NCBI GenBank assembly: GCA_041659805.1
Contig: JBAZXP010000001.1
Location: 640,589 to 704,588 of the forward strand
DNA from: Microgenomates group bacterium
Lineage (GTDB): Bacteria > Patescibacteriota > Microgenomatia > Daviesbacterales > UBA10151
Reading direction: 5' to 3'
Length of the DNA: 64,000 bases
In this document: one piece after another, positions 1 to 64,000 of the stretch
Position numbering within the stretch: the stretch's first letter is position 1
Layout of the letters: each line of letters begins with the position of its first letter
Made by a program: the position numbers and the translations under genes
The notes under the pieces: generated by a model
Seen by the model: only the letters and a program-made list of their open reading frames with translations
What the model was told of the DNA's origin: nothing
The model's database searches: none

Positions 1-422
1 TTAATGGAATACCCGCCATCCTTTAAAATCTTTTTAGAGTTAATTATAAAATTGGGGACACCTTCTAGATGTTCGAGAACATAACGGGAAACGACTAAAT
101 CTACTGATTGAGGTTTAAGGGGTAATGGTTTATTAATATCTGCGACTAATGTTTTGTTTGCACTAATGTTTTTTTCTAATTCGCTTTCATCTTCATCGAC
201 TACTATTAATTGATTTTTTAGTTTTTTGTTAAGATATTTTACAAAAGGGCTTGATCTTCCTCCTCCAAGATCTACAATCACCTGATTTTTTTGTTTGTTT
301 GCATATTCTGAAACTATCTGGGAATATTTATCAGTAATGTCTGGTTTTGCATGAGGAAGCATCTTTTCTATTTTTCTGCTGATATTTTGATTTAATTCAA
401 TAAATTTTTTTAACTGATTCAT
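1..422 (-). CDS. Class I SAM-dependent methyltransferase. The 3' end runs out of the window; the start codon is at 420-422.
   Basis: Minus-strand ORF begins MNQLKKFIELNQ... It contains VVDLGGGRS (a glycine-rich SAM motif-I-like stretch), DLVVSRYVLEHL and KDGGYSI (post-motif II-like). It lies immediately upstream and divergent of the Wzm/Wzt pair, which fits a glycan-modifying methyltransferase. Confidence 0.5.
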   Translation of the reverse strand, partial: MNQLKKFIELNQNISRKIEKMLPHAKPDITDKYSQIVSEYANKQKNQVIVDLGGGRSSPFVKYLNKKLKNQLIVVDEDESELEKNISANKTLVADINKPLPLKPQSVDLVVSRYVLEHLEGVPNFIINSKKILKDGGYSI

Positions 423-487
423 ATATTGTTAACCTTGATTTATTATACCTTTAAACTTAAAATTGATTCCAGGCTTATAGGGAAAAA

Positions 488-1270
488 ATGATTATACAAA
501 AAAATAAAATATTTAAGTATAAGGATTTGTTTTGGCAATTAACTTTGCGAGACATTAAGGCAAAATATAAACAATCTTATCTGGGTTATTCCTGGGTAAT
601 TTTAGTGCCTTTAATTAATTTAACTGTGCTCAGCATTGTATTTACTTTTGTTTTTAAAGTTCCGACTGGACCGGTTCCGTATCCTGTTTATTTATTTACC
701 GCGCTTGTTCCCTGGCTGTTTATGTCAAATGCTATAGTTGCAGCAACCGGAAGTGTTTTAGCAAATTCATCGCTTGTCACAAAAATATATTTACCCAGAG
801 AAATTTTGCCGTTATCGGCGATTGCGTCAAAATTGGTTGATTTATTTTTAACTGCGGTCATATTGGGATTATTTATGATTCTTTTTAGAGTTCCTTTCCA
901 TACTTCAATTCTATTCGTTCCCATAATTTTATTTATTCAAGTGATGTTGATAACAGGTATATCTTTTATTCTTTCTGCCAGCAATGTTTTCTATAGAGAT
1001 ATAGAACATGCAATCGGAGTAATACTCGGTGTTTGGATGTATCTAACGCCTGTTGTTTATTCTCCTGATTTAATTCCACCTGATTTAAAAATATTTTTTT
1101 ATTTAAACCCGATGAGTGGAATAATTGATGCTTATAGAGCAACCATCCTATACGGTGTTATTCCTTTATGGCCGGCATTTTTATATTCTTTCCTTTTTTC
1201 ACTTATTATTTTTATAGTGGGCTATTTTTATTTTAGAGCTAATGCCAAATATTTTGCAGAAGTAATATAA
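488..1270 (+). CDS. ABC-2 type polysaccharide/O-antigen export permease (Wzm/TagG/KpsM-like)
   Basis: A 260-aa product with about 6 TM segments and the ABC-2 family N-terminus (KDLFWQLTLRDIKAKYKQSYLGYSWVIL). It is immediately followed by its ATPase partner. Confidence 0.8.
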   Translation: MIIQKNKIFKYKDLFWQLTLRDIKAKYKQSYLGYSWVILVPLINLTVLSIVFTFVFKVPTGPVPYPVYLFTALVPWLFMSNAIVAATGSVLANSSLVTKIYLPREILPLSAIASKLVDLFLTAVILGLFMILFRVPFHTSILFVPIILFIQVMLITGISFILSASNVFYRDIEHAIGVILGVWMYLTPVVYSPDLIPPDLKIFFYLNPMSGIIDAYRATILYGVIPLWPAFLYSFLFSLIIFIVGYFYFRANAKYFAEVI

Positions 1271-1272
1271 AT

Positions 1273-2004
1273 ATGGGCGAAAACTTTGTAATCAAATTAG
1301 ATAATGTTAGTAAAAAATTTAAGCGTGGGCATAGACTTCTTTTGAAGGAAGCTTTGTTAGATTTATTTAGAGCGCCAAGACAAGAGGATTTTTGGGCATT
1401 GAAAAGCGTAAGTTTTAAAATCAAAAAAGGGGAATCCATAGGAATAATTGGAAGCAACGGTTCCGGGAAAAGCACGATTTTAAAACTGATCGCAGGTGTT
1501 TTGACGCCAACTCATGGAACGATTAAAGTACAGGGTAAGATAGGCCCTTTAATAGAACTTGGCGCAGGATTCCATCCGGAATTAACAGGTCGGGAGAATA
1601 TATATTTAAACGGGACTATTTTGGGGTTATCTATAAAAGAAATCGATGCTAAATTTGATGAGATTGTTAATTTCTCAGAACTTTCAGATTTTATCGATAC
1701 TCCTGTTAAACATTATTCTTCAGGTATGTATATGAGGTTAGGTTTTGCTATAGCTGTTCATGTTGAACCGGACATATTGTTGGTTGATGAAATTTTATCA
1801 GTTGGCGACATTGGTTTTCAAAAGAAATGTTTGGATAAAATGAAGGAATTTCACAAAAACGGGGTTACGGTTATAGTTATCTCCCATTCTCCGGATTTAA
1901 TTAAATCCTTTTGTAAAAAAGTTTTTTTAATAAATCAGGGGAAAATTATTGGTGTGGGATTAACAGAAAACATAATTAAAAAATATAATAAATTAATAAA
2001 TTAA
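1273..2004 (+). CDS. ABC transporter ATP-binding protein (Wzt/TagH/KpsT-like) with no C-terminal carbohydrate-binding extension
   Basis: Walker A is GSNGSGKST, the ABC signature is YSSGMYMRLGFA, and Walker B is ILLVDE. It starts 3 nt after the permease stop. Confidence 0.85.
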   Translation: MGENFVIKLDNVSKKFKRGHRLLLKEALLDLFRAPRQEDFWALKSVSFKIKKGESIGIIGSNGSGKSTILKLIAGVLTPTHGTIKVQGKIGPLIELGAGFHPELTGRENIYLNGTILGLSIKEIDAKFDEIVNFSELSDFIDTPVKHYSSGMYMRLGFAIAVHVEPDILLVDEILSVGDIGFQKKCLDKMKEFHKNGVTVIVISHSPDLIKSFCKKVFLINQGKIIGVGLTENIIKKYNKLIN

Positions 2005-2043
2005 AAATAATATTCAATTGGTACCTTTATTTATCAAATTCAT

Positions 2044-2451
2044 ATGACTACTAAATCCATTGTTTCTTTCTTTGATAAAGATCCTCTTTTAAGTAAACTA
2101 ATTTCTTTTTTGCGTAAATTAAAACACAAGCTTTATCGCTTGAAAAAGGCTTTTTATTATAGAAGCTCAATTCTTATTAAAGAGGATCTTTACGAAAGAG
2201 ACTTTATTTTTCTAAAAAAGGAAACAAATAAATGGGTAGCATTAGATTTTGAAAATGTAGGAAATGATTTATATATAAAAATTAAAAGATTAAAAGATGG
2301 AAAGATATTTTTACTCGATCAACCTTTTTTTTATACTTTACAGCTTGGGATGACTAAAAACGCCTCTACAGAAGTAGAATTTGTATATGCCGTAAAGAAA
2401 TATACATACAACAATATATTAAAAACATTAAAAATCCTTAATCTATGCTAA
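2044..2451 (+). CDS. Hypothetical protein inside the glycan cluster
   Basis: A 135-aa ORF in the same orientation and spacing as the cluster. No recognisable motif. Confidence 0.3.
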   Translation: MTTKSIVSFFDKDPLLSKLISFLRKLKHKLYRLKKAFYYRSSILIKEDLYERDFIFLKKETNKWVALDFENVGNDLYIKIKRLKDGKIFLLDQPFFYTLQLGMTKNASTEVEFVYAVKKYTYNNILKTLKILNLC

Positions 2452-3635
2452 AGAATATATTACTTGTAAATATCGCTTATCCCCCACACCACTATGGTGG
2501 ATCAGGAATTAATATCAAGAATCTTACCGTTTTTTTACAAGATCTTGGTTACAATGTGTTCGTATTTACCGGAGGAAGAAGGGAAGAAATAGTTAATGAT
2601 AGCGGAGTTATAATTTATAGAAATAAAAGTCATGTTCAGGAAAACTCTCCGCTTTCCAATTCTAATTATTTAAGAAAAGTTTTAGAAAGAAAATTTATCA
2701 ATATAATTAAAAAAAATAATATTAATATAGTTCATTTTAATTCCATCCAGGGTTTAGGGGCAAATCTTATTAAGTTATCTTTGAAACTTGATATAAAGAC
2801 TTTTCTTACAATGCACGATTTTTGGTGGATTTGTCCTTCACTTTTCTTAAAGAGTTCTCATAGCCAAACAGTTCCTTTTCATAATCATGAGCAATTTTGT
2901 TACAAAGGTTCTTATGCAGAGAGGCTCCTAAAAAGAAAACAATATTTATATGAGATCTTAAAAGAAAATAAGCTTAAAATTATTTCTGTTTCAGAATCCG
3001 CAAAAAAGGCATTGATTTATCTTGGGTTACCAAATGCAAAAAATTATTTAGTTGTAGAGAATGGGATAATACCCTGTACTTTTGATAAAGTTAATTTAAC
3101 CGAAAAAAAAGAAGGAAAAGTGGTATTTTCTTTTTTGGGTGGTGTTGATATATCGGTGAAAGGGTTTCATTTAATATATGGAGCGTCAAGCTATCTTAAA
3201 CTAAATACAGATAAATATGAGATTAGGTGCTATCGTGTTTTAGATCATGCTTTAAAAACCATCTTTAATTATAATTCTCTCCGTAAACGTAATATAAAAC
3301 TATTTGGCACGTTTGATAACTCGAAAATTTATCAAATCTTATCAGAAACGGACTGTCTTATTGTTCCGAGTCAAGCCTATGAAACTTTTTCGATGAGTGC
3401 AAGGGAGGCTTTATTTGCAGAAAAAATATTAATTTCTTCCGGAATGGGTGCACTTTCAGAAATTCCTTCACCGAAACATATTATCTTTAATAAAAACTCG
3501 TCCCAAGATTTAGCAGAAAAGATGTTTGATGTAATTAATAATATAGATAGTCTTAGGACAAGAGATAGTGGTTTGCAAATTAAGACTCTTAGTGACCAGG
3601 CAAAGAATCTTCATATTTTATATCAGGGAAATTAA
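2445..3635 (+). CDS. Glycosyltransferase (GT4-like, group 1)
   Basis: A 396-aa product whose N-terminus (LLVNIAYPPHHYGGSGINIKNL) is typical of GT-B/GT4 enzymes. It sits in the glycan cluster. Confidence 0.55.
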   Translation: MLKNILLVNIAYPPHHYGGSGINIKNLTVFLQDLGYNVFVFTGGRREEIVNDSGVIIYRNKSHVQENSPLSNSNYLRKVLERKFINIIKKNNINIVHFNSIQGLGANLIKLSLKLDIKTFLTMHDFWWICPSLFLKSSHSQTVPFHNHEQFCYKGSYAERLLKRKQYLYEILKENKLKIISVSESAKKALIYLGLPNAKNYLVVENGIIPCTFDKVNLTEKKEGKVVFSFLGGVDISVKGFHLIYGASSYLKLNTDKYEIRCYRVLDHALKTIFNYNSLRKRNIKLFGTFDNSKIYQILSETDCLIVPSQAYETFSMSAREALFAEKILISSGMGALSEIPSPKHIIFNKNSSQDLAEKMFDVINNIDSLRTRDSGLQIKTLSDQAKNLHILYQGN

Positions 3636-3636
3636 A

Positions 3637-4674
3637 ATGATAAGTATTGTTATTGTAAATTTTAATGGCGGAATAAAGGTTGTGAAATCGGTAAGAAGTG
3701 TGTTGGCTCAAGCGCACCGTGATTATGAGTTGATTGTTGTAGATAATGGATCGACCGATAATTCGAAAGATGAAATTATTCAAAAATTTTCCGGAAAAAT
3801 TAAATTAATTGAATTGAAAAAAAATTTTGGTTTCACAAAAGGATGTAATTTGGGGATATCTGAAAGTAAAGGAGAGTATATTATGTTCCTGAATAATGAT
3901 GCTTATTTGTCAGGCAAAAACTTTCTTGTTATTGCAGAAAATATTTTAAAAAAATCCAAAAATAATATTTGTGGGATTTTCCCGAAAGTTTTTTTTAATT
4001 GGGAAAAAAACGTATTAAACAGTACTTATGCAATATGGCATAAAGATATACTGTGGTTTGACGAACATATAGGTTCGGTAGATCCTGAATTATTAAGTTT
4101 GGATGATCAACAGAAGGAAGTGTTTGGGGCAATGTTTATTGCACCAATATTTAAAAAAAGTATTCTTGAAAGCAGCGGTGGATTTGACGAGATGTTATTT
4201 ACTTACGGTGAAGATTTTGATTTATCTTACCGCATGAATATTTACGGATATAAATTTTTGTATACGCCTTTAATTAAGGTTTATCATGATTATAGATCTT
4301 CGTCGTTAGACGAGATTCAACCGCTTTGGTCGTATTTTTATTTTTTACGGAATTATTTAATTGTTATTCTTAAAAATTATGAACTGAAAAATATTATCGG
4401 TAAATTTTCAAGTTATACCTATCATTTCAGGGTTGCTTTAAAACATTCGATTAAATTTAAAGAGTGGCGGAAAATGTTGTTAATGCTCAAAATTCTTATT
4501 AGTCTTTTGTTTTTGGCCCCATTAATTATTAAAAAAAGATTAGAGATACAGCGTAAACGAAAATTTAATGATGTAAAAATTTGGTCGAATGAGTTTGTAA
4601 TTAACTATAATCCCAATTTTTATAATTCACATATTGTTTTAAATTCCGGAAATGTTACTAAAATAAGAAAATAA
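3637..4674 (+). CDS. Glycosyltransferase family 2
   Basis: ATG at 3637. The start MISIVIVNFNGG...VLAQAHRDYELIVVDNGSTDNS is the GT2 N-terminal signature. DxD-like motifs are present (FLNNDAY, GEDFDLSYR). Confidence 0.75.
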   Translation: MISIVIVNFNGGIKVVKSVRSVLAQAHRDYELIVVDNGSTDNSKDEIIQKFSGKIKLIELKKNFGFTKGCNLGISESKGEYIMFLNNDAYLSGKNFLVIAENILKKSKNNICGIFPKVFFNWEKNVLNSTYAIWHKDILWFDEHIGSVDPELLSLDDQQKEVFGAMFIAPIFKKSILESSGGFDEMLFTYGEDFDLSYRMNIYGYKFLYTPLIKVYHDYRSSSLDEIQPLWSYFYFLRNYLIVILKNYELKNIIGKFSSYTYHFRVALKHSIKFKEWRKMLLMLKILISLLFLAPLIIKKRLEIQRKRKFNDVKIWSNEFVINYNPNFYNSHIVLNSGNVTKIRK

Positions 4675-4676
4675 AT

Positions 4677-6101
4677 ATGAATAAGGAAAAATTTCTTAAA
4701 AAGAATGAGTTATGGGTATGGGGCCTTCTTTCTTTTTTACTATTTTTGAAATTCATTTTTGTTACAAGTTTGGATAGGAATAATTTTTTACTAACATATC
4801 CGTATTTTACCCCGGACAGCTACCGCTTATTGGCGTCAGGAATAAGGTTGTTTGATTCGGCAAATCCCACATTTCATAATTTCGGCTTTTCGTTTATTGT
4901 TAATCTTTTACATTCATTTAATTCACTTTTCCTCTTGGTTTTGATAAATCATTTGGTCTTTTTAGGAATAATTTTTTTTGTATTTAAAATTTCTAAACTT
5001 CTAACGAACAGCTTTTATTGGAGTTTTTTAGTTGTTATATTCATGTTTTTAAATTATAATCTTCAAATTTTTGCAAATTATATTTTAGCGGATTATTATG
5101 CAATATTTTTTATTGCTGTGTCTTCCTATCTGTTAATTTCTGAAAGGATTAGATTATCCTTTTTTTTGCTGGGAATTTCTGGATTATTTCAAAATTTAGC
5201 ATTTATTATTTCTCCTGTTTGGTTTCTGTATTTATATTATATAAAAAATGTCTCAGCAGGTTTTATACTAGGTAGTTTTAATAAGCTCGCTGTTTTATTT
5301 TTACTATTGTTAGGTTTTAATCTACCTTGGTATTTATATAAAATATTTAATTTCGGTAATCCTTTTTATTCAAAAGTTGATCAATTTCATTTGCTTCAAC
5401 CGAATTTTAACTCATTATTCTTCTACTTTATTAATGCATATACTTTATTCGGCGCAATGTTCTTTTTAGTTGTTTATTCGTTATTAACCCGATATAAATC
5501 ATATTTATTTGATAGAAAAACCCTTTTTTTAACTTTAGGGTTTTTTACAACACTTCTTTTTTGGACAGTTTTTTACGAATGGAATGACAGAAGATTTTTG
5601 CTCTATTTGGTTCCTTTCGTATACCCCCTGTTTGCACTGTATTTAAAAAATACTTTTACAAGTAAAATTAATTTTAAATTTATAATTGTCATTCTATTAT
5701 TGCTATATCCTACAAGTATTTCATTGGGATCTTTTTTTAACAGTAATACAATTATGATAACAAACTGGGATAAAATAACCTTTTATGCTTTCTCTGACGA
5801 GATACAACAAGCGCATATATCTTTTCCTATAAAATACGAGCATGCGCATTTTACAGCTGTACGAGCTTTGAATATAGTTTATATCGAGTCCATAGGTCAT
5901 TATTTTGTAGCACCAAAAGTAGTAGGGACACTATATTCTAAATATCGAATTATTATAGAAAAAGGATATAACAAAAACACAAATGAGATTTGTATAGGGG
6001 ATAATGAGATTTCAGCATATGAGTTTAGTAATATTTTATTGATTATAAAAAATATAAATTTAGATAATATTAAATTAGTCAAAAATTGTTCACCTAAATG
6101 A
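4677..6101 (+). CDS. Polytopic membrane protein. It may be a GT-C-type glycosyltransferase or an O-antigen polymerase/ligase-like protein.
   Basis: A 474-aa product with more than 10 predicted TM helices throughout, rich in F/L/Y. It lies between two GT2 genes in the glycan cluster. Confidence 0.4.
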   Translation: MNKEKFLKKNELWVWGLLSFLLFLKFIFVTSLDRNNFLLTYPYFTPDSYRLLASGIRLFDSANPTFHNFGFSFIVNLLHSFNSLFLLVLINHLVFLGIIFFVFKISKLLTNSFYWSFLVVIFMFLNYNLQIFANYILADYYAIFFIAVSSYLLISERIRLSFFLLGISGLFQNLAFIISPVWFLYLYYIKNVSAGFILGSFNKLAVLFLLLLGFNLPWYLYKIFNFGNPFYSKVDQFHLLQPNFNSLFFYFINAYTLFGAMFFLVVYSLLTRYKSYLFDRKTLFLTLGFFTTLLFWTVFYEWNDRRFLLYLVPFVYPLFALYLKNTFTSKINFKFIIVILLLLYPTSISLGSFFNSNTIMITNWDKITFYAFSDEIQQAHISFPIKYEHAHFTAVRALNIVYIESIGHYFVAPKVVGTLYSKYRIIIEKGYNKNTNEICIGDNEISAYEFSNILLIIKNINLDNIKLVKNCSPK

Positions 6102-7078
6102 AATCGATGAAAAAAGATATGCTAGTTTCTGTTGTCATACCATCTTGGAATGGCATTGAATTGCTTAATGATTGTTTATTGTCTTTAGAGAAGCAGTCGT
6201 ATAAGTCTTTAGAGGTTATTGTTGTCGACAATGGATCTTCTGATGATTCAGTTAAATATATAAAATCAAATTTTCCAAAGTTTAAAGTAGTCGAGCTTTC
6301 ATATAATCAGGGTTTCTCTGTAGCAGTGAATATTGGGATTAAGAAATCTTTGGGCGAGTATATTTTTATACTTAATAACGATACAGAAGTAGATAAAAAT
6401 TGTATTTTACATTTGGTCAAAGCACTAAGTAAAAACCAGGAAGTAGGAATGATGGCATCTAAGATTTTAAATTTTTATCAAAGAGATTTTATTGATAATG
6501 CAGGAGATGAGCTGGATACTGTAGGACATTTATTGGTTAAAGGATATGGAAAAAAAGACGGATTAAAGTTTAGTAAACAATATTCTTTATTTTTAGTATC
6601 CGGCGGAGGAAGTTTATTCAAGAGGGAGGTATTTGAAAAGATTGGATATTTTGATGAAAGTTATTTTATGTATATGGAAGATGCTGATTTATGCTTTAGA
6701 GCACAGTTGGCAGGATTTAGAGCTTTATTTGAGCCAAGGGCGATAATTTATCATAAAAGAATGGCTACTTCTTCAAAGAATCTTTCACTAGTTGAATGTT
6801 TAAATTTCCGTAACATGACTATGAATATAATCAAGGATTTTCCGGTTGCTTTGCTGATGCACAATTTTAATTGGTTAAAAATTATTTTGGTTAATTTAAA
6901 TACCTTGAAATACTTAATTGGTAAGGGTTATTTGATGGGAGCTTTAAAAGCTGAGTGGTTTATACTTTGTAATTTAAGGGTATTATTTGAAAAAAGAAAA
7001 ATTATACAAAAATCAAAAATTGTATCAGACCAATATATTATTAAAAATGTTAAAGAGAAGAGATGCAATATTTTTTAA
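6098..7078 (+). CDS. Glycosyltransferase family 2 (rhamnosyl/glucosyltransferase-like)
   Basis: VSVVIPSWNGIELLNDCLLSLEKQSYKSLEVIVVDNGSSDDS, a DxD motif (NNDTEVD) and a C-terminal MYMEDADLCFRA motif typical of GT2. Confidence 0.8.
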   Translation: MKSMKKDMLVSVVIPSWNGIELLNDCLLSLEKQSYKSLEVIVVDNGSSDDSVKYIKSNFPKFKVVELSYNQGFSVAVNIGIKKSLGEYIFILNNDTEVDKNCILHLVKALSKNQEVGMMASKILNFYQRDFIDNAGDELDTVGHLLVKGYGKKDGLKFSKQYSLFLVSGGGSLFKREVFEKIGYFDESYFMYMEDADLCFRAQLAGFRALFEPRAIIYHKRMATSSKNLSLVECLNFRNMTMNIIKDFPVALLMHNFNWLKIILVNLNTLKYLIGKGYLMGALKAEWFILCNLRVLFEKRKIIQKSKIVSDQYIIKNVKEKRCNIF

Positions 7079-7815
7079 CTTGTGTATTTTACTTTGCGTG
7101 TTAGTTGGGTGATGTTCCCTGCTTTGTCAGTTGCAATAATAGTTATGGTATTGTCTCCTTCATTTATTTCTATAATCTGAGAGAAGGCACCATCGCCGTC
7201 AACTATAGCTCTGCTGCCGTTAATTGTAATAGTAATATCTTTGTCTGAATTAGTCTTGCCACTGACTGTTATTTTTTTATCTCCGCCTTTAATTTCTGTA
7301 TTATCTGTAGGTGACTGTATGTCTAATTTGGGTTTTTCGTTTGAATAAATAATATAGATTGGTTTTGAAGAAAGACTTTTATTTCCATTATTATCAATTG
7401 TTACCCCTGAAATACTATTAGAACCGAGACTTAGGTCTATTGGGTTACTGATAAAACTTCCGTCTTCTGAAGTGCTGACAGAAGATTTTAGTTCTCCATC
7501 AAGGTAGATCTCTATTGTTGTGTTCGTCAGGCTGTAACCATGAACTAAAATTGTGGCTGTTGAAGTAGCCTCATATGGGATATTTAAAACAGGAGGAGCA
7601 ACGGATGCGTTTTCTTTTATTGACTCAGGTGCTTTTACAGGTGTTTTAAAACGGTTTAATAAAGAAAGACTGCCGATAAATGTCGGAATAAACCAGACAG
7701 CTAAAATATAAAGAAGAACTGCGCAAATAACAATTGTAAGATAAAAGTTCTTTTTGCTTTTTCTTTCTAATCTTCTTGATAAAAATGATTTATTTGTTGT
7801 GCGTCTATGTTTCAT
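7075..7815 (-). CDS. Membrane-anchored protein with Ig-like/beta-sandwich repeats
   Basis: N-terminal basic stretch plus one TM helix (LTIVICAVLLYILAVWFIPTFIG), then S/T/N/G-rich beta-strand-like repeats (ITVSGKTNSDKDITITINGS, TITIIATDKAGN). Confidence 0.4.
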   Translation of the reverse strand: MKHRRTTNKSFLSRRLERKSKKNFYLTIVICAVLLYILAVWFIPTFIGSLSLLNRFKTPVKAPESIKENASVAPPVLNIPYEATSTATILVHGYSLTNTTIEIYLDGELKSSVSTSEDGSFISNPIDLSLGSNSISGVTIDNNGNKSLSSKPIYIIYSNEKPKLDIQSPTDNTEIKGGDKKITVSGKTNSDKDITITINGSRAIVDGDGAFSQIIEINEGDNTITIIATDKAGNITQLTRKVKYTS

Positions 7816-7840
7816 GTTTTCAGATTCCCATTATTCTCGG

Positions 7841-7912
7841 AGCCAACGGTGAGAATTGAACTCACGACCTATCCCTTACGAAGGGAGTGCTCTACCGCTG
7901 AGCTACGTTGGC
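7841..7912 (-). tRNA. tRNA-Thr (anticodon CGT)
   Basis: The reverse complement reads GCCAACGTAGCTCAGCGGTAGAGCACTCCCTTCGTAAGGGATAGGTCGTGAGTTCAATTCTCACCGTTGGCT. It folds into a cloverleaf with a 7-bp acceptor stem, GCTC/GAGC D-stem, anticodon loop TTCGTAA and TTCAATT T-loop. The anticodon stem has one C-U mismatch. CCA is not encoded. Confidence 0.8.
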
Positions 7913-8097
7913 AGGATTGCCAAACTGCTAATGTATATTTTACAGAAAAAAGCCATATTTTACGAGTGAGTAAAAAAAGAATAAGAGCGGGAGATGCAAG
8001 TTATTCCGAACTATTAGAACGATTCATGTTCGCATGGGATTGGATGGACAGGCTTTATTACGCATACCAAAGTACTTCTCAGGAACCTATAACAGAC

Positions 8098-8106
8098 TGA
8101 TATAAT
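8098..8106 (+). promoter_or_regulatory. Extended -10 promoter element (TGATATAAT) ending 7 nt before the ATG at 8113. The downstream transcript is probably leaderless.
   Basis: TGATATAAT occupies 8098-8106 and the start codon is at 8113. There is no room for a Shine-Dalgarno sequence. Confidence 0.35.
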
Positions 8107-8112
8107 ACTATT

Positions 8113-8745
8113 ATGGCAAAAGTTGATTATAGTGAAGATTATTTTGATCAAGTTAAACAACAGTTTAAAGAATTTACAGAGTTTCGTGCAAAAGTTAGTC
8201 AACAGAGTGAGGATCACCAAATACGAAAAAGGGCAGATTTATTAAATACTTACAATCATATAGTTACTTTTATAGGTATAGTGGCTGGATTCGGATTTAC
8301 AGCCATAGATAAAGTTGAAAACATATACCTATTTCTTATGGGCGAAGCGTTTTTTGTTAGTCTATTTATTTTTAACATTTTTTACTTAAAACAGTTTCAT
8401 ATTACTGAAAGCGAGGCTTTTCAAGATATTAGTGAGAAACTGAATAAAATATTTGATGCAAAAAGTAAGGTATACATAGATTTCTTTATGAAGAAACAAA
8501 GTCGAGCTTTCTTTGAAAAAGCACTCGATGAAGCAGTAGCTAATACTGAGACTCCGAAACCAAAACCTACTAAATTAGATTTAAACTTTCTTTTTAATGT
8601 TTCATTGGTACTCATAGTTATTGGCGGACTTTTCTTGCTTTCATCTTTTGTTAATTGGAATTCTCCGTTTAAGAGCGAAAAATTAAAAAATGGCTCTTGG
8701 CAAGATTATCATCGTTTTTCTGAAAAGCCTAATTTCCGACCATAG
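8113..8745 (+). CDS. Hypothetical 3-TM membrane protein, the first gene of the tRNA-flanked island
   Basis: A 210-aa product. It has a charged N-terminus, then predicted helices IVTFIGIVAGFGFTAI, IYLFLMGEAFFVSLFIFNIFYL and LFNVSLVLIVIGGLFLLSSFV. No known motif. Confidence 0.5.
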   Translation: MAKVDYSEDYFDQVKQQFKEFTEFRAKVSQQSEDHQIRKRADLLNTYNHIVTFIGIVAGFGFTAIDKVENIYLFLMGEAFFVSLFIFNIFYLKQFHITESEAFQDISEKLNKIFDAKSKVYIDFFMKKQSRAFFEKALDEAVANTETPKPKPTKLDLNFLFNVSLVLIVIGGLFLLSSFVNWNSPFKSEKLKNGSWQDYHRFSEKPNFRP

Positions 8746-8750
8746 ATACA

Positions 8751-10543
8751 TGACTACTTTGCAAAAATACCTAGTTCTTTCTTTTGGCTACAGAGATTTA
8801 GTGGGAATAACGGGGGCGGGAGGGATCAAAAGAATTGAATCTGAAATTAAAGCTTACAATTTATATGCAGTATTGGAATCATGTTCGAAAATATCACTCA
8901 CTCTTTTAAATAGAGGCGTAGCAAATCCTCTAGGCCAGGCAGAACTACTAAGTGGAATTTTTTCAAACAAAACACAGCGATTGAGATTTTATGAAATAGC
9001 TAGAGCAAAAGCGGCTGGGTCAGCATGGGCAATTTTTAACCAACAAAGCGTACTTGCTCTTGTAAAGATTGCTCTTGCCAATTGTCCGATCGAAGGAGGA
9101 AAAAGTATTGATACAAGCAACATTGAACAACTTGGTTATTGGCTCCTTATTCTGAATGATGAATGCTTCGCAGAAGAAACCGGCGGACAAATAGCTTTAC
9201 CGAGAGGCCATGAAAGAGAAAGACTTAGGCAAGCTCTTGCCCGGTATCAATTTTTCCATATATCTGAAAGGCTGGGCTATAAAATTGGACGGTTTAGATG
9301 GCTGGTCGACTACTTCAAGACACACAAACCCCATGGAATTGACATAGCAAAACTATTTAATGAAGCTACTGGAGGCGTCCCCTTAGATGATTATATGACT
9401 GTATGTTCCTCTCTACTTGTTAAATGGGTCAATATCTCAAATAAAGAAAAGGTGAACCTAACAAATGATTGGATAACCTGTCCTGATGTGTATTTCAAAG
9501 ACACAAAGTTAGAAAAAATATTAATTAAAAGAGTATTAGAAATGATATCTATGTTACCCCAAGAGTTTGAAAATACATATAAAACCTCTGTTGAAGAAAT
9601 ATTGGGTGGTCATGAACAATTTCATTATAATTTTATGCCTTTAGTCTGGAAACCATTAATTTGGTATCAGGATAAGAAGTGTTTTATATGTCCGTCGGTG
9701 GAATATTTATTCGATAAAGTAACCGATGGTATATACAGAACAATTGAGACCTTTTTACGTAATGAAAAAAGAGGGAAAGATAGAGATACATTCTCAATAG
9801 CATGGGGAGATGCATTTGAACAATATATAAACTCTTCTATGTCAAGTGCATTTGGGAATGATTTTTACCCAAGTTCTATGGATAAGAAATCAAAGGAAGA
9901 AATGGCAGATGGCATTATCGACTCAGCAAGTTTTGTGTTTATAGTAGAGACCAAAAATCTTCATTGGTCATATAAAGCAATGGTAACAGGAGATCTTGAA
10001 AGTTCGGGATCCTCACTCAAGCAATTATTTACAGATAAAGGTCTGGCTCAAATAGCAAAGTGCATAAGGAAAACTAAGAATGGTGAATGGAAGCTACCTG
10101 TAGATATCAAGGATAAACAATTTATTCCCGTTCTTGTGGTATCTGAAGGAATGCCTGGGGATGCATACAATCGTAAACTTTATGAAACAATCGCTGAGAA
10201 AGCTAAGTCAATAATTAATGATAAGGATATCTTACCCTTTATTATTTTAACTGCAGAGGAAATAGAGATACTTGAAGCAATTTCTTCAGAAAAAGGTAGC
10301 GAAGAGACAATACAAATTCTTGCTGAATATGCACACCTGTACGTTACTAAAAATGACTTGGGATACGTTCCTGATGCAATTAGTTTCAAAAATTATCTTT
10401 ATCATAAGGGTTACGAAAAACCACAGCTTTCATCTAATAATAAAAGACTATTAAAATATTTCGATGATGTTATGGATGATGTATGTGTTCAGGCATTCGG
10501 AAGAAAAATAGAAAAGAGACGGAAAAAGAGCAAGGAAGCTTAG
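8751..10543 (+). CDS. Large hypothetical protein (about 597 aa) with a candidate PD-(D/E)xK nuclease-like signature in its C-terminal half
   Basis: ATG at 8751 lies 5 nt after the upstream stop. The ORF track offers an alternative start at 8690 that would overlap the upstream gene. The motif GIIDSASFVFIVETKN at 9911-9957 has the form h-h-D-x8-hhhh-E-x-K. An upstream acidic helix (GDAFEQY) is present. There is no Walker A, and the N-terminal 300 aa are unrecognised. Confidence 0.5.
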
Positions 10544-10674
10544 ATTATAGGATCTTGACAGAGATTTTACACCGAACTCTCTTGAGTTTAAATTGAATTC
10601 AATTGTTGAGGTGGGAGATGCAAAATGGGATATTTTATGAGAGATGTAAGCCTAAAATTTAAATTTAAGCAATT

Positions 10675-10748
10675 TGGAGCGGGATACCAGAATCGAACTG
10701 GCTTCTCTACCTTGGGAAGGTAGCATACTACCGGTATACGAATCCCGC
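10675..10748 (-). tRNA. tRNA-Gly (anticodon CCC), CCA encoded
   Basis: The reverse complement reads GCGGGATTCGTATACCGGTAGTATGCTACCTTCCCAAGGTAGAGAAGCCAGTTCGATTCTGGTATCCCGCTCCA. The anticodon stem is CTACC/GGTAG with loop TTCCCAA. The T-arm is GCCAG-TTCGATT-CTGGT. The D-stem is weak and has G-U pairs. Confidence 0.7.
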
Positions 10749-10788
10749 GCCAATGTTACACATGAGAATTATATCACTCGTGTATAAA

Positions 10789-11481
10789 TCAGCGTGGGAT
10801 TTTTAATACTGTTCCTACTTCGATTGCGTTTGGATTGGCAATATTGTTAGCTTCAGCAATTTTATTAAATTGCATAATGTCACCATATGCTCTTCCTGCA
10901 ATTGTTGATAACCAGTCACCCTTGACTACTGTGTAAGTATCACCATTAATTTTTTCACCCCAGATGGTTTGATTTTCTGCTCCACCTGTTCCTAAGTCTC
11001 CTCCTTTTTCAGTTGAGGGTGCTATGGTTGGTGTTATAGTTACTTCTGCAATTGCTTGTTCAATTTTAGGAATCTCCAAAACTTGTCCTTCTTCAATTGT
11101 ATTTGCGTCGGGTAGGTTATTGGCTTTAACTATTTCAGTATATTTATATCCATCTGTATAATATTTTTGAGCTATCAAAAATAATGTATCACCGTCTTTA
11201 ACTGTGTATTTACCAGGTAAATTTTCAGGTGAAACATCAGTTTGCGTTTCTGCGCTTATTTGATCGGAAGGACCTAAACTGGGTTTGCTGGATTTAAAAT
11301 AATTAAATACTAAAATTCCGGCAATCAATACGATCAGAAGTCCCAGAACCAGGCTTAAATAAGATTGATCTATTTTTAGCTGTTCCTGAAGTTGTTGGAA
11401 TAAAGATTGTTCAGCCACTGCATTTTTTATAGCAGCTTGTTTGACAGTCTTTCTGACTGTTGTTTTTTTAGTTCTTGGCAT
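10789..11481 (-). CDS. LysM-domain protein (two LysM repeats) with an N-terminal membrane anchor
   Basis: One TM helix (LSLVLGLLIVLIAGILVF). Two LysM motifs are present: YTVKDGDTLFLIAQKYY...NNLPDANTIEEGQVLEIP and YTVVKGDWLSTIAGRAYGD...NNIANPNAIEVGTVLKIP. Confidence 0.8.
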   Translation of the reverse strand: MPRTKKTTVRKTVKQAAIKNAVAEQSLFQQLQEQLKIDQSYLSLVLGLLIVLIAGILVFNYFKSSKPSLGPSDQISAETQTDVSPENLPGKYTVKDGDTLFLIAQKYYTDGYKYTEIVKANNLPDANTIEEGQVLEIPKIEQAIAEVTITPTIAPSTEKGGDLGTGGAENQTIWGEKINGDTYTVVKGDWLSTIAGRAYGDIMQFNKIAEANNIANPNAIEVGTVLKIPR

Positions 11482-11585
11482 TTAATTCACCTCCTTTTGT
11501 TGGTGGGCAGAATATTTAGGCAGAAGCATTAATTTGATCAGAAAAATTTATGTTGATTTATATTTAAAGGATTCTGAAATGTTTG

Positions 11586-11921
11586 TCAAGAGCGTTTAGC
11601 TCTTTTAACCACAATTGAGTAACTTTCAGGGTCTAACAGTTGTATAGATGCGTCGAAACCCTTCTTTTTATCTATCCATATGGGATATCCCCAGGGAGTT
11701 GTCTGTATAGATAAATATCTTTCCAGTCCTAACCCAGAGAGTAAAAGAGTTGCAGTATTATATATATATTGGGTTCTGTCTTTGGACGGATGCTCTTTTT
11801 CCAACCATAGGATATTTGATATTTCATCCCAGCTATTTTTGGGTACAATAATTTGTTTTTCCCATCCAAATCTGAATTTTAAGTTTTCAACGGTGCCGTC
11901 GAACATTTCTTTAAATTCCAT
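11586..11921 (-). CDS. Hypothetical protein
   Basis: A 111-aa ORF with no recognisable motif. Confidence 0.3.
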   Translation of the reverse strand: MEFKEMFDGTVENLKFRFGWEKQIIVPKNSWDEISNILWLEKEHPSKDRTQYIYNTATLLLSGLGLERYLSIQTTPWGYPIWIDKKKGFDASIQLLDPESYSIVVKRAKRS

Positions 11922-12075
11922 AGTTGTATTTTAGAGGGGAATAATAATATGTCAAATCTAGATTATCTTACGGGCTTAAAGCAAAAAATCAGGGAGTACT
12001 ATGTGGAAGTATTATGAATCAATATAAAGTGTTAAATAATTTACAAATTTTTGTCTAAATTGTTATAGTTAGGTT

Positions 12076-12465
12076 ATGGATAATCTGACAACCCCAAATT
12101 CGGATGCAGTTTTTTATGAAGATGATAAGGTTTATGCTTGTTTAGCAAGTTTTCCAATTGCAAAAGGTCATTCTATTGTAGTTTGGAAAAAACCAGTAAC
12201 AGATCTACACTTGTTATCAAGAGAAGATTATGAATATTTAATGAATATAGTTGATAAGACTAGAGATGCTTTAATGAAGGTTATGAAAGTAGATAAAGTA
12301 TATTTAATGTACATGGATGAGATCAAACATGTACATTGGCATTTAATTCCCAGACATAATTTAATTGGATTTAATTTGTTAAAACACAAGCCTAAAAAAC
12401 TCAATAGTTTTAATCTTGTTAAGAAATTAACTAGTATGAATGAATTAGCGAATAACAATAGGTAG
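12076..12465 (+). CDS. HIT-family (histidine triad) hydrolase
   Basis: The KHVHWHLIPR histidine-triad motif (HxHxHxx), with an upstream FPIAKGHSIVVWK nucleotide-binding region. Confidence 0.7.
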   Translation: MDNLTTPNSDAVFYEDDKVYACLASFPIAKGHSIVVWKKPVTDLHLLSREDYEYLMNIVDKTRDALMKVMKVDKVYLMYMDEIKHVHWHLIPRHNLIGFNLLKHKPKKLNSFNLVKKLTSMNELANNNR

Positions 12466-12867
12466 AATTTTTCTTTTATCGATAGGCAATCTTAATCGTC
12501 TACTAATTTCTTGTAGCTCTGCTTTTAACGATTCAGCACCTAATTCCATTACATCTGCAGAGAAGTCTTCTCCACCACCGGACATTTGATCAAAAGATAT
12601 TAAAGAAAAGCTCAAAATAGTTCCTGTAGTGCTTAGTTCTCTTCTTAAAATTTCAATTTGATGGTAAATAGAAGCACCCATCTCAGGAGTTTCCCCTTTT
12701 ATCACTACTTGTCTACTAGTGTAACCTTGACTAATTAATTCTTGTAGGGTTTTAGATGCTAAGCGATCTATTTTTAAATACACGTTATTATCCAAAAATT
12801 TAATTTCTTCGTCTATCTCTATTTTAAATTGTTCAAATTTATATGGTTCAACATCCGGTTGACTCAT
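12445..12867 (-). CDS. Hypothetical protein
   Basis: A 140-aa ORF convergent with the HIT gene. Not recognised. Confidence 0.3.
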   Translation of the reverse strand: MSQPDVEPYKFEQFKIEIDEEIKFLDNNVYLKIDRLASKTLQELISQGYTSRQVVIKGETPEMGASIYHQIEILRRELSTTGTILSFSLISFDQMSGGGEDFSADVMELGAESLKAELQEISRRLRLPIDKRKILPIVIR

Positions 12868-12923
12868 TAATAAATTTATACTTAAATATTATAGGTTATT
12901 CAAGAAGTAAAGTCCTTATTAAG

Positions 12924-12996
12924 CGGGACCGACGGGATTCGAACCCGCAACCTCTTCCGTGACAGGGAAGCGCTCTAACCATTGAGCTACGGCCCC
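12924..12996 (-). tRNA. tRNA-Asp (anticodon GTC)
   Basis: The reverse complement reads GGGGCCGTAGCTCAATGGTTAGAGCGCTTCCCTGTCACGGAAGAGGTTGCGGGTTCGAATCCCGTCGGTCCCG. The anticodon stem-loop is CTTCC-CTGTCAC-GGAAG and the T-loop is TTCGAAT. Confidence 0.85.
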
Positions 12997-13100
12997 AAGA
13001 CTGTGATATTGTATCAGAGCCTAGCCACACGGTCAATTAATATATAGCTATTATATCTTATAGTTTGAATTAGAAGTTTATTCTTGTTATAATTCCCCTT

Positions 13101-13388
13101 ATGACAAAAGAGATGGATCGTTCAGAAATGGCGGAATATTGTGCAAATAATTCCGAAGCGCCGTTAATTCATATCGGCAATAAGATGTTTGGGTGGAGAT
13201 CATTTTTCCTGGATTCTGTTGAACAGAGACGTCTGATTATTCTTGAAGCCAATCTGCCTGATAACGGGTCACAAAATATTAAGGAATTTAAATATATATC
13301 AAAAATTACCGGCATGAATATTGATGAAATAGAATGTTTTCAAAGACGGAGCAATGTTTTAATCGTTGTACCGATTGTTTATATATAA
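13101..13388 (+). CDS. Hypothetical protein
   Basis: A 95-aa ORF between tRNA-Asp and polX. No motif. Confidence 0.25.
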   Translation: MTKEMDRSEMAEYCANNSEAPLIHIGNKMFGWRSFFLDSVEQRRLIILEANLPDNGSQNIKEFKYISKITGMNIDEIECFQRRSNVLIVVPIVYI

Positions 13389-13430
13389 AATTGATCTAAA
13401 AGTTATATCATTTGTGTTATATTATTCCTA

Positions 13431-15170
13431 ATGGATTTTAGTAATGCTAAAGTTGCACATTTACTCCGTGATGTAGCCACGGCTTATACTCTCAAAAAAG
13501 GGAATTCTTTTCAAATTAAAGCATATGAATCTGTTGCTGATGCTATAGAACATTCCACTTCTGAGGTTCATGATTTATGGCAGGATAATCAGTTAGACCA
13601 AATTCCAGGTATCGGAGAAAGTTTAAAAGGCCATCTGGATGAATTATTTAAAACAGGAAAAGTTAAGCATTGGATTGACGCAAAAAAAGGTGTACCTCCG
13701 GCTGTATTTAGTTTTCTGGACATCCCGGGAGTAGGTCCTCAGACAGCCTTGAAGCTGGCTAAAGCAGGCGTTAAAGATCTGCACGACCTTGAGAATAAGA
13801 TAAAAACAGATGAGCTAATAAAGCATGGTTTTTCTTCAAAATTTATTGAGCGGTTAAAAACCGGTTTTCTGGAATCACAAACCTTAAAAACAGGGAGGAT
13901 GTTATTGCCTTATGCTTTTGCACAAGCAGAAAAAATTCTTGATTATCTAAAACAGGATAAAAGTATAGAAAAAGTAGACGCATTGGGGTCTCTTCGAAGG
14001 ATGGTTGCAACAATCGGAGACTTAGATTTTGCAATTGCCTCAAATAACCCTGCAGAAGCTTTAAAACATATCCTTTCTATGCCCGGAATAACAGAAGTAG
14101 TAGAAAAAGGGGAGACAAAAGCAACACTGGTAATCTCTTCCGGGTTACATGTTGATTTTTTAATAGCTGATTCAAAATCATATGGTGCTTTACTCCAACA
14201 TTTTACCGGTTCAAAAATGCATAATATTCATTTAAGAAAAATTGCAAATGATAAAGGTTATTCGCTATCAGAAGATGGTGTTAAAAGAATTAAAAGCGGT
14301 GAAGTGATTAAGTGCGACAAAGAAGAAGCTCTATACAATATTTTGGGAATGCAGACACCTATACCCGAAATCAGAGAGGATACAGGGGAAATAGAATCAG
14401 CTTTGGAGCATAAACTACCGAGTTTTATTGACCTAGAGGATATAAAGGGAGATTTACATATTCATTCAAGTTTTAATATTGAGCCCTCTCATGATCTTGG
14501 CGTTAGCAGCTTTGAGCAAATAATAAACAAAGGGAAGAGCTTGGGTTATGACTATATTGGTATGTCAGAACATCAACCCTCAAAATCAAATCATACACCT
14601 GAGCAGATGATTGAACTTATCCAGAAAAAGAAAAAGATTATTGAACAAATTAATTACTCAGACAAAAGTGTTCGAGTACTAAATTTACTCGAATTAGATA
14701 TTATGCCTGATGGATCTTTGTCTGTGCCAGATGAAGCGCTTAAATTATTAGATTTTGGAATTGCAGGTGTTCATTCTTCACATCACCAACCAAAGGATGA
14801 AATGACCAAAAGATTAGTTAAGATTTTAGAGAACCCTTTCGTGAAAGTTTTAACCCATCCAACCGGAAGACTGATTAATGAAAGAGAAGCGTCTGATGCA
14901 GACTGGGATGAAGTTTTTAAAACTGCAGCAAAGCATATGAAAGCTTTAGAAATTAGTGCATATCCGAATAGACTAGATTTGTCGGATCAATTAGTGCGAA
15001 AAGCAAAGACATATGGAGTAAAATTTGTAATTAATACTGACTCTCATGAAGTGTCTCAAATGGAAATGATGGTTTTTGGAGTTTCTGTTGCCAGACGCGG
15101 GTGGCTTACGAAAGAAGACGTAATTAATTCATGGGACTGGAAAAAGTTTGCAAGCTGGCTTGGAATTTAA
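13431..15170 (+). CDS. polX: DNA polymerase/3'-5' exonuclease PolX (Pol beta-like core plus C-terminal PHP domain)
   Basis: The N-terminus has HhH/Pol-beta-like motifs (GIGESLKGHLDEL, PGVGPQTALKLAKAG). The centre has the nucleotidyltransferase-like GSLRRMVATIGDLDFAI. The C-terminus has the PHP motifs DLHIHSSFN...GMSEHQ...HSSHH...THPTGR. Confidence 0.8.
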   Translation: MDFSNAKVAHLLRDVATAYTLKKGNSFQIKAYESVADAIEHSTSEVHDLWQDNQLDQIPGIGESLKGHLDELFKTGKVKHWIDAKKGVPPAVFSFLDIPGVGPQTALKLAKAGVKDLHDLENKIKTDELIKHGFSSKFIERLKTGFLESQTLKTGRMLLPYAFAQAEKILDYLKQDKSIEKVDALGSLRRMVATIGDLDFAIASNNPAEALKHILSMPGITEVVEKGETKATLVISSGLHVDFLIADSKSYGALLQHFTGSKMHNIHLRKIANDKGYSLSEDGVKRIKSGEVIKCDKEEALYNILGMQTPIPEIREDTGEIESALEHKLPSFIDLEDIKGDLHIHSSFNIEPSHDLGVSSFEQIINKGKSLGYDYIGMSEHQPSKSNHTPEQMIELIQKKKKIIEQINYSDKSVRVLNLLELDIMPDGSLSVPDEALKLLDFGIAGVHSSHHQPKDEMTKRLVKILENPFVKVLTHPTGRLINEREASDADWDEVFKTAAKHMKALEISAYPNRLDLSDQLVRKAKTYGVKFVINTDSHEVSQMEMMVFGVSVARRGWLTKEDVINSWDWKKFASWLGI

Positions 15171-15209
15171 ACACTTGCAAAAAGCAAATGCTTTAGTTAG
15201 GATTTAGAT

Positions 15210-15761
15210 ATGTATTTCTTTTTAATTCTTGGACTTATATTAATAGCTGCTCTTGGTTGGTTGTTTTTATCTTACAACCATTTGGTTACACTCCGAAATC
15301 GTGTTCGTGAAGCTTGGTCCCAAATAGATGTTCAACTCAAAAGAAGATCATCCTTAATTCCTAATTTAGTAGAGGTGGTAAAAGGCTATGCCAAACATGA
15401 AAAAGAAGTTTTTGAAAATGTAACAAAAGCCAGAAGCGCTTTGATGCAGGCCAAAGGTCCGACAGACACAGCTGCTGCAAGCAATCAAATGTCTAGTGCT
15501 TTAAAAACTTTATTTGCAGTTGCGGAGAATTATCCTGACCTTAAAGCCTCTGAAAATTTTAAAACCTTACAAACTGAAATTTCTGATACTGAAACAAAAG
15601 TTGCTGCTTCCAGGCAGTTTTATAATACTAATGTATTGGATTATAATAATTCCCTTGAAGTTATGCCAACAGCTTTAATTGCTAATATGCTGCATTTCCA
15701 AAAATCAGATTTTTTCCAGGCCACAGAGGCTGAGAAAAAAGACGTAGAAGTTAAGATGTAG
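15210..15761 (+). CDS. lemA: LemA-family membrane protein
   Basis: N-terminal TM helix followed by [53 protein letters not shown], the conserved LemA core. Confidence 0.8.
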
Positions 15762-15786
15762 TTTGTTTTTGTGTTAAAATTACTCC

Positions 15787-16710
15787 ATGGCTGTTGTTAA
15801 TACCGCTTGGGATCAGGTTTCAGGAAATATCTTTAAAACATATGTAATTATGTTTTTGTTCTCCCTTTTTACTATTGCAGTAGTTTATGTGATTGCAATG
15901 GGGTTTGGTTATGGACAAGTTGGTGGATTAGGAATTGTTGGTTTTGCCTTAGTCGCTGCAGGGATTATGAATTTTGTTTCATACTTTTGGTCTGATCAAA
16001 TAGTACTTGGTATATCTGGGGCAAAACTCGTAGAACATGATAAAAATCCCGAAATATACCATCTGGTTGAAAATCTTTGTATTGCAGGAGGGCTTCCTGT
16101 TCCTAAAATTTATACCATAGATGATAGTGCTCCCAATGCTTTTGCTACAGGCAGAGATAAAAATCATGCAGCTATTGCCTTAACCATGGGAATTTTGGAT
16201 AAGTTAAATAAACAAGAGCTGGAGGGAGTGATCGCTCATGAACTTTCACATATAGGTAATAGGGACACATTGCTTATGGCAGTGGTAGCAATTCTGGTAG
16301 GGTCAATCGCCCTACTTTCTGATTTTTTTCTAAGATCAATGTGGTTTGGAGGAGATCGCGATCGGGATAACAATAATATTCTGTTTGTAATTTTGGCAAT
16401 TGCGGCAGCTATTTTAGCACCGATTATTGCAACCCTAATTCAGCTAGCAGTATCCAGGAGACGGGAGTTTTTGGCAGATGCGTCTGCAGTATTATTAACC
16501 CGATATCCGGAAGGGCTTGCAAATGCTCTGCAAAAGATTTCAGCAGACAAAGAACCTCTAGAAGTAGCAAACCGTGGTACGGCACACCTTTACATAACCA
16601 ATCCTTTAAAGGGTAAAGAAGCAACAAGTTGGTTTGTTGGGCTATTTAATACTCATCCGCCGATTGAAGCCCGTCTTAAAGCTCTACGCGAAATGGCTGG
16701 GCAGGTTTAA
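15787..16710 (+). CDS. htpX: Zinc metalloprotease HtpX (peptidase M48)
   Basis: HELSHIGNRD, the HExxH motif, four TM segments and the NAFATG motif. Confidence 0.85.
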   Translation: MAVVNTAWDQVSGNIFKTYVIMFLFSLFTIAVVYVIAMGFGYGQVGGLGIVGFALVAAGIMNFVSYFWSDQIVLGISGAKLVEHDKNPEIYHLVENLCIAGGLPVPKIYTIDDSAPNAFATGRDKNHAAIALTMGILDKLNKQELEGVIAHELSHIGNRDTLLMAVVAILVGSIALLSDFFLRSMWFGGDRDRDNNNILFVILAIAAAILAPIIATLIQLAVSRRREFLADASAVLLTRYPEGLANALQKISADKEPLEVANRGTAHLYITNPLKGKEATSWFVGLFNTHPPIEARLKALREMAGQV

Positions 16711-16743
16711 CCTTTTTGCCTCAAATTAAAGTATAATTCCATT

Positions 16744-17691
16744 ATGCTGATTGATGAAGTTGATATTGTTATAAGAGGGGGACACGGAGGAGCTGGAAAG
16801 GTTTCTTTTTTCCCTGGGCATTATGGCGGACCTGATGGGGGAAACGGAGGGAAAGGCGGAGATGTTTACATCAGAACTGTTTCCGACTTAACTGCATTGA
16901 ATCAATTTTCCAGAAAAAAAATAGTTGAGGGGAAAAACGGTAACCCTGGTGGAAGTAATGTAAAATCAGGCTTAAATGCTGAAGATATAGAAATTATTAT
17001 GCCTGTTGGGGTAACAATGACCAATAAAGAAACAGGTGAGGAGATTAATCTAACTGAAGTTGATCAAAGAATTTTAATTGCTAAAGGTGGTTTGGGAGGA
17101 AAAGGAAATACAGAGTTTAAATCTTCACTTAGAACTACTCCAAAGTTTGCGCAACCAGGTTTAGCTGGTGAGGAATTTTTCTTTAAAGTTAATTTAAAAT
17201 TAATAGCAGATTTCGGGTTGATCGGATTACCGAATGCAGGTAAAAGCAGTTTGCTAAATGAACTAACAAAGGCTAATGTAAAAACTGCAAACTATCCTTT
17301 CACAACTTTGGAACCTAATTTAGGTGTTATGAATACAAAGATTTTAGCTGATATTCCTGGACTTATTGAAGGAGCATCTGAGGGAAAAGGGTTAGGAACC
17401 AGGTTTTTAAAACATATTGAAAAGGTAAACTTATTACTTCATTGTATAACTGCAGAATCAGAAAATTCTATTGAAGATTATAAAGTTGTCAAATCTGAAA
17501 TGGAAAAATTTAATCCTGAGATATTAAAGAAAAAAGAAATAATATTGCTTACCAAAACAGATTTGGTAAATAAGAAGGAACTCTCTGAAAAGTTAAAAAC
17601 ATTAAAAAAGTTAAAGAAAGAAATTCTACCGGTTTCAATTCATGATTGGGATAGTTTAGAAGCTTTAAAAGAATATTTGAAAACTGTATAA
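16744..17691 (+). CDS. obg: GTPase Obg/CgtA. The form is short: Obg fold plus G domain with no long C-terminal extension.
   Basis: The N-terminus is the Gly-rich Obg fold (GGHGGAGKVSFFPGHYGGPDGGNGGKGGDVYI). G1 is GLIGLPNAGKSSLLN and G3 is DIPGLIEGASEGKGLG. Confidence 0.85.
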   Translation: MLIDEVDIVIRGGHGGAGKVSFFPGHYGGPDGGNGGKGGDVYIRTVSDLTALNQFSRKKIVEGKNGNPGGSNVKSGLNAEDIEIIMPVGVTMTNKETGEEINLTEVDQRILIAKGGLGGKGNTEFKSSLRTTPKFAQPGLAGEEFFFKVNLKLIADFGLIGLPNAGKSSLLNELTKANVKTANYPFTTLEPNLGVMNTKILADIPGLIEGASEGKGLGTRFLKHIEKVNLLLHCITAESENSIEDYKVVKSEMEKFNPEILKKKEIILLTKTDLVNKKELSEKLKTLKKLKKEILPVSIHDWDSLEALKEYLKTV

Positions 17692-17698
17692 TTCTGCT

Positions 17699-17992
17699 AT
17701 GAAGCTTTCCAAAGATCAGGTAAAAAAAGTGGCTAAACTTGCCAATCTTTCTTTAACACAAGACGAAGAAGACAAATACGCAGAACAGCTATCCGCGATA
17801 CTCGATTATATTGATCAGTTAAATTCAGCAAAGATTCAAAATGCAGAACCCACATTTAATGTTACAGATTTGAGTAATGTTTTAGCTGAAGATGAAGTTA
17901 AACCGAGTTTAACACAAGACGAAGCCTTGAAAAATGCACCACTTTCTAAAAATGGATTCTTTGAAACCAAAGGAGTTTTTGAAAATGAATGA
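17699..17992 (+). CDS. gatC: Glu/Asp-tRNA amidotransferase subunit C
   Basis: A 97-aa product: [42 protein letters not shown]. It overlaps the gatA start by 8 nt. Confidence 0.8.
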
Positions 17993-19337
17993 TATAACCA
18001 AATTAAGTTTGTTGGATACTCTGAAAGCCTTGGAGGAAAACAAGTTTTCCAAAGCAGAATTAAATGAAGCATATTTACAAAGAATTAAGGAATTAAATCC
18101 AAAATTAAATGCTTATTTGAAAGTTGTGGAAGATTTACAAGGCATACCGGTCGCCATAAAGGATATAATTTGTACTCAAAATATCGAAACAACTGCGGGA
18201 TCTAAAATACTGAGTAATTTTATTCCCCAATATAATGCTACAGTAGTAAACAAGCTTTTAGAACAAGGTATGGGAATAATCGGAAAAGCAAATATGGATG
18301 AATTTGCCATGGGCTCTTCTGGTGAAAATTCAGCATATGGCGTAACTAAAAATCCATGGGACTTAAATAAAGTTCCTGGTGGTTCTTCTTCTGGTTCTGC
18401 AGCCGCTGTGGCAGCTGACCTTTGTGTTTTTGCACTTGGAACAGATACCGGGGGTTCAATCAGACAGCCCGCATCATTATGTGGGGTTGTTGGGTTAAAA
18501 CCAAGTTATGGTAGAGTTTCAAGGTATGGAGCAATGGCGATGGCCTCATCGTTCGATCAGATTGGCCCGATTACAAAAACAGTAGGGGACGCCAGAAAAG
18601 TTTTGGAGTGGATTTCAGGACCGGATGGTTTTGATAGCAACTGCAATGAAGATAGATTTAAGAGTAAAGATTTAAGATTTAAGAATGATTTAAAAGGATT
18701 TCGGGTGGGTGTGCCGAAGGAATATTTTGGTAAAGGATTAGATTCAGGGGTAGAAAAAGTTATCAGGAAAGCAATTTCTAAATTAGAAGAATTGGGATCA
18801 GAAATTATTGAGGTAAGCTTACCTCATACACAGTACGCAGTAGCAGTATATTATGTTTTGATGGCATCAGAAGTTTCATCAAACCAAGCCCGATTTGACG
18901 GAATAAGATTTGGTTCAAAAAGAGAAGATTTTGGAGAAGAAGTAAAGCGAAGAATAATGCTGGGGACCTTTGCCCTGTCTACCGGTTATTATGATGATTA
19001 TTTTGCTAAGGCTGCCAAAGTCAGGAATCTGATGAAACAGGATTTTGAAAAGGCATTTGAAAAATGTGACGTTATAGTGGGTCCTGTTTCTCCGACAGTT
19101 GCCTGGAATTTGGGAGAGAAAATGAAAGATCCACTAACTATGTATTTATCTGATATTTATACTATTTCTGTAAATTTAGCAGGAATTCCGGGGCTTTCTG
19201 TTCCTTGTGGATTTTCAGAAGGTTTGCCTGTGGGACTTCAGGTTTTAGGAAAATATATGGATGAGGAAACTATATTAAATGTTGGTGAAGTTTATGAGCA
19301 AAATACTAATTGGCATGAGGAGAAACCTAAGTTATGA
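17985..19337 (+). CDS. gatA: Glu/Asp-tRNA amidotransferase subunit A (amidase signature)
   Basis: The amidase signature [13 protein letters not shown] and the catalytic Ser-cisSer-Lys region ([18 protein letters not shown]). The start is chosen at the ATG at 17985, MNDITKLS. Confidence 0.9.
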
Positions 19338-20656
19338 AATATGAACCTGTAATTGGTTTGGAAGTTCATGTAGAGTTGAACACTAAAAGTAAAATGTTTT
19401 GCAGGTGTTCTGCAGATTATTTTGGTGCAAAACCTAATACTCACACTTGTCCTGTTTGTTTAGGTTTACCTGGTGCACTCCCCTTCGCCAATAAACAGGC
19501 GATAGAAGATTGTATGAAGATAGGTCTTGCCTTAAATTGTGAAGTCTCTGAAATTTCCAGATTTGAAAGAAAAAATTATTTTTATCCAGACCTTGCCAAA
19601 GGCTATCAGATTTCCCAATACCGTTGGCCACTTACTATAAATGGTTGGTTGGAAGTCGAAAACCAACAAGGGGAAATAGTAACAATCAGAATTAATCGTG
19701 CACATCAGGAAGAAGATACTGGAAAACTAACACATCAAGATGGCGTAACTTTAATCGATTACAACCGTTCCAGCGTTCCTCTGGTTGAAGTAGTGACTGA
19801 GCCTGATTTTCATGATACCTCAGAAGTCCGGGATTACGCGAAAAAACTCCAGCAGCTGTTCAGATATTTAGGAGTATCCAATGCAGATATGGAGCGGGGA
19901 GATATGAGACTGGAAGCAAATGTCAGTGTTCGCCCTGAGGGTACAAAAGAATTACCAAATTACAGGGTGGAATTAAAAAACATTAACTCTTTTAGATTTA
20001 TGGTGGCTGCAATTGAATATGAAATAAAAAGACAAATTGAAGCCTTGGAAAAAGGAGAAAAGTTAAATCAGGAAACCAGAGGCTGGGATGAAGATAAAAA
20101 ACAAACCTTTGTCCAAAGGTCAAAAGAAGAAGCAAACGATTACAGATATTTCCCTGACCCTGATTTACCCTTAATAGAATTTACAATTCCGGAAGTGGAT
20201 AAAATTAAAAGTGAATTACCAGAACTTCCCTGGCAAAAACTGGAAAGATTTATAGAAGATTATGAGATTTCAAACAGCAATGCCAAAATCTTAACAGAAG
20301 ACAGGAAAACAGCAGATCTTTTTGAGGAAGCTGTGAAATTAGGTTTAGAAAAACAAATCAAACCACAACAAATTGCTAATCTTGTAGTAAACCAAAAGAT
20401 CAAATTAGCCTCGCAAGAGGACGTCTTGCAGATACTGGAAAATATTGCTGATAAAAAAGTGGATTTAATAGAAGATGAAGGGGAACTGGAAAAATTAGCT
20501 AAAGAGGCTACAGAAGAAAATCAGGCTTCAGTTGATGCTTATAAATCAGGTAAGAAAGGAGCCTTAAATGTTTTATTAGGCTCAGTGATGAAAAAATCTA
20601 AAGGTAAAGCAAATACAGATAAAATCCGCTCTATTTTGGAAGAAAAATTGAAGTGA
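19334..20656 (+). CDS. gatB: Glu/Asp-tRNA amidotransferase subunit B
   Basis: [23 protein letters not shown]...[12 protein letters not shown] is the conserved GatB N-terminus. ATGA overlaps the gatA stop. Confidence 0.9.
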
Positions 20657-20716
20657 AAATACCACTTGAAATAGGTATCCACTCGACTGTTAAAATGGGT
20701 ACGGTTAAAATTTCTT

Positions 20717-23700
20717 ATGCCTAAATTTGTTCATCTTCATGGTCATAGTGAATATTCTCTTTTAGACGGTTTATCCAAGATAAAAAAACTTGTAAAAGTT
20801 GCCAAAGAATATGATATGCCAGCTATAGCTGTGACTGATCACGGAGTAATGTATGGCGCAATTGAATTTTATAAATCAGCTCTGGAAGAAAATATTAAAC
20901 CTATTGTTGGCTGTGAGGTTTATGTGGCAAAAAGATCCCACAAAGATAAAGAAGGAAAGATAGATACAGAACCATACCATTTAACACTGCTAGCTAAAAA
21001 TTATAAAGGCTATAAAAATTTGATGAAGCTGGTGTCTATTGCTCATCTTGACGGTTATTACTACAAACCCAGGGTGGATAAAGATTTGCTTAAGGAATAT
21101 CACGAAGGAATCATCGCTTTGTCTGGTTGTCCAGGTGGTGAATTTGCAGAAAGCTTAAAACCAGATAGCTTTAAAGATGGGGAAGAAATCGCCCGTAAGT
21201 ATTTAGAAATTTTTGGTGAAGGAAATTACTTTATGGAGTTGCAGAATCATGAATATGAATCTTTATTGCTAAAACATGCTAATTCTGATCCTAAAATTAA
21301 AGCAGATTTGGAAAGAATGGCTAATTTTCAAAAAATGTGGTGGAAAGCAGTCAAAGAAATCAGTCCAAAAATTGGAGTTCCAATAGTTGCTACCAATGAT
21401 TACCATTATGTGAAACAGGATGATGCAAATGCACAAGATGCAGTCCTTTGTGTGCAAACAGGTAAATTTATAAAAGACATTGATAGGCTCCGGATGATCG
21501 ATACCCCTAATCTTTATATCCGCTCAGGAGATGAAATGGCAAATATGTTTTCTGAAGTACCTGATGCAATTTCCAATACAGTTAAAGTGGCAGATATGAC
21601 TAATTTGGAGATTCCTTTAGGAAAAGCCTACTTTCCTATTTTTGATATACCACAAGGTTTGACACCTATGGACTATTTAAGGCAACTTTGCGAGGAAGGT
21701 TTTAACCAAAAATATCCTGAAGGTGCTAAATTACCAGCTCCCTTAGAAGTTTTAAGAGAGAGGTTGGAATATGAGCTGTCAGTCATTGAAAAGAAAAATT
21801 ACCCCACTTATTTTTTAATTGTTTCAGATTTTATTAAGTGGTCTCATGATCAAAGAATTATTACCAACACCAGGGGTTCTGCTGCAGGCTCGCTTGTACT
21901 TTTTTGTTTAGGGGTAACTAACATTGATCCGATTGCATATATGTTACCTTTTGAAAGGTTTTTAAATCCTATGAGGCCGTCACTCCCTGATATTGATTCC
22001 GATATTGCAGATGATCGCCGTGACGATGTTATCAGGTACATTAGGGATAAATATGGACAGGATAAAGTGGCACACATTATTACTTACGGAACTATGATGG
22101 GGCGTGCTGCCATCCGCGATATTGGGAGGGTTTTAGGACTTCCTTATGGACAGGTTGATGGAATTGCCAAGCTTGTTCCTCCTCCCAGACAGGGTTTTCA
22201 TCAGACCTTGGACGATGCTTTAAAAGAAGTACCGGAATTGAGTGTGCAATATAAGCAGGATCCTGAAGTGAGAACTTTGATTGATCTGGCTAAAAAAGTT
22301 GAAGGAACAATCAGGCATGCTTCAGTCCATGCAGCAGGCTTGGTCATTGCTCCTACACCTCTCACTGATTTTACCCCAATTCAGAGGGAATCTAAGGGAG
22401 AAAAGATTGTGACCCAATATGAGATGCACGCAATAGAAGATGTAGGCTTGGTTAAAATGGATATGTTGGGAATAAGAAATCTTTCTATTTTAGGGCGGGC
22501 TGTTGCGATCGTAAAAGAAACTCATGGATTAGATATAGATTTAAATAATCTGCCTTTAGATGATGAGCAAAGCTCCATCCATCCTGAATATCCTAAGGAT
22601 GGATGTAAAAAAACGTATGAACTATTAGGCAGAGGGGACACTATTGGGCTTTTCCAGCTTGAGGGTTCTGGTATGACTAAATATTTAGTTGATCTGAAGC
22701 CAACCAATATTTTTGATATTTCGGCAATGGTTGCTTTATATCGTCCTGGTCCTTTGGCAATTATTCCTGAATATATTGCCCGCAAACACAATCCCAAACT
22801 CATTAAATATTTTGACCCAAGGATGGAAGAATATTTACAAAGGTCCTTAGGGCTTTTGGTTTATCAGGATGATGTTTTATTAACTGCTATAAAAATTGCA
22901 GGATATGACTGGGAGGAAGCAGATAAATTCAGAAAAGCTATGGGTAAAAAGATTCCTGCAGAAATGGCTAAACAAAAAGATCATTTTATTACAGGTTCAA
23001 TTAAGAATGGAATGGATAAAAAACAAGCAGAAGAGTTGTTTAAATTAATTGAGCCGTTTGCGGCGTATGGGTTTAATAAGGCTCATGCAGCCTCTTATGC
23101 CATGGTGGCTTATCAAACTGCATATATGAAGGCAAACTATACAGCAGAGTTTATGGCGGCTGTGATGACTGCTGAGTATGGGGATCCGGATAAGATTTCA
23201 GCTGCGATGGAAGAATGTAAAAGGCTGGGGATTATTGTTTTGCCTCCTGATGTAAATAAGTCAAAAGTTGATTTTACTTTGCAGAATATAAAAGATCTAA
23301 CAGAAGATCAATTAAAACGTCAGATTGGTGAAACAAAGGCCAATACACACGAGAAAGCCATTATTTTTGGGTTGTCTGCCATTAAAAATGTTGGCATCTC
23401 TGCAATAGAATCAATATTAAAAGCCAGACAAAAAGGAGAATTTAAATCTTTGGCAGATCTTTGCTCCAGAGTTGATAACCGTTTGGTAAATAAAAAAACT
23501 TTAGAAAGCTTAATTAAATCAGGGGCTATGGATTCGCTTGGTAGTAGGGCTTCTCAGCTTTTGGTGATGGAACAAATTTTAGAAAAAGTTCACCAAAATG
23601 CCAAAAAAGCAGTTTCAGGCCAGGTGGGTTTATTCAGTGAAGAAGAAAGTGTGAATGTTATAAATATAGATTTGCCTGAAATAGAAGAATTAGCACTGGA

Positions 23701-24391
23701 TCAAATGTTAGCCTTTGAAAAAGATTTGTTGGGATTTTATTTACATGAACCACCTTATATTAAGCTGTTGGCTCAAATCGGTAAATATACTTCTTATAAA
23801 ATTTCTGATTTGTCTGAGCATATTGTGGGGCAAAAAGTGGTTGTGGGAGGAGTAATTATGGAATTAAAAAAAGTTTTAACAAAGAAAAACCAATCTGAGA
23901 TGGCTTTCTTGAAAATTTCAGACTTAACTACAGAGATTGAAACTGTAGTTTTCCCTAAAACATATGAAGAAACAAAGCATTTTTTAACTAAAGATACTGT
24001 GGTAATTATTTGGGCGAAAGTTGATAACCGCGAAGATAAATTATCTCTGGTGATTGATAATATAACTCCTTTTGATCCTAATTTACCCCCTGATGCTATC
24101 GGTGAAGATGTGGAAGACAGAAAGTCCTATTCTAGTGAGCCTAAAACTTATAGAGATTTGGAAATTATGGTGCCGAAGGATTGTGGGGTAGATATTTTGC
24201 AAAAGGTAAATAAAACTCTCAGAGGATATCCCGGAAAGAAAAAAGTGGCTATATTACTCCCGAGTGGAGGTTCTGATTTAAGGATCATGGATCTGCCTTT
24301 TGGAGTTAATTTAGAGCCATTAATGATTGAAGAATTAGAACAATTATTAGGCATTGGAGCGGTTATTGATTTAAGTGCCCGAAAAGGGTAA
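20717..24391 (+). CDS. dnaE: DNA polymerase III alpha subunit
   Basis: A 1224-aa product. N-terminal PHP domain (FVHLHGHSEYSLLDG), polymerase core (GSAAGSLVLFCLGVTNIDP, DIDSDIADDRRD), HhH and OB-fold regions. Confidence 0.9.
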   Translation: MPKFVHLHGHSEYSLLDGLSKIKKLVKVAKEYDMPAIAVTDHGVMYGAIEFYKSALEENIKPIVGCEVYVAKRSHKDKEGKIDTEPYHLTLLAKNYKGYKNLMKLVSIAHLDGYYYKPRVDKDLLKEYHEGIIALSGCPGGEFAESLKPDSFKDGEEIARKYLEIFGEGNYFMELQNHEYESLLLKHANSDPKIKADLERMANFQKMWWKAVKEISPKIGVPIVATNDYHYVKQDDANAQDAVLCVQTGKFIKDIDRLRMIDTPNLYIRSGDEMANMFSEVPDAISNTVKVADMTNLEIPLGKAYFPIFDIPQGLTPMDYLRQLCEEGFNQKYPEGAKLPAPLEVLRERLEYELSVIEKKNYPTYFLIVSDFIKWSHDQRIITNTRGSAAGSLVLFCLGVTNIDPIAYMLPFERFLNPMRPSLPDIDSDIADDRRDDVIRYIRDKYGQDKVAHIITYGTMMGRAAIRDIGRVLGLPYGQVDGIAKLVPPPRQGFHQTLDDALKEVPELSVQYKQDPEVRTLIDLAKKVEGTIRHASVHAAGLVIAPTPLTDFTPIQRESKGEKIVTQYEMHAIEDVGLVKMDMLGIRNLSILGRAVAIVKETHGLDIDLNNLPLDDEQSSIHPEYPKDGCKKTYELLGRGDTIGLFQLEGSGMTKYLVDLKPTNIFDISAMVALYRPGPLAIIPEYIARKHNPKLIKYFDPRMEEYLQRSLGLLVYQDDVLLTAIKIAGYDWEEADKFRKAMGKKIPAEMAKQKDHFITGSIKNGMDKKQAEELFKLIEPFAAYGFNKAHAASYAMVAYQTAYMKANYTAEFMAAVMTAEYGDPDKISAAMEECKRLGIIVLPPDVNKSKVDFTLQNIKDLTEDQLKRQIGETKANTHEKAIIFGLSAIKNVGISAIESILKARQKGEFKSLADLCSRVDNRLVNKKTLESLIKSGAMDSLGSRASQLLVMEQILEKVHQNAKKAVSGQVGLFSEEESVNVINIDLPEIEELALDQMLAFEKDLLGFYLHEPPYIKLLAQIGKYTSYKISDLSEHIVGQKVVVGGVIMELKKVLTKKNQSEMAFLKISDLTTEIETVVFPKTYEETKHFLTKDTVVIIWAKVDNREDKLSLVIDNITPFDPNLPPDAIGEDVEDRKSYSSEPKTYRDLEIMVPKDCGVDILQKVNKTLRGYPGKKKVAILLPSGGSDLRIMDLPFGVNLEPLMIEELEQLLGIGAVIDLSARKG

Positions 24392-24401
24392 AATTACTCT
24401 C

Positions 24402-24716
24402 ATGATTTCATTTGAATTGAACGATCAAAATATTCATATCGGCGACACTATCCGTGTTCACTCTACTGTGGTTGAAGGAACCAAAAGCAGGGTTCAGGTT
24501 TTTGAAGGTATTTTAATTGCTTTATCTGGTAGAGGCGAAAATAAAATGATGACTGTCAGACACATCGGTACAGGCGGAATCGGTGTTGAGAAGCAATGGC
24601 CTTTGAACGCGAAATCAATTGTTAAAATTGAGGTTATGAAACATGCAAAAAATGTCAGACGAAGCAAATTATATTATCTTAGAAATCTAATTGGACGTAA
24701 CGCCACAAGAGTATAA
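24402..24716 (+). CDS. rplS: 50S ribosomal protein L19
   Basis: MISFELNDQNIHIGDTIRVHSTVVEGTKSRVQVFEGILIALSGRG...RRSKLYYLR, the L19 signature. ATG at 24402. Confidence 0.85.
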   Translation: MISFELNDQNIHIGDTIRVHSTVVEGTKSRVQVFEGILIALSGRGENKMMTVRHIGTGGIGVEKQWPLNAKSIVKIEVMKHAKNVRRSKLYYLRNLIGRNATRV

Positions 24717-25328
24717 GTGATTTTCCCTACATTAAATTTTGAACAAGAACTTTGGAGTCAAGGTTTTAAATTAGTTTGCGGTATTGATGAAGTAGGACGT
24801 GGTTGTTTTGCAGGACCAGTAGTTGCAGGAGCTGTAGTTTTCCCTAAAGATATTATTTTGCCTACAGGTATTGCTGATTCAAAACTTTTAACTCCTCAAA
24901 AAAGAGAAATATTAACTTTAGAAATTAAGAAAGTGGCCTTATTTTGGGCAGTAGGAGAAATAAGCGTTCTACATATCAATAAGTTAGGAATAGGAAAAGC
25001 TACCCAGACGGCTTTTAGAAAAGCTATTAGTAATTTATCCAAAACCCCAGATTTCTATTTAATTGATGCTTTTTTTATTAAACATTTAGATAAAGTAAAA
25101 CAAAAACCAATAAAATTTGGTGATAAAATTTGTGCTTCAATTTCTGCTGCTTCCATAATTGCTAAGGTTTATAGAGATGATTTAATGAGAAAATTGCATA
25201 AAATATATCCGCAATATAATTTTGAGCAGAATAAAGGCTATGGAACTAAAGATCACAGAGATGCTATTAAAAAACATGGGCTATGTAAAATTCACAGAAC
25301 CTCTTTTAATTTAGACAAGTTTTTATGA
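24717..25328 (+). CDS. rnhB: Ribonuclease HII
   Basis: GTG start directly after the rplS stop. The active-site motif is GIDEVGRGCFAGPVVAGAV. The rplS-rnhB adjacency is a common conserved pairing. Confidence 0.85.
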   Translation: MIFPTLNFEQELWSQGFKLVCGIDEVGRGCFAGPVVAGAVVFPKDIILPTGIADSKLLTPQKREILTLEIKKVALFWAVGEISVLHINKLGIGKATQTAFRKAISNLSKTPDFYLIDAFFIKHLDKVKQKPIKFGDKICASISAASIIAKVYRDDLMRKLHKIYPQYNFEQNKGYGTKDHRDAIKKHGLCKIHRTSFNLDKFL

Positions 25329-25340
25329 CATAATAAATTT

Positions 25341-25700
25341 ATGTCAAATCTTACAACGGGAAATATCGGTGAGGATTTGGCAGTTAAATATCTTCAGAAA
25401 CAAGGTTATAAAATCCTGGAAAAAAATTACAGAATCAGAGGTGGAGAGATTGACATTGTGGCGTCTGACAAAGAATATTTAGTTTTTGTGGAAGTTAAAA
25501 CAAGATCTTCTCATGAGTATGGTTTGCCGGTTGAGGCAATAACTTTTTGGAAAATTAAGCATTTGCTAAAAACTGCCCAGTTTTATTTACAAAAAATTAA
25601 GTGGGGAGATAAACCATATAGATTAGATTTTATCTCAGTAGATTTTGCAAATTCTAAAAACGATCCTGAAATTACTTTGATAAAAAATATTACAGAATAA
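25341..25700 (+). CDS. yraN: YraN-family (UPF0102) endonuclease-like protein
   Basis: GEDLAVKYLQKQGYKILEKNYRIRGGEIDIVASDKEYLVFVEVKTR, a PD-(D/E)xK core of the YraN type. It conventionally follows rnhB. Confidence 0.7.
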   Translation: MSNLTTGNIGEDLAVKYLQKQGYKILEKNYRIRGGEIDIVASDKEYLVFVEVKTRSSHEYGLPVEAITFWKIKHLLKTAQFYLQKIKWGDKPYRLDFISVDFANSKNDPEITLIKNITE

Positions 25701-25742
25701 AGATATTGACATTTTTTATAGGGCTACTTATTCTGGTATGCA

Positions 25743-26303
25743 ATGCCAAGTAGTTCTGAAAGAAGGCTTATTAATTGGTTTGCTCGCAGTATATACAACA
25801 CTCAAAATGCGCCCAAAATAGTTGAAGTAAAAGCAGATAGAGAACAAGAAGCCCCTGATTCAATTTGTAAACTGGATGATGGCAGTGTGATTGCTCTAGA
25901 GTTGACTTCATTTGGTCCACCTAAAGGTACTACAGACAGGAACACCCCTTCTTGCACAAAGGATTTTGCGCCTTTGATAAAAACTTTGGGTAAAAAATTA
26001 CATAATGATTACAGAATTCCTGAAGCAGATGAGGTTTGGTTATTGGTTCATCTTCGCTACACTATGGAAAAAGAATTGGTTAAGGCTGTTTTGAAAGATC
26101 TTGAGATTCCTCCCAGATTTAATAAAATTTTTGTAGAATGGCCATTACCTCAAAAAACAGAAAGAATGAGTGTTAATGTTTTAGAATTGCCTTCATGCGA
26201 TCTTTGGGTGCCTGATTTGCCCAGACCCAACCGTTTTGTAAACCGCCTTCATTTACTTGACACAGAGACTTCTATCAAGGATCATAGACTTATTAATGAA
26301 TGA
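25743..26303 (+). CDS. Hypothetical protein with locally elevated GC
   Basis: A 186-aa ORF. An upstream promoter-like TTGACA-N17-TATTCT lies at 25706-25734. No motif. Confidence 0.35.
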   Translation: MPSSSERRLINWFARSIYNTQNAPKIVEVKADREQEAPDSICKLDDGSVIALELTSFGPPKGTTDRNTPSCTKDFAPLIKTLGKKLHNDYRIPEADEVWLLVHLRYTMEKELVKAVLKDLEIPPRFNKIFVEWPLPQKTERMSVNVLELPSCDLWVPDLPRPNRFVNRLHLLDTETSIKDHRLINE

Positions 26304-26444
26304 GCTGTTTTATATTTTATGCCTAAAACTCCGGAAGAGATTGCAAATGAATGCAACACAGTTCGTCAGAGCATAATCAGGATTAAAACTCAGGCATTGA
26401 GAAAACTATGTCATCATTCAATTAACAAAGAACTAAGAAATTTT

Positions 26445-27134
26445 TTAGTCAGGTAATTGGGGTAAATTTATAGGCGAGCCTTTTAGTCTATTCATTTTAA
26501 AGGCTAAATAATCTAAGTTACGACTTTTAGAAGGTGCATAATCAGCATTTATTGCCGAGTTTTGATTTAAAGCTGGGGTCCATTTGGAGAGAATCGGTTT
26601 TGCAAAATTAGGGATCTGTACTAGCATTGTTCCGTTATCGGCTAATTTTTTCCACATTTCATTTATCAGGAAATAGTAAATATCGTCACTGATAGGAAGT
26701 GAATATAACGCACCCTGAGGCATGCTGAGAATAAAATTCTGTTGCGAAGGAATTTTTTTCCAAAGACTATTTGATAGAACTTTTCCGGTAATAATGGAAA
26801 TTTTTCTTTTTGTATCCTCCTCTTTTTCCTGATCAGTACGGTTATCAGCTAGCCTAACAGCAATACCCTTTGTTGGTCTGAGCTCTTTTAGAAGCTGTGT
26901 GCCTCCCATTATATTCATGACATATGTGCTTTCCGGGTGGGAAGATTTATATTCGCTTATTGTTTCATATAGCGGCTTATCTAATACTGGTGCAAAAAAA
27001 CTTTCAAATTGCGAAAGATTTTCATTATCGAATCTCCAGGCTTCTTCGCCTCCCTGTCGTTGCGCCTCCTCTTCCAAAGCTATCTTTTTTGTTTCCCGTT
27101 GAGTCTTTAATAATTCGCCTAGTAGGTCTGACAT
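26445..27134 (-). CDS. Hypothetical protein
   Basis: A 229-aa ORF convergent with the previous gene. Not recognised. Confidence 0.35.
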   Translation of the reverse strand: MSDLLGELLKTQRETKKIALEEEAQRQGGEEAWRFDNENLSQFESFFAPVLDKPLYETISEYKSSHPESTYVMNIMGGTQLLKELRPTKGIAVRLADNRTDQEKEEDTKRKISIITGKVLSNSLWKKIPSQQNFILSMPQGALYSLPISDDIYYFLINEMWKKLADNGTMLVQIPNFAKPILSKWTPALNQNSAINADYAPSKSRNLDYLAFKMNRLKGSPINLPQLPD

Positions 27135-27227
27135 AAAATTTGTATATTCACGATATGTAAAAGTTGATATCTTGTCAAGAAGGTTATCAGCTGGTAGCGC
27201 ACCCCAAGGATACTTACTACTTTGTAG

Positions 27228-27300
27228 TAGCGCCTACGGGATTCGAACCCGTGATTACTGGGATGAAAACCCAGTGTCCTAACCACTAGACGAAGGCGCC
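27228..27300 (-). tRNA. tRNA-Glu (anticodon TTC)
   Basis: The reverse complement reads GGCGCCTTCGTCTAGTGGTTAGGACACTGGGTTTTCATCCCAGTAATCACGGGTTCGAATCCCGTAGGCGCTA. The anticodon stem-loop is CTGGG-TTTTCAT-CCCAG. Confidence 0.85.
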
Positions 27301-27418
27301 GTTTCATTTTGCCTTCATCTGCGAGAGCAAAGCTCTCTAATGACGAAGGCGCCATGTTTTTATTGCCGTAATATATATTTTATCAGATTGAGGCTGACTT
27401 GACAACAAAATTTTCACG

Positions 27419-27694
27419 ATGTTTAATATGAATGTAGCTATGGGAAAAATTTTAGGAATTATTCTTGTATTAGTAGCGCTAGCAGGTGGGGTAGTTTATT
27501 ACACAACAAATCAGCGTACAGCGGCTCCTGTAGCTCCGAAAGTCAGCCTATCAACAGCAATTCCCACCGTAACTCCTGTTTCTTTAAATACCAGTGATGA
27601 GGCACTTGATTCAGATTTATCCGCCTTGGATAAAGATCTACTAGAATTGGATAAATCAGACAAGGCACTTACAAATGATATAAATTCCTTATGA
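27419..27694 (+). CDS. Small membrane-anchored hypothetical protein
   Basis: A 91-aa product with an N-terminal TM helix (ILGIILVLVALAGGVVYY). Promoter-like TTGACA at 27394. Confidence 0.3.
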   Translation: MFNMNVAMGKILGIILVLVALAGGVVYYTTNQRTAAPVAPKVSLSTAIPTVTPVSLNTSDEALDSDLSALDKDLLELDKSDKALTNDINSL

Positions 27695-28266
27695 AAAAAA
27701 TAATTTCTACATTACTTGTTATATTTGTTTTTTCTTTAGCTTTATCACCTATCTTAGCCAAAGAAAAAGAAGACTCTGATAAAGTTTTGGGCAAAGAAAG
27801 AGCTTCAATTGCACAGGAAAATAGAGGGAACAAACCCGAAATTGTAAGCACAAAATCAGGAGAAGAAGACAAGAAAATTAAAGTGAGGACAGCAGTTACA
27901 TCAAGATGGACTGCTTATGATAAATTAATAATCAGAGCAGGGCAGCTTTTAGATAAAATACAAATTAGAATAAACAGAGCTAAGGCTGCAGGGGCTGACA
28001 CTAAGAGTTCAGAAGCGTTGATGACAGATGCCAGGGCAAAATTGACAGATGCTAAGTCTAAAATGGATGCTCTTAAAAGTTTGGTGGGAACTGGCTTAGA
28101 TAAAAATAGTTTCAAGAATGCTCAAATGAATCTTCAGACAGTACATAAAGACTTAAATATCGTGAGACAGGATGTAGCTAAAATTATCAGTAATCTAAAA
28201 TCTTATAATGCTTCTACTAAGTCTGCAGAACTTCGTTCTACCACCTCTGCTGATAAAAAAGATTAA
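27691..28266 (+). CDS. Secreted coiled-coil hypothetical protein
   Basis: Signal peptide (MKKIISTLLVIFVFSLALSPILA), then K/A/D-rich helical sequence. It overlaps the previous stop (ATGA). Confidence 0.4.
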   Translation: MKKIISTLLVIFVFSLALSPILAKEKEDSDKVLGKERASIAQENRGNKPEIVSTKSGEEDKKIKVRTAVTSRWTAYDKLIIRAGQLLDKIQIRINRAKAAGADTKSSEALMTDARAKLTDAKSKMDALKSLVGTGLDKNSFKNAQMNLQTVHKDLNIVRQDVAKIISNLKSYNASTKSAELRSTTSADKKD

Positions 28267-28587
28267 ATTTTGCGCTTTAAACTTGACAAAATATACCCAA
28301 TGCTTTTAAATAAATTTCTAAGGAAATATCTGCGGAGATAAAACCTTAACTGCCAAAATCTGCCCCTGCCTTCTCCGTCATATAAACCCCATACTCTCTG
28401 CCTGTATGGTTTACACCACACAGAAGGGAGGAGAAATAAATGAGAAGACTTATATTTGCTCCTGTAGGCTCTTACAAAAATTATATGCCTATTGCAGGCA
28501 AGGGGTATCATTAGTTAAAAATTAGAAAAACTTCAAAATACTTTCATATTGAGCCTGTTTGGTGTAAAATATCAGTGTATTCTAGTC

Positions 28588-28660
28588 GGCCCGTTAGCTC
28601 AATGGTTAGAGCAGTAGCCTTTTAAGCTATTGGTTCTGAGTTCGAATCTCAGACGGGTCA
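28588..28660 (+). tRNA. tRNA-Lys (anticodon TTT)
   Basis: GGCCCGTTAGCTCAATGGTTAGAGCAGTAGCCTTTTAAGCTATTGGTTCTGAGTTCGAATCTCAGACGGGTCA. The anticodon stem-loop is GTAGC-CTTTTAA-GCTAT. Confidence 0.85.
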
Positions 28661-28708
28661 CACCCTATAGTTTGAATTTTGTACTTACCTAAAGTATAAT
28701 ATCAAGCT

Positions 28709-29923
28709 ATGATAAGCGAACTTCTGGTTCCCAGAAAACCAATTACTTTTACTCCTCTTGAAGAAGGCAGGTTTATTGCTTTATCAAATGACGTACCTGA
28801 TGTGTTGAAGCAACCAATGATTAGGTCTGAAGGAGGCTTATTAAAAGGCTATGAAAGTGGTTGGAGATCCGGATTAATTAAGTCCGAAAATCAATTGTAT
28901 AAAATAAAAAGCTGTAGACCTGTAGGAGGAAAGCGGGGAAATCAACCTAGGGGATCACATGTTTTATCAAGCGCACAATTTGAAGCGGATGATATGTTGG
29001 AAAGAAGAGAGGTTTTTTTAAAAAATGGCTTTGATTATCCTCTAGAACCAATTGGAATATGGGTTTATGATCATGTAAAGTTTAATGGCGAATCAAATGC
29101 AGCCACTCTTTATAGGGCTAAAGGTGACACTCGGCTTGATGAACTTATTTGGTGGGTTGAAAGAAGTCCTTATGAATATGCTTCATCAGAATACGCCAGT
29201 CAATTGTCTTATGCTTTTGACGAGTTAGGTTATCAAACTGGGAAAAGGTTAAAGTCCTTTCATGAAAATAATTTTTCCTGGGATTCTAGCCCAGTAACAA
29301 AAGCAAGTAATGCTCATCTTGGAAATATTGTTATTTTCCCTACTGATTCAGGAGCAGCTGAAGTAGGGATGGTGGATTTTGATATTTCCATTGGTTATCT
29401 AGATGGAGATCCAAAAGAATTACAGGAAACTGTAAAAATTATTCAAAAAAATGATCTTACCCGTTTTTGCTATTGGATGAATACTTCTGAGGTGGTAAGT
29501 AGGGCAAGAAGGATAAAATATTTTCACCCGTTTGTTGCCGGCAAAATTGTTGATTGTGTAATTAATCAAAATATTCCAGATTTAGACTGGGAAGAAGAAA
29601 TTGAAACCATTGGAATGGCAGGAGGTTATTTACTAAGAGCGTTAAATCCTTGTGAGGATATAGATAATCTTAAAAAAGAAATATGGCTAGGCTTTAAAAG
29701 TGGGTACAAGGGAAGTAATATCGAAAGTGAGGAGAGTCAAAAAATGTCTATTACCTGGGATGAGCTTGCAAGAATCCTTGGCCAGGCAAATAAAATTAGG
29801 CGGAATTTTATCAAAAGGCTTAAAGAGGAAATAGGACCAGACGCAGATAGAAATAGAATAAAAGAATTGGCATTATTTTATGATCGTAGAATTTCTCAAC
29901 ACACACAAAAAACTTTTGGTTAA
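28709..29923 (+). CDS. Hypothetical 404-aa protein with a weak kinase-like HxxN...DFD motif
   Basis: NAHLGNIVIFPTDSGAAEVGMVDFDIS resembles the catalytic-loop/DFG spacing of protein-kinase-like folds. It lacks the Asp after His, so the assignment is tentative. Confidence 0.4.
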   Translation: MISELLVPRKPITFTPLEEGRFIALSNDVPDVLKQPMIRSEGGLLKGYESGWRSGLIKSENQLYKIKSCRPVGGKRGNQPRGSHVLSSAQFEADDMLERREVFLKNGFDYPLEPIGIWVYDHVKFNGESNAATLYRAKGDTRLDELIWWVERSPYEYASSEYASQLSYAFDELGYQTGKRLKSFHENNFSWDSSPVTKASNAHLGNIVIFPTDSGAAEVGMVDFDISIGYLDGDPKELQETVKIIQKNDLTRFCYWMNTSEVVSRARRIKYFHPFVAGKIVDCVINQNIPDLDWEEEIETIGMAGGYLLRALNPCEDIDNLKKEIWLGFKSGYKGSNIESEESQKMSITWDELARILGQANKIRRNFIKRLKEEIGPDADRNRIKELALFYDRRISQHTQKTFG

Positions 29924-30072
29924 AATAAACGTTTAGTAAGCGGGCCCAAAGTAAGATCTATATGGTCTCCTTTTCTTGTAAAGGCATCAATTGGATGTTT
30001 AAACGTTTCATTATCAAATTCCATTGCCGAATTATCCTATATTATAGGACTAAAAGCAAGAAGTTTGTGAAG

Positions 30073-31287
30073 CTAATCATTAAATACCACTGCTCTGTGA
30101 GTCTGGTTCGAAGTCCTATCGATAGGAATTAAGGTTGTGAAAATTGTTCCCTTCCCAACAGTGCTTTCAACCATTATCTTACCGTTAAATTCTTCTTCTA
30201 TAATTTCTTTTGCTAAAACTAACATGATTCCGGAACCCTTTTTTGAGGTATTAACATATTTTAAGCATCTTCTTAAAGCTACCTCATCCATACCCTGACC
30301 ATTGTCTTCGACGGCAAAAAGTATATGCCCTTTTTCTGAATAAGCTCTAAGAGTAATTTTTGTTGCCCCTGCCTGCATGGCATTAAGGACTAACGTATTT
30401 TGGATAAGCACAAAAAGCTCTTTTTCAAGTTGTACTGGTGGTAATCCGGATTGTGCTTCAATTACCAGTTCTACCTTATTATCTGCTTCAGCAAGGTTTT
30501 TTTGTACAATTTCTTGAAGTAGGCTCTCCGGACTTACAATAATTGGTTTTGACTCTTCTGTCGCCTTAAATATTTTAACAATCTCTGTAACTTGCTCGTC
30601 CATTTTTTTACAGTAGGAATATATAGTTGTACTGACAGTTCTTAGGAATCTGGCGGTAGGCTTATCTAATTTTTCATCCTCAGAAAGTGAGCTTAGTGAT
30701 CGTTCGACTAGCTCAGAATAGCCCTGGATTGTTGTAAGCGGAGCCCTTAATTCATGTGTGAAAAAGCTTGCCCTGTCTGTAATCCACTTAAGACGTCTTT
30801 CTGCTCTTATTCTTTCTGCTCTTTCTTTTGTGAATGCTTCGATAGTTTGACTTCTTGTAGCTTCATGTATTTCTGCTCGGACAACTTTTTCTTCATTTAC
30901 GCCCCGGACAAGTGTAGTTCTACATTCATAGCAATTATGGTCGGCAACAAAAATCAAAGACGCTTGGCTATTAAATTCATTAGACAAGATGACTTCTAGT
31001 TGGCTTAAGACTTTCCTATCTTTTTCCATTGCCGGTTGAGCTAATAATTTTCCAAGTTCTGAAGTAACCCCGGGGTGTAATTTAGAAAACGTAAAATTTG
31101 CGCATCTTAGTTCTGGTTTAGAAATGTCCTCAAAACCTGCTCCAATAATTGCAGACGGTGGAGCAAACTCTTCCTTAAAATATAGATGGCTTAAGCTGGC
31201 TGTTTGAGCGTACTCAGAGACCCTTCTAAGTCTAGAAGTTGCAGTTGAGTTTGCTATATCGGAATATCCATGGGTTTCTATTGCCAT
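30073..31287 (-). CDS. Cytoplasmic sensor histidine kinase (HisKA plus HATPase_c). No TM segment and no adjacent response regulator.
   Basis: H-box FTHELRAPLTTIQGYSELV. N/G boxes VLNAMQAGATKITL, VEDNGQGMD, GSGIMLVLAKEII...GKGTIFT. The N-terminal roughly 170 aa are a Cys-containing sensor domain (DHNCYECRTT). Confidence 0.7.
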   Translation of the reverse strand: MAIETHGYSDIANSTATSRLRRVSEYAQTASLSHLYFKEEFAPPSAIIGAGFEDISKPELRCANFTFSKLHPGVTSELGKLLAQPAMEKDRKVLSQLEVILSNEFNSQASLIFVADHNCYECRTTLVRGVNEEKVVRAEIHEATRSQTIEAFTKERAERIRAERRLKWITDRASFFTHELRAPLTTIQGYSELVERSLSSLSEDEKLDKPTARFLRTVSTTIYSYCKKMDEQVTEIVKIFKATEESKPIIVSPESLLQEIVQKNLAEADNKVELVIEAQSGLPPVQLEKELFVLIQNTLVLNAMQAGATKITLRAYSEKGHILFAVEDNGQGMDEVALRRCLKYVNTSKKGSGIMLVLAKEIIEEEFNGKIMVESTVGKGTIFTTLIPIDRTSNQTHRAVVFND

Positions 31288-31373
31288 AAGCTAAGTATTA
31301 TATAATATCTTATAGTAATTAGCAAATATCTGGAGTTTACTTTAGCCTGATTAGACTATATAATTGCCAAAAG

Positions 31374-32048
31374 ATGAAAATTTTTAACATTATAAATAAA
31401 AATTTGCATTCTTCGATTAACTTTCGCCTCTCAAAACGTGTCTCAGAAAATAAAGCCCTACCTATTATTACAATTTCCCGTGAGAAAGGAGCTGGAGGTA
31501 TAGTAATTGCACAAAGATTAGCCAAAAAGCTCGGTAAGAAATGGGATTATTACCACAAGGATATAGTAGATAAAATTGCAGAAGAGTCAAAAACATCGTC
31601 TGAAAAGGTGAAAGATATGGAAGAAAAGCCTGCTCCTTATTTTCAGGATTTCTTTGAAGGTTTTTTGGGAGGAAATGGCTTAGATGTAAGTAAATACCAA
31701 AAAAATTTAATCAAGGTGCTTTTTGAAATCGGTAAAAAAGGGAACGCAATTATTGTAGGTCGTGGGGCAAATTTTATATTTCCGGATGCTTTAAAGGTTA
31801 GGATCATTGCAGATAAAGAACAGAGGATTAAATGGCTGATGCAATATGAAAATCTTTCTGAAAAAGCTGCTAAAGCTGAGGCAGATGAAACTGATAAAGA
31901 GAGTACAAAATTTGTATCTAATTTATTTAACAAAGATATAACTGAGCCCAAAAACTATGATTTGATAATAAAGACCAGTCTTTCTTTTTCTGCGGATGAT
32001 GCAGTAGATATTATTGCCAGAGTAGCTAAAAAGAGATTTAAGCTTTAA
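31374..32048 (+). CDS. Cytidylate kinase-like family protein (P-loop kinase-like)
   Basis: ITISREKGAGGIVIAQRLAKKLGKKWDYYHKDIV matches the cytidylate-kinase-like family N-terminus. The P-loop is degenerate, so it is not a bona fide cmk. Confidence 0.55.
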   Translation: MKIFNIINKNLHSSINFRLSKRVSENKALPIITISREKGAGGIVIAQRLAKKLGKKWDYYHKDIVDKIAEESKTSSEKVKDMEEKPAPYFQDFFEGFLGGNGLDVSKYQKNLIKVLFEIGKKGNAIIVGRGANFIFPDALKVRIIADKEQRIKWLMQYENLSEKAAKAEADETDKESTKFVSNLFNKDITEPKNYDLIIKTSLSFSADDAVDIIARVAKKRFKL

Positions 32049-32056
32049 AATTAATT

Positions 32057-32392
32057 GTGATTTTAGAAAATGTTACTCAAAAAACAATTGTTTATCCTAA
32101 TATAGAAATTGCTTCTTCTTTTTTTGATCAGCTGTTAGGGCTTTTGCAGCATACTAAACAGGCAATGCTTTTTTATACCAGATTTGGAATTCACACTTTT
32201 GGAATGAATCGGAAGATAGATGTGATTGTGCTTGATCAGAAATGGAAAGCCGCTAAAATTAAGAAAAACTTGCCTTCAAATAGTTTGTTTTTTTGGAATC
32301 CTAAATTAAATATAGTTATAGAATTACCTTCAGGCACAATTAATAAAAGCAAAACTGAGATAGGAAATGTATTAAAAATGCATAAAAAATAG
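32057..32392 (+). CDS. Hypothetical protein, possibly DUF192-like
   Basis: A 111-aa product. FGMNRKIDVIVLDQKWK resembles the DUF192 core (compare the clearer paralog at 36574-37062). Confidence 0.3.
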   Translation: MILENVTQKTIVYPNIEIASSFFDQLLGLLQHTKQAMLFYTRFGIHTFGMNRKIDVIVLDQKWKAAKIKKNLPSNSLFFWNPKLNIVIELPSGTINKSKTEIGNVLKMHKK

Positions 32393-32444
32393 CCTCCCAG
32401 CTTTTATACTTGAAGGCTATCATTTTTTGGTTAATCCGATTAAA

Positions 32445-32795
32445 TTATCTTCTTCCACCACCCCTTTTGTCATAACCACCGCCTTGTCCACCTCGTCCTC
32501 CTTGATATCCTCCAGCATCTCTGCGGAAATTATCTTGGTGAGGTCTTTCTTCTCTCGGTCTGGCAACGGATACAGCCAAAGCTCGTCCATTCATGTCAGA
32601 ACCATTCAATTCTTGAATAGCTTTATTAGCTTCATCATCATTTTGCATTTCGACAAAACCAAATCCCCTAGATTGTCCGGTAAACTTATCCATTACAACG
32701 GTTGCAGATACAACTTGTCCGAATTTTTCGAACATTTCTTGTAACTCTTGGCTTGTTGTACTATAAGGTAAACTACCAACGAAAATCTTTGTCAT
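32445..32795 (-). CDS. RRM-type RNA-binding protein with a C-terminal Gly/Arg-rich (RGG) tail
   Basis: The start is chosen at MTKIFVGSLPY. RNP2 is IFVGSL, RNP1 is RGFGFVEM, and the tail is GGYQGGRGGQGGGYDKRGGGRR. Confidence 0.8.
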   Translation of the reverse strand: MTKIFVGSLPYSTTSQELQEMFEKFGQVVSATVVMDKFTGQSRGFGFVEMQNDDEANKAIQELNGSDMNGRALAVSVARPREERPHQDNFRRDAGGYQGGRGGQGGGYDKRGGGRR

Positions 32796-33032
32796 TAATA
32801 TCACCACCTTTCTATGTGTGTTAAACTGCGTTGAAAAACAAATGAAACTCAGGAAAATTTGAAAACATGGAGTGGGCTGTCGTTTAAATAATACTTTCTA
32901 CTCAACTGATTTCTCAGAAGTGTTTTCAGTATAACAGGTTGTTGTGGCTTTAGCAATATGGTAATAACCTTAGCAGATTAGTTGGCAACTTTAATTTTCG
33001 TGGGTAAAATGCTAGACTAAAACTATAAAATA

Positions 33033-34109
33033 ATGGGTAGAATATTTCATTTTCTTCTTCAACACAAAAAAACAGTTATCATTGCAATAATTTTATTTAT
33101 TGTTTTGATTTTTGGTTCATATAGACTGGGTTGGATTGGTACCAAGGCTCCTGAATACAGAACAATAACAGTGGTCAAAGGAGATCTTTCCACAGTTATT
33201 AATGCTTCAGGTATGGTCGAATCTGAAAATCAGGCAACATTGTCCTTTTTAATCTCCGGCCGTGCTTCTTATTTAGGTTTTAAGGAAGGGGATAGCGTTA
33301 AAAAAGGAGAATTAATCGCTTCGCTTGACACAACACAGGTTTACGAGGCTGTTTCAAAAGCACAAGCTGTTTACAGTAGCGCACAATCCTCTCTTAATAA
33401 AGTTCTGGATGATATTCATCTTTCTCAATATGGAAATGGAGGATTTGGCAATATCGGTTCAAAAAACGAGACTATGACTCAAAAGAATTTGAGAGAGGCA
33501 GCTGAAATGACAAGAGATGCTGCTTATCAGGATCTTCAGTCTGCCAGAAAAAATTTTGAGTGGTCAACAATCATTGCTCCATTTGACGGATTTATATCAA
33601 AAATATCAGGTATAAATACCGGACAGAACGTTTCAGCGCTAAGTCCGGGGACTGTTACTTTGGTAGGAGACGGTAAGTTGAAGTTTGTGGCCAATGTTGA
33701 TGAGGTTGATTTTAGTAATTTGGTTTCATCACAAAGCGGAGAAATTTTCCTGGATGCTTTTCCTGAAGAAAAATTTGTGGGTCAGATTATAAAGATTGGT
33801 GTTGCCGCGATTAAACTTGCAACAGGAGGTTCAGCTATACCTGTTGAAGTCTCGTTACCTGCAAATAATAAGCTTAAGAGCGGGTTAAACGGTGAAGTAG
33901 ATTTTACAGTTGTTACAAAAAAAGATGTTTTTACTTTGCCTAAATCCACAATAAGAAGTGAAAATTCAACAAAATATGTTTATTTATTGGTTGGTAAAAA
34001 AGCGGAAAAAAGAACAGTTGAAATAGGTGAAACACTGGGTTCTCAAGTAGAGATTGTTTCCGGTTTAAATACCGATGATCAAGTAATTTTAGGCGATGTC
34101 AAACAATGA
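33033..34109 (+). CDS. Efflux periplasmic adaptor (HlyD/MacA-like membrane fusion protein)
   Basis: N-terminal TM anchor, coiled-coil segment, then the beta-barrel motif (IIAPFDGFISKISGINTGQNV). It directly precedes the ABC ATPase and FtsX-like permease. Confidence 0.7.
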   Translation: MGRIFHFLLQHKKTVIIAIILFIVLIFGSYRLGWIGTKAPEYRTITVVKGDLSTVINASGMVESENQATLSFLISGRASYLGFKEGDSVKKGELIASLDTTQVYEAVSKAQAVYSSAQSSLNKVLDDIHLSQYGNGGFGNIGSKNETMTQKNLREAAEMTRDAAYQDLQSARKNFEWSTIIAPFDGFISKISGINTGQNVSALSPGTVTLVGDGKLKFVANVDEVDFSNLVSSQSGEIFLDAFPEEKFVGQIIKIGVAAIKLATGGSAIPVEVSLPANNKLKSGLNGEVDFTVVTKKDVFTLPKSTIRSENSTKYVYLLVGKKAEKRTVEIGETLGSQVEIVSGLNTDDQVILGDVKQ

Positions 34110-34774
34110 TCCTGCAACTAAAACATGTTAGTAAAACTTATTTTCTTGAAGGTGTTGAAATTAAGGCTTTAGATGATGTGAGTGTTGATGTTAAAGAGGG
34201 TGATTTTTTGGCAATAGTTGGTCCATCCGGTTCCGGCAAATCCACATTAATGCATTTAATTGGTCTTCTTGATACGCCTACCTCAGGCGAAGTATTTTTG
34301 GAAGGCAAAGATGTTACAAAGATGTCCGAGACGACTCTATCCAAGCTTCGGAATGAGCATATCGGCTTTGTTTTTCAGCAATTTAATCTATTGCCCAGGT
34401 TATCTGCGTTAGAAAATGTTGAGCTTCCCATGATTTATAGAGGAATGAAGTCTGAGGAAAGACACAAAAAGGCCAAAGAGATGCTGGATATGGTAGGACT
34501 TGGAGAAAGGTTAAACAACCGCCCAAATCAACTATCCGGAGGACAACAACAAAGGGTAGCTATTGCCAGATCGCTTGTATTAAATCCTTTGATTATTTTA
34601 GCTGATGAACCGACAGGAAATTTGGATACAAAAACAGGCAAAGAAATTTTAGAGTTTTTACATAAGTTAAACAAAGAAGGTCATACAATTATTCTGGTTA
34701 CCCATGACTCTTATGTGGCTGAGCAAGCTAACAGACATATTCACATTAGAGATGGAAAGGTGGTGTCTTCTTAA
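34106..34774 (+). CDS. ABC transporter ATP-binding protein (MacB/LolD-type)
   Basis: Walker A GPSGSGKST, signature LSGGQQQRVAIAR, Walker B ILADEPTGNLD, H-loop TH. Confidence 0.85.
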   Translation: MILQLKHVSKTYFLEGVEIKALDDVSVDVKEGDFLAIVGPSGSGKSTLMHLIGLLDTPTSGEVFLEGKDVTKMSETTLSKLRNEHIGFVFQQFNLLPRLSALENVELPMIYRGMKSEERHKKAKEMLDMVGLGERLNNRPNQLSGGQQQRVAIARSLVLNPLIILADEPTGNLDTKTGKEILEFLHKLNKEGHTIILVTHDSYVAEQANRHIHIRDGKVVSS

Positions 34775-35968
34775 ATGCAATTTGATCAAATAATTTTTAT
34801 GGCAATTCGGTCTTTGCAAGCCAATAAGGTTCGTTCTTTTTTGACAATGCTGGGTGTGATCATCGGCGTAATGTCAGTGATACTTTTAACTGCACTTGGC
34901 TCAGGTTTGCAAGGGTATATTGTTAAGCAATTGGAAAATGTTGGGTCTAATTTAATTATTGTTTACCCCGGAAAGCTTGATTTAAAATCACTTGGTCAAG
35001 GTGGAATGGCAAGCATAACCAGCCCGAAATTTGTTTTGAAAGATGCAAATGATTTAGAAACTCAATCACAATATATTGAAGCAGTGGTTCCAAGTGCTGT
35101 TGCTCAAGGGGTATTAAAGTACCAGGATCAAAAAACTTACACAGAACTGTTGGGTTTAACGGCAAATTTTTCTCAGGTAATGAATTCCCCGCTTGCTTCG
35201 GGTGAATATTTTACGGAAAGTGACGATAGGTCTGGCAGGAAAGTGATTATACTTGGTTCGGAAATTGCAAAGAATCTTTTTGGAACAGAAGAGCCTATTG
35301 ATAAAAAAGTGGTTGTTAATGAGTCTAGGTTTACTGTAATTGGGGTTTTAAAAAACCGTGGGGTTTCCGGAGGTCAGGAGGATCATGTGGTTATTCCGAT
35401 TACAACAGAGATGCATTTATTTAATCAAAACAAAGTTTTTGCACTCTACGCAAAAGTTATTAATTCCAATGAGATGGATGCAGCGAGTGCTGATATTAAA
35501 AGAATTTTACTGGGGCGTTTAACGGAGGACGATTTTACGCTTTTAACAATGAAGGATTTGCTTGGAGCAGTTTCGTCTATCTTGGATGTTTTGACGTTGG
35601 CTTTAGGCGGAATTGCAGCAATATCCTTGCTCGTTGGAGGCATAGGGATTATGAATATAATGTTGGTTTCTGTGACAGAAAGAACACAGGAAATTGGGCT
35701 TAGAAAAGCACTTGGAGCAACTCCAAATGTAATTATGATTCAATTTTTAATTGAGGCTGTTGTTCTATCAGTTGGTGGTGGAATGATTGGAATGCTTTTA
35801 GGTGGTGGAATAGCTTTGATTATGCGGTTGTTTATTCCGACAGAAGTTACTTTATGGTCTGTTTCATTGGCTTTTTCTGTATCTGCAATTATTGGTATTG
35901 TTTTTGGGGTAATGCCTGCTAGAAAAGCTGCAAAAATGAACCCAATCGAAGCGTTAAGGTATGAATGA
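34775..35968 (+). CDS. ABC transporter permease, FtsX/MacB-like
   Basis: MacB_PCD-like periplasmic domain followed by four C-terminal TM helices, with the conserved FtsX motifs (TERTQEIGLRKALGA, GGGMIGMLLG). Confidence 0.8.
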   Translation: MQFDQIIFMAIRSLQANKVRSFLTMLGVIIGVMSVILLTALGSGLQGYIVKQLENVGSNLIIVYPGKLDLKSLGQGGMASITSPKFVLKDANDLETQSQYIEAVVPSAVAQGVLKYQDQKTYTELLGLTANFSQVMNSPLASGEYFTESDDRSGRKVIILGSEIAKNLFGTEEPIDKKVVVNESRFTVIGVLKNRGVSGGQEDHVVIPITTEMHLFNQNKVFALYAKVINSNEMDAASADIKRILLGRLTEDDFTLLTMKDLLGAVSSILDVLTLALGGIAAISLLVGGIGIMNIMLVSVTERTQEIGLRKALGATPNVIMIQFLIEAVVLSVGGGMIGMLLGGGIALIMRLFIPTEVTLWSVSLAFSVSAIIGIVFGVMPARKAAKMNPIEALRYE

Positions 35969-36554
35969 GGAAACAATGGTTAAATTTAAATTTTTTTTAC
36001 TTTCTTTTATCCTTTTAGTTTCAGGTCTAATATTTTTATTTATTGGATTTAATCAAGTTTCCAACAGCTTTAATAACTCTGAAGAAACAATTAACATAAG
36101 TACAAGTTCAGCTCAAATACAACTAACTGCGTCATCAGGAATTATTGGTGAGGAAGTTAAAGTAATTAGGGTAGTCGATGGCGATACGATTGTGATCGAG
36201 AGTGGTGAAAAAATCAGATATATTGGTGTTGATACACCGGAGACAGTTGACCCAAGACGGGCTGTTGCCTGTTTTGGAAAAGAAGCTTCAAATGAAAATA
36301 AAAAATTGGTTGCGGGAAAGACTGTCACACTTACTAAAGATGTTTCTGATAAAGATCAATTTGGCCGGTTATTAAGATTTGTTTACTTAAAACAAGATGA
36401 TGGTAATTTAATTTTTGTGAATGATTATTTAATAAGAAATGGTTTTGCCAAAGCTTCAACATACCCTCCGGATGTAAAATTTGCTGTCCAATTCGTGGAA
36501 GCTGAAAAAGAAGCCAGAAATTCAGCCAGAGGCTTATGGAAGATGTGTCCTTAA
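35961..36554 (+). CDS. Membrane-anchored thermonuclease (staphylococcal-nuclease/SNase-like)
   Basis: N-terminal TM helix, then VIRVVDGDTIVIESGEKIRYIGVDTPETVDP...FGKEASNEN...DQFGRLLRFVY, the SNase active-site pattern (DGDT, R, D-PE, FG-E, R-L). Confidence 0.75.
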   Translation: MNEETMVKFKFFLLSFILLVSGLIFLFIGFNQVSNSFNNSEETINISTSSAQIQLTASSGIIGEEVKVIRVVDGDTIVIESGEKIRYIGVDTPETVDPRRAVACFGKEASNENKKLVAGKTVTLTKDVSDKDQFGRLLRFVYLKQDDGNLIFVNDYLIRNGFAKASTYPPDVKFAVQFVEAEKEARNSARGLWKMCP

Positions 36555-36573
36555 TGTGTATAATAAATTAGTT

Positions 36574-37062
36574 ATGAAGAAATTTTGGATTCAAGTTACT
36601 GTTTTAACCTTGGTAATATTTGGGGGGTTTTATTTTTATAGCAATCCTTCAATATTTTATTCTTTTTTTCCAAATGCCACACCGATTGTTTTAACTGGTT
36701 TAAAATTAGGTGAAAATAATTTAAAGATAGAAATTGCAGATACCCCTGAAAAAAGAGCCAGGGGTTTGAGTGGCAGAGAGAGTTTGGCGACTGATAGTGG
36801 AATGTTATTTACATTTGATACCAGTTCAAAATATGTTTTTTGGATGAAGGGTATGAAAATTCCATTGGATTTTATTTATATTAATGATGGCAAAGTTGTA
36901 GATCTTTTGAAAAATGTGGCTCCCCCTACTCCTGACCAGCCTGATACTGACTTGCCACACCTTTCTCCGACAGCGGAAGTTAATATGGTGCTTGAAGTAA
37001 ACAGTAATTACATTGATTCGCATGGGGTAAAAGTAGGAGATAGTGTCACACTTGTAAAATAA
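36574..37062 (+). CDS. DUF192 family protein
   Basis: ATG at 36574. ADTPEKRARGLSGRESLATDSGMLFTFD...FWMKGMKIPLDFIYINDGKVVDL is the DUF192 (COG1430) core. Confidence 0.6.
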   Translation: MKKFWIQVTVLTLVIFGGFYFYSNPSIFYSFFPNATPIVLTGLKLGENNLKIEIADTPEKRARGLSGRESLATDSGMLFTFDTSSKYVFWMKGMKIPLDFIYINDGKVVDLLKNVAPPTPDQPDTDLPHLSPTAEVNMVLEVNSNYIDSHGVKVGDSVTLVK

Positions 37063-37064
37063 AT

Positions 37065-38522
37065 ATGGAAATACTGCCAATAGAAAGTTTATCTGATTTT
37101 GAAAAAGATATATACGGAGCCAATCTTTATAATTTATCCCTACTTAAGCGTTTAGGTTTTTCAGTGCCTGCGGGAATCATTATTTATCCACCTGAGATTG
37201 TACTTCAAACAGTTTTAAGGCATCTGGAGGATAACAAAAGAGAAATTTTTGAAGCTAATTTGACTTTAATTAAGTCAGAAATTGCAAAAATTCCCATCCC
37301 TCAGGAATTATTTGATAAATTGCAGAAACAATCATATTATTTTTTAAACGGATCAATCTATGAAAAGAAGGAAGCCCTTTGGTTAAAATTATTAGAAATT
37401 TGGTTGGATGAAATAAGAAATAAGATCTGGAATACAGGTTTAGGGGAAGGTATTACTGTAAATCTATCTTCTCAGGTAATTTTTTGGATTAAAGATAAAT
37501 TTGAAACAGCTAAGGCGTTTTTTGATCCATTAAGAGAAGATGTGGTTATTGCAACTGACAGCAAACTTTCTCCATCCACTTTAAATAAAATTGATAAAGT
37601 TGTAACGGAGGGAAATAAAAAATTATTTTTACCTCAAATATATAGTTTTGTAATTTTTAATGAAGAAGCAAAAATTATTGCTTTAAAACCTTTTACACAA
37701 TCACTTCCCCTGTCAAAAACAGAAGACATAATTTTACCTGAAAATAAGCAAAAGAAGATTATCAGATCTGCAATTAAATTGTTTTTAAATTTATCATCAG
37801 GATTTGCAATTGATCCCCAAGTGGATGGATTATTAATTGAAGGTGAGCACTCCAAGGACTTTGATGAGTTAGTATTTAAATTATCTGAAGGTGCATTAAT
37901 TAACTCTGAGAAACCTGTTTTATTTAAGCTGCCTGATGTTGATGAAGGGGAGTTGCGGGGGACGATGAGATTGCTTCATAAAAAGAACTTATTGGAGAGT
38001 GCCTGTAATGCATTTTTGTTTGTTAGAAATAAAAAGAATTTATTAAATATAGAATTATTTATTCCCAGAGTAAGATCCTTAGCTGAATTTTTAGAAATTA
38101 AAAGAGAGCTAGCGAGCCAGGGTATTAGTAGGAAAGGGTCTATGAAACTGGGCTTGGAAATGTTGGTTCCTGAGAACATTATTAATATTGAAGATTATTT
38201 AGAATCAGGTTTAGACACAATCCTTTTTGATTTAGACGTTTTGCAAAAAACACTTTGTGATAACCATGATGATCAATCTGATTTAATAAAAGAGCATGTA
38301 AGAACTTTAATTAAATTTATCACCCCTGCTTTTTCTGCATGTCATAAATCAAAAGTTCCAATTATTGTGAAAGGATCTGTAGTGCTTCACCCGGAAGTGT
38401 TAGATTTTCTGGTAGAAAAAGGGGTATGGGGGGTAGTTGCAAATACTTTAGCTGAAACGAGTAGCTTACCTGAGCACTTACATTGGGTAGAAAATAGAAT
38501 TATCCAAAAACGGTTGAGTTAA
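37065..38522 (+). CDS. Hypothetical 485-aa protein, possibly a PPDK_N/PEP-utilising N-terminal-like (ATP-grasp) domain protein
   Basis: The N-terminus YGANLYNLSLLKRLGFSVPAGIII resembles the G-K-NL-L-G-VP-GF motif of PEP synthase/PPDK N-domains, but it lacks GGK. There is no phospho-His or PEP-binding domain. Confidence 0.3.
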   Translation: MEILPIESLSDFEKDIYGANLYNLSLLKRLGFSVPAGIIIYPPEIVLQTVLRHLEDNKREIFEANLTLIKSEIAKIPIPQELFDKLQKQSYYFLNGSIYEKKEALWLKLLEIWLDEIRNKIWNTGLGEGITVNLSSQVIFWIKDKFETAKAFFDPLREDVVIATDSKLSPSTLNKIDKVVTEGNKKLFLPQIYSFVIFNEEAKIIALKPFTQSLPLSKTEDIILPENKQKKIIRSAIKLFLNLSSGFAIDPQVDGLLIEGEHSKDFDELVFKLSEGALINSEKPVLFKLPDVDEGELRGTMRLLHKKNLLESACNAFLFVRNKKNLLNIELFIPRVRSLAEFLEIKRELASQGISRKGSMKLGLEMLVPENIINIEDYLESGLDTILFDLDVLQKTLCDNHDDQSDLIKEHVRTLIKFITPAFSACHKSKVPIIVKGSVVLHPEVLDFLVEKGVWGVVANTLAETSSLPEHLHWVENRIIQKRLS

Positions 38523-38566
38523 TAAGCTTGACAGAGGATATCTAAAGTACATAGAATTAATCTGAT

Positions 38567-38941
38567 ATGGATAAAGAATCTGCCACAGAAAAAAAATCAG
38601 AAGATGAAGCAATTGAAGAGCAGATTGTTTCTGCTCAGCCAACAGCAGAGCTTAATTTTAATTCAAATAAAAATAAAACTCTAATTGTAGGCTTAATAAT
38701 ATTGATAATTATTGGTGCTGCTTATTATTTACTAGCAATAAATCCAGGGATTTTAAGTGTGTTTAATGCTAAGCCAAGTCAGGAAAGTGTTGTTCCTAGT
38801 CCAACTGTAACAGAGACAGTTATTTCAGACCCACAAATAGATAAGGATATTCAGGCTTTAAATAATAAGCTAAGTAATCTGGATACAGATTTTAATTTTA
38901 TCGATAATGGTCTTTCTGATAAAACTTTAATTACTGAATAA
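38567..38941 (+). CDS. Membrane-anchored hypothetical protein
   Basis: A 124-aa product with one TM helix (LIVGLIILIIIGAAYYLLAI). Promoter-like TTGACA-N18-TAGAAT at 38525-38554. Confidence 0.3.
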   Translation: MDKESATEKKSEDEAIEEQIVSAQPTAELNFNSNKNKTLIVGLIILIIIGAAYYLLAINPGILSVFNAKPSQESVVPSPTVTETVISDPQIDKDIQALNNKLSNLDTDFNFIDNGLSDKTLITE

Positions 38942-39714
38942 TGAGAAAATATAAAATTTTTTTAACATTATTAATAGTTTTTGGTTTGGTTTTAGCAAGT
39001 CAACAAGCCTTCGCTCAAATTTCAACTGATTCTGTTCAACCAAAAAGTAAGCTCACAAAAGTTGAACAAAGTTTACAGGATAAAATCACACTCGAAATAA
39101 ACCGCAGATTAACAAGTCTTACTAATTTGGAAAAAAGAGTTCAGGAGGTAAAAAAACTCAGTGAATCAAACAAAAATAATCTTGTTTTGCAAATACAGGA
39201 TCAAATTACAAGCCTAAATTCAATAAAATCTAGAATACAGGGAGATATTGATCTCGCAACTTTAAAAGATGAACGTTTGGCAATGGCGAATCAATACAGG
39301 ATTTATTTATTGTTTATTCCAAAAATTCATATTTTAGCGACCTCTGACCGGATAATGGAGATTTCTTCAGATATGGACAGTTTGCTTATAAAATTGCAAA
39401 CCAGAATTGATTTTGCCAAACAAAACGGTAAGGATGTGACCCTGATGCAGGCTACTGTCGATGACATTAAGACTAAGATTGCTGATGCTAATATTCAGGC
39501 TAAAGCTGCGGTTGATTTGGTTACACCACTTGTTCCTGATCAGGGGGATCAGGTTAAATTTACTGCCAATAAACAAGCCTTACAAGATGCAAGGAAAAAA
39601 TTAATTGCTGCAAGGCAGGATTTGAGTTCTGCCAAGCAGGGATTTGATTTAATAAAGCAACAGCTGAATCCTGCCCCTCAGACCAGCACTCCTTCAGCTG
39701 TTAAAGCCCAATAA
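38941..39714 (+). CDS. Secreted coiled-coil hypothetical protein
   Basis: Signal peptide (MRKYKIFLTLLIVFGLVLASQQAFA), then a Q/K/L-rich helical sequence. Confidence 0.35.
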   Translation: MRKYKIFLTLLIVFGLVLASQQAFAQISTDSVQPKSKLTKVEQSLQDKITLEINRRLTSLTNLEKRVQEVKKLSESNKNNLVLQIQDQITSLNSIKSRIQGDIDLATLKDERLAMANQYRIYLLFIPKIHILATSDRIMEISSDMDSLLIKLQTRIDFAKQNGKDVTLMQATVDDIKTKIADANIQAKAAVDLVTPLVPDQGDQVKFTANKQALQDARKKLIAARQDLSSAKQGFDLIKQQLNPAPQTSTPSAVKAQ

Positions 39715-40374
39715 AAGGGTAAATTCACCTTTTGGTTGTTGCTTTTTAAAGTCCTCTAGCCATTCAGAAATTTTTTGCTTTTTTACGTTTTGATGTAATT
39801 TGGTTAATTCTTTTTCAAGTACGATTTCAAAATCACTTCCATAAATAGTCTGCATGTCTTCTAAAGTCCTGATTAATTTATGGGGAGCAACATAAGTGAT
39901 AAAGGTGGTTGAGATCAGCTCATTAATATTAAGTAGCTTTTTTAGTAGTTCAGTTCTTTTTCCCTGTTTTTCAGGCAAATAACCTAAAAACATAAATTTG
40001 TCCGGCGGTAGACCTGATAAAGTTAAAGCAACTATAGCAGCTGTTGGGCCGGGTAGAGAATCTACTGTAATATCTTGTGCCAGACATTCTCTGATCAGTT
40101 TATACCCTGGGTCAGAAACTAAGGGTGTCCCAGCATCAGAAACAAGGCATAAATTTTTACCATTTTGTAATCTGTTTATAACAACCGGGAACATCTTAAA
40201 TTCATTATTGTCATTTAAGACCACCATAGGTTTTTTAATTTCAAAGTGATGAAGAAGTAAACCAGTGTGTCTGGAATCCTCACAAATTACCGCATCACAA
40301 CTTTTTAGAGCTTCAAGAGCCCTTAAAGTGATATCTTTTAAATTTCCAATAGGTGTTGATACAATAGTTAACAT
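39694..40374 (-). CDS. rsmI: 16S rRNA (cytidine1402-2'-O)-methyltransferase RsmI (tetrapyrrole-methylase fold)
   Basis: MLTIVSTPIGNLKDITLRALEALKSCDAVICEDSRHTGLLL, the canonical RsmI N-terminus. Confidence 0.85.
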   Translation of the reverse strand: MLTIVSTPIGNLKDITLRALEALKSCDAVICEDSRHTGLLLHHFEIKKPMVVLNDNNEFKMFPVVINRLQNGKNLCLVSDAGTPLVSDPGYKLIRECLAQDITVDSLPGPTAAIVALTLSGLPPDKFMFLGYLPEKQGKRTELLKKLLNINELISTTFITYVAPHKLIRTLEDMQTIYGSDFEIVLEKELTKLHQNVKKQKISEWLEDFKKQQPKGEFTLLLGFNS

Positions 40375-40394
40375 ACATTTGTATTATATAACTT

Positions 40395-41018
40395 ATGCTT
40401 GAAGCTGTCGCTGGTTGGGTCATCAATTTAATATCTAGCTTAGGTTATCCAGGAATCGTAATTGCCATGGCAATCGAGTCAGCCTTAATTCCTTTGCCTT
40501 CAGAAATTATCATGCCTTTTTCTGGATACTTAGCCTCAATTGGGAAATTTAGCTTATTTTGGGTTGCAATGGCAGGAGCTGTTGGTAATGTAATAGGATC
40601 TTTGATTGCTTATGCGATTGGTTATTACGGGCATGAAAAACTGGTTAGAAGGTTTATTAGAAAATTTGGTAAATGGATTTTAATTTCTGAAGATGAATTA
40701 GATGAAACAGAAAAATTATTACACAAATATAAGGATTTAGTTGTATTAGGAAGTAGGGTTGTCCCTGGAATAAGAACCGTAATTTCTCTGCCTTGTGGTT
40801 TTGCCAAACTACCATTATTCAGATTTATCATCATGACATTTATAGGTTCCTTTATTTGGTCATATTTTCTGGCATGGATTGGTTTTTTCATGGGAGAAAA
40901 TTGGGATACTTTGGGACCATACTTTCATAAAGCAGATGCAGCAATTATTGTTTTAATTTTAGTAGCAGTAGGCCTTTATATCAGATATAAACTCAAAAAG
41001 AACAAGGTTGACAAGTAA
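40395..41018 (+). CDS. DedA/SNARE-associated family membrane protein
   Basis: A 207-aa product with multiple TM helices and the DedA motif (GYPGIVIAMAIESALIPLPSEIIMPFSGYLA). Confidence 0.8.
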   Translation: MLEAVAGWVINLISSLGYPGIVIAMAIESALIPLPSEIIMPFSGYLASIGKFSLFWVAMAGAVGNVIGSLIAYAIGYYGHEKLVRRFIRKFGKWILISEDELDETEKLLHKYKDLVVLGSRVVPGIRTVISLPCGFAKLPLFRFIIMTFIGSFIWSYFLAWIGFFMGENWDTLGPYFHKADAAIIVLILVAVGLYIRYKLKKNKVDK

Positions 41019-41505
41019 CCCTCCAGAAGCATATTATCGGCTTATGTCTGCAGAAAATACAAATAAATGCGCTATCTCTCCTGAAACTTATGGTTTAATG
41101 CCTGACGGAACCTTGCCTCCAGTAGCAAAAAGAACTTCAAGGCTAATATTACCTACTGGCTTATTAATGCTTGTTTGCGTAGGGATTTTAGGAGTTAGCC
41201 AGATGAAAAATGTTTCAGCACAGGGAAATATAAATGATATTAAACCAACTCCTGAATCAACTGCGTGTGCTCAAGTGATAACTAGAGCTAAAAACAGAGT
41301 AACAAATATAATTAGATGTTTTTCAGATGCATGTTTTGATAGGATTGAATGGGAAGAAATGCCTTCTGATTCTGGTTGTGACGAGTCAACAACACATAAA
41401 ATTTTTGTTCCAAGAGTTAATAATCAATATCAAGAACCTGATGATTACCCTGAAGTTGGACCACAACCCGATCAGCCCAGAACAATAATTCCTATAGGAA
41501 ATTAA
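41008..41505 (+). CDS. Hypothetical membrane-anchored or secreted protein
   Basis: A 165-aa ORF with an internal hydrophobic segment (LILPTGLLMLVCVGILGV). The true start is uncertain and no motif is present. Confidence 0.3.
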   Translation: MTSNPPEAYYRLMSAENTNKCAISPETYGLMPDGTLPPVAKRTSRLILPTGLLMLVCVGILGVSQMKNVSAQGNINDIKPTPESTACAQVITRAKNRVTNIIRCFSDACFDRIEWEEMPSDSGCDESTTHKIFVPRVNNQYQEPDDYPEVGPQPDQPRTIIPIGN

Positions 41506-41600
41506 AATCTTTCTATAATATCTATATACAGCAGTAAATATTTTTTAAATAGCGGAAGGTATTATTGATTGATATTTATTTTTTGATATAATAACAAAAT

Positions 41601-41864
41601 ATGATTAATGCAAAAGAAGGAAAACATGTTATTGTTAAGTCTAATACTATAGTTGGAACTGTTTACTCACAGCTTGTTGGGGTTACCATCACCGATATTG
41701 ATTTGACATTAGAATTTGTTTATGTAAATCCAAGACCTAATCAAGAAGGAACTAATGAAGGCGCAGTTGTAGCTAGGGTAACACTTCCGATAGAAGCAGC
41801 AAAAGGTCTTTCTGAAACTATAAAGGATACGTTGACAAAACATTTTGCTAAGAAAGGGAACTAA
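41601..41864 (+). CDS. Hypothetical small protein, first in a three-gene mini-operon
   Basis: An 87-aa product that is unrecognised. It is separated by 1 nt from the next ORF. Confidence 0.35.
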   Translation: MINAKEGKHVIVKSNTIVGTVYSQLVGVTITDIDLTLEFVYVNPRPNQEGTNEGAVVARVTLPIEAAKGLSETIKDTLTKHFAKKGN

Positions 41865-41865
41865 A

Positions 41866-42156
41866 ATGCCACAAGGTTATATCGATCCAACTTTTTCTGA
41901 ACCTACAAAAATGCCTAAATGGGGTAAAAAAATTACTGCGGATAATGAAACGGATTGGGGCGAAGGTCATTTTGTAGTATGGGTTTCTAATTATCCTTCT
42001 TATCTTGATTTTGCAGAAGAAGAATCATTTAAGAAGCTTTTGCTTAATTCTGAATTTATCGAAGAGGTTAGAGAGACAGATAAACTTTTTGAAACAAATT
42101 CTACCAGTTTTGCTAATCTCTCTGAACTTTATAGAAAAATAAAAAAGAGCAGATGA
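41866..42156 (+). CDS. Hypothetical protein, putative antitoxin partner of the downstream RelE/ParE-like gene
   Basis: ATG at 41866. Its stop is 1 nt before the start of the next gene (aga TGA g ATG), which implies translational coupling. No recognisable antitoxin fold. Confidence 0.35.
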   Translation: MPQGYIDPTFSEPTKMPKWGKKITADNETDWGEGHFVVWVSNYPSYLDFAEEESFKKLLLNSEFIEEVRETDKLFETNSTSFANLSELYRKIKKSR

Positions 42157-42157
42157 G

Positions 42158-42460
42158 ATGTATACAATTACAGGTAAATCAGGCTCTATAGATAGAGATT
42201 TCGAAAAAATAATCAATTCCATAACCATAGTTCAAGCTGAAGAGTTAGTTAATATTTTGGAAAATTTTCCAAAAGGGAACTCAACTACACACAAAAGTAT
42301 TAAATGTGTTTATTGTGATGGAAAAAAATTATGGCAATACGATTTAACTTGGGGGGACAGGGTTATTTATAAAGTAATAGATAAAGGTAAAATTGTGCTT
42401 ATATATTATATTGGTGATCATAAAGGTGCTGAAACTTTTCGTAGAAGAGGTAGTGTTTAA
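42158..42460 (+). CDS. RelE/ParE-superfamily (YafQ/HigB-like) toxin candidate
   Basis: A 100-aa product. LWQYDLTWGDRVIYKVIDKGKIVLIYYIGDHKGAETF matches the RelE/ParE C-terminal pattern [DG]xRhIYxh-x6-hxhhxIGxH[RK]. Confidence 0.55.
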   Translation: MYTITGKSGSIDRDFEKIINSITIVQAEELVNILENFPKGNSTTHKSIKCVYCDGKKLWQYDLTWGDRVIYKVIDKGKIVLIYYIGDHKGAETFRRRGSV

Positions 42461-42478
42461 AAAATCAGTGAAATTTAA

Positions 42479-43093
42479 CTAAAATCTCCTGATTACTCCT
42501 ACACATTTACCCTGAATTTTAACGTCTGTTGCATAAATTGGCTCCATGGCTGAATTTGCAGGTTCTAACCTGATTCTGGTTGCCTCACGGTAGAATTTTT
42601 TAAGGGTAGCCAGTCCGTTTTCAAGAAGCGCTACCACTATTTCACCATTGTTGGCAGAAGTTTGTTCTTCAATGATGACGTAATCACCATCCAGAATTCC
42701 TTCTTCAATCATTGAATCACCTTTAACCTGGAGCACAAAAGAACGTTTTTTGCCTGTGATCATATTGGTTGGTACATTTACTGTGGCGTTTGGATCCGTG
42801 TAAACCATAATCGGTTGTCCTGCTGCAATAAAGCCTAATATTGGCAACTCTATTCCTTTTAAGCCTTGAGCTATTTGTGCGTCCAGCACTTCTATTCCTC
42901 TGATTGCTCCTTCAAACTTTTTGATTAATCCCTTATGAACTAAGGCCTGTAAATGTTCGTGAACTGTAGCAAGAGAAGAAACTCCAATGCTGTTGGCAAT
43001 TTCAGCTAAGGTAGGTGAATATCCATATTTTTCAATATATTGTTTAATAAAATCCAGTATTTGTCTTTGGCGTTTGTATAAAGTTATCGGCAT
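42479..43093 (-). CDS. lexA: LexA repressor (S24 peptidase)
   Basis: The start is chosen at MPITLYKRQRQILDFIKQ. The winged HTH is SPTLAEIANSIGVSSLATVHEHLQALVHKGLI, the cleavage site is AAG, the catalytic Ser is in VKGDSM and the catalytic Lys is in VALLENGLATLKK. Confidence 0.85.
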   Translation of the reverse strand: MPITLYKRQRQILDFIKQYIEKYGYSPTLAEIANSIGVSSLATVHEHLQALVHKGLIKKFEGAIRGIEVLDAQIAQGLKGIELPILGFIAAGQPIMVYTDPNATVNVPTNMITGKKRSFVLQVKGDSMIEEGILDGDYVIIEEQTSANNGEIVVALLENGLATLKKFYREATRIRLEPANSAMEPIYATDVKIQGKCVGVIRRF

Positions 43094-43179
43094 ATATTTT
43101 CGCTTTTTGTTTGTGTATTTAAGATACCAAAGACAACCCGAATATGTCAACTAGGTAAAAATATATCATTTCTAGTTAC

Positions 43180-43208
43180 TTGACAGAGACTGCAATAAAA
43201 GCTTATAA
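43180..43208 (+). promoter_or_regulatory. Sigma70-like promoter (TTGACA-N17-TTATAA) for the TasA-like operon
   Basis: TTGACA at 43180-43185, a 17-nt spacer, and TTATAA at 43203-43208, about 155 nt upstream of the 43365 start. A strong RBS (AAAGGAGGTG) lies at 43349-43358. Confidence 0.4.
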
Positions 43209-43295
43209 CAATATTTGTACTGATTAACTGCCTCAAGGATGAAATTATGATCATTTTTCTCCAAGTTCAAATAAAAAATTTACTTTGTAAATTAG

Positions 43296-43324
43296 AAAAC
43301 CAGCCAATTTAGAGCTGGTTTTTT
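43296..43324. terminator. Intrinsic-terminator-like hairpin in the 5' leader between the promoter and the TasA-like start. It is a possible attenuator, or a bidirectional terminator shared with the lexA side.
   Basis: AAAACCAGC-caatttaga-GCTGGTTTT followed by TTTTG. The palindrome is flanked by A-run and T-run, so it is competent in both orientations. Confidence 0.35.
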
Positions 43325-43364
43325 GTAAGAAAAATTCAATTTTTAAGGGAAAGGAGGTGAAAAA

Positions 43365-44336
43365 ATGAAAAAAATACTTTTAAGCATAATGGCTATTGCC
43401 TTAGTGGCAACAGCCGGAATTTACTCTACAAGAGCATATTTTACCGATACCGAAGTCTCAACCGGAAATGAAATTCAGGCAGGGACAATCGATATCTCAG
43501 TTGATGGAGAAAATCCTTGGTCTAGAACATATACTGAAAACTGGACAGATTTTAAGCCTGGTGTAACTAAGGAAATGACCTTTGTGGTAAGAAATGAGGG
43601 CGCTAATCCAGTGGTTTTGAGAAAAATGTTGGAAAATTTCGTAGCCAGCACAGGATCTCAAACTGAACCGGAATGTGCAGCAGAACTTGGATCATGGGGT
43701 GAAGGATGTACTGGAATGACTGCAGAGGATAATGATTTATCCAAAGTCATGATTTACAGTATGACTGTTACTCCGGAAGGCGGTTCCCCAATTGTTGTTT
43801 TACCAGAAAGTTTAGGTAAGACCATGGCTAACGTTGAAGATCTCTGGTTCCCATTGGGAACAATTGAACCTGGTCAGACTTTAACAGTTACTCAAAGCTA
43901 CAAAATGAGTCCAGATGCAGGTAATCAATATCAAGGTGATACTTTAACCTTTGATATCAAGTTATTTGCAGAACAAAGACTTGGGCTTGGTGTAGATACC
44001 TCTAACGGAGTCGTTGTTGATAACAAAACAGGTGATCCTGATTGGTATTCAATGGTTGACGGCACTTTTGGAGTATTGAACAAGACAGGAGCAACAGACT
44101 ATACCTTTAATGGTTATGGTTTGGAAGCAGGGGCAACGTATCGTTTAGTTTACTCAGTTGATCCATATGGAAGCTTTACACAGCTTGCTAGTGGAGTAGC
44201 AACAGGTGGAACTATAACTTTATCCGGAAGCAATCTTCCTTTGTCTTTAACAGGCAAGGTTTGGTTACTATACGGTTCAAGTGGATGGGGTAATAATCTC
44301 AAAAACTTGTGGGAAGTTAACTTAATTAGCTATTAA
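43365..44336 (+). CDS. TasA/camelysin (peptidase M73)-family secreted protein with a SipW-cognate class signal peptide
   Basis: The N-terminus MKKILLSIMAIALVATAGIYSTRAYFTDTEVSTGNEIQAGTIDISVDG is the SipW-cognate motif (AYF[ST]D.E...N.F.AGT.D). The C-terminal motif NQYQGDTLTFDIKLFAEQ is typical of TasA/CalY. Confidence 0.75.
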   Translation: MKKILLSIMAIALVATAGIYSTRAYFTDTEVSTGNEIQAGTIDISVDGENPWSRTYTENWTDFKPGVTKEMTFVVRNEGANPVVLRKMLENFVASTGSQTEPECAAELGSWGEGCTGMTAEDNDLSKVMIYSMTVTPEGGSPIVVLPESLGKTMANVEDLWFPLGTIEPGQTLTVTQSYKMSPDAGNQYQGDTLTFDIKLFAEQRLGLGVDTSNGVVVDNKTGDPDWYSMVDGTFGVLNKTGATDYTFNGYGLEAGATYRLVYSVDPYGSFTQLASGVATGGTITLSGSNLPLSLTGKVWLLYGSSGWGNNLKNLWEVNLISY

Positions 44337-44397
44337 TTTTTTTTAGTTAATTGGTTTTTTGGGAGCCGAAGAAGTTTTCGGCTTCCTCTAAAGCCTT

Positions 44398-45027
44398 ATG
44401 AAAAAAATAGGAAATATATTTTACTGGATTTGTCTGACATTGCTAATTTTTGTGGCTATTGCAACAGCTTTTACTGTGTTGGAAGCTCCCGGTGGATACA
44501 GGTTATTTTTAGTTAGATCAGGTTCCATGGAACCTGCAGTTAAGACAGGATCAATAGTATTGGTGGCACCACAGACAAAATATTCAGCCGGAGATATTGT
44601 AACTTTTTTGAATAAAACTACAGCCAAATTAAAAGATCCCAATTCAACTACAACTCACAGAATTACTAAAGTTTCAGATGATGAGGGAAGGCCCACTTAT
44701 CAAACAAAAGGCGATGCCAACCGTTCTGCTGATATGGAATCAATTACTCAAAGACAAATTTTAGGAAAAGTTTTGTTAGTGATTCCTTTGATAGGTTATC
44801 TTATTGCTTTTACCAAGACTCAAGTGGGTTTTATCGCGTTTATTATTGTGCCTATCACCTTAATTATTTTTAGTGAACTATTGACAATAAAAAAAGAAAC
44901 TCAAAGATTGATGAGCGAAAGAAAAAGCAGAAAGTTAACAGCAATAGAACGAGTAGAAGAAAAAATCGGAGAAGAAATTATTAAAATCAAAAAAGTTACC
45001 AAAAAGAAAACCAAAAATAAAAAATGA
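44398..45027 (+). CDS. sipW: Signal peptidase I, SipW type (archaeal/ER-type S26B)
   Basis: N-terminal TM helix, then LFLVRSGSMEPAVKTGSIVLVAP with the SGSMEP catalytic-Ser motif. A C-terminal TM helix and a Lys-rich tail are present. Confidence 0.8.
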   Translation: MKKIGNIFYWICLTLLIFVAIATAFTVLEAPGGYRLFLVRSGSMEPAVKTGSIVLVAPQTKYSAGDIVTFLNKTTAKLKDPNSTTTHRITKVSDDEGRPTYQTKGDANRSADMESITQRQILGKVLLVIPLIGYLIAFTKTQVGFIAFIIVPITLIIFSELLTIKKETQRLMSERKSRKLTAIERVEEKIGEEIIKIKKVTKKKTKNKK

Positions 45028-46382
45028 TCAAAAACCTATTATTAAAAATTAGCGTAATGGTGTTTGTTTTTAGTTTTAGTTTTGTGGGAGTTACATATGG
45101 GAGAGTTAATCCTGCCGGTTTCAATGATTTTGAAGAGTCTGCCGGAAATAATTTGCAGGCTTCGACTTTGGATTTTTCCTTAAGAAACTCAGACGGAAGT
45201 TTGATAACTCCTCCTTTATTTAATGTTTCATCATTTAAACCGGAAGACAGTTCTTCAAAAAGTGCTGTTATTAAAAAAGACGGTACTTTGGATTTTAACT
45301 ACAATATTTCAGCAGCTAAAATAGGTGATGATAATTTATGTTCTGCCCTTCAAATTGAGGCTAAATTGGATGGGGTAACCAAATACAGCGGTAATTTACT
45401 AGGTTTAAACACCACACCGGCAATAACAATCACAGGAGATCAGGATGACTGGACTTTTAGAGTGACTTTAGTAAATTCAGATGCTTCTTTGCAGGATAAA
45501 ACATGTAACTTTAATATTGCGTACCGAGGTTGGCAGACAGATTCTGACGGAACATGGGGATTTAGTGATGAAGAAATATTAAGTAATAATGTGAGCACCG
45601 GGAATTGGGGAGCGATTTCTGCAGGAGACGTCATTATTAATGAGGTGATGTGGATGGGGTCAACAGAATCTACGGCTGATGAATGGCTGGAACTTCGAAA
45701 TATGACTAATCATGAAATAGATATTGGTAAATGGACACTGGATAATACAAAAGATGGTGGAGCTAGAAAATTAATGATTCCGGCGAGTAGAAGTATCCCG
45801 GCCAATGGTTATTTTCTTATTGCTAATTATCCAAAAACAAGTGCAAATTCGGTTCTTAATGTAGATGTAGATGAAGTAGCCAATTTAGAACTCCTTAATT
45901 CTGAAAATGGAAATATTATATTAAAGGATAAAAACGGAAATATTATAGATCAAGCTAAAGGTGATAGTTGGCCTGTAGGCGAAAATGGAACAGATAAAAA
46001 ATCTATGGAGAGAAACAATACACCTGGTGATGGAACACAGATAAGTAATTGGCATTTATGTATAAATTCATTCTGTAATGACACAACATATTGGGATAGT
46101 GAAGGACGAAATTATGGAACACCGAAAGCTGTAAACTTATCTGAAAATGATCCGACCTCACCGGATTACATTCCTTCGCTGGCTCCGCCAATCGAGGTTT
46201 CTTCCTCAGCCATTTTGAATATTAGCCCTACTCCGGAGTCCAGCGGATCTGCTTCAATTGTTCCTACGCCTTCAGAAACACCAACTCCAACTCCTGTTTC
46301 TGAACCAAGCCCGACGCCAACAGCTGTAATAATACCTGAATCAACACCTGCTCCCACAGAAACACAGATTCCTACACCATGA
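45024..46382 (+). CDS. Secreted protein with a SipW-cognate-type N-terminus, a lamin-tail domain (LTD) and a C-terminal Pro/Thr-rich linker
   Basis: Signal helix, then RVNPAGFNDFEESAGNNLQASTLDF, which is SipW-cognate-like. The LTD motif is GDVIINEVMWMGSTESTADEWLELRNMTNHEIDIGKWTL. The PT-rich tail is TPSETPTPTPVSEPSPTPT. Confidence 0.6.
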   Translation: MIKNLLLKISVMVFVFSFSFVGVTYGRVNPAGFNDFEESAGNNLQASTLDFSLRNSDGSLITPPLFNVSSFKPEDSSSKSAVIKKDGTLDFNYNISAAKIGDDNLCSALQIEAKLDGVTKYSGNLLGLNTTPAITITGDQDDWTFRVTLVNSDASLQDKTCNFNIAYRGWQTDSDGTWGFSDEEILSNNVSTGNWGAISAGDVIINEVMWMGSTESTADEWLELRNMTNHEIDIGKWTLDNTKDGGARKLMIPASRSIPANGYFLIANYPKTSANSVLNVDVDEVANLELLNSENGNIILKDKNGNIIDQAKGDSWPVGENGTDKKSMERNNTPGDGTQISNWHLCINSFCNDTTYWDSEGRNYGTPKAVNLSENDPTSPDYIPSLAPPIEVSSSAILNISPTPESSGSASIVPTPSETPTPTPVSEPSPTPTAVIIPESTPAPTETQIPTP

Positions 46383-47623
46383 AAAAAATTATAACTATCA
46401 TTCTTTTTATTTTGTTCTTTGGGTTATCTGCGCCGAGTGTTTTAGCAGCAGATTTAAATGTTGAATGTAACGGTTCCGGTTCATGCTCCAAAAGCGGTAT
46501 GGATCCATTATTTAGTGAATCAAGTGATGGAAGTTGGGTTCCTGGTGTTAATTTAATTAAAACAATCAACCTAAAAAATTCAAGTTCAGAAACTAAACAA
46601 ATTGCTGTTAAAGCTGCCAGAACTTCCGAGGCAGATATTTTAGAAAATGTAATGTTGGTTGACGTAGCACCCTTAGGAGGAGTAAATATTTTTTCAGGAA
46701 ATCTTGCTGATTTTTATGATCTGGATCATATTAACTTAGGTAATTTAGCGCCTGGTGAAAATAAAGATATTAATTTTTTAGTTACGATGTCTCCTTTGGC
46801 AGGGAATGAATATCAGGGTAGAAAAACAGTCTTTGATTTAACCTTAGGTTTTTGGGCTACTGAAACAACAACCTCCGGAGGCGGTGATGTTGCAGGTACA
46901 TCAACCGGCACGGGAGGGCCTTCTGTCTGTACGGATTCTAAGCCAGGTACCCCAATTAATTTAGCCGTAATTGTCGGGCCAAATTCTGATCAAGTTACAT
47001 TGTTCTGGTCTGGGGTTTCTCCCTACACATCCTTTTTGATTGCTTATTCCGATACTCCCGATGCTCCAAAATGGGGAAATCCTGATGTTGGAAATGTATC
47101 CTCGTATATAGTATCAGGCTTACCAAATGGGACATTCTTTTTTTGGGTAAGGGAGAACAATAGTTGTATGCCGGGAGATTTTGCAGGTCCGGTCTCCGTA
47201 TTTTTAAGCTCAAGTTCTGCTACAGGTTTGGCCGGAGGTTTTCAGGAAAATGTTTTAGGCATCAATTCCGATAAAGAGTCAACACCGTCCGGAAAATTAT
47301 CGGAAGGAACGCAAAGCGGTGAAGTTGCAGGAATCGAAACAGGCATTTGTCAAAGTTGTCTTTGGTGGCCAATTTTATTATTGGAATTTATTGCGTTGCT
47401 TACCTTTTATCATTTAGTTTTGAAAAAATATGGATCCAAAAATAATTATTTCATCTCCACCCTTATTCCATTATCAGTCTATCTTGTTTTTCAGTCTTTG
47501 AATAAAAGTTGTGTCAGCAGTATTTTTTTCTGTCGTTACTTTTGGTTGCTTGACGGTGGTTTATTTCTTGTCTTCATGGTACTGATTAAAGGTTGGAAAG
47601 ATCTGACTAATTCTTCAAAATAA
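46379..47623 (+). CDS. Secreted TasA-like domain fused to an FN3-like domain and a C-terminal polytopic membrane anchor
   Basis: Signal peptide. GNEYQGRKTVFDLTLGFWATE repeats the TasA/camelysin C-terminal motif. The FN3-like region is PGTPINLAVIVGPNSDQVTLFWSGVS...GTFFFWVREN. The C-terminus has 3 to 4 TM helices (WWPILLLEFIALLTFYHLV, ISTLIPLSVYLVF, LLDGGLFLVFMVLI). Confidence 0.5.
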   Translation: MKKIITIILFILFFGLSAPSVLAADLNVECNGSGSCSKSGMDPLFSESSDGSWVPGVNLIKTINLKNSSSETKQIAVKAARTSEADILENVMLVDVAPLGGVNIFSGNLADFYDLDHINLGNLAPGENKDINFLVTMSPLAGNEYQGRKTVFDLTLGFWATETTTSGGGDVAGTSTGTGGPSVCTDSKPGTPINLAVIVGPNSDQVTLFWSGVSPYTSFLIAYSDTPDAPKWGNPDVGNVSSYIVSGLPNGTFFFWVRENNSCMPGDFAGPVSVFLSSSSATGLAGGFQENVLGINSDKESTPSGKLSEGTQSGEVAGIETGICQSCLWWPILLLEFIALLTFYHLVLKKYGSKNNYFISTLIPLSVYLVFQSLNKSCVSSIFFCRYFWLLDGGLFLVFMVLIKGWKDLTNSSK

Positions 47624-47668
47624 GAGTACTTCATCTCTAAGAACTTCCGGGTGTTATACTAAATATTA

Positions 47669-48268
47669 ATGAAGCTGATTGTCCTAGGTTTAGTAACAAT
47701 TTTTATTGGCGCTTTTATTGCCTTTTTTTACCCTGTTATTAAGGCAGAAATAAATTTATATTTTTTAAACCATAATGGCTTGAGGTTTCAGGTAGATGCA
47801 ATCCAAACAGAGAAAAGGCAGCTTATTCCTAATGATGATCAATTTGGGATAGTGATTAATAAGATTGCAGCTAACGGTAAAGTGCAGGAATTTGATGTTG
47901 TAAATAACAATCTCTCTTTAGAGTATTTTTTACAGCGTGGGTTGGTTCACCTGTCTGATTCTGCCAGGCCGGGTAGTATTGGAAATGTGGTAATAATCAC
48001 TCAAACGAGTGGTGGTTGGTATTGGTATACAAGAACAAATCCGGAGTTTTATTTAATTTATAAACTCATGCCGGGTGATGTTATTGAGGTTTTTTATAAA
48101 GGTGAAAGATTTGATTATATAGTTACAGAAAATAGTTGGGTTAGCGAGAAAAGGCTTGAAAATTACACTGCTGCATCTGATCAAAAAATATTAACTATTT
48201 TATCCGGTTGGCCTCCTGGTACAATGATGTTCCGCCTTGTTGTTCAGGCTAAAATGATAGAGCAGTAG
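47669..48268 (+). CDS. Sortase-fold protein (N-terminal TM plus sortase-like domain) with substituted catalytic residues
   Basis: By-eye alignment to SrtA places NVVIITQTSGG over NVSIAGHTF (the His position), GDVIEVFYKGERFDYIVTE over the beta6/7 region, and KILTILSGWPPGTMMFRLVVQA over QLTLITCDD...RKIFVA. The TLxTC Cys position is occupied by S/G and the His by Q. The conserved Arg is present. Confidence 0.5.
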   Translation: MKLIVLGLVTIFIGAFIAFFYPVIKAEINLYFLNHNGLRFQVDAIQTEKRQLIPNDDQFGIVINKIAANGKVQEFDVVNNNLSLEYFLQRGLVHLSDSARPGSIGNVVIITQTSGGWYWYTRTNPEFYLIYKLMPGDVIEVFYKGERFDYIVTENSWVSEKRLENYTAASDQKILTILSGWPPGTMMFRLVVQAKMIEQ

Positions 48269-48383
48269 TGATTTCGGGTCTTCTTCGTGTTAAAATAAGA
48301 ACCTGCTTCACTCGCTGAATTTATAATTTTCAGCTCGTTTGCAGAACCTTGCCTTTTCAGTTAGGCTGAAAAGGTGGTCTATT

Positions 48384-50357
48384 ATGGCAAATTTAAAGAT
48401 CATATCTGATTTTAAACCGACAGGAGACCAGCCACAAGCTATCGAAAAACTTGTAGTTGGTCTTAAGGCGGGAAAACAACATCAGGTTTTACTCGGCGTG
48501 ACAGGCAGTGGTAAAACCTTTAGTATGGCTAATGTTATTCAGAAGATAAACAAGCCAACCTTGATTATTTCTCACAATAAAACTTTGGCAGGACAATTAG
48601 CCCAGGAATTCAGGTCTTTGTTTCCTGAAAATGCTGTTGAATATTTTGTTTCTTATTATGATTATTATCAGCCTGAAGCATATGTTCCTCAATCAGATAC
48701 TTATATAGAAAAAGAGGCAATGGTTAATGATGAAATTGAAAAATTAAGGCTTTCTACCACAGCGTCACTTATGACCCGAAAAGATGTAATAGTAGTTGCT
48801 TCTGTTTCTGCAATTTACAACTTAGGTTCACCTGTTGAATACGGTTCTGCAGTTTTAGAAATTAAGGCAGGTATGAAAGCAACAATGCATTCCATATTAA
48901 AGTTTCTGACCTCAATTTATTATGAGAGAAATGATATAGATTTTCATAGAGGAACTTTCAGGTTAAGAGGAGACACGTTAGATATTTTTCCTGCCTATAA
49001 AGATACTGCTTTAAGAATTGAATTTTTAGGAGATGATATTGAGAAAATTTACTCTATGGATCCTGTTTCTGGGGAAACTATTCCTGTTTCTGAAGCTCAG
49101 GTAATTTATCCTTCAAAACATTATGTAACACCAATGCAAAGATTGATTCCTGCTGTAAAACAAATAGAAGAAGATTTAGAAATTAGATTAAAGCAGCTTA
49201 GGGATCAAAATAAGTTAGTAGAAGCACAAAGACTTGAACAGAGGACATCTTATGATTTGGAAATTATTAAACAATATGGATATTGTAACGGAATAGAAAA
49301 TTATTCCAGATATTTTGACGGGAGAGAACCTGGACAACCTCCATACAGCTTATTGGATTATTTTCCTGATGATTATTTATTACTTATTGATGAATCCCAC
49401 ATGTCTTTACCCCAAGTCAGGGGAATGTATAACGGAGACAGAGCCCGCAAAGAAACCTTAATCGATTTTGGTTTTAGGCTTCCTTCAGCGCTTGATAACA
49501 GACCATTAAAATTTGATGAATTTGTAAGAAAAATTAACCAGGTTGTATATGTTTCAGCTACCCCAAACGAATATGAATTATCTCTTGCAGGTAAGGACGG
49601 TGTGGCAGAACAATTAGTCAGACCAACAGGAATTTTGGATCCTATTATTGATGTCAGGCCCACAAAAAATCAGATTCAGGATTTATTAAGCGAAATTGAA
49701 ATAAGAGTTAAGAAAGGCGAGAGAACTTTAGTTACTACAATGACTAAGAGAATGGCAGAAGATTTATCAGAATATTTGCATGATAAAGGAATAAAAGTTA
49801 ATTATTTGCACTCAGATATTAAGACTATGGAAAGAGCAGATATTTTACAATCCCTAAGGATGGGAGAATATGATGTTATTGTCGGAATTAATTTACTCAG
49901 AGAAGGATTGGATTTACCAGAAGTTTCACTTGTTGCAATACTTGATGCAGACAAAGAGGGCTTTTTGAGATCAAGGTCTGCCTTGATTCAGAGCATGGGA
50001 AGGGCTGCAAGGCATATAGAAGGCAGGGTAATTATGTATGCAGATAAAGAGACTGGTTCCATGAAAGAGGCTATTGATGAGGTTTCAAGGCGTAGGCAAT
50101 ATCAGGAAAAATTTAATAAAAAGCACAATATTACTCCAAAACCAATTATTAAGGCCTTAAGAGATAGATTAATCGATAAAGTTGAAGAATTGGAAAGTGA
50201 GTTAGGTAAAAAGGATTTTTCTATTGCTGATATTCCAGAAGCAGAAAGACAAAGAATGATTAAAAATTTGGAAGCTCAAATGAAACAGGCTGCAGAGATT
50301 CAGGATTTTGAAGAAGCAGCTAAAATAAGAGATCAGATTAAAGAACTAAGTATTTAA
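48384..50357 (+). CDS. uvrB: Excinuclease ABC subunit B
   Basis: ATG at 48384, preceded by the [34 protein letters not shown], Walker [10 protein letters not shown], helicase motifs, and a C-terminal UVR domain ([16 protein letters not shown]). Confidence 0.9.
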
Positions 50358-50689
50358 AATCTTGGTATAACCCTTGCAACTTGGTTGGCTGTGTTTCGAA
50401 TAATTAAAAACCAATACTTAAGGTTTCTTCTTGGATTGTACATATTTTCTTTATCACAGGTATTTGAAGATCCTACAATTTCTTCCTTATCACCACAAGT
50501 TATATATCCAATTTCTAAATGGCTGGCGATATTTGTTAAGATTCTGGAATAACTTCTTTGTGACATACCCCTCTTTTTACCTTTTGCATGTCTATTTAAA
50601 AAATTAACGCCAATTTGTATTGGTTTAATATTCTCATCTCGTACGTAATATTTGCAGAATCCACAGATATGAGTGTTAGCTTCTTTCAT
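50354..50689 (-). CDS. Hypothetical Cys-containing small protein, a possible zinc-ribbon or IS-remnant
   Basis: A 111-aa product. It has CGFC plus a later C-x11-C pair and basic patches. It is wedged between uvrB and uvrA. No confident family. Confidence 0.3.
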
Positions 50690-50799
50690 ACTTGGCTATT
50701 TTAGACCTCTAAAAAACTTAAAGCAACCCTTTAATAGCAAATGTTGACAAAAAGGAATACAATATATTGTGTTAATCAATTTGCTGTAGTCAATCTAGG

Positions 50800-51054
50800 G
50801 TGAAATTTATGTTAACAGAGAAGGAATTATATTTTCCTGTAAAAAATGAAGGTATCCGCGTGAATAGCGAGAAATTTTTTGTTGTTACAAAACATCCTAG
50901 AACCTGTAAGGCTCATTTAGGAGAAATTAGCTTATTGGGTAAAGAAGTAAAATTTAGTAGTGAATTAAAAAGAACTTCAATTTATCTGGGAATTACTATG
51001 GATAATTTTATAGGATACATGGATGTATTAAGTAATTTGGTGAATCATAAATAG
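50800..51054 (+). CDS. Hypothetical small protein
   Basis: An 84-aa ORF between uvrB and uvrA. Not recognised. Confidence 0.25.
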   Translation: MKFMLTEKELYFPVKNEGIRVNSEKFFVVTKHPRTCKAHLGEISLLGKEVKFSSELKRTSIYLGITMDNFIGYMDVLSNLVNHK

Positions 51055-51178
51055 GAATCTCCTTACCCCTTTTAAAAGTTTCTAAAAACTGTTAAAATAG
51101 ATTGTTTCTTTTCGGGAAAACTTCGTATGAGTACAGACCCTCTTTCGCGTAAAGCTACAGAGGGCAAGTAAAATTATT

Positions 51179-54091
51179 ATGAAAGACTTAATTATTATTA
51201 AAGGAGCAAGAGAACATAATCTAAAAAATATTGATCTTGAGATTCCAAAAAACAAATTGGTTGTATTAACCGGACTTTCGGGGTCTGGTAAATCTTCATT
51301 GGCTTTTGACACTCTTTATGCAGAAGGTCAAAGACGTTATGTTGAATCCCTTTCTTCTTATGCCAGGCAATTCTTAGGTATTATGGATAAACCTGATGTA
51401 GATTATATTGAAGGGCTGTCTCCTGCAATTTCCATTGATCAAAAAAGCGCTTCTCATAATCCAAGATCAACAGTCGGTACAACCACAGAAATTTATGATT
51501 ATTTAAGGCTGCTTTATGCCAGAATTGGTCACCCACATTGCCCTGTCTGTGGTCAGGAAGTTTCCAGAATGAGTGTAGAACAAATAACGCAAAGCGTTAC
51601 CCTGAGCGAAGTCGAAGGGTCTGCTGTTCAAAAAGGCAAGAGGATTATGATTTTGGCTCCGGTTATTAAAGACAGAAAAGGTGAATATAGTCAGCTTTTT
51701 ACTGATTTAAAGAAAAAAGGATTTTCTAAGGTTAGGGTTGATGGACATGTCAGGGATCTATCAGACGATGATTTTGTGCTCATTAAGACAAACAAACATA
51801 CTATAGATGCAGTTGTCGACCGTCTTGTGTTAGATAAAAACTCTGTTAAAGATCCAAATATATTACTCCGTTTGAGCCAAAGCTTGGAAACAGCGCTAAA
51901 GCTCGGAGAAGGATTTGCGATAGTTTCAGATGTGCTTGATGCATCTTTAGAATTTCCGGCAAATCCTATAAAAATGAATGATACTTTATATTCAGAAAAG
52001 TTTGCTTGTCCTAAATGTAATATCGCATTACCTGAAATTGAGCCAAGAACTTTTTCTTTTAACTCACCGCATGGGGCTTGTCCGACTTGCACTGGGCTAG
52101 GCTCACTTCTGAAAATTGATCCAGAATCTATTTTAAATCCAATTTTAACTATTGCTGAAGGAGGAGTTTTAGCTTGGTCACATTTAGGAGAAACTGAAAC
52201 ATGGTTCAGCAGACTTATTAAATCTGTTGGTGAAGAATATGGATTTAGTTTAAATATAAGATTGGGTGAATACAGTGATGAACAAAAGAAAATATTGCTT
52301 TACGGAGCAGGTGACAAACAATTTAAAGTATCTGGTAAAAATCGTGAAGGAAGAATGACCCAATTTATGGCTTCTTTTGAAGGTTTGATAGTTAATTTGG
52401 AACGCAGATATCAGGAAACAGAATCAGAATTTGTTAAAAGGGAAATTGAAAAATATATGGTGACAGAGGAATGTCCGGAATGTCACGGAGCAAGGCTTAA
52501 AAAAGAGGCCTTATCAATAACCGTTAATGATTTTAATATTAGTCAAATGACAGCATTGGCAATAAGAGGAGCTCTCGATTGGGTGGAGAAATTAAAATCT
52601 CCCGTTTTAAATAACAGGGATTTAACAATTGCAGAATCTATAGTTAAGGAAATAAAAGCAAGATTACAATTCTTGATTGACGTGGGACTTGATTATTTAA
52701 CGCTAGACCGGGCTTCAATGACGCTAGCTGGAGGAGAAGCTCAAAGAATAAGACTTGCTTCACAAATCGGTTCCGGTTTATCAGGTGTTTTGTATGTGCT
52801 TGATGAACCATCTATTGGATTACATCAAAGAGACAATAGCAGATTAATTATTACTTTAAAAAGACTGAGAGATTTGGGAAATACTGTGGTAGTGGTGGAA
52901 CATGATGCAGAAACTATGGAAAACGCTGATTATTTAATTGATTTTGGTCCTGGAGCAGGTGAGCATGGAGGAAATATTGTGGCTCAAGGAACACCGAAAG
53001 AAGTAAAGCATAACCCCGACTCATTAACAGGAAAGTATCTATCAGGTAAAAAAAGGGTTGGCGTTGAAAGCAGTTTGAATAAGATTCAAAAAAATATGGG
53101 TGAGTTAAAAGTTATTGGCGCATCAGAACATAATTTAAAAAATATTAATGTCAGTTTTCCTTTGGGTAAATTTGTAACTGTAACCGGTGTTAGCGGATCA
53201 GGAAAATCAACGCTGGTTCATGATATTTTGTATAAATCTTTAGCTTCGAAGTATTATCACTCTAAAGATAAAATCGGACAACACGAAAAAATTGAAGGCA
53301 CAGAAAATATTGATAAAGTTGTCATGGTTGATCAATCGCCCATCGGTAGAACACCGAGGTCTAATCCGGCAACTTATACAGGAGCGTTTACTTTTATCAG
53401 AGAATTGTTTGCAAATTCTCCTGAGGCAAAGGTTAGGGGATATGGACCCGGAAGATTTAGTTTTAACGTTAAGGGGGGACGATGTGAGGTTTGTGAAGGA
53501 GAGGGTCAGATTAAAATTGAAATGCAATTTTTGCCAGACGTTTATGTTGACTGCGAATCCTGTAACGGAAAAAGATATAACAGGGAAGCTTTAGAAATTA
53601 CTTTTAAGGAAAAAAATATTGCGGAAGTTTTAGATATGACTGTTGAAGAGTCATTAAGCTTTTTTAATAATATTCCGCAAATAAAGAATAAACTGGAAGT
53701 TTTAAATGATGTAGGTCTTGGTTATATAAGATTAGGTCAGCCTGCACCAACTCTTTCCGGTGGTGAAGCACAAAGAATTAAATTAAGTTCAGAACTTTCT
53801 AAAAGACAAACAGGTAAAACCGTATATATTTTGGATGAACCGACAACTGGTTTACATTTTGCAGATATTGAAAGGTTATTAACGATACTTCGAAAACTGG
53901 TAAATTTCGGTAATACTGTAATTATTATTGAACATAATCTGGATGTTATAAAAAATACAGACTGGATTATAGATTTAGGACCTGAAGGTGGAGTTGGGGG
54001 AGGAACAATTATTGCAGAAGGCACACCTAAAGATATAGGTCGAAACAAAAACTCAATTACCGGTTCATATTTAGCGCAGGTTTTAGCGTAA
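51179..54091 (+). CDS. uvrA: Excinuclease ABC subunit A
   Basis: A 970-aa product. Two ABC modules (GLSGSGKSS and GVSGSGKST Walker A motifs, two LSGGEAQR signatures) and zinc-finger Cys clusters (CPVCGQ, CPKCN, CPTCTG, CEVCEGEG, CESCNGK). Confidence 0.9.
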   Translation: MKDLIIIKGAREHNLKNIDLEIPKNKLVVLTGLSGSGKSSLAFDTLYAEGQRRYVESLSSYARQFLGIMDKPDVDYIEGLSPAISIDQKSASHNPRSTVGTTTEIYDYLRLLYARIGHPHCPVCGQEVSRMSVEQITQSVTLSEVEGSAVQKGKRIMILAPVIKDRKGEYSQLFTDLKKKGFSKVRVDGHVRDLSDDDFVLIKTNKHTIDAVVDRLVLDKNSVKDPNILLRLSQSLETALKLGEGFAIVSDVLDASLEFPANPIKMNDTLYSEKFACPKCNIALPEIEPRTFSFNSPHGACPTCTGLGSLLKIDPESILNPILTIAEGGVLAWSHLGETETWFSRLIKSVGEEYGFSLNIRLGEYSDEQKKILLYGAGDKQFKVSGKNREGRMTQFMASFEGLIVNLERRYQETESEFVKREIEKYMVTEECPECHGARLKKEALSITVNDFNISQMTALAIRGALDWVEKLKSPVLNNRDLTIAESIVKEIKARLQFLIDVGLDYLTLDRASMTLAGGEAQRIRLASQIGSGLSGVLYVLDEPSIGLHQRDNSRLIITLKRLRDLGNTVVVVEHDAETMENADYLIDFGPGAGEHGGNIVAQGTPKEVKHNPDSLTGKYLSGKKRVGVESSLNKIQKNMGELKVIGASEHNLKNINVSFPLGKFVTVTGVSGSGKSTLVHDILYKSLASKYYHSKDKIGQHEKIEGTENIDKVVMVDQSPIGRTPRSNPATYTGAFTFIRELFANSPEAKVRGYGPGRFSFNVKGGRCEVCEGEGQIKIEMQFLPDVYVDCESCNGKRYNREALEITFKEKNIAEVLDMTVEESLSFFNNIPQIKNKLEVLNDVGLGYIRLGQPAPTLSGGEAQRIKLSSELSKRQTGKTVYILDEPTTGLHFADIERLLTILRKLVNFGNTVIIIEHNLDVIKNTDWIIDLGPEGGVGGGTIIAEGTPKDIGRNKNSITGSYLAQVLA

Positions 54092-54112
54092 AATATTTGT
54101 TACAATTATAGT

Positions 54113-55948
54113 ATGCTCCGCAAATTTATTCTGATCTTTTTATTATTCCTAATTTTTGTCGTACTTCCTAAAAATGTGAGCGCTGCCAGTGAATTTGAGA
54201 CTGATTATAAAGTTAGCTATGATGTGACTGAAGACGGTGTAACTCAGGTTGCAGAAAAAATAACTCTGACAAATTTAACCGAGACTTACTATGCTTCTAC
54301 TTTTGTTCTGACTATTGGTTCGACATCTCTTGGTGACGTGTCTGCTATAGATGGTGGCGGAGTAATGGAGGCAAAATCCGAAGTTAAAGATAATAAAACA
54401 GTAGTCACATTAAAATTTAACGAACAGATTACGGGTATAGATAAGACGCAAACCTTCACATTAAAATATAAATCCAATGATTTTGCTTTAAAAATCGGTA
54501 AAAACTGGGAAGTAAATTTGCCACGAATTCATGAAGGAGAAGATATAAAAACTTTTAATGTTGCGCTTTCTGTTCCCCTGAGTTTTGGAGAACCCACTTC
54601 AATTACTCCGAAACCAAAATCCGAGTCTGATGGCGCAGGAAAATTGGTTTTAAATTTTACTAAAGATCAGTTGGCAAATAGCGGTGTTTCAGTCAACTTC
54701 GGCAGTAATCAGGTTTTTGATTTTAACCTTAAATATAATCTAAATAATAATTCTTTTTTCCCTACGGTTGTATCAATCAGTTTGCCAATGAATACAAATT
54801 ATCAGGATGTTTTAATAAATTCCATTAACCCAAAACCGTTAAATGTGACAACTGATTTAGATGGAAATTACTTGGCTTGGTATCAAATTCAAAAGCGTTC
54901 TTCAGAGCAAGTTACAGTTTCAGGTTCTGTTAAGTTATATATAAATCCCAAAACTAACACAACAAAATTAACTAAGGCTCAAGTTTCAGGTTTAACAAAG
55001 TCTGATAAGTATTGGGAAAGAGATAACCCCAGTATTAAAGCAGTGAACGCTGAAATATTTAAAAACGGGAAGCCAAAAACCACCGAAGAACAAGTTCATC
55101 AAATTTATCAGTATTTGGTAAATACTTTAAAATATAATTCTGCTATATCTGAACAAACAAGGCTCGGTGCACTAACGTCCCTTTCAAATTTAGATAGATC
55201 GAAAGCATTAGAGTTTACAGATCTTTTTATCGCACTTGTTAGGGCAGACGGTATCCCGGCAAGAGGGCTTGATGGTATAGCATACAGTCAGAATAAAACT
55301 TTAAGGCCACTTTCTCTAATTCCTGATGTGACTCATTCATGGACCGAGTATTTCGATGAACATTCTGGTTGGGTTATGGTAGATCCAACATGGGAACAAA
55401 CATCGGGTGGTGTAGATTATTTTAACAAACTTGATTTAAACCATTTCGTAATTAATATTAGAGGAGAGTCCTCAACCAGTCCAACTGCAGCTACTGTCGC
55501 CGAGATGACAGTTTCTCCAAATGAATTTGCTCCGAATTCTTCACCTCAAATAGATTTGGATGTAAAACCTGAACTTTGGGTAGGGTTGCCGGGAATTTTT
55601 AAAGTAATAATTCAAAATAATGGGAGTATCACAATTCCATCAAACAGCATAAATATCAGCGCAGGTAGAATTAATTTATTAGACTCAAAAGAGATTACTG
55701 TAGATCAAATCCCTCCTTTTGGTTCCACAACCTTTGATGTGAATTTCAGAACCCCGTTTTTAAATGAATATACTACTGATGAGATAGTTGTAAATTATAT
55801 GGGCAAACAATATACGAAGAAGGTTGCGCTCACCCCGTTTTTCTTACTAAGCTTGCTTCCTTACTTGTTCAGATTTGCTGTATTTTTGGTTGTATTTATG
55901 TATTTTTTAGTTTTAGGTGTACATGCCCACAAAAGAAGAAAAAGGTAG
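54113..55948 (+). CDS. Secreted transglutaminase-like superfamily protein with a C-terminal membrane anchor. The canonical Cys appears absent.
   Basis: Signal peptide. The TGase-like core is FTDLFIALVRADGIPARGLDGIAY...DVTHSWTEYFDEHSGWVMVDPTW, with the His and Asp present but T/D where the Cys motif would be. The C-terminus has a hydrophobic helix plus HKRRKR. Confidence 0.5.
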   Translation: MLRKFILIFLLFLIFVVLPKNVSAASEFETDYKVSYDVTEDGVTQVAEKITLTNLTETYYASTFVLTIGSTSLGDVSAIDGGGVMEAKSEVKDNKTVVTLKFNEQITGIDKTQTFTLKYKSNDFALKIGKNWEVNLPRIHEGEDIKTFNVALSVPLSFGEPTSITPKPKSESDGAGKLVLNFTKDQLANSGVSVNFGSNQVFDFNLKYNLNNNSFFPTVVSISLPMNTNYQDVLINSINPKPLNVTTDLDGNYLAWYQIQKRSSEQVTVSGSVKLYINPKTNTTKLTKAQVSGLTKSDKYWERDNPSIKAVNAEIFKNGKPKTTEEQVHQIYQYLVNTLKYNSAISEQTRLGALTSLSNLDRSKALEFTDLFIALVRADGIPARGLDGIAYSQNKTLRPLSLIPDVTHSWTEYFDEHSGWVMVDPTWEQTSGGVDYFNKLDLNHFVINIRGESSTSPTAATVAEMTVSPNEFAPNSSPQIDLDVKPELWVGLPGIFKVIIQNNGSITIPSNSINISAGRINLLDSKEITVDQIPPFGSTTFDVNFRTPFLNEYTTDEIVVNYMGKQYTKKVALTPFFLLSLLPYLFRFAVFLVVFMYFLVLGVHAHKRRKR

Positions 55949-55951
55949 CAA

Positions 55952-57193
55952 ATGATTCCGCAATTTATTGATAAGTCTAAAATTCCGCACAAACCCGGTA
56001 TATATATCTACAAAGATAGCGCCGGTAACATTTTATATGTCGGAAAAGCAATTGATCTTTATCACAGGGTTTCTTCATATTTTATGGGCTCACATGATCT
56101 TAAAACAACACAACTGGTTTCTGAAATAAAAAGTCTTGAAACAATTATTGTGGATTCGGAATTTGAAGCACTGATCTTAGAAGCAAATTTAATAAAGCAA
56201 TACCTTCCTCCCTTTAATATCAAACTGATAGATGGTAAGGATTATCTTTACATTAAAATTACCAGTGAAGTTTACCCTCAAATACTGGTTGCCAGAAAAC
56301 AGGATTTATCAGACGCAAAAGAATACTTTGGACCTTTTCCGTCAGGAAAAACTGTTCGAACTACGTTAAAAAAATTACGTAGGATTTTTCCCTGGTGTTC
56401 AAATCCTGATGGTAAGAGACCATGTTTTTATTATCATTTGAATTTATGTGTCGGTCCCTGCGCAGGAGCAATTGATAAAAATGAATACAATAAAATGATT
56501 AAACAATTTTCAAAATTCATGCAGGGTAAAAAAGAAGAGGTGTTAAAAGAATATGAAAAGGAGATGAAATATTATGTTACAAATTTGGAATTCGAAAAAG
56601 CAGAACAGATTAAAAAAACCGTTACAGGATTAAAGTACCTGCTTCAGAGCAGCGATACATCTATTTATTTGGAAAATCCTAATTTTGTTGAGGATCAAAC
56701 TAAAAAAGCATTGGAGAATTTAAAAGCAGTATTAAATCTTGAAAGTATTCCGGAGAGAATTGAATGTTTCGATATTTCAAATATTATGGGGAAGCAGGCT
56801 GTTGGTTCTTTGGTTGTTTTAAGTAACGGAGAGGTTGATAAAAAATGGTACCGACGTTTCAAAATAAAATTACAAGGGAAGCCGAATGATACACTGATGA
56901 TGAGAGAAATGGTTGGAAGGAGATGCAAACATGATGAATGGCCTAAACCGGATTTAATATTAGTTGATGGGGGGAAGCCTCAGGTTGGCGCAGTAATAAA
57001 GGAGCTTGAACAAAAGAGTTGGGATGTTCCTGTTTTTGGGCTGGCTAAAAAGATGGAGTGGGTTGTTGCGGGTGATTATTCAATTATTAAATTGCCAAGG
57101 GTATCCCTAGCTTTAAAATTGTTGCAGAAAATTAGGGATGAAGCTCACCGTTTTGCGATTACATATCATAGAAAATTACGGAAAGCTTTTTAG
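55952..57193 (+). CDS. uvrC: Excinuclease ABC subunit C, short form: GIY-YIG, UvrBC-interaction and RNase H-like domains, with no C-terminal (HhH)2
   Basis: GIY-YIG is PGIYIYKDSAGNILYVGKAIDL. The Cys-rich region is CSNPDGKRPCFYYHLNLCVGPC. The UVR domain is LEFEKAEQIKKTVTGL. The RNase H-like region is ECFDISN...LILVDGGKPQ. The protein ends at 413 aa. Confidence 0.8.
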   Translation: MIPQFIDKSKIPHKPGIYIYKDSAGNILYVGKAIDLYHRVSSYFMGSHDLKTTQLVSEIKSLETIIVDSEFEALILEANLIKQYLPPFNIKLIDGKDYLYIKITSEVYPQILVARKQDLSDAKEYFGPFPSGKTVRTTLKKLRRIFPWCSNPDGKRPCFYYHLNLCVGPCAGAIDKNEYNKMIKQFSKFMQGKKEEVLKEYEKEMKYYVTNLEFEKAEQIKKTVTGLKYLLQSSDTSIYLENPNFVEDQTKKALENLKAVLNLESIPERIECFDISNIMGKQAVGSLVVLSNGEVDKKWYRRFKIKLQGKPNDTLMMREMVGRRCKHDEWPKPDLILVDGGKPQVGAVIKELEQKSWDVPVFGLAKKMEWVVAGDYSIIKLPRVSLALKLLQKIRDEAHRFAITYHRKLRKAF

Positions 57194-57220
57194 TATTAAG
57201 GTTGTATAATAAGTTAATAG

Positions 57221-57622
57221 ATGAAATCTATAGTCAGAAATTATTTAATTAATTTAGGGGCGCTATGGGTAACCACACAAATTCTACCTGCATTAACCAT
57301 TGTTGGTGGTGCAAAAGGGTTATTAATAGGAGCGCTGGCTTTTATGATTGCCAATATTTTACTTGTTCCTTTACTCAGAGTTCTTCTCTTACCTCTTAAC
57401 TTGCTTACTTTAGGGTTATTTGCTTGGTTAAGTAATGTTCTTGCATTATATTTCTTGGTTAATGTAGTCCCTTATTTTAAAGTGACAGCATATACTTTTA
57501 ATGGTGTTTATTGGCAGGGTTTTTCTATTCCTGCAGTCGATTTATCAGTTTTTCATGTTGTAATTATTGCTTCATTTCTACTGGGTTTTATTATTCATTT
57601 CACAACCTGGTTGATCAAATAA
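57221..57622 (+). CDS. Small polytopic membrane protein (DUF360/YvlD-like?)
   Basis: A 133-aa product with four hydrophobic helices. Family assignment is uncertain. Confidence 0.35.
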   Translation: MKSIVRNYLINLGALWVTTQILPALTIVGGAKGLLIGALAFMIANILLVPLLRVLLLPLNLLTLGLFAWLSNVLALYFLVNVVPYFKVTAYTFNGVYWQGFSIPAVDLSVFHVVIIASFLLGFIIHFTTWLIK

Positions 57623-57682
57623 TCTAACCTTTGATAATTTTACTAAAAAGTGTAAAATTAAAGTCGCAATTAAACAAAAAAC

Positions 57683-57898
57683 ATGAACAATATTATTACA
57701 ATTATTCAGATGGCTTTAGGGGTACTTTTGATTGTTCTAATTCTTTTACAATCTAAGGGAGCTGGTTTAGGTTCTGCATTTGGGGGAGATATGGGTTTTT
57801 ACAGGACCAAAAGAGGCTTTGAGAAGCTACTTTTTAACGCAACCATTGTTGTGACAACATTATTTATAGTTACTTCTATAATCGAATTAATCAGGTGA
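57683..57898 (+). CDS. secG: Preprotein translocase subunit SecG
   Basis: A 71-aa product. MNNIITIIQMALGVLLIVLILLQSKGAGLGSAFGG is the SecG signature (LLQ..G.GLG..FGG), with two TM helices. Confidence 0.7.
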   Translation: MNNIITIIQMALGVLLIVLILLQSKGAGLGSAFGGDMGFYRTKRGFEKLLFNATIVVTTLFIVTSIIELIR

Positions 57899-59331
57899 AT
57901 AATTTAAAATTTTTCAGGCTTTATTTATCAAGGCTTTCTCGTCGCTATTACCAGAAACTGGTTAATTCTTCAAAGGATTTTTCTTTTAAGAGGCTTGCTA
58001 TAGGGACTGTTTACATCTTTTTTATACTTTTGGTTTTTGTTGTAATCTTTTTATTTTGGAGGAGAAATCAGGTAAGTGTAACTTGTCCCTCCATTTCAGA
58101 GGGTATTGTGGGAGCATATGATAATTCGAATCTGCCTTCGAGTGTAACAGCTCTTTTGTCCGATTCCTTATTTCAATTAGATAAAACCGGTAGTCCGGCT
58201 GCAAGATTGGTTGAAAATATTAGTTCAAATCAAGAAAATACAGAATTTAATTTAACTTTAAAAAAGAATTTGGTTTGGAATGATGGGGTAAAAGTTAAAT
58301 CTTCCGATATAAAAATAAATTTACCTGATATTGAGGTAAACTATCCTGATGATTCAACAATTCACTTTAAATTGGCGGATTCCTTTTCACCGTTTTTGTC
58401 TTTGTTAACAACTCCGGTTTTAAAACCAAACAGCCTAATAGGGTTAGGAAAATATAAAGTAAGTTTCCAAGAGATTAATCGCGGCCATATCTCCAAATTA
58501 GTGCTGGAACCTACTGACAAAAAGAGTTGTGATGTTAATCCGTATGTTTCGATCCGTTTTTATCAGGATGAGCAAACTATTAAAACTGCCTTTAATCTGG
58601 GTGAAATAGATGCAATATTGGCAATATCTGATTTAAATGATTTTACTAAGCAACCGAATGTCGTTGTTAAAAAAATTCAAAGTTTTAATAAATTAACTGC
58701 AATTTTCTATAATTTTAAAGATACCATTTTGGATAAAAATTACAGAAAAGCCTTAAATTACTCAATTAACCCGATTGAAAACGAGGACAAGGCAAAAACA
58801 TCTATTCCTCAGATATCTTGGGCATATAATACTGATCTAAAAGAAATTCATGGTGATACTGCTTCTGCAAAGACTTTTTTGGCGAAAGTTGAAACAGGAA
58901 AAGATAAACCTGTGACACTTACAACCTCTCCATATCTTGCAAATTTAGCTCAAAAGATTGTCGAAGACTGGAAAAAGGTCGGAATTAATGCAGTAATACG
59001 CACAGAAAGTGGAAATCCGCAAAATTTCCAGGCACTATTAACGACAGTTTCTATCCCACGCGATCCTGATCAATATGCATTATGGCATTCAACCCAGGCA
59101 AATACCAACCTTTCGAAATATTCATCTCCAAGGGTAGATAAAGATCTTGAAGACGGTCGGAAAATAGGTGACACTGAAAAAAGGAAAGAAAAATATTTCG
59201 ACTTTCAGAAAGTTTTACAGGATGATGCTCCTGCATCTTTCTTATATTTTCCTAAAATAAATGTGGTATACCGTCAAAAAGCAGAAAGTAATTTAAATAA
59301 AATTTTGCCTACACAAATTACTCAGTATTAA
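57895..59331 (+). CDS. Membrane-anchored solute-binding protein, family 5 (peptide/nickel SBP-like). It is an orphan with no adjacent permease.
   Basis: N-terminal TM helix. VWNDGVKVKSSDI resembles the FHDGTPV...DV motif. The cores FNLGEIDAIL, YNFKD...YRKALNYSINP and DPDQYALWHS match the SBP_bac_5 pattern. Confidence 0.5.
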   Translation: MNNLKFFRLYLSRLSRRYYQKLVNSSKDFSFKRLAIGTVYIFFILLVFVVIFLFWRRNQVSVTCPSISEGIVGAYDNSNLPSSVTALLSDSLFQLDKTGSPAARLVENISSNQENTEFNLTLKKNLVWNDGVKVKSSDIKINLPDIEVNYPDDSTIHFKLADSFSPFLSLLTTPVLKPNSLIGLGKYKVSFQEINRGHISKLVLEPTDKKSCDVNPYVSIRFYQDEQTIKTAFNLGEIDAILAISDLNDFTKQPNVVVKKIQSFNKLTAIFYNFKDTILDKNYRKALNYSINPIENEDKAKTSIPQISWAYNTDLKEIHGDTASAKTFLAKVETGKDKPVTLTTSPYLANLAQKIVEDWKKVGINAVIRTESGNPQNFQALLTTVSIPRDPDQYALWHSTQANTNLSKYSSPRVDKDLEDGRKIGDTEKRKEKYFDFQKVLQDDAPASFLYFPKINVVYRQKAESNLNKILPTQITQY

Positions 59332-61103
59332 TTTAAGGAGACTTTTCGAATTCGGATGTTTTTGGGTGTAACTTCCACGATTTCGTCATCTGTAATATAT
59401 TCTAAGGCTCTTTCTAATGTCATGAGTTCCGGAACATTAAAATGTTCAGAAACACCTTCTCCTGCAGAACGATGATTTGTTTGTTGTTTTTCTTTACAAA
59501 CGTTAATTCTGATATCATCTTCTCTGGCGTTAGCTCCGATAACTTGTCCTGCATAAACAGGGGTTGCAGGTCCGATAAATAAATCTCCGCGACCCTGGGC
59601 TGCTAATAAGCCAAATAATTTAGTTATACCGCTTTCATGAACAACCAATGAACCTCTTTCTCTGGAGAAATTAATACCTGTGTCTTTTCTGTATTCTAAG
59701 AAGGTGCTGTTAATTATTCCGAGTCCATGAGTATCTGTGATAAATTCACTTCTGTAGCCGAAAAGTTCTTTTGTAGCAATTACAAATTCCATAGAAACAA
59801 TTCCGTTATTTTGATTCATTTCCTGCAATGCACCGTGTCGAAGGCCCATTTTTTGCATAACAGAACCTGAATAATCTTCGGGAACTTCAATTGAAACATT
59901 TTCAAACGGAGTCATAGTTATTCCGTCTATTTCTTTTTCGATAACCTGTGGTCGTGAAACTTGAAATTCGAATCCTTCACGTCTCATTCTTTCAATTAAA
60001 ATAGCTAAGTGAAGTTCACCACGTCCTGAAATAATCCATCCACCCATACCATCCTCAACTCTTAAGGCAACATCAGTTTCCAATTCTTTATAAAGTCTGT
60101 CCTGGATTTGTCTTGATGTTTTATAAACTCCCTCACGTCCCGCAAAAGGTGAGGCATTAACAGAGACTGTCATTCGGACAGTCGGTTCTTCAATATCCAA
60201 AAGTGGTAATGCTTGTGGATTATTCAAATCTGCAATTGTTTCACCGATTGTGATATCAGGAATACCTGCAATAGCACAAATGTCTCCGGCTTCGGCCGTT
60301 AAGGTTTCAATTCGTTCTAAACCTGAAAAAGTCATAAGAGAAGTTAAATGACATTTTTTTATCTCTCCGCGTCTATTTATCCAGGCAACGTCTTGTGCAG
60401 CTTTTATATTACCGTTGTAAATTCTTCCGACAGCAATTCTGCCTTTAAAATTATCACCGACAGTTGAAGTTACCAACATTTGTAAAGGTTTGTTCACATC
60501 AACTTTTGGAGCAGGAATATGTTCTAGAATCGCGTCAAAAATAGGGGTAATGTCCTGCATTTTATCTAAATCAGGTTCTAATCCTGCTTTGGCAAGCTTA
60601 CTAGAACAATAAACTGTTGGGAAATATGCAGTTTCTTCATCTGCACCAAGTTCCAGGAACAAATCAAATGTTTTATTTAAAACTTCCTGAATTCGTGCAT
60701 CAGCCTTATCGATTTTATTAATAACAACAATAATTTTATGTTTCATTTCCAAAGCCCTCTTAAGCACAAATCTGGTTTGAGGCATTGGTCCTTCTTTGGC
60801 GTCAATAAGCAATAAACATCCGTCAGCCATTTTTAAGACCCTTTCAACTTCACCACCAAAATCAGCGTGTCCCGGAGTATCTATAATATTGATTTTTGTA
60901 TCTTTCCAGATAATTGAGGCATTTTTAGAAAAGATTGTAATACCTCTTTCTTTTTCCAAATCATTACTATCCATGATTAAATGTGAGGTTTCTGTAAATT
61001 CTTTACCTAATTTGGTAGAAGACTGGCGCAGCAAGGCATCCACCAAAGTGGTTTTACCGTGATCTACGTGGGCTATAATCGCTACATTTCTGATGTTGTT
61101 CAT
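59328..61103 (-). CDS. typA: Translational GTPase TypA/BipA
   Basis: MNNIRNVAIIAHVDHGKTTLVDALL, G3 DTPGHADFGGEVER, G4 NKIDK. Length 591 aa with EF-G-like domains. Confidence 0.9.
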   Translation of the reverse strand: MNNIRNVAIIAHVDHGKTTLVDALLRQSSTKLGKEFTETSHLIMDSNDLEKERGITIFSKNASIIWKDTKINIIDTPGHADFGGEVERVLKMADGCLLLIDAKEGPMPQTRFVLKRALEMKHKIIVVINKIDKADARIQEVLNKTFDLFLELGADEETAYFPTVYCSSKLAKAGLEPDLDKMQDITPIFDAILEHIPAPKVDVNKPLQMLVTSTVGDNFKGRIAVGRIYNGNIKAAQDVAWINRRGEIKKCHLTSLMTFSGLERIETLTAEAGDICAIAGIPDITIGETIADLNNPQALPLLDIEEPTVRMTVSVNASPFAGREGVYKTSRQIQDRLYKELETDVALRVEDGMGGWIISGRGELHLAILIERMRREGFEFQVSRPQVIEKEIDGITMTPFENVSIEVPEDYSGSVMQKMGLRHGALQEMNQNNGIVSMEFVIATKELFGYRSEFITDTHGLGIINSTFLEYRKDTGINFSRERGSLVVHESGITKLFGLLAAQGRGDLFIGPATPVYAGQVIGANAREDDIRINVCKEKQQTNHRSAGEGVSEHFNVPELMTLERALEYITDDEIVEVTPKNIRIRKVSLN

Positions 61104-61235
61104 AATTCAATAAAAAAATCGCTTTCCGCGATCCCTAATGATACCATTTTTTTAACCAAAGTACAAATTACTGATCTCAAATTAAAACCTATAGTTTGAT
61201 ATTTCAAAATATTTCTGTTAAAATGTTTTTCAAAT

Positions 61236-61949
61236 ATGAGTACTTCTTCTGAAAAGGAACCAATTTCAATAAAAGAATTACTAATTAAGGCAACTTTTGC
61301 ACCTAATCGTGCTTTGAGACCTGGTGTTGAGGTAATTGATTTAGGTATTTTAGGTGAAGAAGCTGAAAGATTGCACGATCTTTCAGCTACCGGCACAAAA
61401 ATCGAATACATGTTACCTGCTATTATTACCTCTGATAGAAAAATAAAATTGCGCAAAGAAGATATTCATGGCAGTGGAAAGAGCGTGGCCTATCTAATGA
61501 AGATTCGCTTGGAAAGGAATTATACTAGACTTCCTAAAGAAAAGAGACAGGAATATTTTTTGGCTGTTGGTATACACAATCATCCTGTACCTACCCCTCC
61601 TTCCCCATGTGATTTGGGTGGCTTGTTTCTAAGTGACGAGAATCCAATCGCAAGCACAGCAGTTTTTACATCTTCCGAAGCAGAAAAAATTGTTCTTTTT
61701 CGAGGGGAAAATACTCCGGGCTGGACTCGGGATTTTATTGATCAAAAGGTAATATCTTGGGATAAGATGATAGAGGAAAGAGCGTTCGCGTCTTTAAGGC
61801 CGAACATGTTAATGCGCGAACAAACACAAACAAATCGTAGGGTGCAAATGGCTTGGTTAAGAGATGTTGTTGCTAAATATGATCTTCAGGCTTTTTCTTG
61901 TCCCATAAGAGAAAACATTGCTAGAAGAATGATATTCCCACAAAGATGA
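61236..61949 (+). CDS. Hypothetical protein, the intact copy of a tandem duplication
   Basis: A 237-aa product. Its N-terminal 100 aa are about 55% identical to the next ORF (KELLIKATFAPNRALRPGVEVIDLGILGEEAERLHD versus KELLIEATFASNRALRPAVDLIDLEELGLESERIYD). No known motif. Confidence 0.45.
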   Translation: MSTSSEKEPISIKELLIKATFAPNRALRPGVEVIDLGILGEEAERLHDLSATGTKIEYMLPAIITSDRKIKLRKEDIHGSGKSVAYLMKIRLERNYTRLPKEKRQEYFLAVGIHNHPVPTPPSPCDLGGLFLSDENPIASTAVFTSSEAEKIVLFRGENTPGWTRDFIDQKVISWDKMIEERAFASLRPNMLMREQTQTNRRVQMAWLRDVVAKYDLQAFSCPIRENIARRMIFPQR

Positions 61950-62405
61950 GTATATTTAATGAAGGAGCACCAAACCCAGTAAAAGAGCTATTAATAGAGG
62001 CTACCTTTGCTTCTAACCGTGCTTTGAGGCCAGCTGTTGATCTAATTGATTTAGAGGAATTGGGTTTAGAGTCTGAGAGGATTTATGATAAATCTGTTTC
62101 TGGAGAGTGTTTAGATAGGGTTGAGTGCTTGTTGCCTGCTAGTGTTACAGCTGATAGAAAACTGGAATTGCATGGAGAAGAAATAGGCAGATTGCATCTT
62201 AAGGCGAGCAGTATGTTAGATATAGGATTAGATCTAAATTTTTATAAACTTCCTAAAGAACAGTGACAAGAACTTTATATAGCTACAGGTATTCGTAATT
62301 ATCCAATGCCTAAGTGGCCTTATCCTCCTTAAGGCTTTTTCCTGTCCTTTGAGAGAAAATATTGCCAGAAGGATGGTATTTGGAGAGGGTCTTAAATGAG
62401 AAAAG
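61946..62405 (+). pseudogene. Decayed tandem paralog of 61236-61949, with an in-frame nonsense codon and an internal deletion
   Basis: The 106-aa ORF at 61946-62266 aligns to the paralog's N-terminus. At the position of AGA (Arg) in copy A, copy B has TGA. The sequence downstream at 62267-62340 still aligns (QELYIATGIRNYPMPKWPYPP versus QEYFLAVGIHNHPVPTPPSP). The region 62321-62400 aligns to the last 25 codons of copy A, with the middle missing. Confidence 0.5.
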
Positions 62406-62443
62406 ATGACAGCTCATATTAAATTCTAGCTCTTTTGTGCTTA

Positions 62444-63196
62444 TCAGCGGATTTCGTAGCTCAGAGTAACATTAATTATTACTTCATTAGAACCTGTTTC
62501 AAGCTTTGTCTCAGGAGTAGCAGCCAGATTTGCCCCTCCAAGTCCCATTGCTCGGATAATAGGGCTTCCGCCGGTGTTTTCACTGTAATTAACAATCTTA
62601 CCTAAAGTGAAACCTGCAATTTTTGCAGCATCTTCGGCTTTTTTCTTGGCTGCAGCTACTGCTTTTGTTCTGGCCTCATTTTCAGCAGAAGTTGTGTCTG
62701 TTGAATCAAAACCCAGATTATTGACATTATTTGCTCCAGCTTGGGTTGCAGCATCAATTACTTTTCCTGCTTCATCAATTTTTCTGACCTTAACAGTTAA
62801 ATTTGTGTTGGCACTGTATCCTGTTATTCTTTGGGGGCCGCCTGAATAATCATAAGTCGGATTTATGTTGTAATTTGCGGTTTGAATATCTTTGGAATCT
62901 ATTCCAAGTGCTTTAACACTCTCAGAAACTTTGCCAATTATTTGATTAACCTTATCCTGAACTTCTTTTGTAGTAGTGCCCGTTGCAGAAACTCCTGCAG
63001 ATATGGTTGCAAAATCAGGTTTAATTGTAGATTTACCCTCTCCTGTTACGTCAAAGGTAGTAGTTTTAGTTGTGGAGGTAGAATTTACCTGAAAGGGAAT
63101 AGGTCCTACAAATTTGGTATAAATGAATAGAAGAATAAAAAAGATTATTAGTGTAGCTGTTGAGCTTCCAATTTGTTTAAGCATAATCTTACTCAA
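62444..63196 (-). CDS. SIMPL-domain (DUF541) periplasmic/membrane-anchored protein
   Basis: N-terminal TM helix. ISAGVSATGTTTKEVQDKVNQIIGKV...YNINPTYDY...ITGYSANTNLTVKVR matches the SIMPL/26-kDa periplasmic immunogenic protein family. Confidence 0.65.
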   Translation of the reverse strand: MSKIMLKQIGSSTATLIIFFILLFIYTKFVGPIPFQVNSTSTTKTTTFDVTGEGKSTIKPDFATISAGVSATGTTTKEVQDKVNQIIGKVSESVKALGIDSKDIQTANYNINPTYDYSGGPQRITGYSANTNLTVKVRKIDEAGKVIDAATQAGANNVNNLGFDSTDTTSAENEARTKAVAAAKKKAEDAAKIAGFTLGKIVNYSENTGGSPIIRAMGLGGANLAATPETKLETGSNEVIINVTLSYEIR

Positions 63197-63217
63197 ATAA
63201 TACGTCAGTTAAATACT

Positions 63218-64000
63218 TTATGCAAGAATTTCCTGAATCTCTGAGTTAAATTCTTCTATGGTCGCATGCCTTTTTCTATAATCAGGAGCCAAGGCTCTTC
63301 TTAAACTATGTGATAATAGCTTTTGTTTTGTGCTTGGTAAGATGTCGCCATAGGCAGCACTTAAAGGGACAGGTAATTCTACATCTTCAACAAATGCTTC
63401 TCTGTCTAATTTACTTTTCCGGCAAGTTAGGGATTCAAATATTACTGTTGCAAAAGAAAAAACATCCGATTGGATATGTAATCTACCCTTGCCTTTTGTT
63501 GCCAGTGTAAATTGTTCTGGTGGTGCGTAATTATTTGATATATCACAGCTGATATCAGGGCTAGTGCTCCCGGCTTCCGTAATTGGAAAACTGTTACTAA
63601 AGTCGACTACTTTTACCTTACCCTCTTCATTAAACATAATATTTGACGGTTTAATATCGCCGTGGACGTATCCTATCATGTTAATATGGGATAAGGCAGT
63701 TGCCGTCTGATCGATGGTTGATGCTAGCCAATGTAAAGGAAGATTTAAACTAGGTTTTTGTATTTGATCTTTTAAAGTCCCCCCGTGTAGCCATTCCATA
63801 ATTATGCATGGGTCAGCATTTTTGGAAACCGCCATACCTAGAAATTGAGTTATATGTGGATTGGTAGCCTGATCCATTAACTCAGCTTCTTTTAATAAGG
63901 TTGGGATAGGCCCGGTTTTTGCTGCAACGATATTTCCAGTGGCATTATCTCTAATTTTTAAAATGAAAGATTTAATTTTGCTTAAACCTTTTACGGGTAG
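63218..64000 (-). CDS. Eukaryotic-like Ser/Thr protein kinase. The N-terminus lies beyond the window end.
   Basis: The VAAK region (NIVAAKTGPIP) is upstream of the track's Met. The catalytic loop is YVHGDIKPSNIMF, the DFG-like motif is VVDFS, and the APE-like motif is YAPPE. The ORF stays open to position 64000. Confidence 0.7.
   Translation of the reverse strand, partial: LPVKGLSKIKSFILKIRDNATGNIVAAKTGPIPTLLKEAELMDQATNPHITQFLGMAVSKNADPCIIMEWLHGGTLKDQIQKPSLNLPLHWLASTIDQTATALSHINMIGYVHGDIKPSNIMFNEEGKVKVVDFSNSFPITEAGSTSPDISCDISNNYAPPEQFTLATKGKGRLHIQSDVFSFATVIFESLTCRKSKLDREAFVEDVELPVPLSAAYGDILPSTKQKLLSHSLRRALAPDYRKRHATIEEFNSEIQEILA

Follow-up and report, generated by a model that had tools for sequence, protein, structure and literature searches.

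Two questions are raised by a short interval between two tRNA genes in a bacterium of the Microgenomates group: what is the large protein encoded there, and does it work together with the small membrane protein encoded next to it? The Patescibacteria (CPR), to which the host belongs, have tiny genomes. To our knowledge few defence systems have been recognised in them, and little is known of their phage biology. The stretch of DNA analysed, here called the window, comprises 64,000 nucleotides. An earlier note, made by eye on the letters, had described in it an island bracketed by tRNA genes that holds a protein with three transmembrane (TM) segments and a nuclease-like protein, and had proposed that the two form a candidate novel defence module. 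The island and its borders are organised as follows:

7839-7912, minus strand: tRNA-Thr(CGT), left border of the slot (ARAGORN; Rfam tRNA, 68.5 bits)
8113-8745, plus strand: ORF A, gene for a three-TM protein of 210 aa (open reading frame; hydropathy)
8750-10543, plus strand: ORF B, gene for the predicted nuclease of 597 aa (open reading frame; homologue alignment; public gene call)
10675-10748, minus strand: tRNA-Gly(CCC), right border of the slot (ARAGORN; Rfam, 52.8 bits)
10789-11481, minus strand: LysM gene, neighbour beyond tRNA-Gly(CCC)

Both ARAGORN and Rfam find the two tRNA genes, so the bracketing described earlier holds, and both ORFs are indeed transcribed against the flanking tRNAs and the LysM gene.

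The slot, 2.76 kb in the window, is a genuine variable hotspot where related genomes exchange cargo. It also borders on tRNA-Thr(CGT) in loci L001, L023 and L024, and tRNA-Gly(CCC) adjoins the LysM gene in L001, L019, L021, L023 and L024. In L023 the slot is empty, with 91 nt separating the two tRNA genes, in L001 the same pair encloses about 5 kb, and L024 has 6.3 kb of cargo including an AbiEii toxin. L001 also contains the nuclease gene, inverted compared to the window. It is this variation in content at one chromosomal site, the empty site included, that makes the interval a hotspot, and comparative genomics thus bears out the variable island. Composition plays no part in this. The island had been thought to be richer in GC than its flanks (roughly 40% against 33%), but its GC content is 0.342 compared to 0.347 for the window, which is the 30th percentile of windows of the same size; ORF B has 0.356, ORF A 0.308, and the left flank alone is lower (0.296). 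The tetranucleotide distance of the island is at the 60th percentile, and the GC3 values of its two genes (0.273 and 0.219, mean 0.265 ± 0.026) are typical as well. A search of the island borders for att-like direct repeats found none. The native composition and the lack of att repeats thus argue that the nuclease gene is not a recent arrival.

Taken from its first ATG, ORF B spans 8690-10543. The true start is placed at 8750, because all of the 22 homologues compared align from that methionine and the public gene call, P0001, has 597 aa. The gap between the stop of ORF A and the start of ORF B is then 4 nt; the near-adjacency of the genes noted earlier stands, while the spacing of 5 nt and the alternative, overlapping start at 8690 are given up. 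The residues expected of a nuclease lie in the C-terminal part of the protein:

9818-9955, plus strand: catalytic motif block (E357 at 9818-9820, D387 at 9908-9910, E400 at 9947-9949, K402 at 9953-9955)

All four residues are invariant in 22 close homologues, and D387, E400 and K402 are conserved to at least 90% over 60 diverse relatives. The catalytic residues align with the GxxFExYV...D...ExK pattern of Can2. The AF2 model of the protein is confident (pLDDT 88.4, pTM 0.88) and displays a PD-(D/E)xK alpha/beta core made up of strands 372-377, 384-391, 395-402 and 457-464, with flanking helices 342-371 and 472-484. The cleavage domain in the model is of the FokI type, its structural neighbours being Upx and FokI-type nucleases. 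Motif conservation, modelled fold and fold matches all agree with the PD-(D/E)xK core that had been read from the letters, and the 597-aa protein, which carries an intact E357/D387/E400-x-K402 site, is a predicted nuclease. No region of it is conspicuously more variable, and there is thus no hint of a hypervariable sensor.

Profile searches connect this protein to a known system. It matches the NCBIfam model NF047931 (antiphage_GapS1) at profile positions 125-398 of 455 with E = 5.9e-13 and 48.5 bits, a score that falls far short of the curated whole-protein cut-off of 320 bits. E. coli GapS1, the positive control, scores 401.6 bits. The same model is matched by 40 of 60 diverse members of the nuclease family, the best match among the 60 reaching just E = 1.5e-20, and no other nuclease family was matched. 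When the nuclease-family profile A2 was compared to bona fide E. coli GapS1 using hhalign, the result was 97.9% with E = 4.9e-13 over 359 columns, and the following region was aligned:

9221-10435, plus strand: region homologous to GapS1 (hhalign pairs residues 158-562 of the window protein with 105-480 of E. coli GapS1)

The homology reaches beyond the catalytic core, and D387, E400 and K402 are placed on the D...DxK of GapS1. The E. coli GapS1 gene is identical to the tested construct EJP5250929.1 across the 380 nt compared, and it directly follows a P2-like prophage integrase; the fragment WP_152927281.1 was without a match in complete E. coli genomes. Judged from sequence comparison, the 597-aa protein is a remote homologue of the single-protein anti-phage system GAPS1/GapS1. 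The earlier impression that nothing in the island matches a named system was thus wrong for ORF B.

GAPS1 acts as a single protein in which residues D313 and K328 are essential. Its trigger is the T7 capsid protein Gp10 and the outcome is dormancy; those of its properties that need phage challenge or co-expression assays are known only from the proteins of Vibrio and E. coli. Both GAPS1 and the window nuclease are single proteins that are helical towards the N-terminus and carry their PD-(D/E)xK domain in the C-terminal part. They share about 400 homologous residues and a D-to-K spacing of 15 (D313/K328 and D387/K402), and both are found in mobile or variable loci. The differences are nevertheless considerable, as the identity is about 16%, the window protein is longer (597 aa compared to 508-532 aa), and its first approximately 157 and last approximately 35 residues have no counterpart in GapS1. 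It further has ExK where the E. coli homologue has DxK, and its host is a member of the Patescibacteria, none of which is among the accessible entries of Dataset S4 of the GAPS1 paper.

A search with the modelled structure using Foldseek points to Upx (PDB 9wuf; E = 1.5e-4, probability 1.0), a single-protein, terminase-sensing defence nuclease with dual PD-(D/E)xK domains (PMC13099982, PMC13601566). The FokI-like catalytic core with D...ExK and the single-protein logic of sensor plus nuclease are common to Upx and the window protein. However, Upx comprises approximately 1,270 aa arranged as NTD, MD and CTD, while the window protein has 597 aa and one nuclease domain. At the sequence level profiles A1 and A2 failed to retrieve 9wuf from the PDB sequences (E ≤ 1 or 10), among which A1 found nothing. 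The likeness to the nuclease domain of Can2/Card1 (PDB 7bdv, 8q3y) extends over only some 65 residues within the catalytic core, and the window nuclease has neither a CARF domain nor a CRISPR context.

Other searches gave little. No PADLOC model matched the nuclease, and Pfam, PADLOC and PHROGs returned mere noise for the nuclease and the three-TM protein. Neither protein had a tblastn match in phage and plasmid records, scans of IMG/VR with profiles A1 and A3 found no relatives, and a fold search against the viral models of BFVD gave just generic restriction-endonuclease folds (E > 0.05). With a threshold of E ≤ 1e-3, the nuclease family comprises 1,423 cluster representatives. When homologues were sought with the diverse alignment A2, just two further matches, P0177 and the weak P0178, and no named protein appeared, and the names of cluster members among the distant relatives were uninformative. 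The close family is patchy, with only three loci among 185,579 species-representative genomes.

The surroundings of close homologues were compared in ten contexts, the window and nine others, of which nine were informative. A tRNA or tmRNA border, or recombinase, prophage or conjugation genes, are found in eight of these nine: a tRNA slot in the window and L001, a tmRNA with a serine recombinase and a BrnT/CopG toxin-antitoxin pair in L002, a tRNA-Asn border in L004, a prophage-like region in L008, a type IV secretion (T4SS) cluster with PLD in L009, and a serine recombinase plus HTH, with or without an S24 repressor, in L027 and L028. The comparison of homologue neighbourhoods suggested by the earlier note has thus turned up mobile or variable contexts and no repair operons. 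No neighbour gene is conserved across the ten contexts, and the TM gene adjoins the nuclease gene only in the window. In these ten contexts the nuclease gene is stand-alone, without a conserved partner.

The small protein is a three-TM protein as proposed, with hydrophobic segments at approximately 50-68, 68-92 and 155-184 according to hydropathy. Only six homologues were found (62-100% identity), Pfam, PADLOC, NCBIfam and PHROGs gave noise at most and no family match, and the AF2 model is all-helical and of low confidence (pLDDT 67). The region upstream of its gene is also conserved:

7987-8112, plus strand: conserved region upstream of the TM gene, about 125 nt common to L012-L015
8101-8106: TATAAT of a putative extended -10 element, TGaTATAAT, 6 nt before the ATG of the TM gene

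This TATAAT is invariant across all loci with the TM gene (alignment A4). Since the putative element lies only 6 nt ahead of the ATG, the mRNA of the TM gene is probably leaderless, and the gene probably has its own promoter of the leaderless type. Consensus scans of the island for promoters and terminators stayed at chance level. A possible 44-aa ORF starting with GTG (7966-8100) is also seen within the upstream region. The TM gene was found in five contexts, with a different gene downstream each time: the GAPS1-like nuclease in the window, and unrelated proteins of 312, 313 and 315 aa, or nothing, in the four contexts that are without the nuclease. The by-eye idea that the 312- and 313-aa proteins are PIN-like was unsupported by Pfam, PADLOC, NCBIfam and PDB sequence searches. 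The three-TM gene is an independently mobile neighbour and no conserved functional partner of the nuclease.

An obligate two-gene module for defence or abortive infection, in which the TM protein would be a membrane sensor or effector, would agree with two co-oriented genes 4 nt apart, with no terminator-like site between them, and with the observation that a gene lies directly downstream of the TM gene, or overlaps it, in four of its five contexts. It is unlikely when the contexts are considered, as the nuclease is without the TM gene in nine of ten, including L008, where the homologue is 84% identical, and L001, where it occupies the same chromosomal slot, and the TM gene is without the nuclease in four of five. 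Furthermore, GAPS1 needs no partner protein, and PADLOC, Pfam and NCBIfam do not match the TM protein. The module claimed earlier, whose genes are together in one of ten nuclease contexts and one of five TM-gene contexts, is accordingly abandoned; what is retained is the link to defence, as the closest identifiable relatives of the nuclease, GAPS1 and Upx, are anti-phage proteins. The 4-nt spacing does suggest an operon in the window, so co-transcription is plausible and a lineage-specific functional link between the two genes is possible. The recurrence of a gene immediately after the TM gene also makes it conceivable that a TM head is combined with interchangeable downstream enzymes. The three-TM gene, well conserved (62-83% identity) and with an invariant, leaderless-type promoter, would then form the fixed first part of a movable cassette, belonging to an undescribed modular, membrane-anchored family for defence or conflict that is specific to Patescibacteria, with the TM protein as common sensor or effector. 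This is speculative and we consider it improbable.

For the nuclease itself the most serious competitor is a DNA-sensing enzyme of the restriction type, either Type IIS-like or modification-dependent and Type IV-like, in which N-terminal winged-helix domains would read the DNA and leave its cleavage to the FokI-like domain. Foldseek aligns the model to the Type IIS-like nickase Nt.BspD6I over its full length (approximately 600 columns, E ~3e-3). The global TM-scores against BspD6I are however low (0.2), and the identity is about 10%. The model also gives winged-helix matches; an N-terminal domain that recognises DNA is conceivable, although no sign of sequence-specific recognition was seen. 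There is no cognate methyltransferase: a DNA methyltransferase adjoins the gene in none of the ten contexts, the nearest thing being a small SAM-methyltransferase of generic type that lies 1.5 kb off in L027. The sequence homology moreover favours GapS1, which is activated by a capsid protein, and a restriction-type enzyme thus seems rather unlikely. The nuclease often adjoins serine recombinases, genes for conjugation and prophage regulators, which suggests that it might work for its mobile carriers and not for the host, be it in homing or mobility, in addiction, or as a weapon aimed at rival elements. Still, the copies in the window and L001 are without a recombinase or other element gene, orientation and neighbours vary relative to any element gene, and defence proteins are the nearest relatives that have been characterised, making this quite improbable. 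A housekeeping nuclease for DNA repair or recombination in Patescibacteria would be in keeping with the native composition, with UvrD and a Pol X-like gene lying no more than 8 kb from the nuclease in L001, and with LigD_N and RecO_N near that in L027. It is very unlikely given the highly patchy distribution, the empty slot of the relative L023, the inversion between the window and L001, and the lack of conserved synteny with repair genes.

The explanation that we favour, and regard as fairly likely, is that ORF B encodes a stand-alone protein that belongs, as a distant member, to the GAPS1/GapS1 superfamily of single-protein anti-phage nucleases and is carried as cargo in the hypervariable tRNA-Gly(CCC)/tRNA-Thr(CGT) slot of a Patescibacteria (Microgenomates) genome, with the three-TM gene as an independent neighbour. 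A defence function of the nuclease is probable and, like the trigger and target proposed here, is inferred from what is known of GAPS1 and Upx. The N-terminal two-thirds of the protein, helical and with putative winged helices, would hold the C-terminal FokI-like PD-(D/E)xK domain inactive and would recognise an infection cue, probably a structural or packaging protein of the phage. The nuclease thus freed would cut nucleic acid, and phage replication or host growth would stop.

The GAPS1 antiviral nuclease would thereby have a sizeable, unannotated sister family in tRNA-linked hotspots and recombinase-bearing islands of Patescibacteria, and the interval between tRNA-Gly(CCC) and tRNA-Thr(CGT) is a place to mine for more CPR defence cargo. 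If this is true, a recently discovered mechanism of single-protein immunity reaches far past the Proteobacteria, divergent sequences become available for studying how GAPS1-type sensors recognise phage proteins, and many proteins now listed as hypothetical would gain a handle for annotation.

Two genes were found between tRNA-Thr(CGT) and tRNA-Gly(CCC), one for a 210-aa three-TM protein (TM gene) and one for a 597-aa protein (nuclease gene). ARAGORN, Rfam and the ORF call agree on this arrangement and on both genes being on the strand opposite to the bracketing tRNAs, as described in the earlier note.

7839-7912, minus strand: tRNA-Thr(CGT), ARAGORN and Rfam
8113-8745, plus strand: TM gene (ORF A, 210 aa), ORF call, between both tRNAs
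8750-10543, plus strand: nuclease gene (ORF B, 597 aa), homologue alignment and public gene call
10675-10748, minus strand: tRNA-Gly(CCC), ARAGORN and Rfam

The tRNA-Gly had been placed exactly, while tRNA-Thr spans 7839-7912 and not 7841-7912. From its first ATG ORF B would span 8690-10543, but the real start is at 8750, since the equivalent methionine begins all of 22 homologues and the public call, P0001, has 597 aa at 100% identity. Given this start the genes are 4 nt apart; their close spacing thus stands, although not the 5 nt reported. A 97-aa ORF at 7807-8100 (plus strand) crosses the opposite-strand tRNA-Thr gene and was dismissed as an artefact, except for its conserved 3' part.

A locally higher GC content (about 40% against 33%) had also been claimed, but the island has 34.2% GC compared to 34.7% for the window, the 30th percentile among windows of the same size. 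The composition and codon-usage check likewise gave nothing unusual (tetranucleotide distance at the 60th percentile, ordinary GC3), and no att-like repeats were found flanking the island. The idea of an island is right because of comparative, not compositional, evidence. The same chromosomal site was found in relatives by anchoring on the LysM gene (L numbers denote loci from other genomes, with their own coordinates):

L023 10597-10833: tRNA-Gly(CCC) and tRNA-Thr(CGT) 91 nt apart, empty, flanked by LysM and an Ig-like/Glucodextran_B protein
Window 7839-10748: 2.76 kb, TM gene and nuclease gene
L001 7639-12773: about 5 kb, nuclease gene oppositely oriented, four other genes
L024 11092-17518: 6.3 kb, with an AbiEii toxin (PF08843, E = 2.5e-19)

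The L024 cargo also includes a trypsin-like peptidase, DUF5680 and a Mur-ligase-like gene, and the two tRNAs of L023 differ in relative order and orientation. Related Patescibacteria have a hypervariable hotspot in the tRNA-Gly(CCC)/tRNA-Thr(CGT) interval beside the LysM gene.

The PD-(D/E)xK core suggested for the large protein is borne out. E357, D387, G388, E400, and K402 are invariant in 22 homologues (38-100% identity), and D387, E400, and K402 are still at least 90% conserved in a set of 60 far more distant relatives (18-40% identity). The family profile matches, by sequence, the catalytic motif of Can2, an ancillary nuclease of CRISPR systems (GxxFExYV...D...ExK, E = 4.2e-5). The AlphaFold2 model, with the 22-sequence alignment as input, is confident (pLDDT 88.4, pTM 0.88), and Foldseek matches it to the defence nuclease Upx (PDB 9wuf; E = 1.5e-4, probability 1.0) and to Nt.BspD6I (E about 3e-3, ~600 columns). 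Judged by motif and predicted fold, the protein is an intact PD-(D/E)xK nuclease, its activity being predicted. All of the 22 close homologues keep three cysteines, C244, C311, and C314 (window 9479-9481, 9680-9682, and 9689-9691), with a CFxCP motif among them. The wider family does not keep these cysteines, and they may be a metal site specific to the subfamily.

No named system had been recognised in the earlier note. However, the nuclease matches NCBIfam antiphage_GapS1 (NF047931) with E = 6e-13 (positions 125-398 of the 455 in the profile), but its 48.5 bits are far below the 320-bit cut-off. The profile is also matched by 40 of the 60 diverse relatives, which matched no other nuclease family. 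As a reference, the supplementary tables of Mahata et al. supplied a fragment of the synthetic construct of EJP5250929.1, an E. coli GAPS1 homologue validated by experiment. The native gene was found in E. coli Ecol_AZ147 (100% identity over 380 nt of the construct), where its annotation reads 'gapS1: GapS1 family protein' and it is located directly downstream of a P2-like prophage integrase, in a cI/integrase region (L025 4973-7527, NZ_CP018995.1). Its 508-aa product scores 401.6 bits on NF047931.

When the 60-sequence nuclease family profile was aligned to E. coli GapS1 by hhalign (97.9% probability, E = 4.9e-13, 359 columns), residues 158-562 of the window nuclease corresponded to GapS1 residues 105-480. 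The 'GDAFEQY' helix, D387, and E400-x-K402 fall on 'GRVFENA', D, and D-x-K, with D and K 15 residues apart in each protein. D313 and K328 of GAPS1, also 15 apart, are described as residues whose mutation abolishes defence. Pairwise BLAST is marginal (E = 0.011), and the relationship is therefore at the superfamily level. The nuclease resembles GapS1 in homology over two-thirds of its length, in the active site and in its single-gene lifestyle, but it misses the membership threshold, carries additional regions at both termini and comes from another host phylum. Its family is a divergent sister, or a variant, of this known kind of system. GAPS1 is described as a single-protein system that is triggered by the T7 capsid protein and results in growth arrest, and Upx as a single-protein nuclease triggered by the phage terminase (PMC13099982, PMC13601566).

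When 1.84 billion cluster representatives were searched exhaustively with the profile, 1,423 family proteins reached E <= 1e-3, and 574 of them E <= 1e-10. The majority have 560-620 aa and match over full length; the named ones are entered as 'hypothetical protein' in metagenome-assembled genomes of Patescibacteria. Among 185,579 species-representative genomes only three loci were found at the close-family level, and none in IMG/VR. Contigs with close homologues (L016, L018, and that of protein P0016) are labelled 'Pseudomonadales', 'Chlamydiae', and 'Nitrosocosmicus' in MAG records; these are probably binning or labelling errors, since gene content and nearest relatives are those of Patescibacteria.

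Ten distinct nuclease loci were compared, L018 being too short to judge:

Window and L001: tRNA-Gly/tRNA-Thr slot
L002: island from tmRNA, with serine recombinase, HTH gene and BrnT/CopG toxin-antitoxin pair
L004: immediately following tRNA-Asn and an unknown protein of 848 aa
L008 (84% identical protein): prophage-like region with capsid fragment, Xre-type HTH, T5orf172, and FtsK_gamma
L009: end of a T4SS cluster and a PLD-like gene
L010: downstream of dnaG-rpoD
L027: serine recombinase and HTH gene
L028: serine recombinase, S24/LexA-like repressor, and HTH gene

No neighbour common to the family was found over the ten contexts; the nuclease gene has no fixed companion, and its sites are mobile or variable in eight of the nine informative contexts. 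In two contexts that are otherwise unlike, L001 (10272-10979, minus strand) and L008 (5361-6068, minus strand), a convergent gene for a 235-aa protein (53% identical between loci) is found close to the 3' end of the nuclease homologue. In L008 it overlaps the end of the nuclease gene; in L001 a 155-aa gene lies between the two. The 235-aa protein is absent from the window and has no family match; its motif 'TPDVEA...LLESKS' resembles a second PD-(D/E)xK nuclease. The 848-aa protein (L004 5232-7958, P0010 lineage), encoded after tRNA-Asn and 42 nt upstream of the nuclease homologue, has a weak CHAT/caspase-like match (E = 0.018) and may be a lineage-specific partner.

The three TM segments of the small protein are seen by hydropathy, at about residues 50-68, 68-92, and 155-184. 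Only six homologues were found, conserved at 62-83% identity over residues 1-184; there is no match in any family library, and the all-helical model is poor (pLDDT 67). Every locus with the TM gene keeps TATAAT at one place, exactly 6 nt ahead of the ATG: the window (8098-8115, as TGaTATAAT), L006, L011, L012-15, and L026. This suggests a leaderless mRNA, an own promoter, and a self-contained expression unit. About 125 nt upstream of the TM gene are conserved with L012-L015 (window 7966-8112, conserved from 7987). Readable as a 44-aa ORF (GTG 7966, stop 8098-8100, 55% amino-acid identity), this stretch may be regulatory, or else a small gene or the remnant of one. What lies 3' of the TM gene differs in every context:

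Window: nuclease gene
L011 3439-4380: 313-aa protein
L012-15 (L012 1836-2774): 312-aa protein, 26% identical to the 313-aa protein
L026 1631-2578: 315-aa protein, unrelated to the 312/313-aa pair
L006: no gene downstream

The 312-, 313-, and 315-aa proteins have no recognisable family; a PIN-like reading of the first two by eye (LDTG...D..D...VVD) found no support in profile searches. With a different neighbour everywhere, the TM gene is independently mobile, at the edge of a variable position, and not a conserved partner of the nuclease. That it forms the front of a modular cassette whose downstream enzymes can be exchanged is doubtful.

A GAPS1-like protein would act as stand-alone sensor and nuclease against phage, and we infer the defence role, trigger, and target of the window nuclease from homology and context. 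The BspD6I/FokI and winged-helix matches would also suit a DNA-sensing Type IIS/IV-like restriction enzyme, but this is unlikely, and no DNA methyltransferase gene adjoins the nuclease gene in the ten contexts. The earlier note's conserved, obligate module of TM protein and nuclease is improbable, the two genes being adjacent in the window only, one of the ten nuclease contexts; a functional link confined to the window genome is conceivable. It is also improbable that the nuclease serves the mobile element carrying its gene, and a housekeeping repair nuclease is very improbable indeed. The probable reading is a stand-alone GAPS1-like sensor-nuclease that is encoded in a tRNA hotspot and acts in defence against phage, and for the specialist the family would be useful rather than startling.

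Follow-up and report, generated by a model that had tools for sequence, protein, structure and literature searches.

A GapS1-related PD-(D/E)xK nuclease, probably a stand-alone phage defence protein, in a Microgenomates group bacterium

A gene of a Microgenomates group bacterium probably encodes, by analogy with GapS1, a stand-alone defence nuclease that is triggered by phage. It lies at positions 8750-10543 (+ strand) of the window, by which we mean the whole stretch of DNA analysed here, 64,000 nt of contig JBAZXP010000001.1 (assembly GCA_041659805.1; forward strand, 640,589-704,588). In the mechanism that we propose, a helical N-terminal domain would pack against a C-terminal PD-(D/E)xK nuclease, whose putative active site is formed by E357, D387, E400 and K402. 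If the GapS1 analogy holds, the enzyme would be autoinhibited and become active only on sensing a phage protein (a capsid protein in the GAPS1 case); metal-dependent cleavage of nucleic acid would follow and would arrest growth or phage replication. As the literature does not identify the substrate of GapS1, the analogy supplies no effector step.

Results

The start of the gene was placed at the ATG at 8750, because all 22 close homologs begin with an MTTLQKY-type start (M-x-T-x-x-QKY). The start at 8690, which gives a 617-aa open reading frame (8690..10543), is an artefact of the ORF finder. The product has 597 aa, followed by the stop, and a 100% identical protein of the same length (P0001) exists. 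Positions 9911-9955 encode the peptide GIIDSASFVFIVETK, and in the frame of the ORF 8690..10543 the translation of 9908-9958 (+ strand) is DGIIDSASFVFIVETKN, that of 9797-9823 (+ strand) being IAWGDAFEQ.

The AlphaFold2 (AF2) model of the 597-aa protein has a pLDDT of 88.4 and a pTM of 0.88. A PD-(D/E)xK nuclease core is predicted at residues 342-515 (9773..10294, + strand) from the secondary structure of this model, from Foldseek and from the comparison of the family profile with Can2. In the model, the core opens with a helix (342-371), followed by three strands (372-377, 384-391, which carries D387, and 395-402, which carries E400 and K402), and continues with a helix (408-443), a strand (457-464), a helix (472-484), a strand (498-501) and a final helix (502-515). 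The predicted core has the alpha-beta-beta-beta-alpha-beta order, with the Asp on strand 2 and the (D/E)xK on strand 3. The only interpretable Foldseek matches of the model in the PDB are PD-(D/E)xK nucleases, namely Upx, which is the best, Nt.BspD6I, the R.BspD6I small subunit, McrC, HincII, HamA and the R2 endonuclease. Judging from the model and the alignments, the region is a genuine PD-(D/E)xK nuclease domain, of predicted activity.

Residues 1-300 (8750..9649, + strand) are modelled as an all-helical domain of 13 helices, with a pLDDT mostly above 85, and make up a putative sensor or regulatory domain. The 597-aa protein has no Walker A motif, and a Pfam search finds no domain in its N-terminal half; nor does Pfam find a known DNA-recognition domain in the nuclease, including across 82 family members. 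Several claims of the initial annotation are borne out at this point: the motif string is present, by translation of the window, in a protein of about 600 aa, the fold predicted around it is the helix-strand-strand-strand-helix-strand arrangement that it had proposed as a check, starting with the helix at 342-371, and the N-terminal domain is free of a Walker motif. Conservation is spread evenly along the protein, the N-terminal domain being no more variable than the nuclease domain, and the idea of a hypervariable sensor domain was dropped. Many sensors are fast-evolving, and the even conservation of this putative sensor counts against a defence role.

Taken alone, the motif string carries little weight. 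Its loose form (a hydrophobic pair, D, a spacer of 6-20 residues, another hydrophobic pair and E-x-K) is found five times in 21,964 residues, the total length of the window's stop-free six-frame segments that reach 100 aa or more, and it arises in 4.7% of shuffles of the nuclease protein. Conservation was scored in two sets, the 22 close homologs (alignment A1) and 93 diverse family members with a mean identity of about 20% (alignment A2). D387, in 'ADG', is encoded just outside the flagged span, by the codon that precedes it (9908..9910, + strand). It never varies among the close homologs and is present in 92 of the 93 diverse members; this putative catalytic Asp aligns with D278 of Can2 and D315 of E. 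coli GapS1. The (D/E)xK motif of the third strand is E400-T401-K402 (9947..9955, + strand). The close set keeps E400 and K402 without exception, and they recur in 92/93 and 81/93 of the diverse one, respectively; E400-x-K402 corresponds to E291-x-K293 in Can2 and to D328-x-K330 in E. coli GapS1. The helix Glu of G-x-x-F-E-x-Y, E357 (9818..9820, + strand), a putative first metal ligand, is likewise invariant among close homologs; in the diverse set the position holds 66 E and 17 Q, and it aligns with Can2 E243 and E. coli GapS1 E283.

The initial annotation had assigned the Glu-x-Lys to the active site and had looked to the acidic helix WGDAFEQY for the first carboxylate. Both proposals agree with the homologs, in which E400, K402 and the Glu of that helix, which is E357, are conserved. 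Its choice of catalytic Asp, D391 in 'IID' (9920..9922, + strand), has to be corrected: this position is Asp in 15 of the 93 members, with V, L, E, I and Y also frequent, and the conserved residue is D387, four residues upstream. The expectation that the motif residues would be kept in homologs was right for E400, K402 and E357, and wrong for D391.

Other positions are conserved as well. A near-invariant Arg of the helical domain, R181 (9290..9292, + strand), is found in 92 of 93 members and corresponds to R132 in E. coli GapS1. Q434, on the helix that follows the ExK strand (10049..10051, + strand), is found in 88/93 and corresponds to Q361 of the same E. coli protein. At the start of the helix that follows the last core strand, the family alignment reveals an acidic EE-x-E, E503-E504-I505-E506 (10256..10267, + strand), with E506 in 86/93 members and 61 E plus 23 D at the position of E504; its three Glu (E503, E504, E506) correspond to E434, E435 and E437 in E. 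coli GapS1. We also considered and dropped a zinc site at C311/C314, a Cys being present at the C311 position in 6/93 members only.

The NCBIfam model of GapS1, NF047931, matches the nuclease protein with 48.4-48.5 bits (E about 6e-13), residues 197-492 (597-aa numbering) corresponding to model positions 125-398 of 455. Curated membership requires 320 bits, so that with 48.5 bits the nuclease is outside the curated GapS1 family, and this score counts against the defence reading. As a control, E. coli GapS1 (WP_032260687.1) scored 401.6 bits on the same model. Within the family, NF047931 matches 59 of 82 diverse members, with a best E of 1.1e-21, and the highest score among 10 members scanned individually was 73.6 bits. 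The authors of GAPS1 used as their criterion an RPS-BLAST match to the GAPS1 PSSM with E <=1e-15 that covers 70% of it or more (bioRxiv 10.1101/2023.03.28.534373); taking the NCBIfam model as a proxy (E 6e-13, 60% of the model), our protein would probably fall short of it.

The family profile (A3), run against E. coli GapS1 WP_032260687 as the one target, gave 70.6 bits and an E of 4.6e-24. The match joins profile positions 155-524 to GapS1 residues about 103-462 over 339 aligned columns, and similarity to a validated member reaches past the nuclease core, beginning in the helical region and ending at the EE-x-E helix. Direct BLASTP of the nuclease against E. coli GapS1 was not significant (E 0.011), which likewise counts against the defence reading. 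In the HMM-guided alignment, the near-invariant residues of the family are identical in E. coli GapS1, except E400, which is replaced by Asp; R181, P302, G353, F356, E357, D387, K402, Q434 and E503/E504/E506 are all aligned and identical. The alignment of D387 and K402 points to a C-terminal PD-(D/E)xK site with Asp and Lys, as in GapS1, and the D-to-K spacing is 15 in the nuclease (D387/K402), in GAPS1 of V. parahaemolyticus WP_005477165.1 (D313/K328) and in E. coli GapS1 (D315/K330). In V. parahaemolyticus, alanine mutants of D313 and K328 lose defence (bioRxiv 10.1101/2023.03.28.534373). Because homology spans about residues 156-534, the N-terminal domain is in part common to GapS1; the initial annotation, which had seen a nuclease with an uncharacterised N-domain, was correct for the C-terminal half, and its description of the N-domain no longer applies in full.

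Like GapS1, the nuclease is a single protein whose N-terminal part is helical and whose PD-(D/E)xK domain is C-terminal, and it is carried by mobile elements or encoded at hot spots of integration. It differs in sequence (15.6% identity), in size (597 aa versus 508-532 aa), in its first ~155 and last ~60 residues, the latter a C-terminal helical tail, which are without GapS1 counterpart, and in its host, a bacterium of the candidate phyla radiation (Microgenomates/Woesebacteria-like) here and Proteobacteria or Firmicutes for GapS1. The two terminal stretches that GapS1 lacks count against the defence reading. On its sequence, the protein is a very distant, unannotated relative of GapS1.

Protection against phages is known for the GapS1 proteins of V. 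parahaemolyticus and E. coli only; in E. coli, defence by GapS1 homologs was shown including through deletion of a native gene, and one GAPS1 homolog, EJP5250929.1, protects against coliphages (bioRxiv 10.1101/2023.03.28.534373). The 5' 380 nt of the WP_032260687 gene are identical to EJP5250929.1, and E. coli gapS1 adjoins the integrase of a P2-like prophage. The first E. coli GAPS1 homolog fragment that we tried, WP_152927281.1, had no match among complete E. coli genomes. GAPS1 is triggered by a capsid protein, leads to dormancy and requires no methyltransferase (Mahata et al., bioRxiv 10.1101/2023.03.28.534373).

Three further relatives were compared. Upx (PDB 9wuf), which ranks first among the structural matches (Foldseek: E 1.5e-4, probability 1.0, 566 columns, TM-score 0.31), has the single-protein defence design that is putative here: an extensive sensor region that is not an NTPase is joined to a PD-(D/E)xK core at the C-terminal end, where the D and the ExK sit on neighbouring strands. 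Upx is switched on by a structural or packaging protein of the phage (PMC13099982, PMC13601566). However, Upx measures ~1,270 aa in three domains, with a second, atypical nuclease in the N-terminal domain (PMC13099982), whereas the present protein has 597 aa and one nuclease core and does not share this architecture; the D-to-E spacing is 15 in Upx (D1161, E1176) versus 13 here, and the PDB profile search gave no sequence-level match to Upx. The family profile also matches the active site of Can2 (PDB 7bdv) with an E of 3.6e-6, D and ExK being in register: G-x-x-F-E-x-Y, D, 12 residues and E-x-K are common to both, with identical D-to-E-to-K spacing, in a likeness that is confined to the nuclease motif (~65 residues). 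Can2, of which the E276A/D278A double variant is inactive, senses cyclic tetra-adenylate via a CARF domain and acts with type III CRISPR (PMC7969007). Unlike Can2/Card1, our protein has no CARF domain and no CRISPR context, and its N-terminal half is all-helical, with no Pfam match. Finally, the Type IIS restriction-nicking enzymes Nt.BspD6I and R.BspD6I (PDB 5liq, 2ewf, 2p14) resemble it in their PD-(D/E)xK core, size and N-terminal non-catalytic region, and differ from it in that it has no methyltransferase partner and no sequence similarity to them. Since the full-length Foldseek superposition has a TM of about 0.2 and an rmsd of about 23 A, only the nuclease core superposes. Single-protein searches of Pfam, PADLOC, PHROGs and PDB sequences returned sub-threshold noise only, such as Csa5/Cas11a at an E of about 0.03-0.05.

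The family comprises about 1,400 clusters (50% identity) of ~600-aa proteins, has no Pfam model, and is called 'hypothetical' in every source that names its members. When 82 members were searched with Pfam and PADLOC, no consistent family emerged, and two marginal NERD matches were seen. A second word-indexed homolog search with the broad alignment added next to nothing. The close-alignment search for related loci found three in genomes, six in metagenomes and none on viral contigs, an absence that counts against the defence reading. When P0001, P0165 and P0172 were compared with plasmids by tblastn, no annotated GapS1 was found, and the matches consisted only of actinobacterial relatives of P0172 and of weak ones in Nostoc and Sinorhizobium.

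The gene occupies a variable interval between tRNA-Thr(CGT) on the left (7839..7912, - strand) and tRNA-Gly(CCC) on the right (10675..10748, - strand), both found by ARAGORN and Rfam. In a related genome (L001), the same tRNA pair flanks a different 5-kb cargo in which the nuclease gene is inverted; the nucleases of the two genomes are 61.6% identical, versus 27-45% for the flanking proteins. A predicted membrane protein of 210 aa, with no Pfam match, is encoded at 8113..8745 (+ strand), ends 4 nt before the nuclease start, and is possibly co-transcribed with the nuclease gene in the window. As an operon partner it was rejected: it is missing from all other nuclease loci, and its own homologs occur without the nuclease.

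Across the eight distinct neighbourhoods of nuclease relatives there is no common gene, and the nuclease is, like GapS1, a single gene with no obligatory partner. Recombinases, conjugation genes and toxin-antitoxin pairs are found in the vicinity of the relatives, and the neighbours include serine recombinases, DNA methyltransferases, XRE-type HTH proteins, BrnT/CopG, TraC/VirB4-like genes, a phage capsid fragment and a tmRNA-adjacent island. A cognate methyltransferase is present in one of the eight contexts, and none lies between the two tRNAs or in the adjacent genes of the window. The window locus itself has no recombinase and no other recognisable defence gene. A compositionally foreign island was considered and dropped, the GC of the gene (0.356) being close to that of the window (0.347), as was an insertion with tRNA-derived direct repeats, no such repeats being found at the locus. 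These four features, no recombinase, no insertion repeats, no unusual GC and no other defence gene, count against the defence reading.

Discussion

It is very improbable that the motif is a chance match and the domain either no nuclease at all or one that has lost its activity. The loose motif is indeed common, and the Asp chosen initially, D391, is not conserved, but D387, E400 and K402 are near-invariant at about 20% mean family identity, the predicted fold is the canonical core, and the Can2 and GapS1 profile matches keep the catalytic residues in register; as far as alignments and model can tell, conservation and fold already contradict this reading. An active nuclease could also be a restriction endonuclease, of Type II/IIS or of the modification-dependent Type IV, whose N-terminal domain reads DNA directly. 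The Foldseek match to the Type IIS-like nickase Nt.BspD6I (E 2.6e-3, about 600 columns), those to the R.BspD6I small subunit, McrC and HincII, the two DNA methyltransferases that adjoin one relative (L013), and the occurrence as a single mobile gene, like Type IV enzymes, would all suit it. We nevertheless hold this to be unlikely: the likeness to BspD6I is limited to the nuclease core, no known DNA-recognition domain was found, a methyltransferase is absent from the tRNA-bounded unit of the window and from 7/8 contexts, and sequence homology leads to GapS1, which is capsid-triggered and methyltransferase-independent.

There is, in addition, a small chance that the nuclease serves mobile elements or DNA metabolism (recombination, repair, maintenance or a toxin-like addiction) rather than phage defence. 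Relatives do lie within conjugative or integrative elements, recombination and repair often involve PD-(D/E)xK domains, the rate of change in the N-terminal domain is no higher than in the catalytic one, and the window locus is set among housekeeping genes. The distribution, however, is that of a patchy single gene whose neighbours differ each time, with no constant element type, and the homology is to a family with proven phage defence in E. coli.

The reading that we prefer is that of a phage-triggered defence nuclease of the GapS1 type. We regard with more reserve, as a possibility, that the ~600-aa proteins form a separate, unnamed defence family, built on the catalytic and central scaffold of GapS1 with an N-terminal ~155 residues and a tail of their own. 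Should this be so, the N-terminal ~155 residues and the C-terminal tail could sense a different trigger, and the branch found here would be one of few defence effectors specific to the candidate phyla radiation.

To our knowledge, bacteria of the candidate phyla radiation are not noted for rich defence repertoires. By analogy, GapS1-type single-protein immunity would be extended to these ultra-small cells. The nuclease reveals no new mechanism, and would be a variant of the GapS1 kind, not a separate kind. A large family listed as hypothetical gains a likely function, together with specific candidate catalytic residues, and R181, P302, Q434 and the EE-x-E, conserved non-catalytic positions held in common with a validated GapS1, may clarify how GapS1 is regulated.

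The coding sequence

The peptide DGIIDSASFVFIVETKN (window 9908-9958, +) and the upstream IAWGDAFEQ (9797-9823) are both encoded inside an ORF called at 8690..10543. A 100% identical database protein (P0001) has 597 residues, and 22/22 close homologs begin with M-x-T-x-x-QKY; the start of the nuclease was therefore set at ATG 8750, 4 nt past the stop of the preceding 210-aa ORF, and residues are numbered here on the 597-aa form. By the source names of identical and near-identical proteins, the genome belongs to the Microgenomates/Woesebacteria portion of the candidate phyla radiation. Two ORF-finder artefacts were discarded: the initial 20 codons of the 617-aa reading (8690-8749, +), which run across the 3' end of the preceding gene and have no equivalent in any homolog, and a 97-aa ORF at 7807-8100 (+), an antisense reading of tRNA-Thr.

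A conserved active site in a PD-(D/E)xK fold

As a bare string, the motif is no more than expected by chance. A loose form of it turns up five times among 21,964 residues (the window's stop-free six-frame stretches, 100 aa or longer), and 4.7% of shuffled versions of the nuclease contain it as well. It is conservation that places the motif beyond chance. E357, D387, G388, F397, E400, K402 and W406 are invariant in 22 homologs (38-100% identity). A full HMMER search with the alignment of these homologs as query gave 1,423 cluster representatives with E ≤ 1e-3, of which 574 reach E ≤ 1e-10; among the best 150 of the 1,423, the majority are 560-630 aa long and match over the greater part of their length. 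Among 93 family members, with a mean identity of about 20%, D387, E400, R181 and Y359 are each retained in 92, Q434 in 88 and K402 in 81, while E357 is Glu in 66 and Gln in 17. The Glu-x-Lys and the upstream helix glutamate of the initial annotation are thus borne out. Its aspartate, that of 'IID' (D391), is present in only 15/93; the conserved one is instead D387, four residues upstream, whose codon (9908-9910) lies just outside the span flagged at 9911-9957.

An AlphaFold2 model built on a 22-sequence alignment (mean pLDDT 88.4, pTM 0.88) is wholly helical over residues 1-300. Beyond these, it predicts a helix (342-371) carrying E357, a strand (372-377), strands 384-391 with D387 and 395-402 with E400 and K402, helices 408-443 with Q434, then strand 457-464, helix 472-484, strand 498-501 and helix 502-515. 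The model thus has, around the motif, the alpha-beta-beta-beta-alpha-beta core that the initial annotation set as its test.

In a Foldseek search of the PDB, a single structure matched below 1e-3, that of Upx, an anti-phage protein (9wuf; E 1.5e-4, probability 1.0, 566 columns, TM 0.31). It is the nearest solved structure, though of twice the length and with a pair of nuclease domains (PMC13099982). The next matches were Nt.BspD6I, the R.BspD6I small subunit, the R2 retrotransposon endonuclease, McrC, HamA, LmuA, HincII and Hjc, all of them, like Upx, PD-(D/E)xK enzymes. A profile of 82 diverse family members matched Can2 (7bdv) among PDB sequences at E 3.6e-6, with Can2 G-x-x-F-E-x-Y, D278 and E291-x-K293 in register with G353..E357..Y359, D387 and E400-x-K402. 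Only the catalytic motif is common to the two proteins. The E276A/D278A variant of Can2 is inactive (PMC7969007).

A distant relationship to GapS1

No Pfam model covers the 600-aa family, whose members are 'hypothetical' in every source naming them. The sole family-library match of the window nuclease was NCBIfam NF047931, 'GapS1 family protein' (E 6e-13), at 48 bits, far under the model's cutoff of 320 bits. The model matches 59 of the 82 members (best E 1.1e-21), with a top score of 73.6 bits among those scanned individually.

GAPS1 is a single-protein defence found on a Vibrio mobile island (Mahata et al., bioRxiv 10.1101/2023.03.28.534373). D313A and K328A, in its C-terminal PD-(D/E)xK domain, abolish protection; T7 escape mutants are changed in the capsid protein, and co-expression of GAPS1 and capsid leads to dormancy. 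Protection against coliphages was shown for E. coli homologs, and a clinical isolate was sensitised when its native homolog gene was deleted (Mahata et al.). An E. coli reference was traced from the 5' 380 nt of EJP5250929.1, one of the homologs that had been cloned (Mahata et al., supplementary table); these are 99.7-100% identical to two complete E. coli chromosomes, within a gene annotated gapS1. Its full product (508 aa, WP_032260687.1) scores 401.6 bits on NF047931. In strain Ecol_AZ147 (NZ_CP018995.1; L022:4973-7527), gapS1 directly follows the integrase ending a P2-like prophage, between prophage and ypjA, a position known for defence cargo.

The 82-member profile matched WP_032260687.1 at 70.6 bits (E 4.6e-24, single target), its positions 155-524 on GapS1 residues 104-462. 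The profile-guided alignment (15.6% identity, 339 columns) pairs R181, P302, G353, F356, E357, D387, E400, K402 and Q434 with GapS1 R132, P238, G279, F282, E283, D315, D328, K330 and Q361, and E503, E504 and E506 with E434, E435 and E437. The D-to-K spacing of 15 is common to the nuclease, both GAPS1 proteins (E. coli and V. parahaemolyticus) and Can2. Pairwise BLASTP against E. coli GapS1 was not significant (E 0.011), and the relationship shows through profiles only. Common ancestry with GapS1 is indicated by these alignments, and by analogy we infer that the two may work alike. Since the score is far under the curated threshold and the termini are distinct, with the first ~155 and last ~60 residues lacking a GapS1 counterpart, the nuclease was not filed as a GapS1 member.

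P0172, a 631-aa actinobacterial relative with just 42 bits over positions 2-388 of the GapS1 model, represents a further unclassified branch of this superfamily. Many 35-50% identical copies of it lie on linear and circular Streptomyces plasmids, some annotated 'nuclease-related domain-containing protein'.

A variable interval between two tRNA genes

In the window, the 2.8 kb between tRNA-Thr(CGT) (7839-7912) and tRNA-Gly(CCC) (10675-10748) hold the nuclease gene (8750-10543, +) and the unrelated gene of a predicted 210-aa membrane protein (8113-8745, +). On one side lie an Ig-like surface protein and a glycosyltransferase cluster, on the other a LysM protein, a HIT protein, tRNA-Asp and DNA polymerase X. 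The flanking genes and the tRNA pair recur in a related genome (L001; tRNAs at L001:7639-7710 and 12702-12773), where they enclose 5 kb and five genes, the nuclease gene being inverted relative to the conserved flanks. The nucleases are 61.6% identical, versus 27-45% for flanking proteins. The interval is a hot spot of variable cargo common to both genomes. At the window locus, no flanking repeats and no RNA elements besides the tRNAs were found, and GC was not unusual (0.356 for the gene, 0.347 for the window).

The handful of homologs of the 210-aa protein (67-83% identical) lie in other variable regions (L023-L026) that lack a GapS1-like gene, with an XRE regulator, a pP_pnuc_1 predicted nuclease, DUF6941 and MerR as neighbours; the 210-aa protein may thus be mobile cargo in its own right. 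Window 1-7838, a glycosyltransferase and ABC-transporter cluster, has a GC of 0.295, against ~0.35-0.36 for the rest. Low GC is frequent in exchangeable surface-polysaccharide loci.

Elsewhere, relatives lie beside a tmRNA gene, together with a serine recombinase and a BrnT/CopG pair. A second setting combines a serine recombinase with two DNA methyltransferases and an excisionase-like HTH protein, a third has the relative downstream of TraC/VirB4-like conjugation genes, a fourth next to an XRE regulator and a fragment of phage capsid, and a fifth after tRNA-Asn. No neighbour gene is common to all eight contexts.

In L001 (10272-10979, -) and L012 (5361-6068, -), the GapS1-like gene is closely followed by a convergent gene for a 235-aa protein, which is absent from the window and the other loci; the two products are 53% identical, have a PD..ExK-like string of their own (RTPDVEA...LLESKS) and no precomputed Pfam hit on record. 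In L005 (5412-7958, +), L006 and L007, one sub-branch (P0010, 66% identity), an 848-aa protein gene directly follows tRNA-Asn and ends 43 nt upstream of the GapS1-like gene; the product, without Pfam hit, could be a lineage-specific partner. The close-homolog contigs L009 (CAZWYN010000006.1), L011 (CALBHK010000092.1) and that of P0016 carry the MAG labels Pseudomonadales, Chlamydiae and Nitrosocosmicus, the others Patescibacteria or Woesebacteria; the divergent labels are due to misbinning or else to transfer between very distant hosts.

A candidate stand-alone defence nuclease

The window nuclease is a compact two-domain protein with a complete, conserved PD-(D/E)xK site, is independent of partner genes and resides in DNA that is variable or mobile; its central and catalytic parts are homologous to a validated defence protein, GapS1. 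From these features together we infer a stand-alone defence nuclease. The helical domain would keep it inactive until a phage protein is recognised, whereupon it would cleave nucleic acid by means of a divalent metal, E357, D387 and E400 being the putative ligands and K402 the putative catalytic lysine. Conservation is even along the protein, which argues against a rapidly diversifying sensor surface.

A restriction enzyme could be envisaged from the match to BspD6I, but this match is confined to the core and methyltransferases are missing in 7/8 contexts, which makes such a role unlikely. The mobile settings could suggest a nuclease serving its element; this too is unlikely, because no one element type is constant. 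Conservation and fold rule out the reading of the motif as a chance match. All three explanations are weaker than that of a defence nuclease. The finding, whose moderate interest is owed to the host lineage, aids annotation of the 600-aa family and the choice of mutations.

Follow-up and report, generated by a model that had tools for sequence, protein, structure and literature searches.

A 199-amino acid protein encoded in the window, i.e. the whole 64-kb stretch of DNA analyzed here, has the fold and the sequence characteristics of a sortase, while Gly180 and Gln112 stand in the places of the nucleophilic Cys and the catalytic His, respectively. Sortases, which cleave the tails of surface proteins and link these proteins to the cell wall, are commonly regarded as obligate Cys transpeptidases. 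Because no thioacyl intermediate can be formed, this protein is not a Cys transpeptidase. It belongs to the sortases by fold and by sequence, yet lacks the catalytic features that define these enzymes and is, therefore, not to be filed as a sortase enzyme. As the alignments indicate, it is a pseudoenzyme form of a sortase, and we refer to it as the pseudo-sortase. Large enzyme families often include pseudoenzymes. Regarding its function, the best reading, to which we give about an even chance of being correct, is that it serves as a non-catalytic receptor or adaptor for the tails of surface proteins.

Fold, catalytic positions and conservation of the pseudo-sortase

47669..48268, + strand: pseudo-sortase gene, a 199-aa open reading frame supported by a PF04203 match, an AlphaFold2 (AF2) model and Foldseek matches.
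47672..47785, + strand: N-terminal membrane anchor and juxtamembrane helix with FYPVIKAE, residues 2-39 (AF2 helices 2-19 and 21-39).
47981..48010, + strand: strand GNVVIITQTS with Gln112 in the catalytic His column according to the alignments (GNvfLFAHS in active relatives).
48191..48223, + strand: LTILSGWPPGT with Gly180 in the nucleophile Cys column according to the alignments (LTLMTCWPPGT in active relatives).
48230..48244, + strand: strand FRLVV with Arg189, the equivalent of the catalytic Arg in the family alignments (codon CGC, 48233-48235).

The reading frame runs from an ATG to a TAG, and its product is identical to the public protein P0001, which is annotated "MAG: sortase [Microgenomates group bacterium]", a label that is misleading as to enzyme status. 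This identity places the window in the genome of an uncultivated CPR (Patescibacteria) bacterium. With 39 bits against Pfam PF04203 (E 7.8e-10; gathering cut-off 26.6), the product lies above the sequence threshold of the sortase superfamily (PF04203, peptidase C60 fold). A profile of its family matched 39 solved sortases at E below 1e-5, i.e. SrtD (4d70) at E 4.5e-15 and 38 others. The AF2 model, for which a 41-sequence alignment was the input, has a mean pLDDT of 86.5 and a pTM of 0.82, and shows a beta-barrel that comes after an N-terminal pair of helices (residues 2-39). In the PDB, the leading Foldseek matches of this model are sortases without exception, among them 2xwg, 4d70 and 6ixz, with E about 1e-10 and TM-scores of up to 0.71 when normalized by target length; together, the model and its matches give the eight-stranded beta-barrel of sortases. 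Of these structures, 4d70 is Clostridium perfringens SrtD, 2xwg Actinomyces oris SrtC-1 and 6ixz C. perfringens SrtC. Thus, the sortase fold that had been proposed in an earlier, sequence-only reading of this DNA is borne out by the Pfam match, the model and the Foldseek matches. The pseudo-sortase reaches none of the NCBIfam models for sortase classes A-F (best class C, with 25.2 bits versus a cut-off of 160), and the active relatives P0013 and P0019 likewise fall under every NCBIfam class cut-off. Residues 2-21 are hydrophobic and make up the membrane anchor, from which we infer a type II topology; P22 and E27 are conserved in Cys-less and active members alike.

The catalytic columns were set by the 41-sequence alignment, by hmmalign of 190 family members and by profile-to-PDB alignments. 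Gln112 (codon CAA at 48002-48004) occupies the column of the catalytic His at the end of beta-4 (FAHS in the family; AGHR in 4d70), and the replacement of this His had been recognized correctly in the sequence-only reading. Gly180 (codon GGT at 48206-48208) occupies the column of the nucleophilic Cys of the TLxTC motif (TIVTCTNRG in 4d70, TLLTCYPYG in 6ixz); it is preceded by Ser179, the counterpart of the Thr before the Cys, and followed by the WPPGT loop, which is still present. Here, the replacement proposed earlier stands, while the by-eye register that set LSGWP against LITCD was off by one. The columns match at further positions, with the His and Arg motifs of the family aligning to SAHTG and ERLLV in 6ixz and to DRYIV in 4d70. 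The Arg of beta-8 is retained as Arg189, in agreement with the Arg-containing RLVV strand described before; among the close relatives, this column holds Gln in P0007 and Asn in P0009. The pseudo-sortase contains only two His, of which one lies in a variable linker and the other, H94, is conserved to an equal degree in active relatives, and it contains no Cys at all. As a consequence, an alignment shift that would bring a catalytic Cys and His into place is excluded, and no such shift can restore catalysis.

The close clade (n=10) comprises the window protein and nine relatives with 54-62% identity found in a word-indexed homolog search; a later profile search added 31 distant relatives with 23-41% identity. 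In all 10 clade members, His and Cys are absent from their columns, the former replaced by Gln in nine and by Asn in one, the latter by Gly throughout. Nine members have no Cys at all and one has Cys solely in the membrane anchor. The alignment of homologs that had been suggested as a check, thus, finds the Cys in distant active relatives and in none of the close ones. Across the clade, Gly180 is encoded by GGT, GGC, GGA and GGG, and this clade-wide Gly in four different codons excludes a sequencing error or a recent mutation at the Cys codon. Gln112 is encoded by CAA and CAG, and the one Asn by AAT. Pairwise Nei-Gojobori dN/dS values inside the clade are 0.12-0.23, and are approximate because dS is saturated. 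Because the Gly and Gln codons turn over while dN/dS is low, the clade comparison shows that the pseudo-sortase is maintained by purifying selection and is not decaying. That it could be a functionless sortase relic on the way to loss is, in our view, highly improbable: its catalytic chemistry is all gone and its genomic context is variable, but at least 10 independent assemblies carry it with an undisrupted reading frame, 55 positions are invariant in the clade, and both the low dN/dS and the synonymous turnover at the two codons speak against decay. Moreover, CPR genomes are small and dead genes are rarely kept in them. Such a conserved and selected Cys-free clade shows that the sortase fold has been re-used for a non-catalytic purpose.

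In 154 active members, 40 positions reach a conservation of at least 80%, and the clade has retained 26 of them. The other 14 are changed or relaxed and lie in AHA (93, 95), FAHS (110, 112, 113) and L-x-T-C (177, 179, 180), at P64N, and at five positions elsewhere; in motif terms, AHA has shifted to VHL, FAHS to I.QT and L-x-T-C to I-x-S-G. In two Cys-less proteins outside the clade, P0011 and P0012, the His is still there and, therefore, loss of the Cys probably preceded that of the His. We also considered the idea, already raised in the sequence-only reading as a Ser-based variant, that the protein is an active enzyme with another nucleophile such as Ser179 and acts via oxy-ester hydrolysis or transpeptidation. 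Ser179 is invariant in the clade, and so are N64, D116, W117, Y118, T121 and R122, positions at which active relatives are more variable or carry other residues. However, Ser179 is not in the nucleophile column but at the Thr of the T-C pair, which is 97% conserved in active members; the general-base His has given way to Gln or Asn, and H94, being conserved equally in active enzymes, is not a new base. With the Arg column also changed in two members, we consider a Ser enzyme very improbable.

The active parent family and its sorting signals

In a joint alignment, the distant relatives carry a full triad in the motifs GNvfLFAHS, LTLMTCWPPGT and KRLvV, and His, Cys and Arg are present in 154 of 190 aligned family sequences. 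The alignment indicates that the window protein derives from this CPR-specific family of active sortases (FAHS, TCWPPGT, KRL). It is 30-40% identical over its full length to family members (P0013-P0041, L012-L093), with which it shares the N-terminal anchor, the FYPV..AE helix and the GVAH, GN, FYLL and WPPGT motifs; like theirs, its gene lies downstream of a surface-protein gene whose product has an xVLG/EVxG motif, a transmembrane (TM) helix and a basic tail. By contrast, active members have His, Cys and Arg where the window clade has Gln or Asn, Gly and a relaxed Arg. The active relatives are annotated merely as "sortase".

[quoted passage not shown] When 1.84 billion cluster representatives were searched exhaustively with a profile, 2834 matches were obtained; the close clade is collapsed into a single representative that scores 345 bits, P0011 comes next with 210 bits, and all further matches score 145 bits or less. 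Given this sharp drop in score, the clade is narrow. When the clade profile was run against GTDB species genomes, only two loci came up, both already collected. Among the family representatives (190 aligned; elsewhere 188), about 28 full-length sequences lack the Cys and mostly have Gly instead, a share that is inflated because the query profile is itself Cys-less. On a neighbor-joining tree of the family, which is a rough guide only, the Cys-less sequences fall into about six groups, the largest of which has 19 members including the window clade.

The gene context of active family members was examined at 80 metagenome loci. A recurring operon encodes, in this order, a large surface protein whose C-terminus consists of (E/Q)VLGASTELPATG(A/G)xxxW, a TM helix and basic residues; a protein of about 320 aa whose C-terminus has G(E/Q)xLG(E/D)xTPS and then a spacer, a TM helix and basic residues; and the active sortase. 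When xLG followed by a spacer, a hydrophobic segment and a basic C-terminus is taken as the signal, it is present in 39 of 68 immediate upstream neighbors versus 28 of 548 other ORFs and, as read from the listed tails, about 18 of these 28 are LPATG proteins from the same operons. A third variant of the signal without LPxTG lies directly upstream of the active sortases of L012 (EGEVVGIFGGKNAKYWW-TM-RRK), L016 (EEVKGAFGESTKSFWSRWW-TM-RRYKR) and L015 (QVAGEGLFSGNGKYW-TM). In the searchable literature, we found no description of CPR sortase substrates or of CPR LPXTG proteins. The operon layout and the C-terminal xVLG/EVxG signal of CPR sortases are undescribed, and the signal lends itself to direct tests with the active relatives.

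The upstream 414-aa protein and the proposed function

43365..44336, + strand: TasA/camelysin-like secreted protein with a SipW-type signal peptide (PF12389, 35.9 bits; TIGR04088, 24.7 bits versus a cut-off of 19).
44398..45027, + strand: SipW-like (archaeal-type) signal peptidase I (TIGR02228, 100 bits versus a cut-off of 51.85; NF046067, 111 bits).
45024..46382, + strand: Lamin-tail-domain (LTD) secreted protein with a camelysin-like N-terminus (PF00932, 55.8 bits); its frame overlaps both adjoining genes.
46379..47623, + strand: 414-aa surface protein with a Sec signal peptide, a TasA-like domain, an fn3 domain and an [ED]V[LA]G linker, by homology.
47249..47440, + strand: sorting-signal-like region of the 414-aa protein, residues 291-348 and KKYGSK, from its match to signals upstream of active members.
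47450..47587, + strand: two more TM helices of the 414-aa protein and a loop with Cys378, Cys385 and CRYFWLLD, a module conserved in L096.
48349..48377, + strand: terminator-like hairpin of 13 pairs between the stop codon of the pseudo-sortase gene and the probable uvrB ATG at 48384.

The gene for the 414-aa protein ends 45 nt before the pseudo-sortase gene. Its product has a TasA-like domain at about residues 25-158, which resembles the LPATG-bearing protein of the active-sortase operon L075 (30% identity, E 9e-11) as well as the window TasA-like protein encoded at 43365 (E 8e-8), and an fn3 domain at about residues 185-276, which resembles the fn3 region of L011 (36% identity, E 3e-15). The C-terminal signal reads ENVLGINS..GEVAGIETGICQSC-LWWPILLLEFIALLTFYHLVL-KKYGSK and is made up of NVLGINS (291-297), GEVAGIETG (314-322), CQSC (324-327), the first TM helix LWWPILLLEFIALLTFYHLVL (328-348) and KKYGSK; two more TM helices follow. 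Thus, a membrane anchor (helices 2-39) in the pseudo-sortase is paired with a neighbor that has a C-terminal motif, a TM helix and a basic tail, as is typical of sortases. The sequence-only reading had found no LPxTG-like sorting signal in the neighboring proteins and concluded that a canonical substrate was not apparent. It was right that the window holds no canonical LPxTG, but the 414-aa protein has GEVAGIETG, a WW-TM helix and KK, and a signal of the same type is directly upstream of the active L012, L016 and L015, so that the conclusion holds for canonical LPxTG only. From this similarity, the 414-aa protein is predicted to carry the third (EVxG, WW-TM, basic) signal type of this sortase family. 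We also considered that substrate and enzyme had degenerated together, with LPATG turning into GIETG, and dropped this idea because EVxG/WW-TM without LPxTG is also found upstream of the active L012 and L016.

Signal-bearing proteins are also found beside other Cys-less genes. At L009, the gene for Cys-less P0005 is directly preceded by one for a 1401-aa cadherin-like adhesin that ends in GEVKGAQTVASNYWW-TM-RRK. L096 encodes the divergent Cys-less P0012, which shares only 32% identity with the window protein, and yet the protein encoded upstream of P0012 is 52% identical over 310 aa to the 414-aa protein (E 5e-103); the match covers the fn3 domain and the linker as well as CQSC and the three-helix module. 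A 47-aa remnant of the latter module lies just after P0011 at L011 (E 6e-8). Because the gene linkage typical of sortases has been retained in this way, i.e. with a signal-bearing protein directly upstream in the window and at L009 and a 52% ortholog upstream of P0012, we favor a receptor role, and the inactive adaptor put forward in the sequence-only reading is, thus, favored by the present evidence as well. The loss of the Arg in two clade members counts against it. A fixed partner is not universal, because at four of nine clade loci (L003, L094, L095 and L097) neither a signal-bearing protein nor a sortase adjoins the gene.

In the model that we suggest, an active CPR sortase ancestor would have exchanged its Cys for Gly and its general-base His for Gln while keeping fold and anchor. 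The resulting single-pass, membrane-anchored pseudo-sortase would bind surface proteins at their C-terminal sorting region, would leave this region uncut and may, in this manner, serve these proteins as an adaptor or as a receptor for docking or retention. The client in the window would be the upstream 414-aa TasA-like/fn3 protein with its EVxG, WW-TM and KK signal. In genomes in which a catalytic sortase of a second type adjoins the gene, the pseudo-sortase might present the substrate to that enzyme. A broader version of the model holds that Cys-less sortase folds are recurrent sorting-signal receptors in CPR that arose in several independent groups, the window/L096 type being a two-gene machine whose EVxG client bears a CxxC three-helix module, such that thiol chemistry or anchoring would be supplied by the client; we regard this extension as improbable.

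The second-type sortases suggest a different relationship, in which the pseudo-sortase would be an obligate accessory or regulatory subunit of a separate, active about 175-aa sortase (YGHNW..TLYTC(T/S)G..KR), a type that is found on its own or fused to fn3. In such a pair of enzyme and pseudoenzyme, the pseudo-sortase would tune localization or specificity and would not be a receptor by itself. At L001 and L005, the genes directly upstream encode a protein of about 190 aa with the C-terminus VLGLA(Y/S)TGN-TM-KK (LAxTG) and a catalytic about 175-aa sortase of this other type. Fusions of fn3 with a catalytic sortase are encoded within 2 kb at L010 and directly upstream at L011, and these fusions have a signal peptide and no TM segment, which makes a membrane-anchored partner sensible. 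However, searches with the family HMM and for second-type sortases found no second sortase in the 64-kb window, and no second-type sortase was found in 20 kb of L003 or at L009, L094 and L095; as a weak negative, none of the best 120 of 965 second-type matches comes from the 1.13-Mb contig of the window. On this evidence, an accessory subunit appears rather unlikely.

The window cluster itself raises the question of whether the pseudo-sortase serves specifically the SipW-dependent TasA-like fiber proteins, as their chaperone or assembly factor. Its gene has the same orientation as the TasA-like, SipW, LTD and 414-aa genes and apparently forms one operon with them, with no terminator-like site before the pseudo-sortase gene, and a TasA-like domain is present in the 414-aa neighbor. 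By contrast, a SipW-type peptidase together with substrates that have SipW-type signal peptides is found in the window neighborhood only; neither is present at the other clade loci (L001, L003, L005, L009, L010, L094, L095 and L097) or at the Cys-less outgroup loci L011 and L096, several of the compared loci being contigs of 1.7-6 kb only. In addition, the upstream cargo differs between loci, including a cadherin-like adhesin, an ice-binding-like protein and a small LAxTG protein. We, therefore, consider a TasA-specific chaperone quite unlikely. Of the link to TasA made in the sequence-only reading, what persists is the TasA-like domain of the 414-aa protein, which has a 52% identical copy upstream of an independent Cys-less homolog, while the TasA/SipW system as such was seen in the window only. 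The most constant neighbors are uvrB and uvrA, which lie downstream in the window and at L001, L003 and L005, and this neighborhood points to vertical synteny rather than to function.

Comparison with known systems

Among solved sortases, the class C and D enzymes (SrtD 4d70, A. oris SrtC-1 2xwg and C. perfringens SrtC 6ixz) are most similar to the pseudo-sortase. They share the beta-barrel fold and provide the best sequence matches, and the class C motif TLLTCYPYG is similar to the Cys motif of the family. However, identity to the solved class C/D enzymes is about 18-24%, and the window protein has neither the catalytic Cys nor the His. We found no description of pseudo-, inactive, non-catalytic or Cys-less sortases in the searchable literature.

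With its SipW-type peptidase and its TasA/camelysin-like proteins with SipW-type signal peptides, the window resembles the tapA-sipW-tasA operon for biofilm fibers in Bacillus subtilis. By contrast to that operon, the SipW/TasA link of the pseudo-sortase is seen in the window only and not at other clade loci. We know of no sortase-like component in the B. subtilis operon. To our knowledge, the cell-surface biology of Microgenomates is essentially unexplored. The "Pam" pilus of CPR bacteria is a donor-strand system with chaperones, and sortases are mentioned as background only in its description (10.64898/2026.03.03.709456). We rejected this pilus as an explanation because sortases have no role in it and the system is a distinct one (10.64898/2026.03.03.709456). 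The xVLG/EVxG signal, the CQSC membrane module and the fn3-sortase fusions offer testable entries into CPR surface biology. If the pseudo-sortase is indeed a receptor for sorting signals, then it would represent a naturally occurring protein that binds the tails of surface proteins without cleavage; it would help to understand how CPR surfaces are built and could serve as a scaffold for protein engineering.

A precedent for such a role is provided by the iRhom pseudoproteases, which have kept the fold of a protease family and bind clients without catalysis. As in the iRhoms, the catalytic residues of the pseudo-sortase have been lost, while fold, membrane anchoring and purifying selection are kept, and a role in client binding is proposed here. 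The two systems differ in that they have unrelated folds and belong to unrelated organisms, and in that client binding has been demonstrated for iRhoms, whereas it is inferred for the pseudo-sortase.

xVLG-type motifs in sortase-linked proteins

A recurring operon surrounds the active CPR-specific 'TCWPPGT' sortases in the metagenome loci L014-L093, with a large protein encoded first, a protein of about 320 aa second and the sortase third, as in the following examples:

L020, 456-6585: active-sortase operon
L031, 1200-6561: active-sortase operon
L036, 488-6567: active-sortase operon
L075, 1891-4521: active-sortase operon

The large first protein ends in EVLGASTELPATGxxxW followed by a transmembrane helix and a basic tail, and the second protein ends in ExLGExTPS.. 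followed by the same two elements. We found no description in the literature of the xVLG motif common to both proteins as a sorting signal.

The motif is also found in the linker of one of two secreted proteins in which fn3 is fused to a complete catalytic sortase domain, where it is repeated three times (L011):

L010, 885-2030: fn3-sortase fusion
L011, 304-1653: fn3-sortase fusion

In both fusions, the sortase domain has His, Cys and Arg, and the protein has an N-terminal signal peptide and lacks a transmembrane anchor. The 414-aa TasA-like/fn3 surface protein encoded directly upstream of the pseudo-sortase, i.e. the Cys-less sortase homolog of the window, contains three copies of a [ED/N]V[LA]G(x)(S/E)T motif:

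46886-46909: DVAGTSTG
47249-47269: NVLGINS
47318-47344: EVAGIETG

The first two copies are each C-terminal to a folded domain, while the third is ahead of a membrane module. Therefore, the motif may mark inter-domain linkers rather than one single cleavage site.

The uvr side of the locus

In the window and in related genomes, a syntenic gene adjacent to the uvr genes encodes a transglutaminase-core protein (about 615 aa) whose C-terminus carries a transmembrane helix and the basic tail HKRRKR. The gene lies between uvrA and uvrC in L001 and immediately ahead of uvrC in L003. Two clade members have an insertion separating the pseudo-sortase gene from uvrB, namely a gene of the class A beta-lactamase-like type (PF13354).

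Window, 54092-55945: transglutaminase-core protein
L001, 14006-15850: transglutaminase-core protein
L003, 17574-19448: transglutaminase-core protein
L003, 9951-10850: beta-lactamase-like gene
L094, 2393-3292: beta-lactamase-like gene

The longest uvrB ORF in the window starts at TTG 48339. To judge from homologs (L003) and from a hairpin of 13 pairs at 48349-48377, translation probably begins at ATG 48384 (10 protein letters not shown). The L003 contig (also L008; CAZDEH010000010.1) belongs to a MAG publicly labelled 'uncultured Gammaproteobacteria bacterium'. Because its pseudo-sortase and uvrB closely match Microgenomates/Daviesbacteria relatives, this label looks wrong.

The TasA/SipW cluster and the membrane module

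Upstream of the 414-aa protein, the CPR genome has a compact cluster of overlapping genes, and the TasA-like gene is transcribed divergently from an ORF for a LexA-like repressor, in which helix-turn-helix and S24 peptidase regions were recognised from the translation only. Two small ORFs just before the latter look like a toxin-antitoxin pair.

41845-42460: two small ORFs
42479-43150 (-): LexA-like repressor ORF
43365-46382: compact cluster of TasA/camelysin-like protein, archaeal-type SipW signal peptidase and a lamin-tail-domain protein whose N-terminus is of the SipW type

The cluster at 43365-46382 is similar to a Bacillus-style biofilm-fibre operon.

The conserved C-terminal membrane module adjoins three different Cys-less sortase homologs, and its L011 copy is a 47-aa remnant that is not called as a gene:

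Window, 47348-47587: membrane module
L096, about 800-1134: membrane module
L011, 2560-2700: membrane module remnant

Pfam and NCBIfam give no match to the module, which begins with 'G(I/F)CQSC(L/I)W' and continues with three transmembrane helices that bring in 'CRYFWLLD' and another two Cys in a loop. Its four extracytoplasmic Cys form a CxxC and one pair, a pattern that, by analogy, is reminiscent of membrane thiol oxidoreductases.
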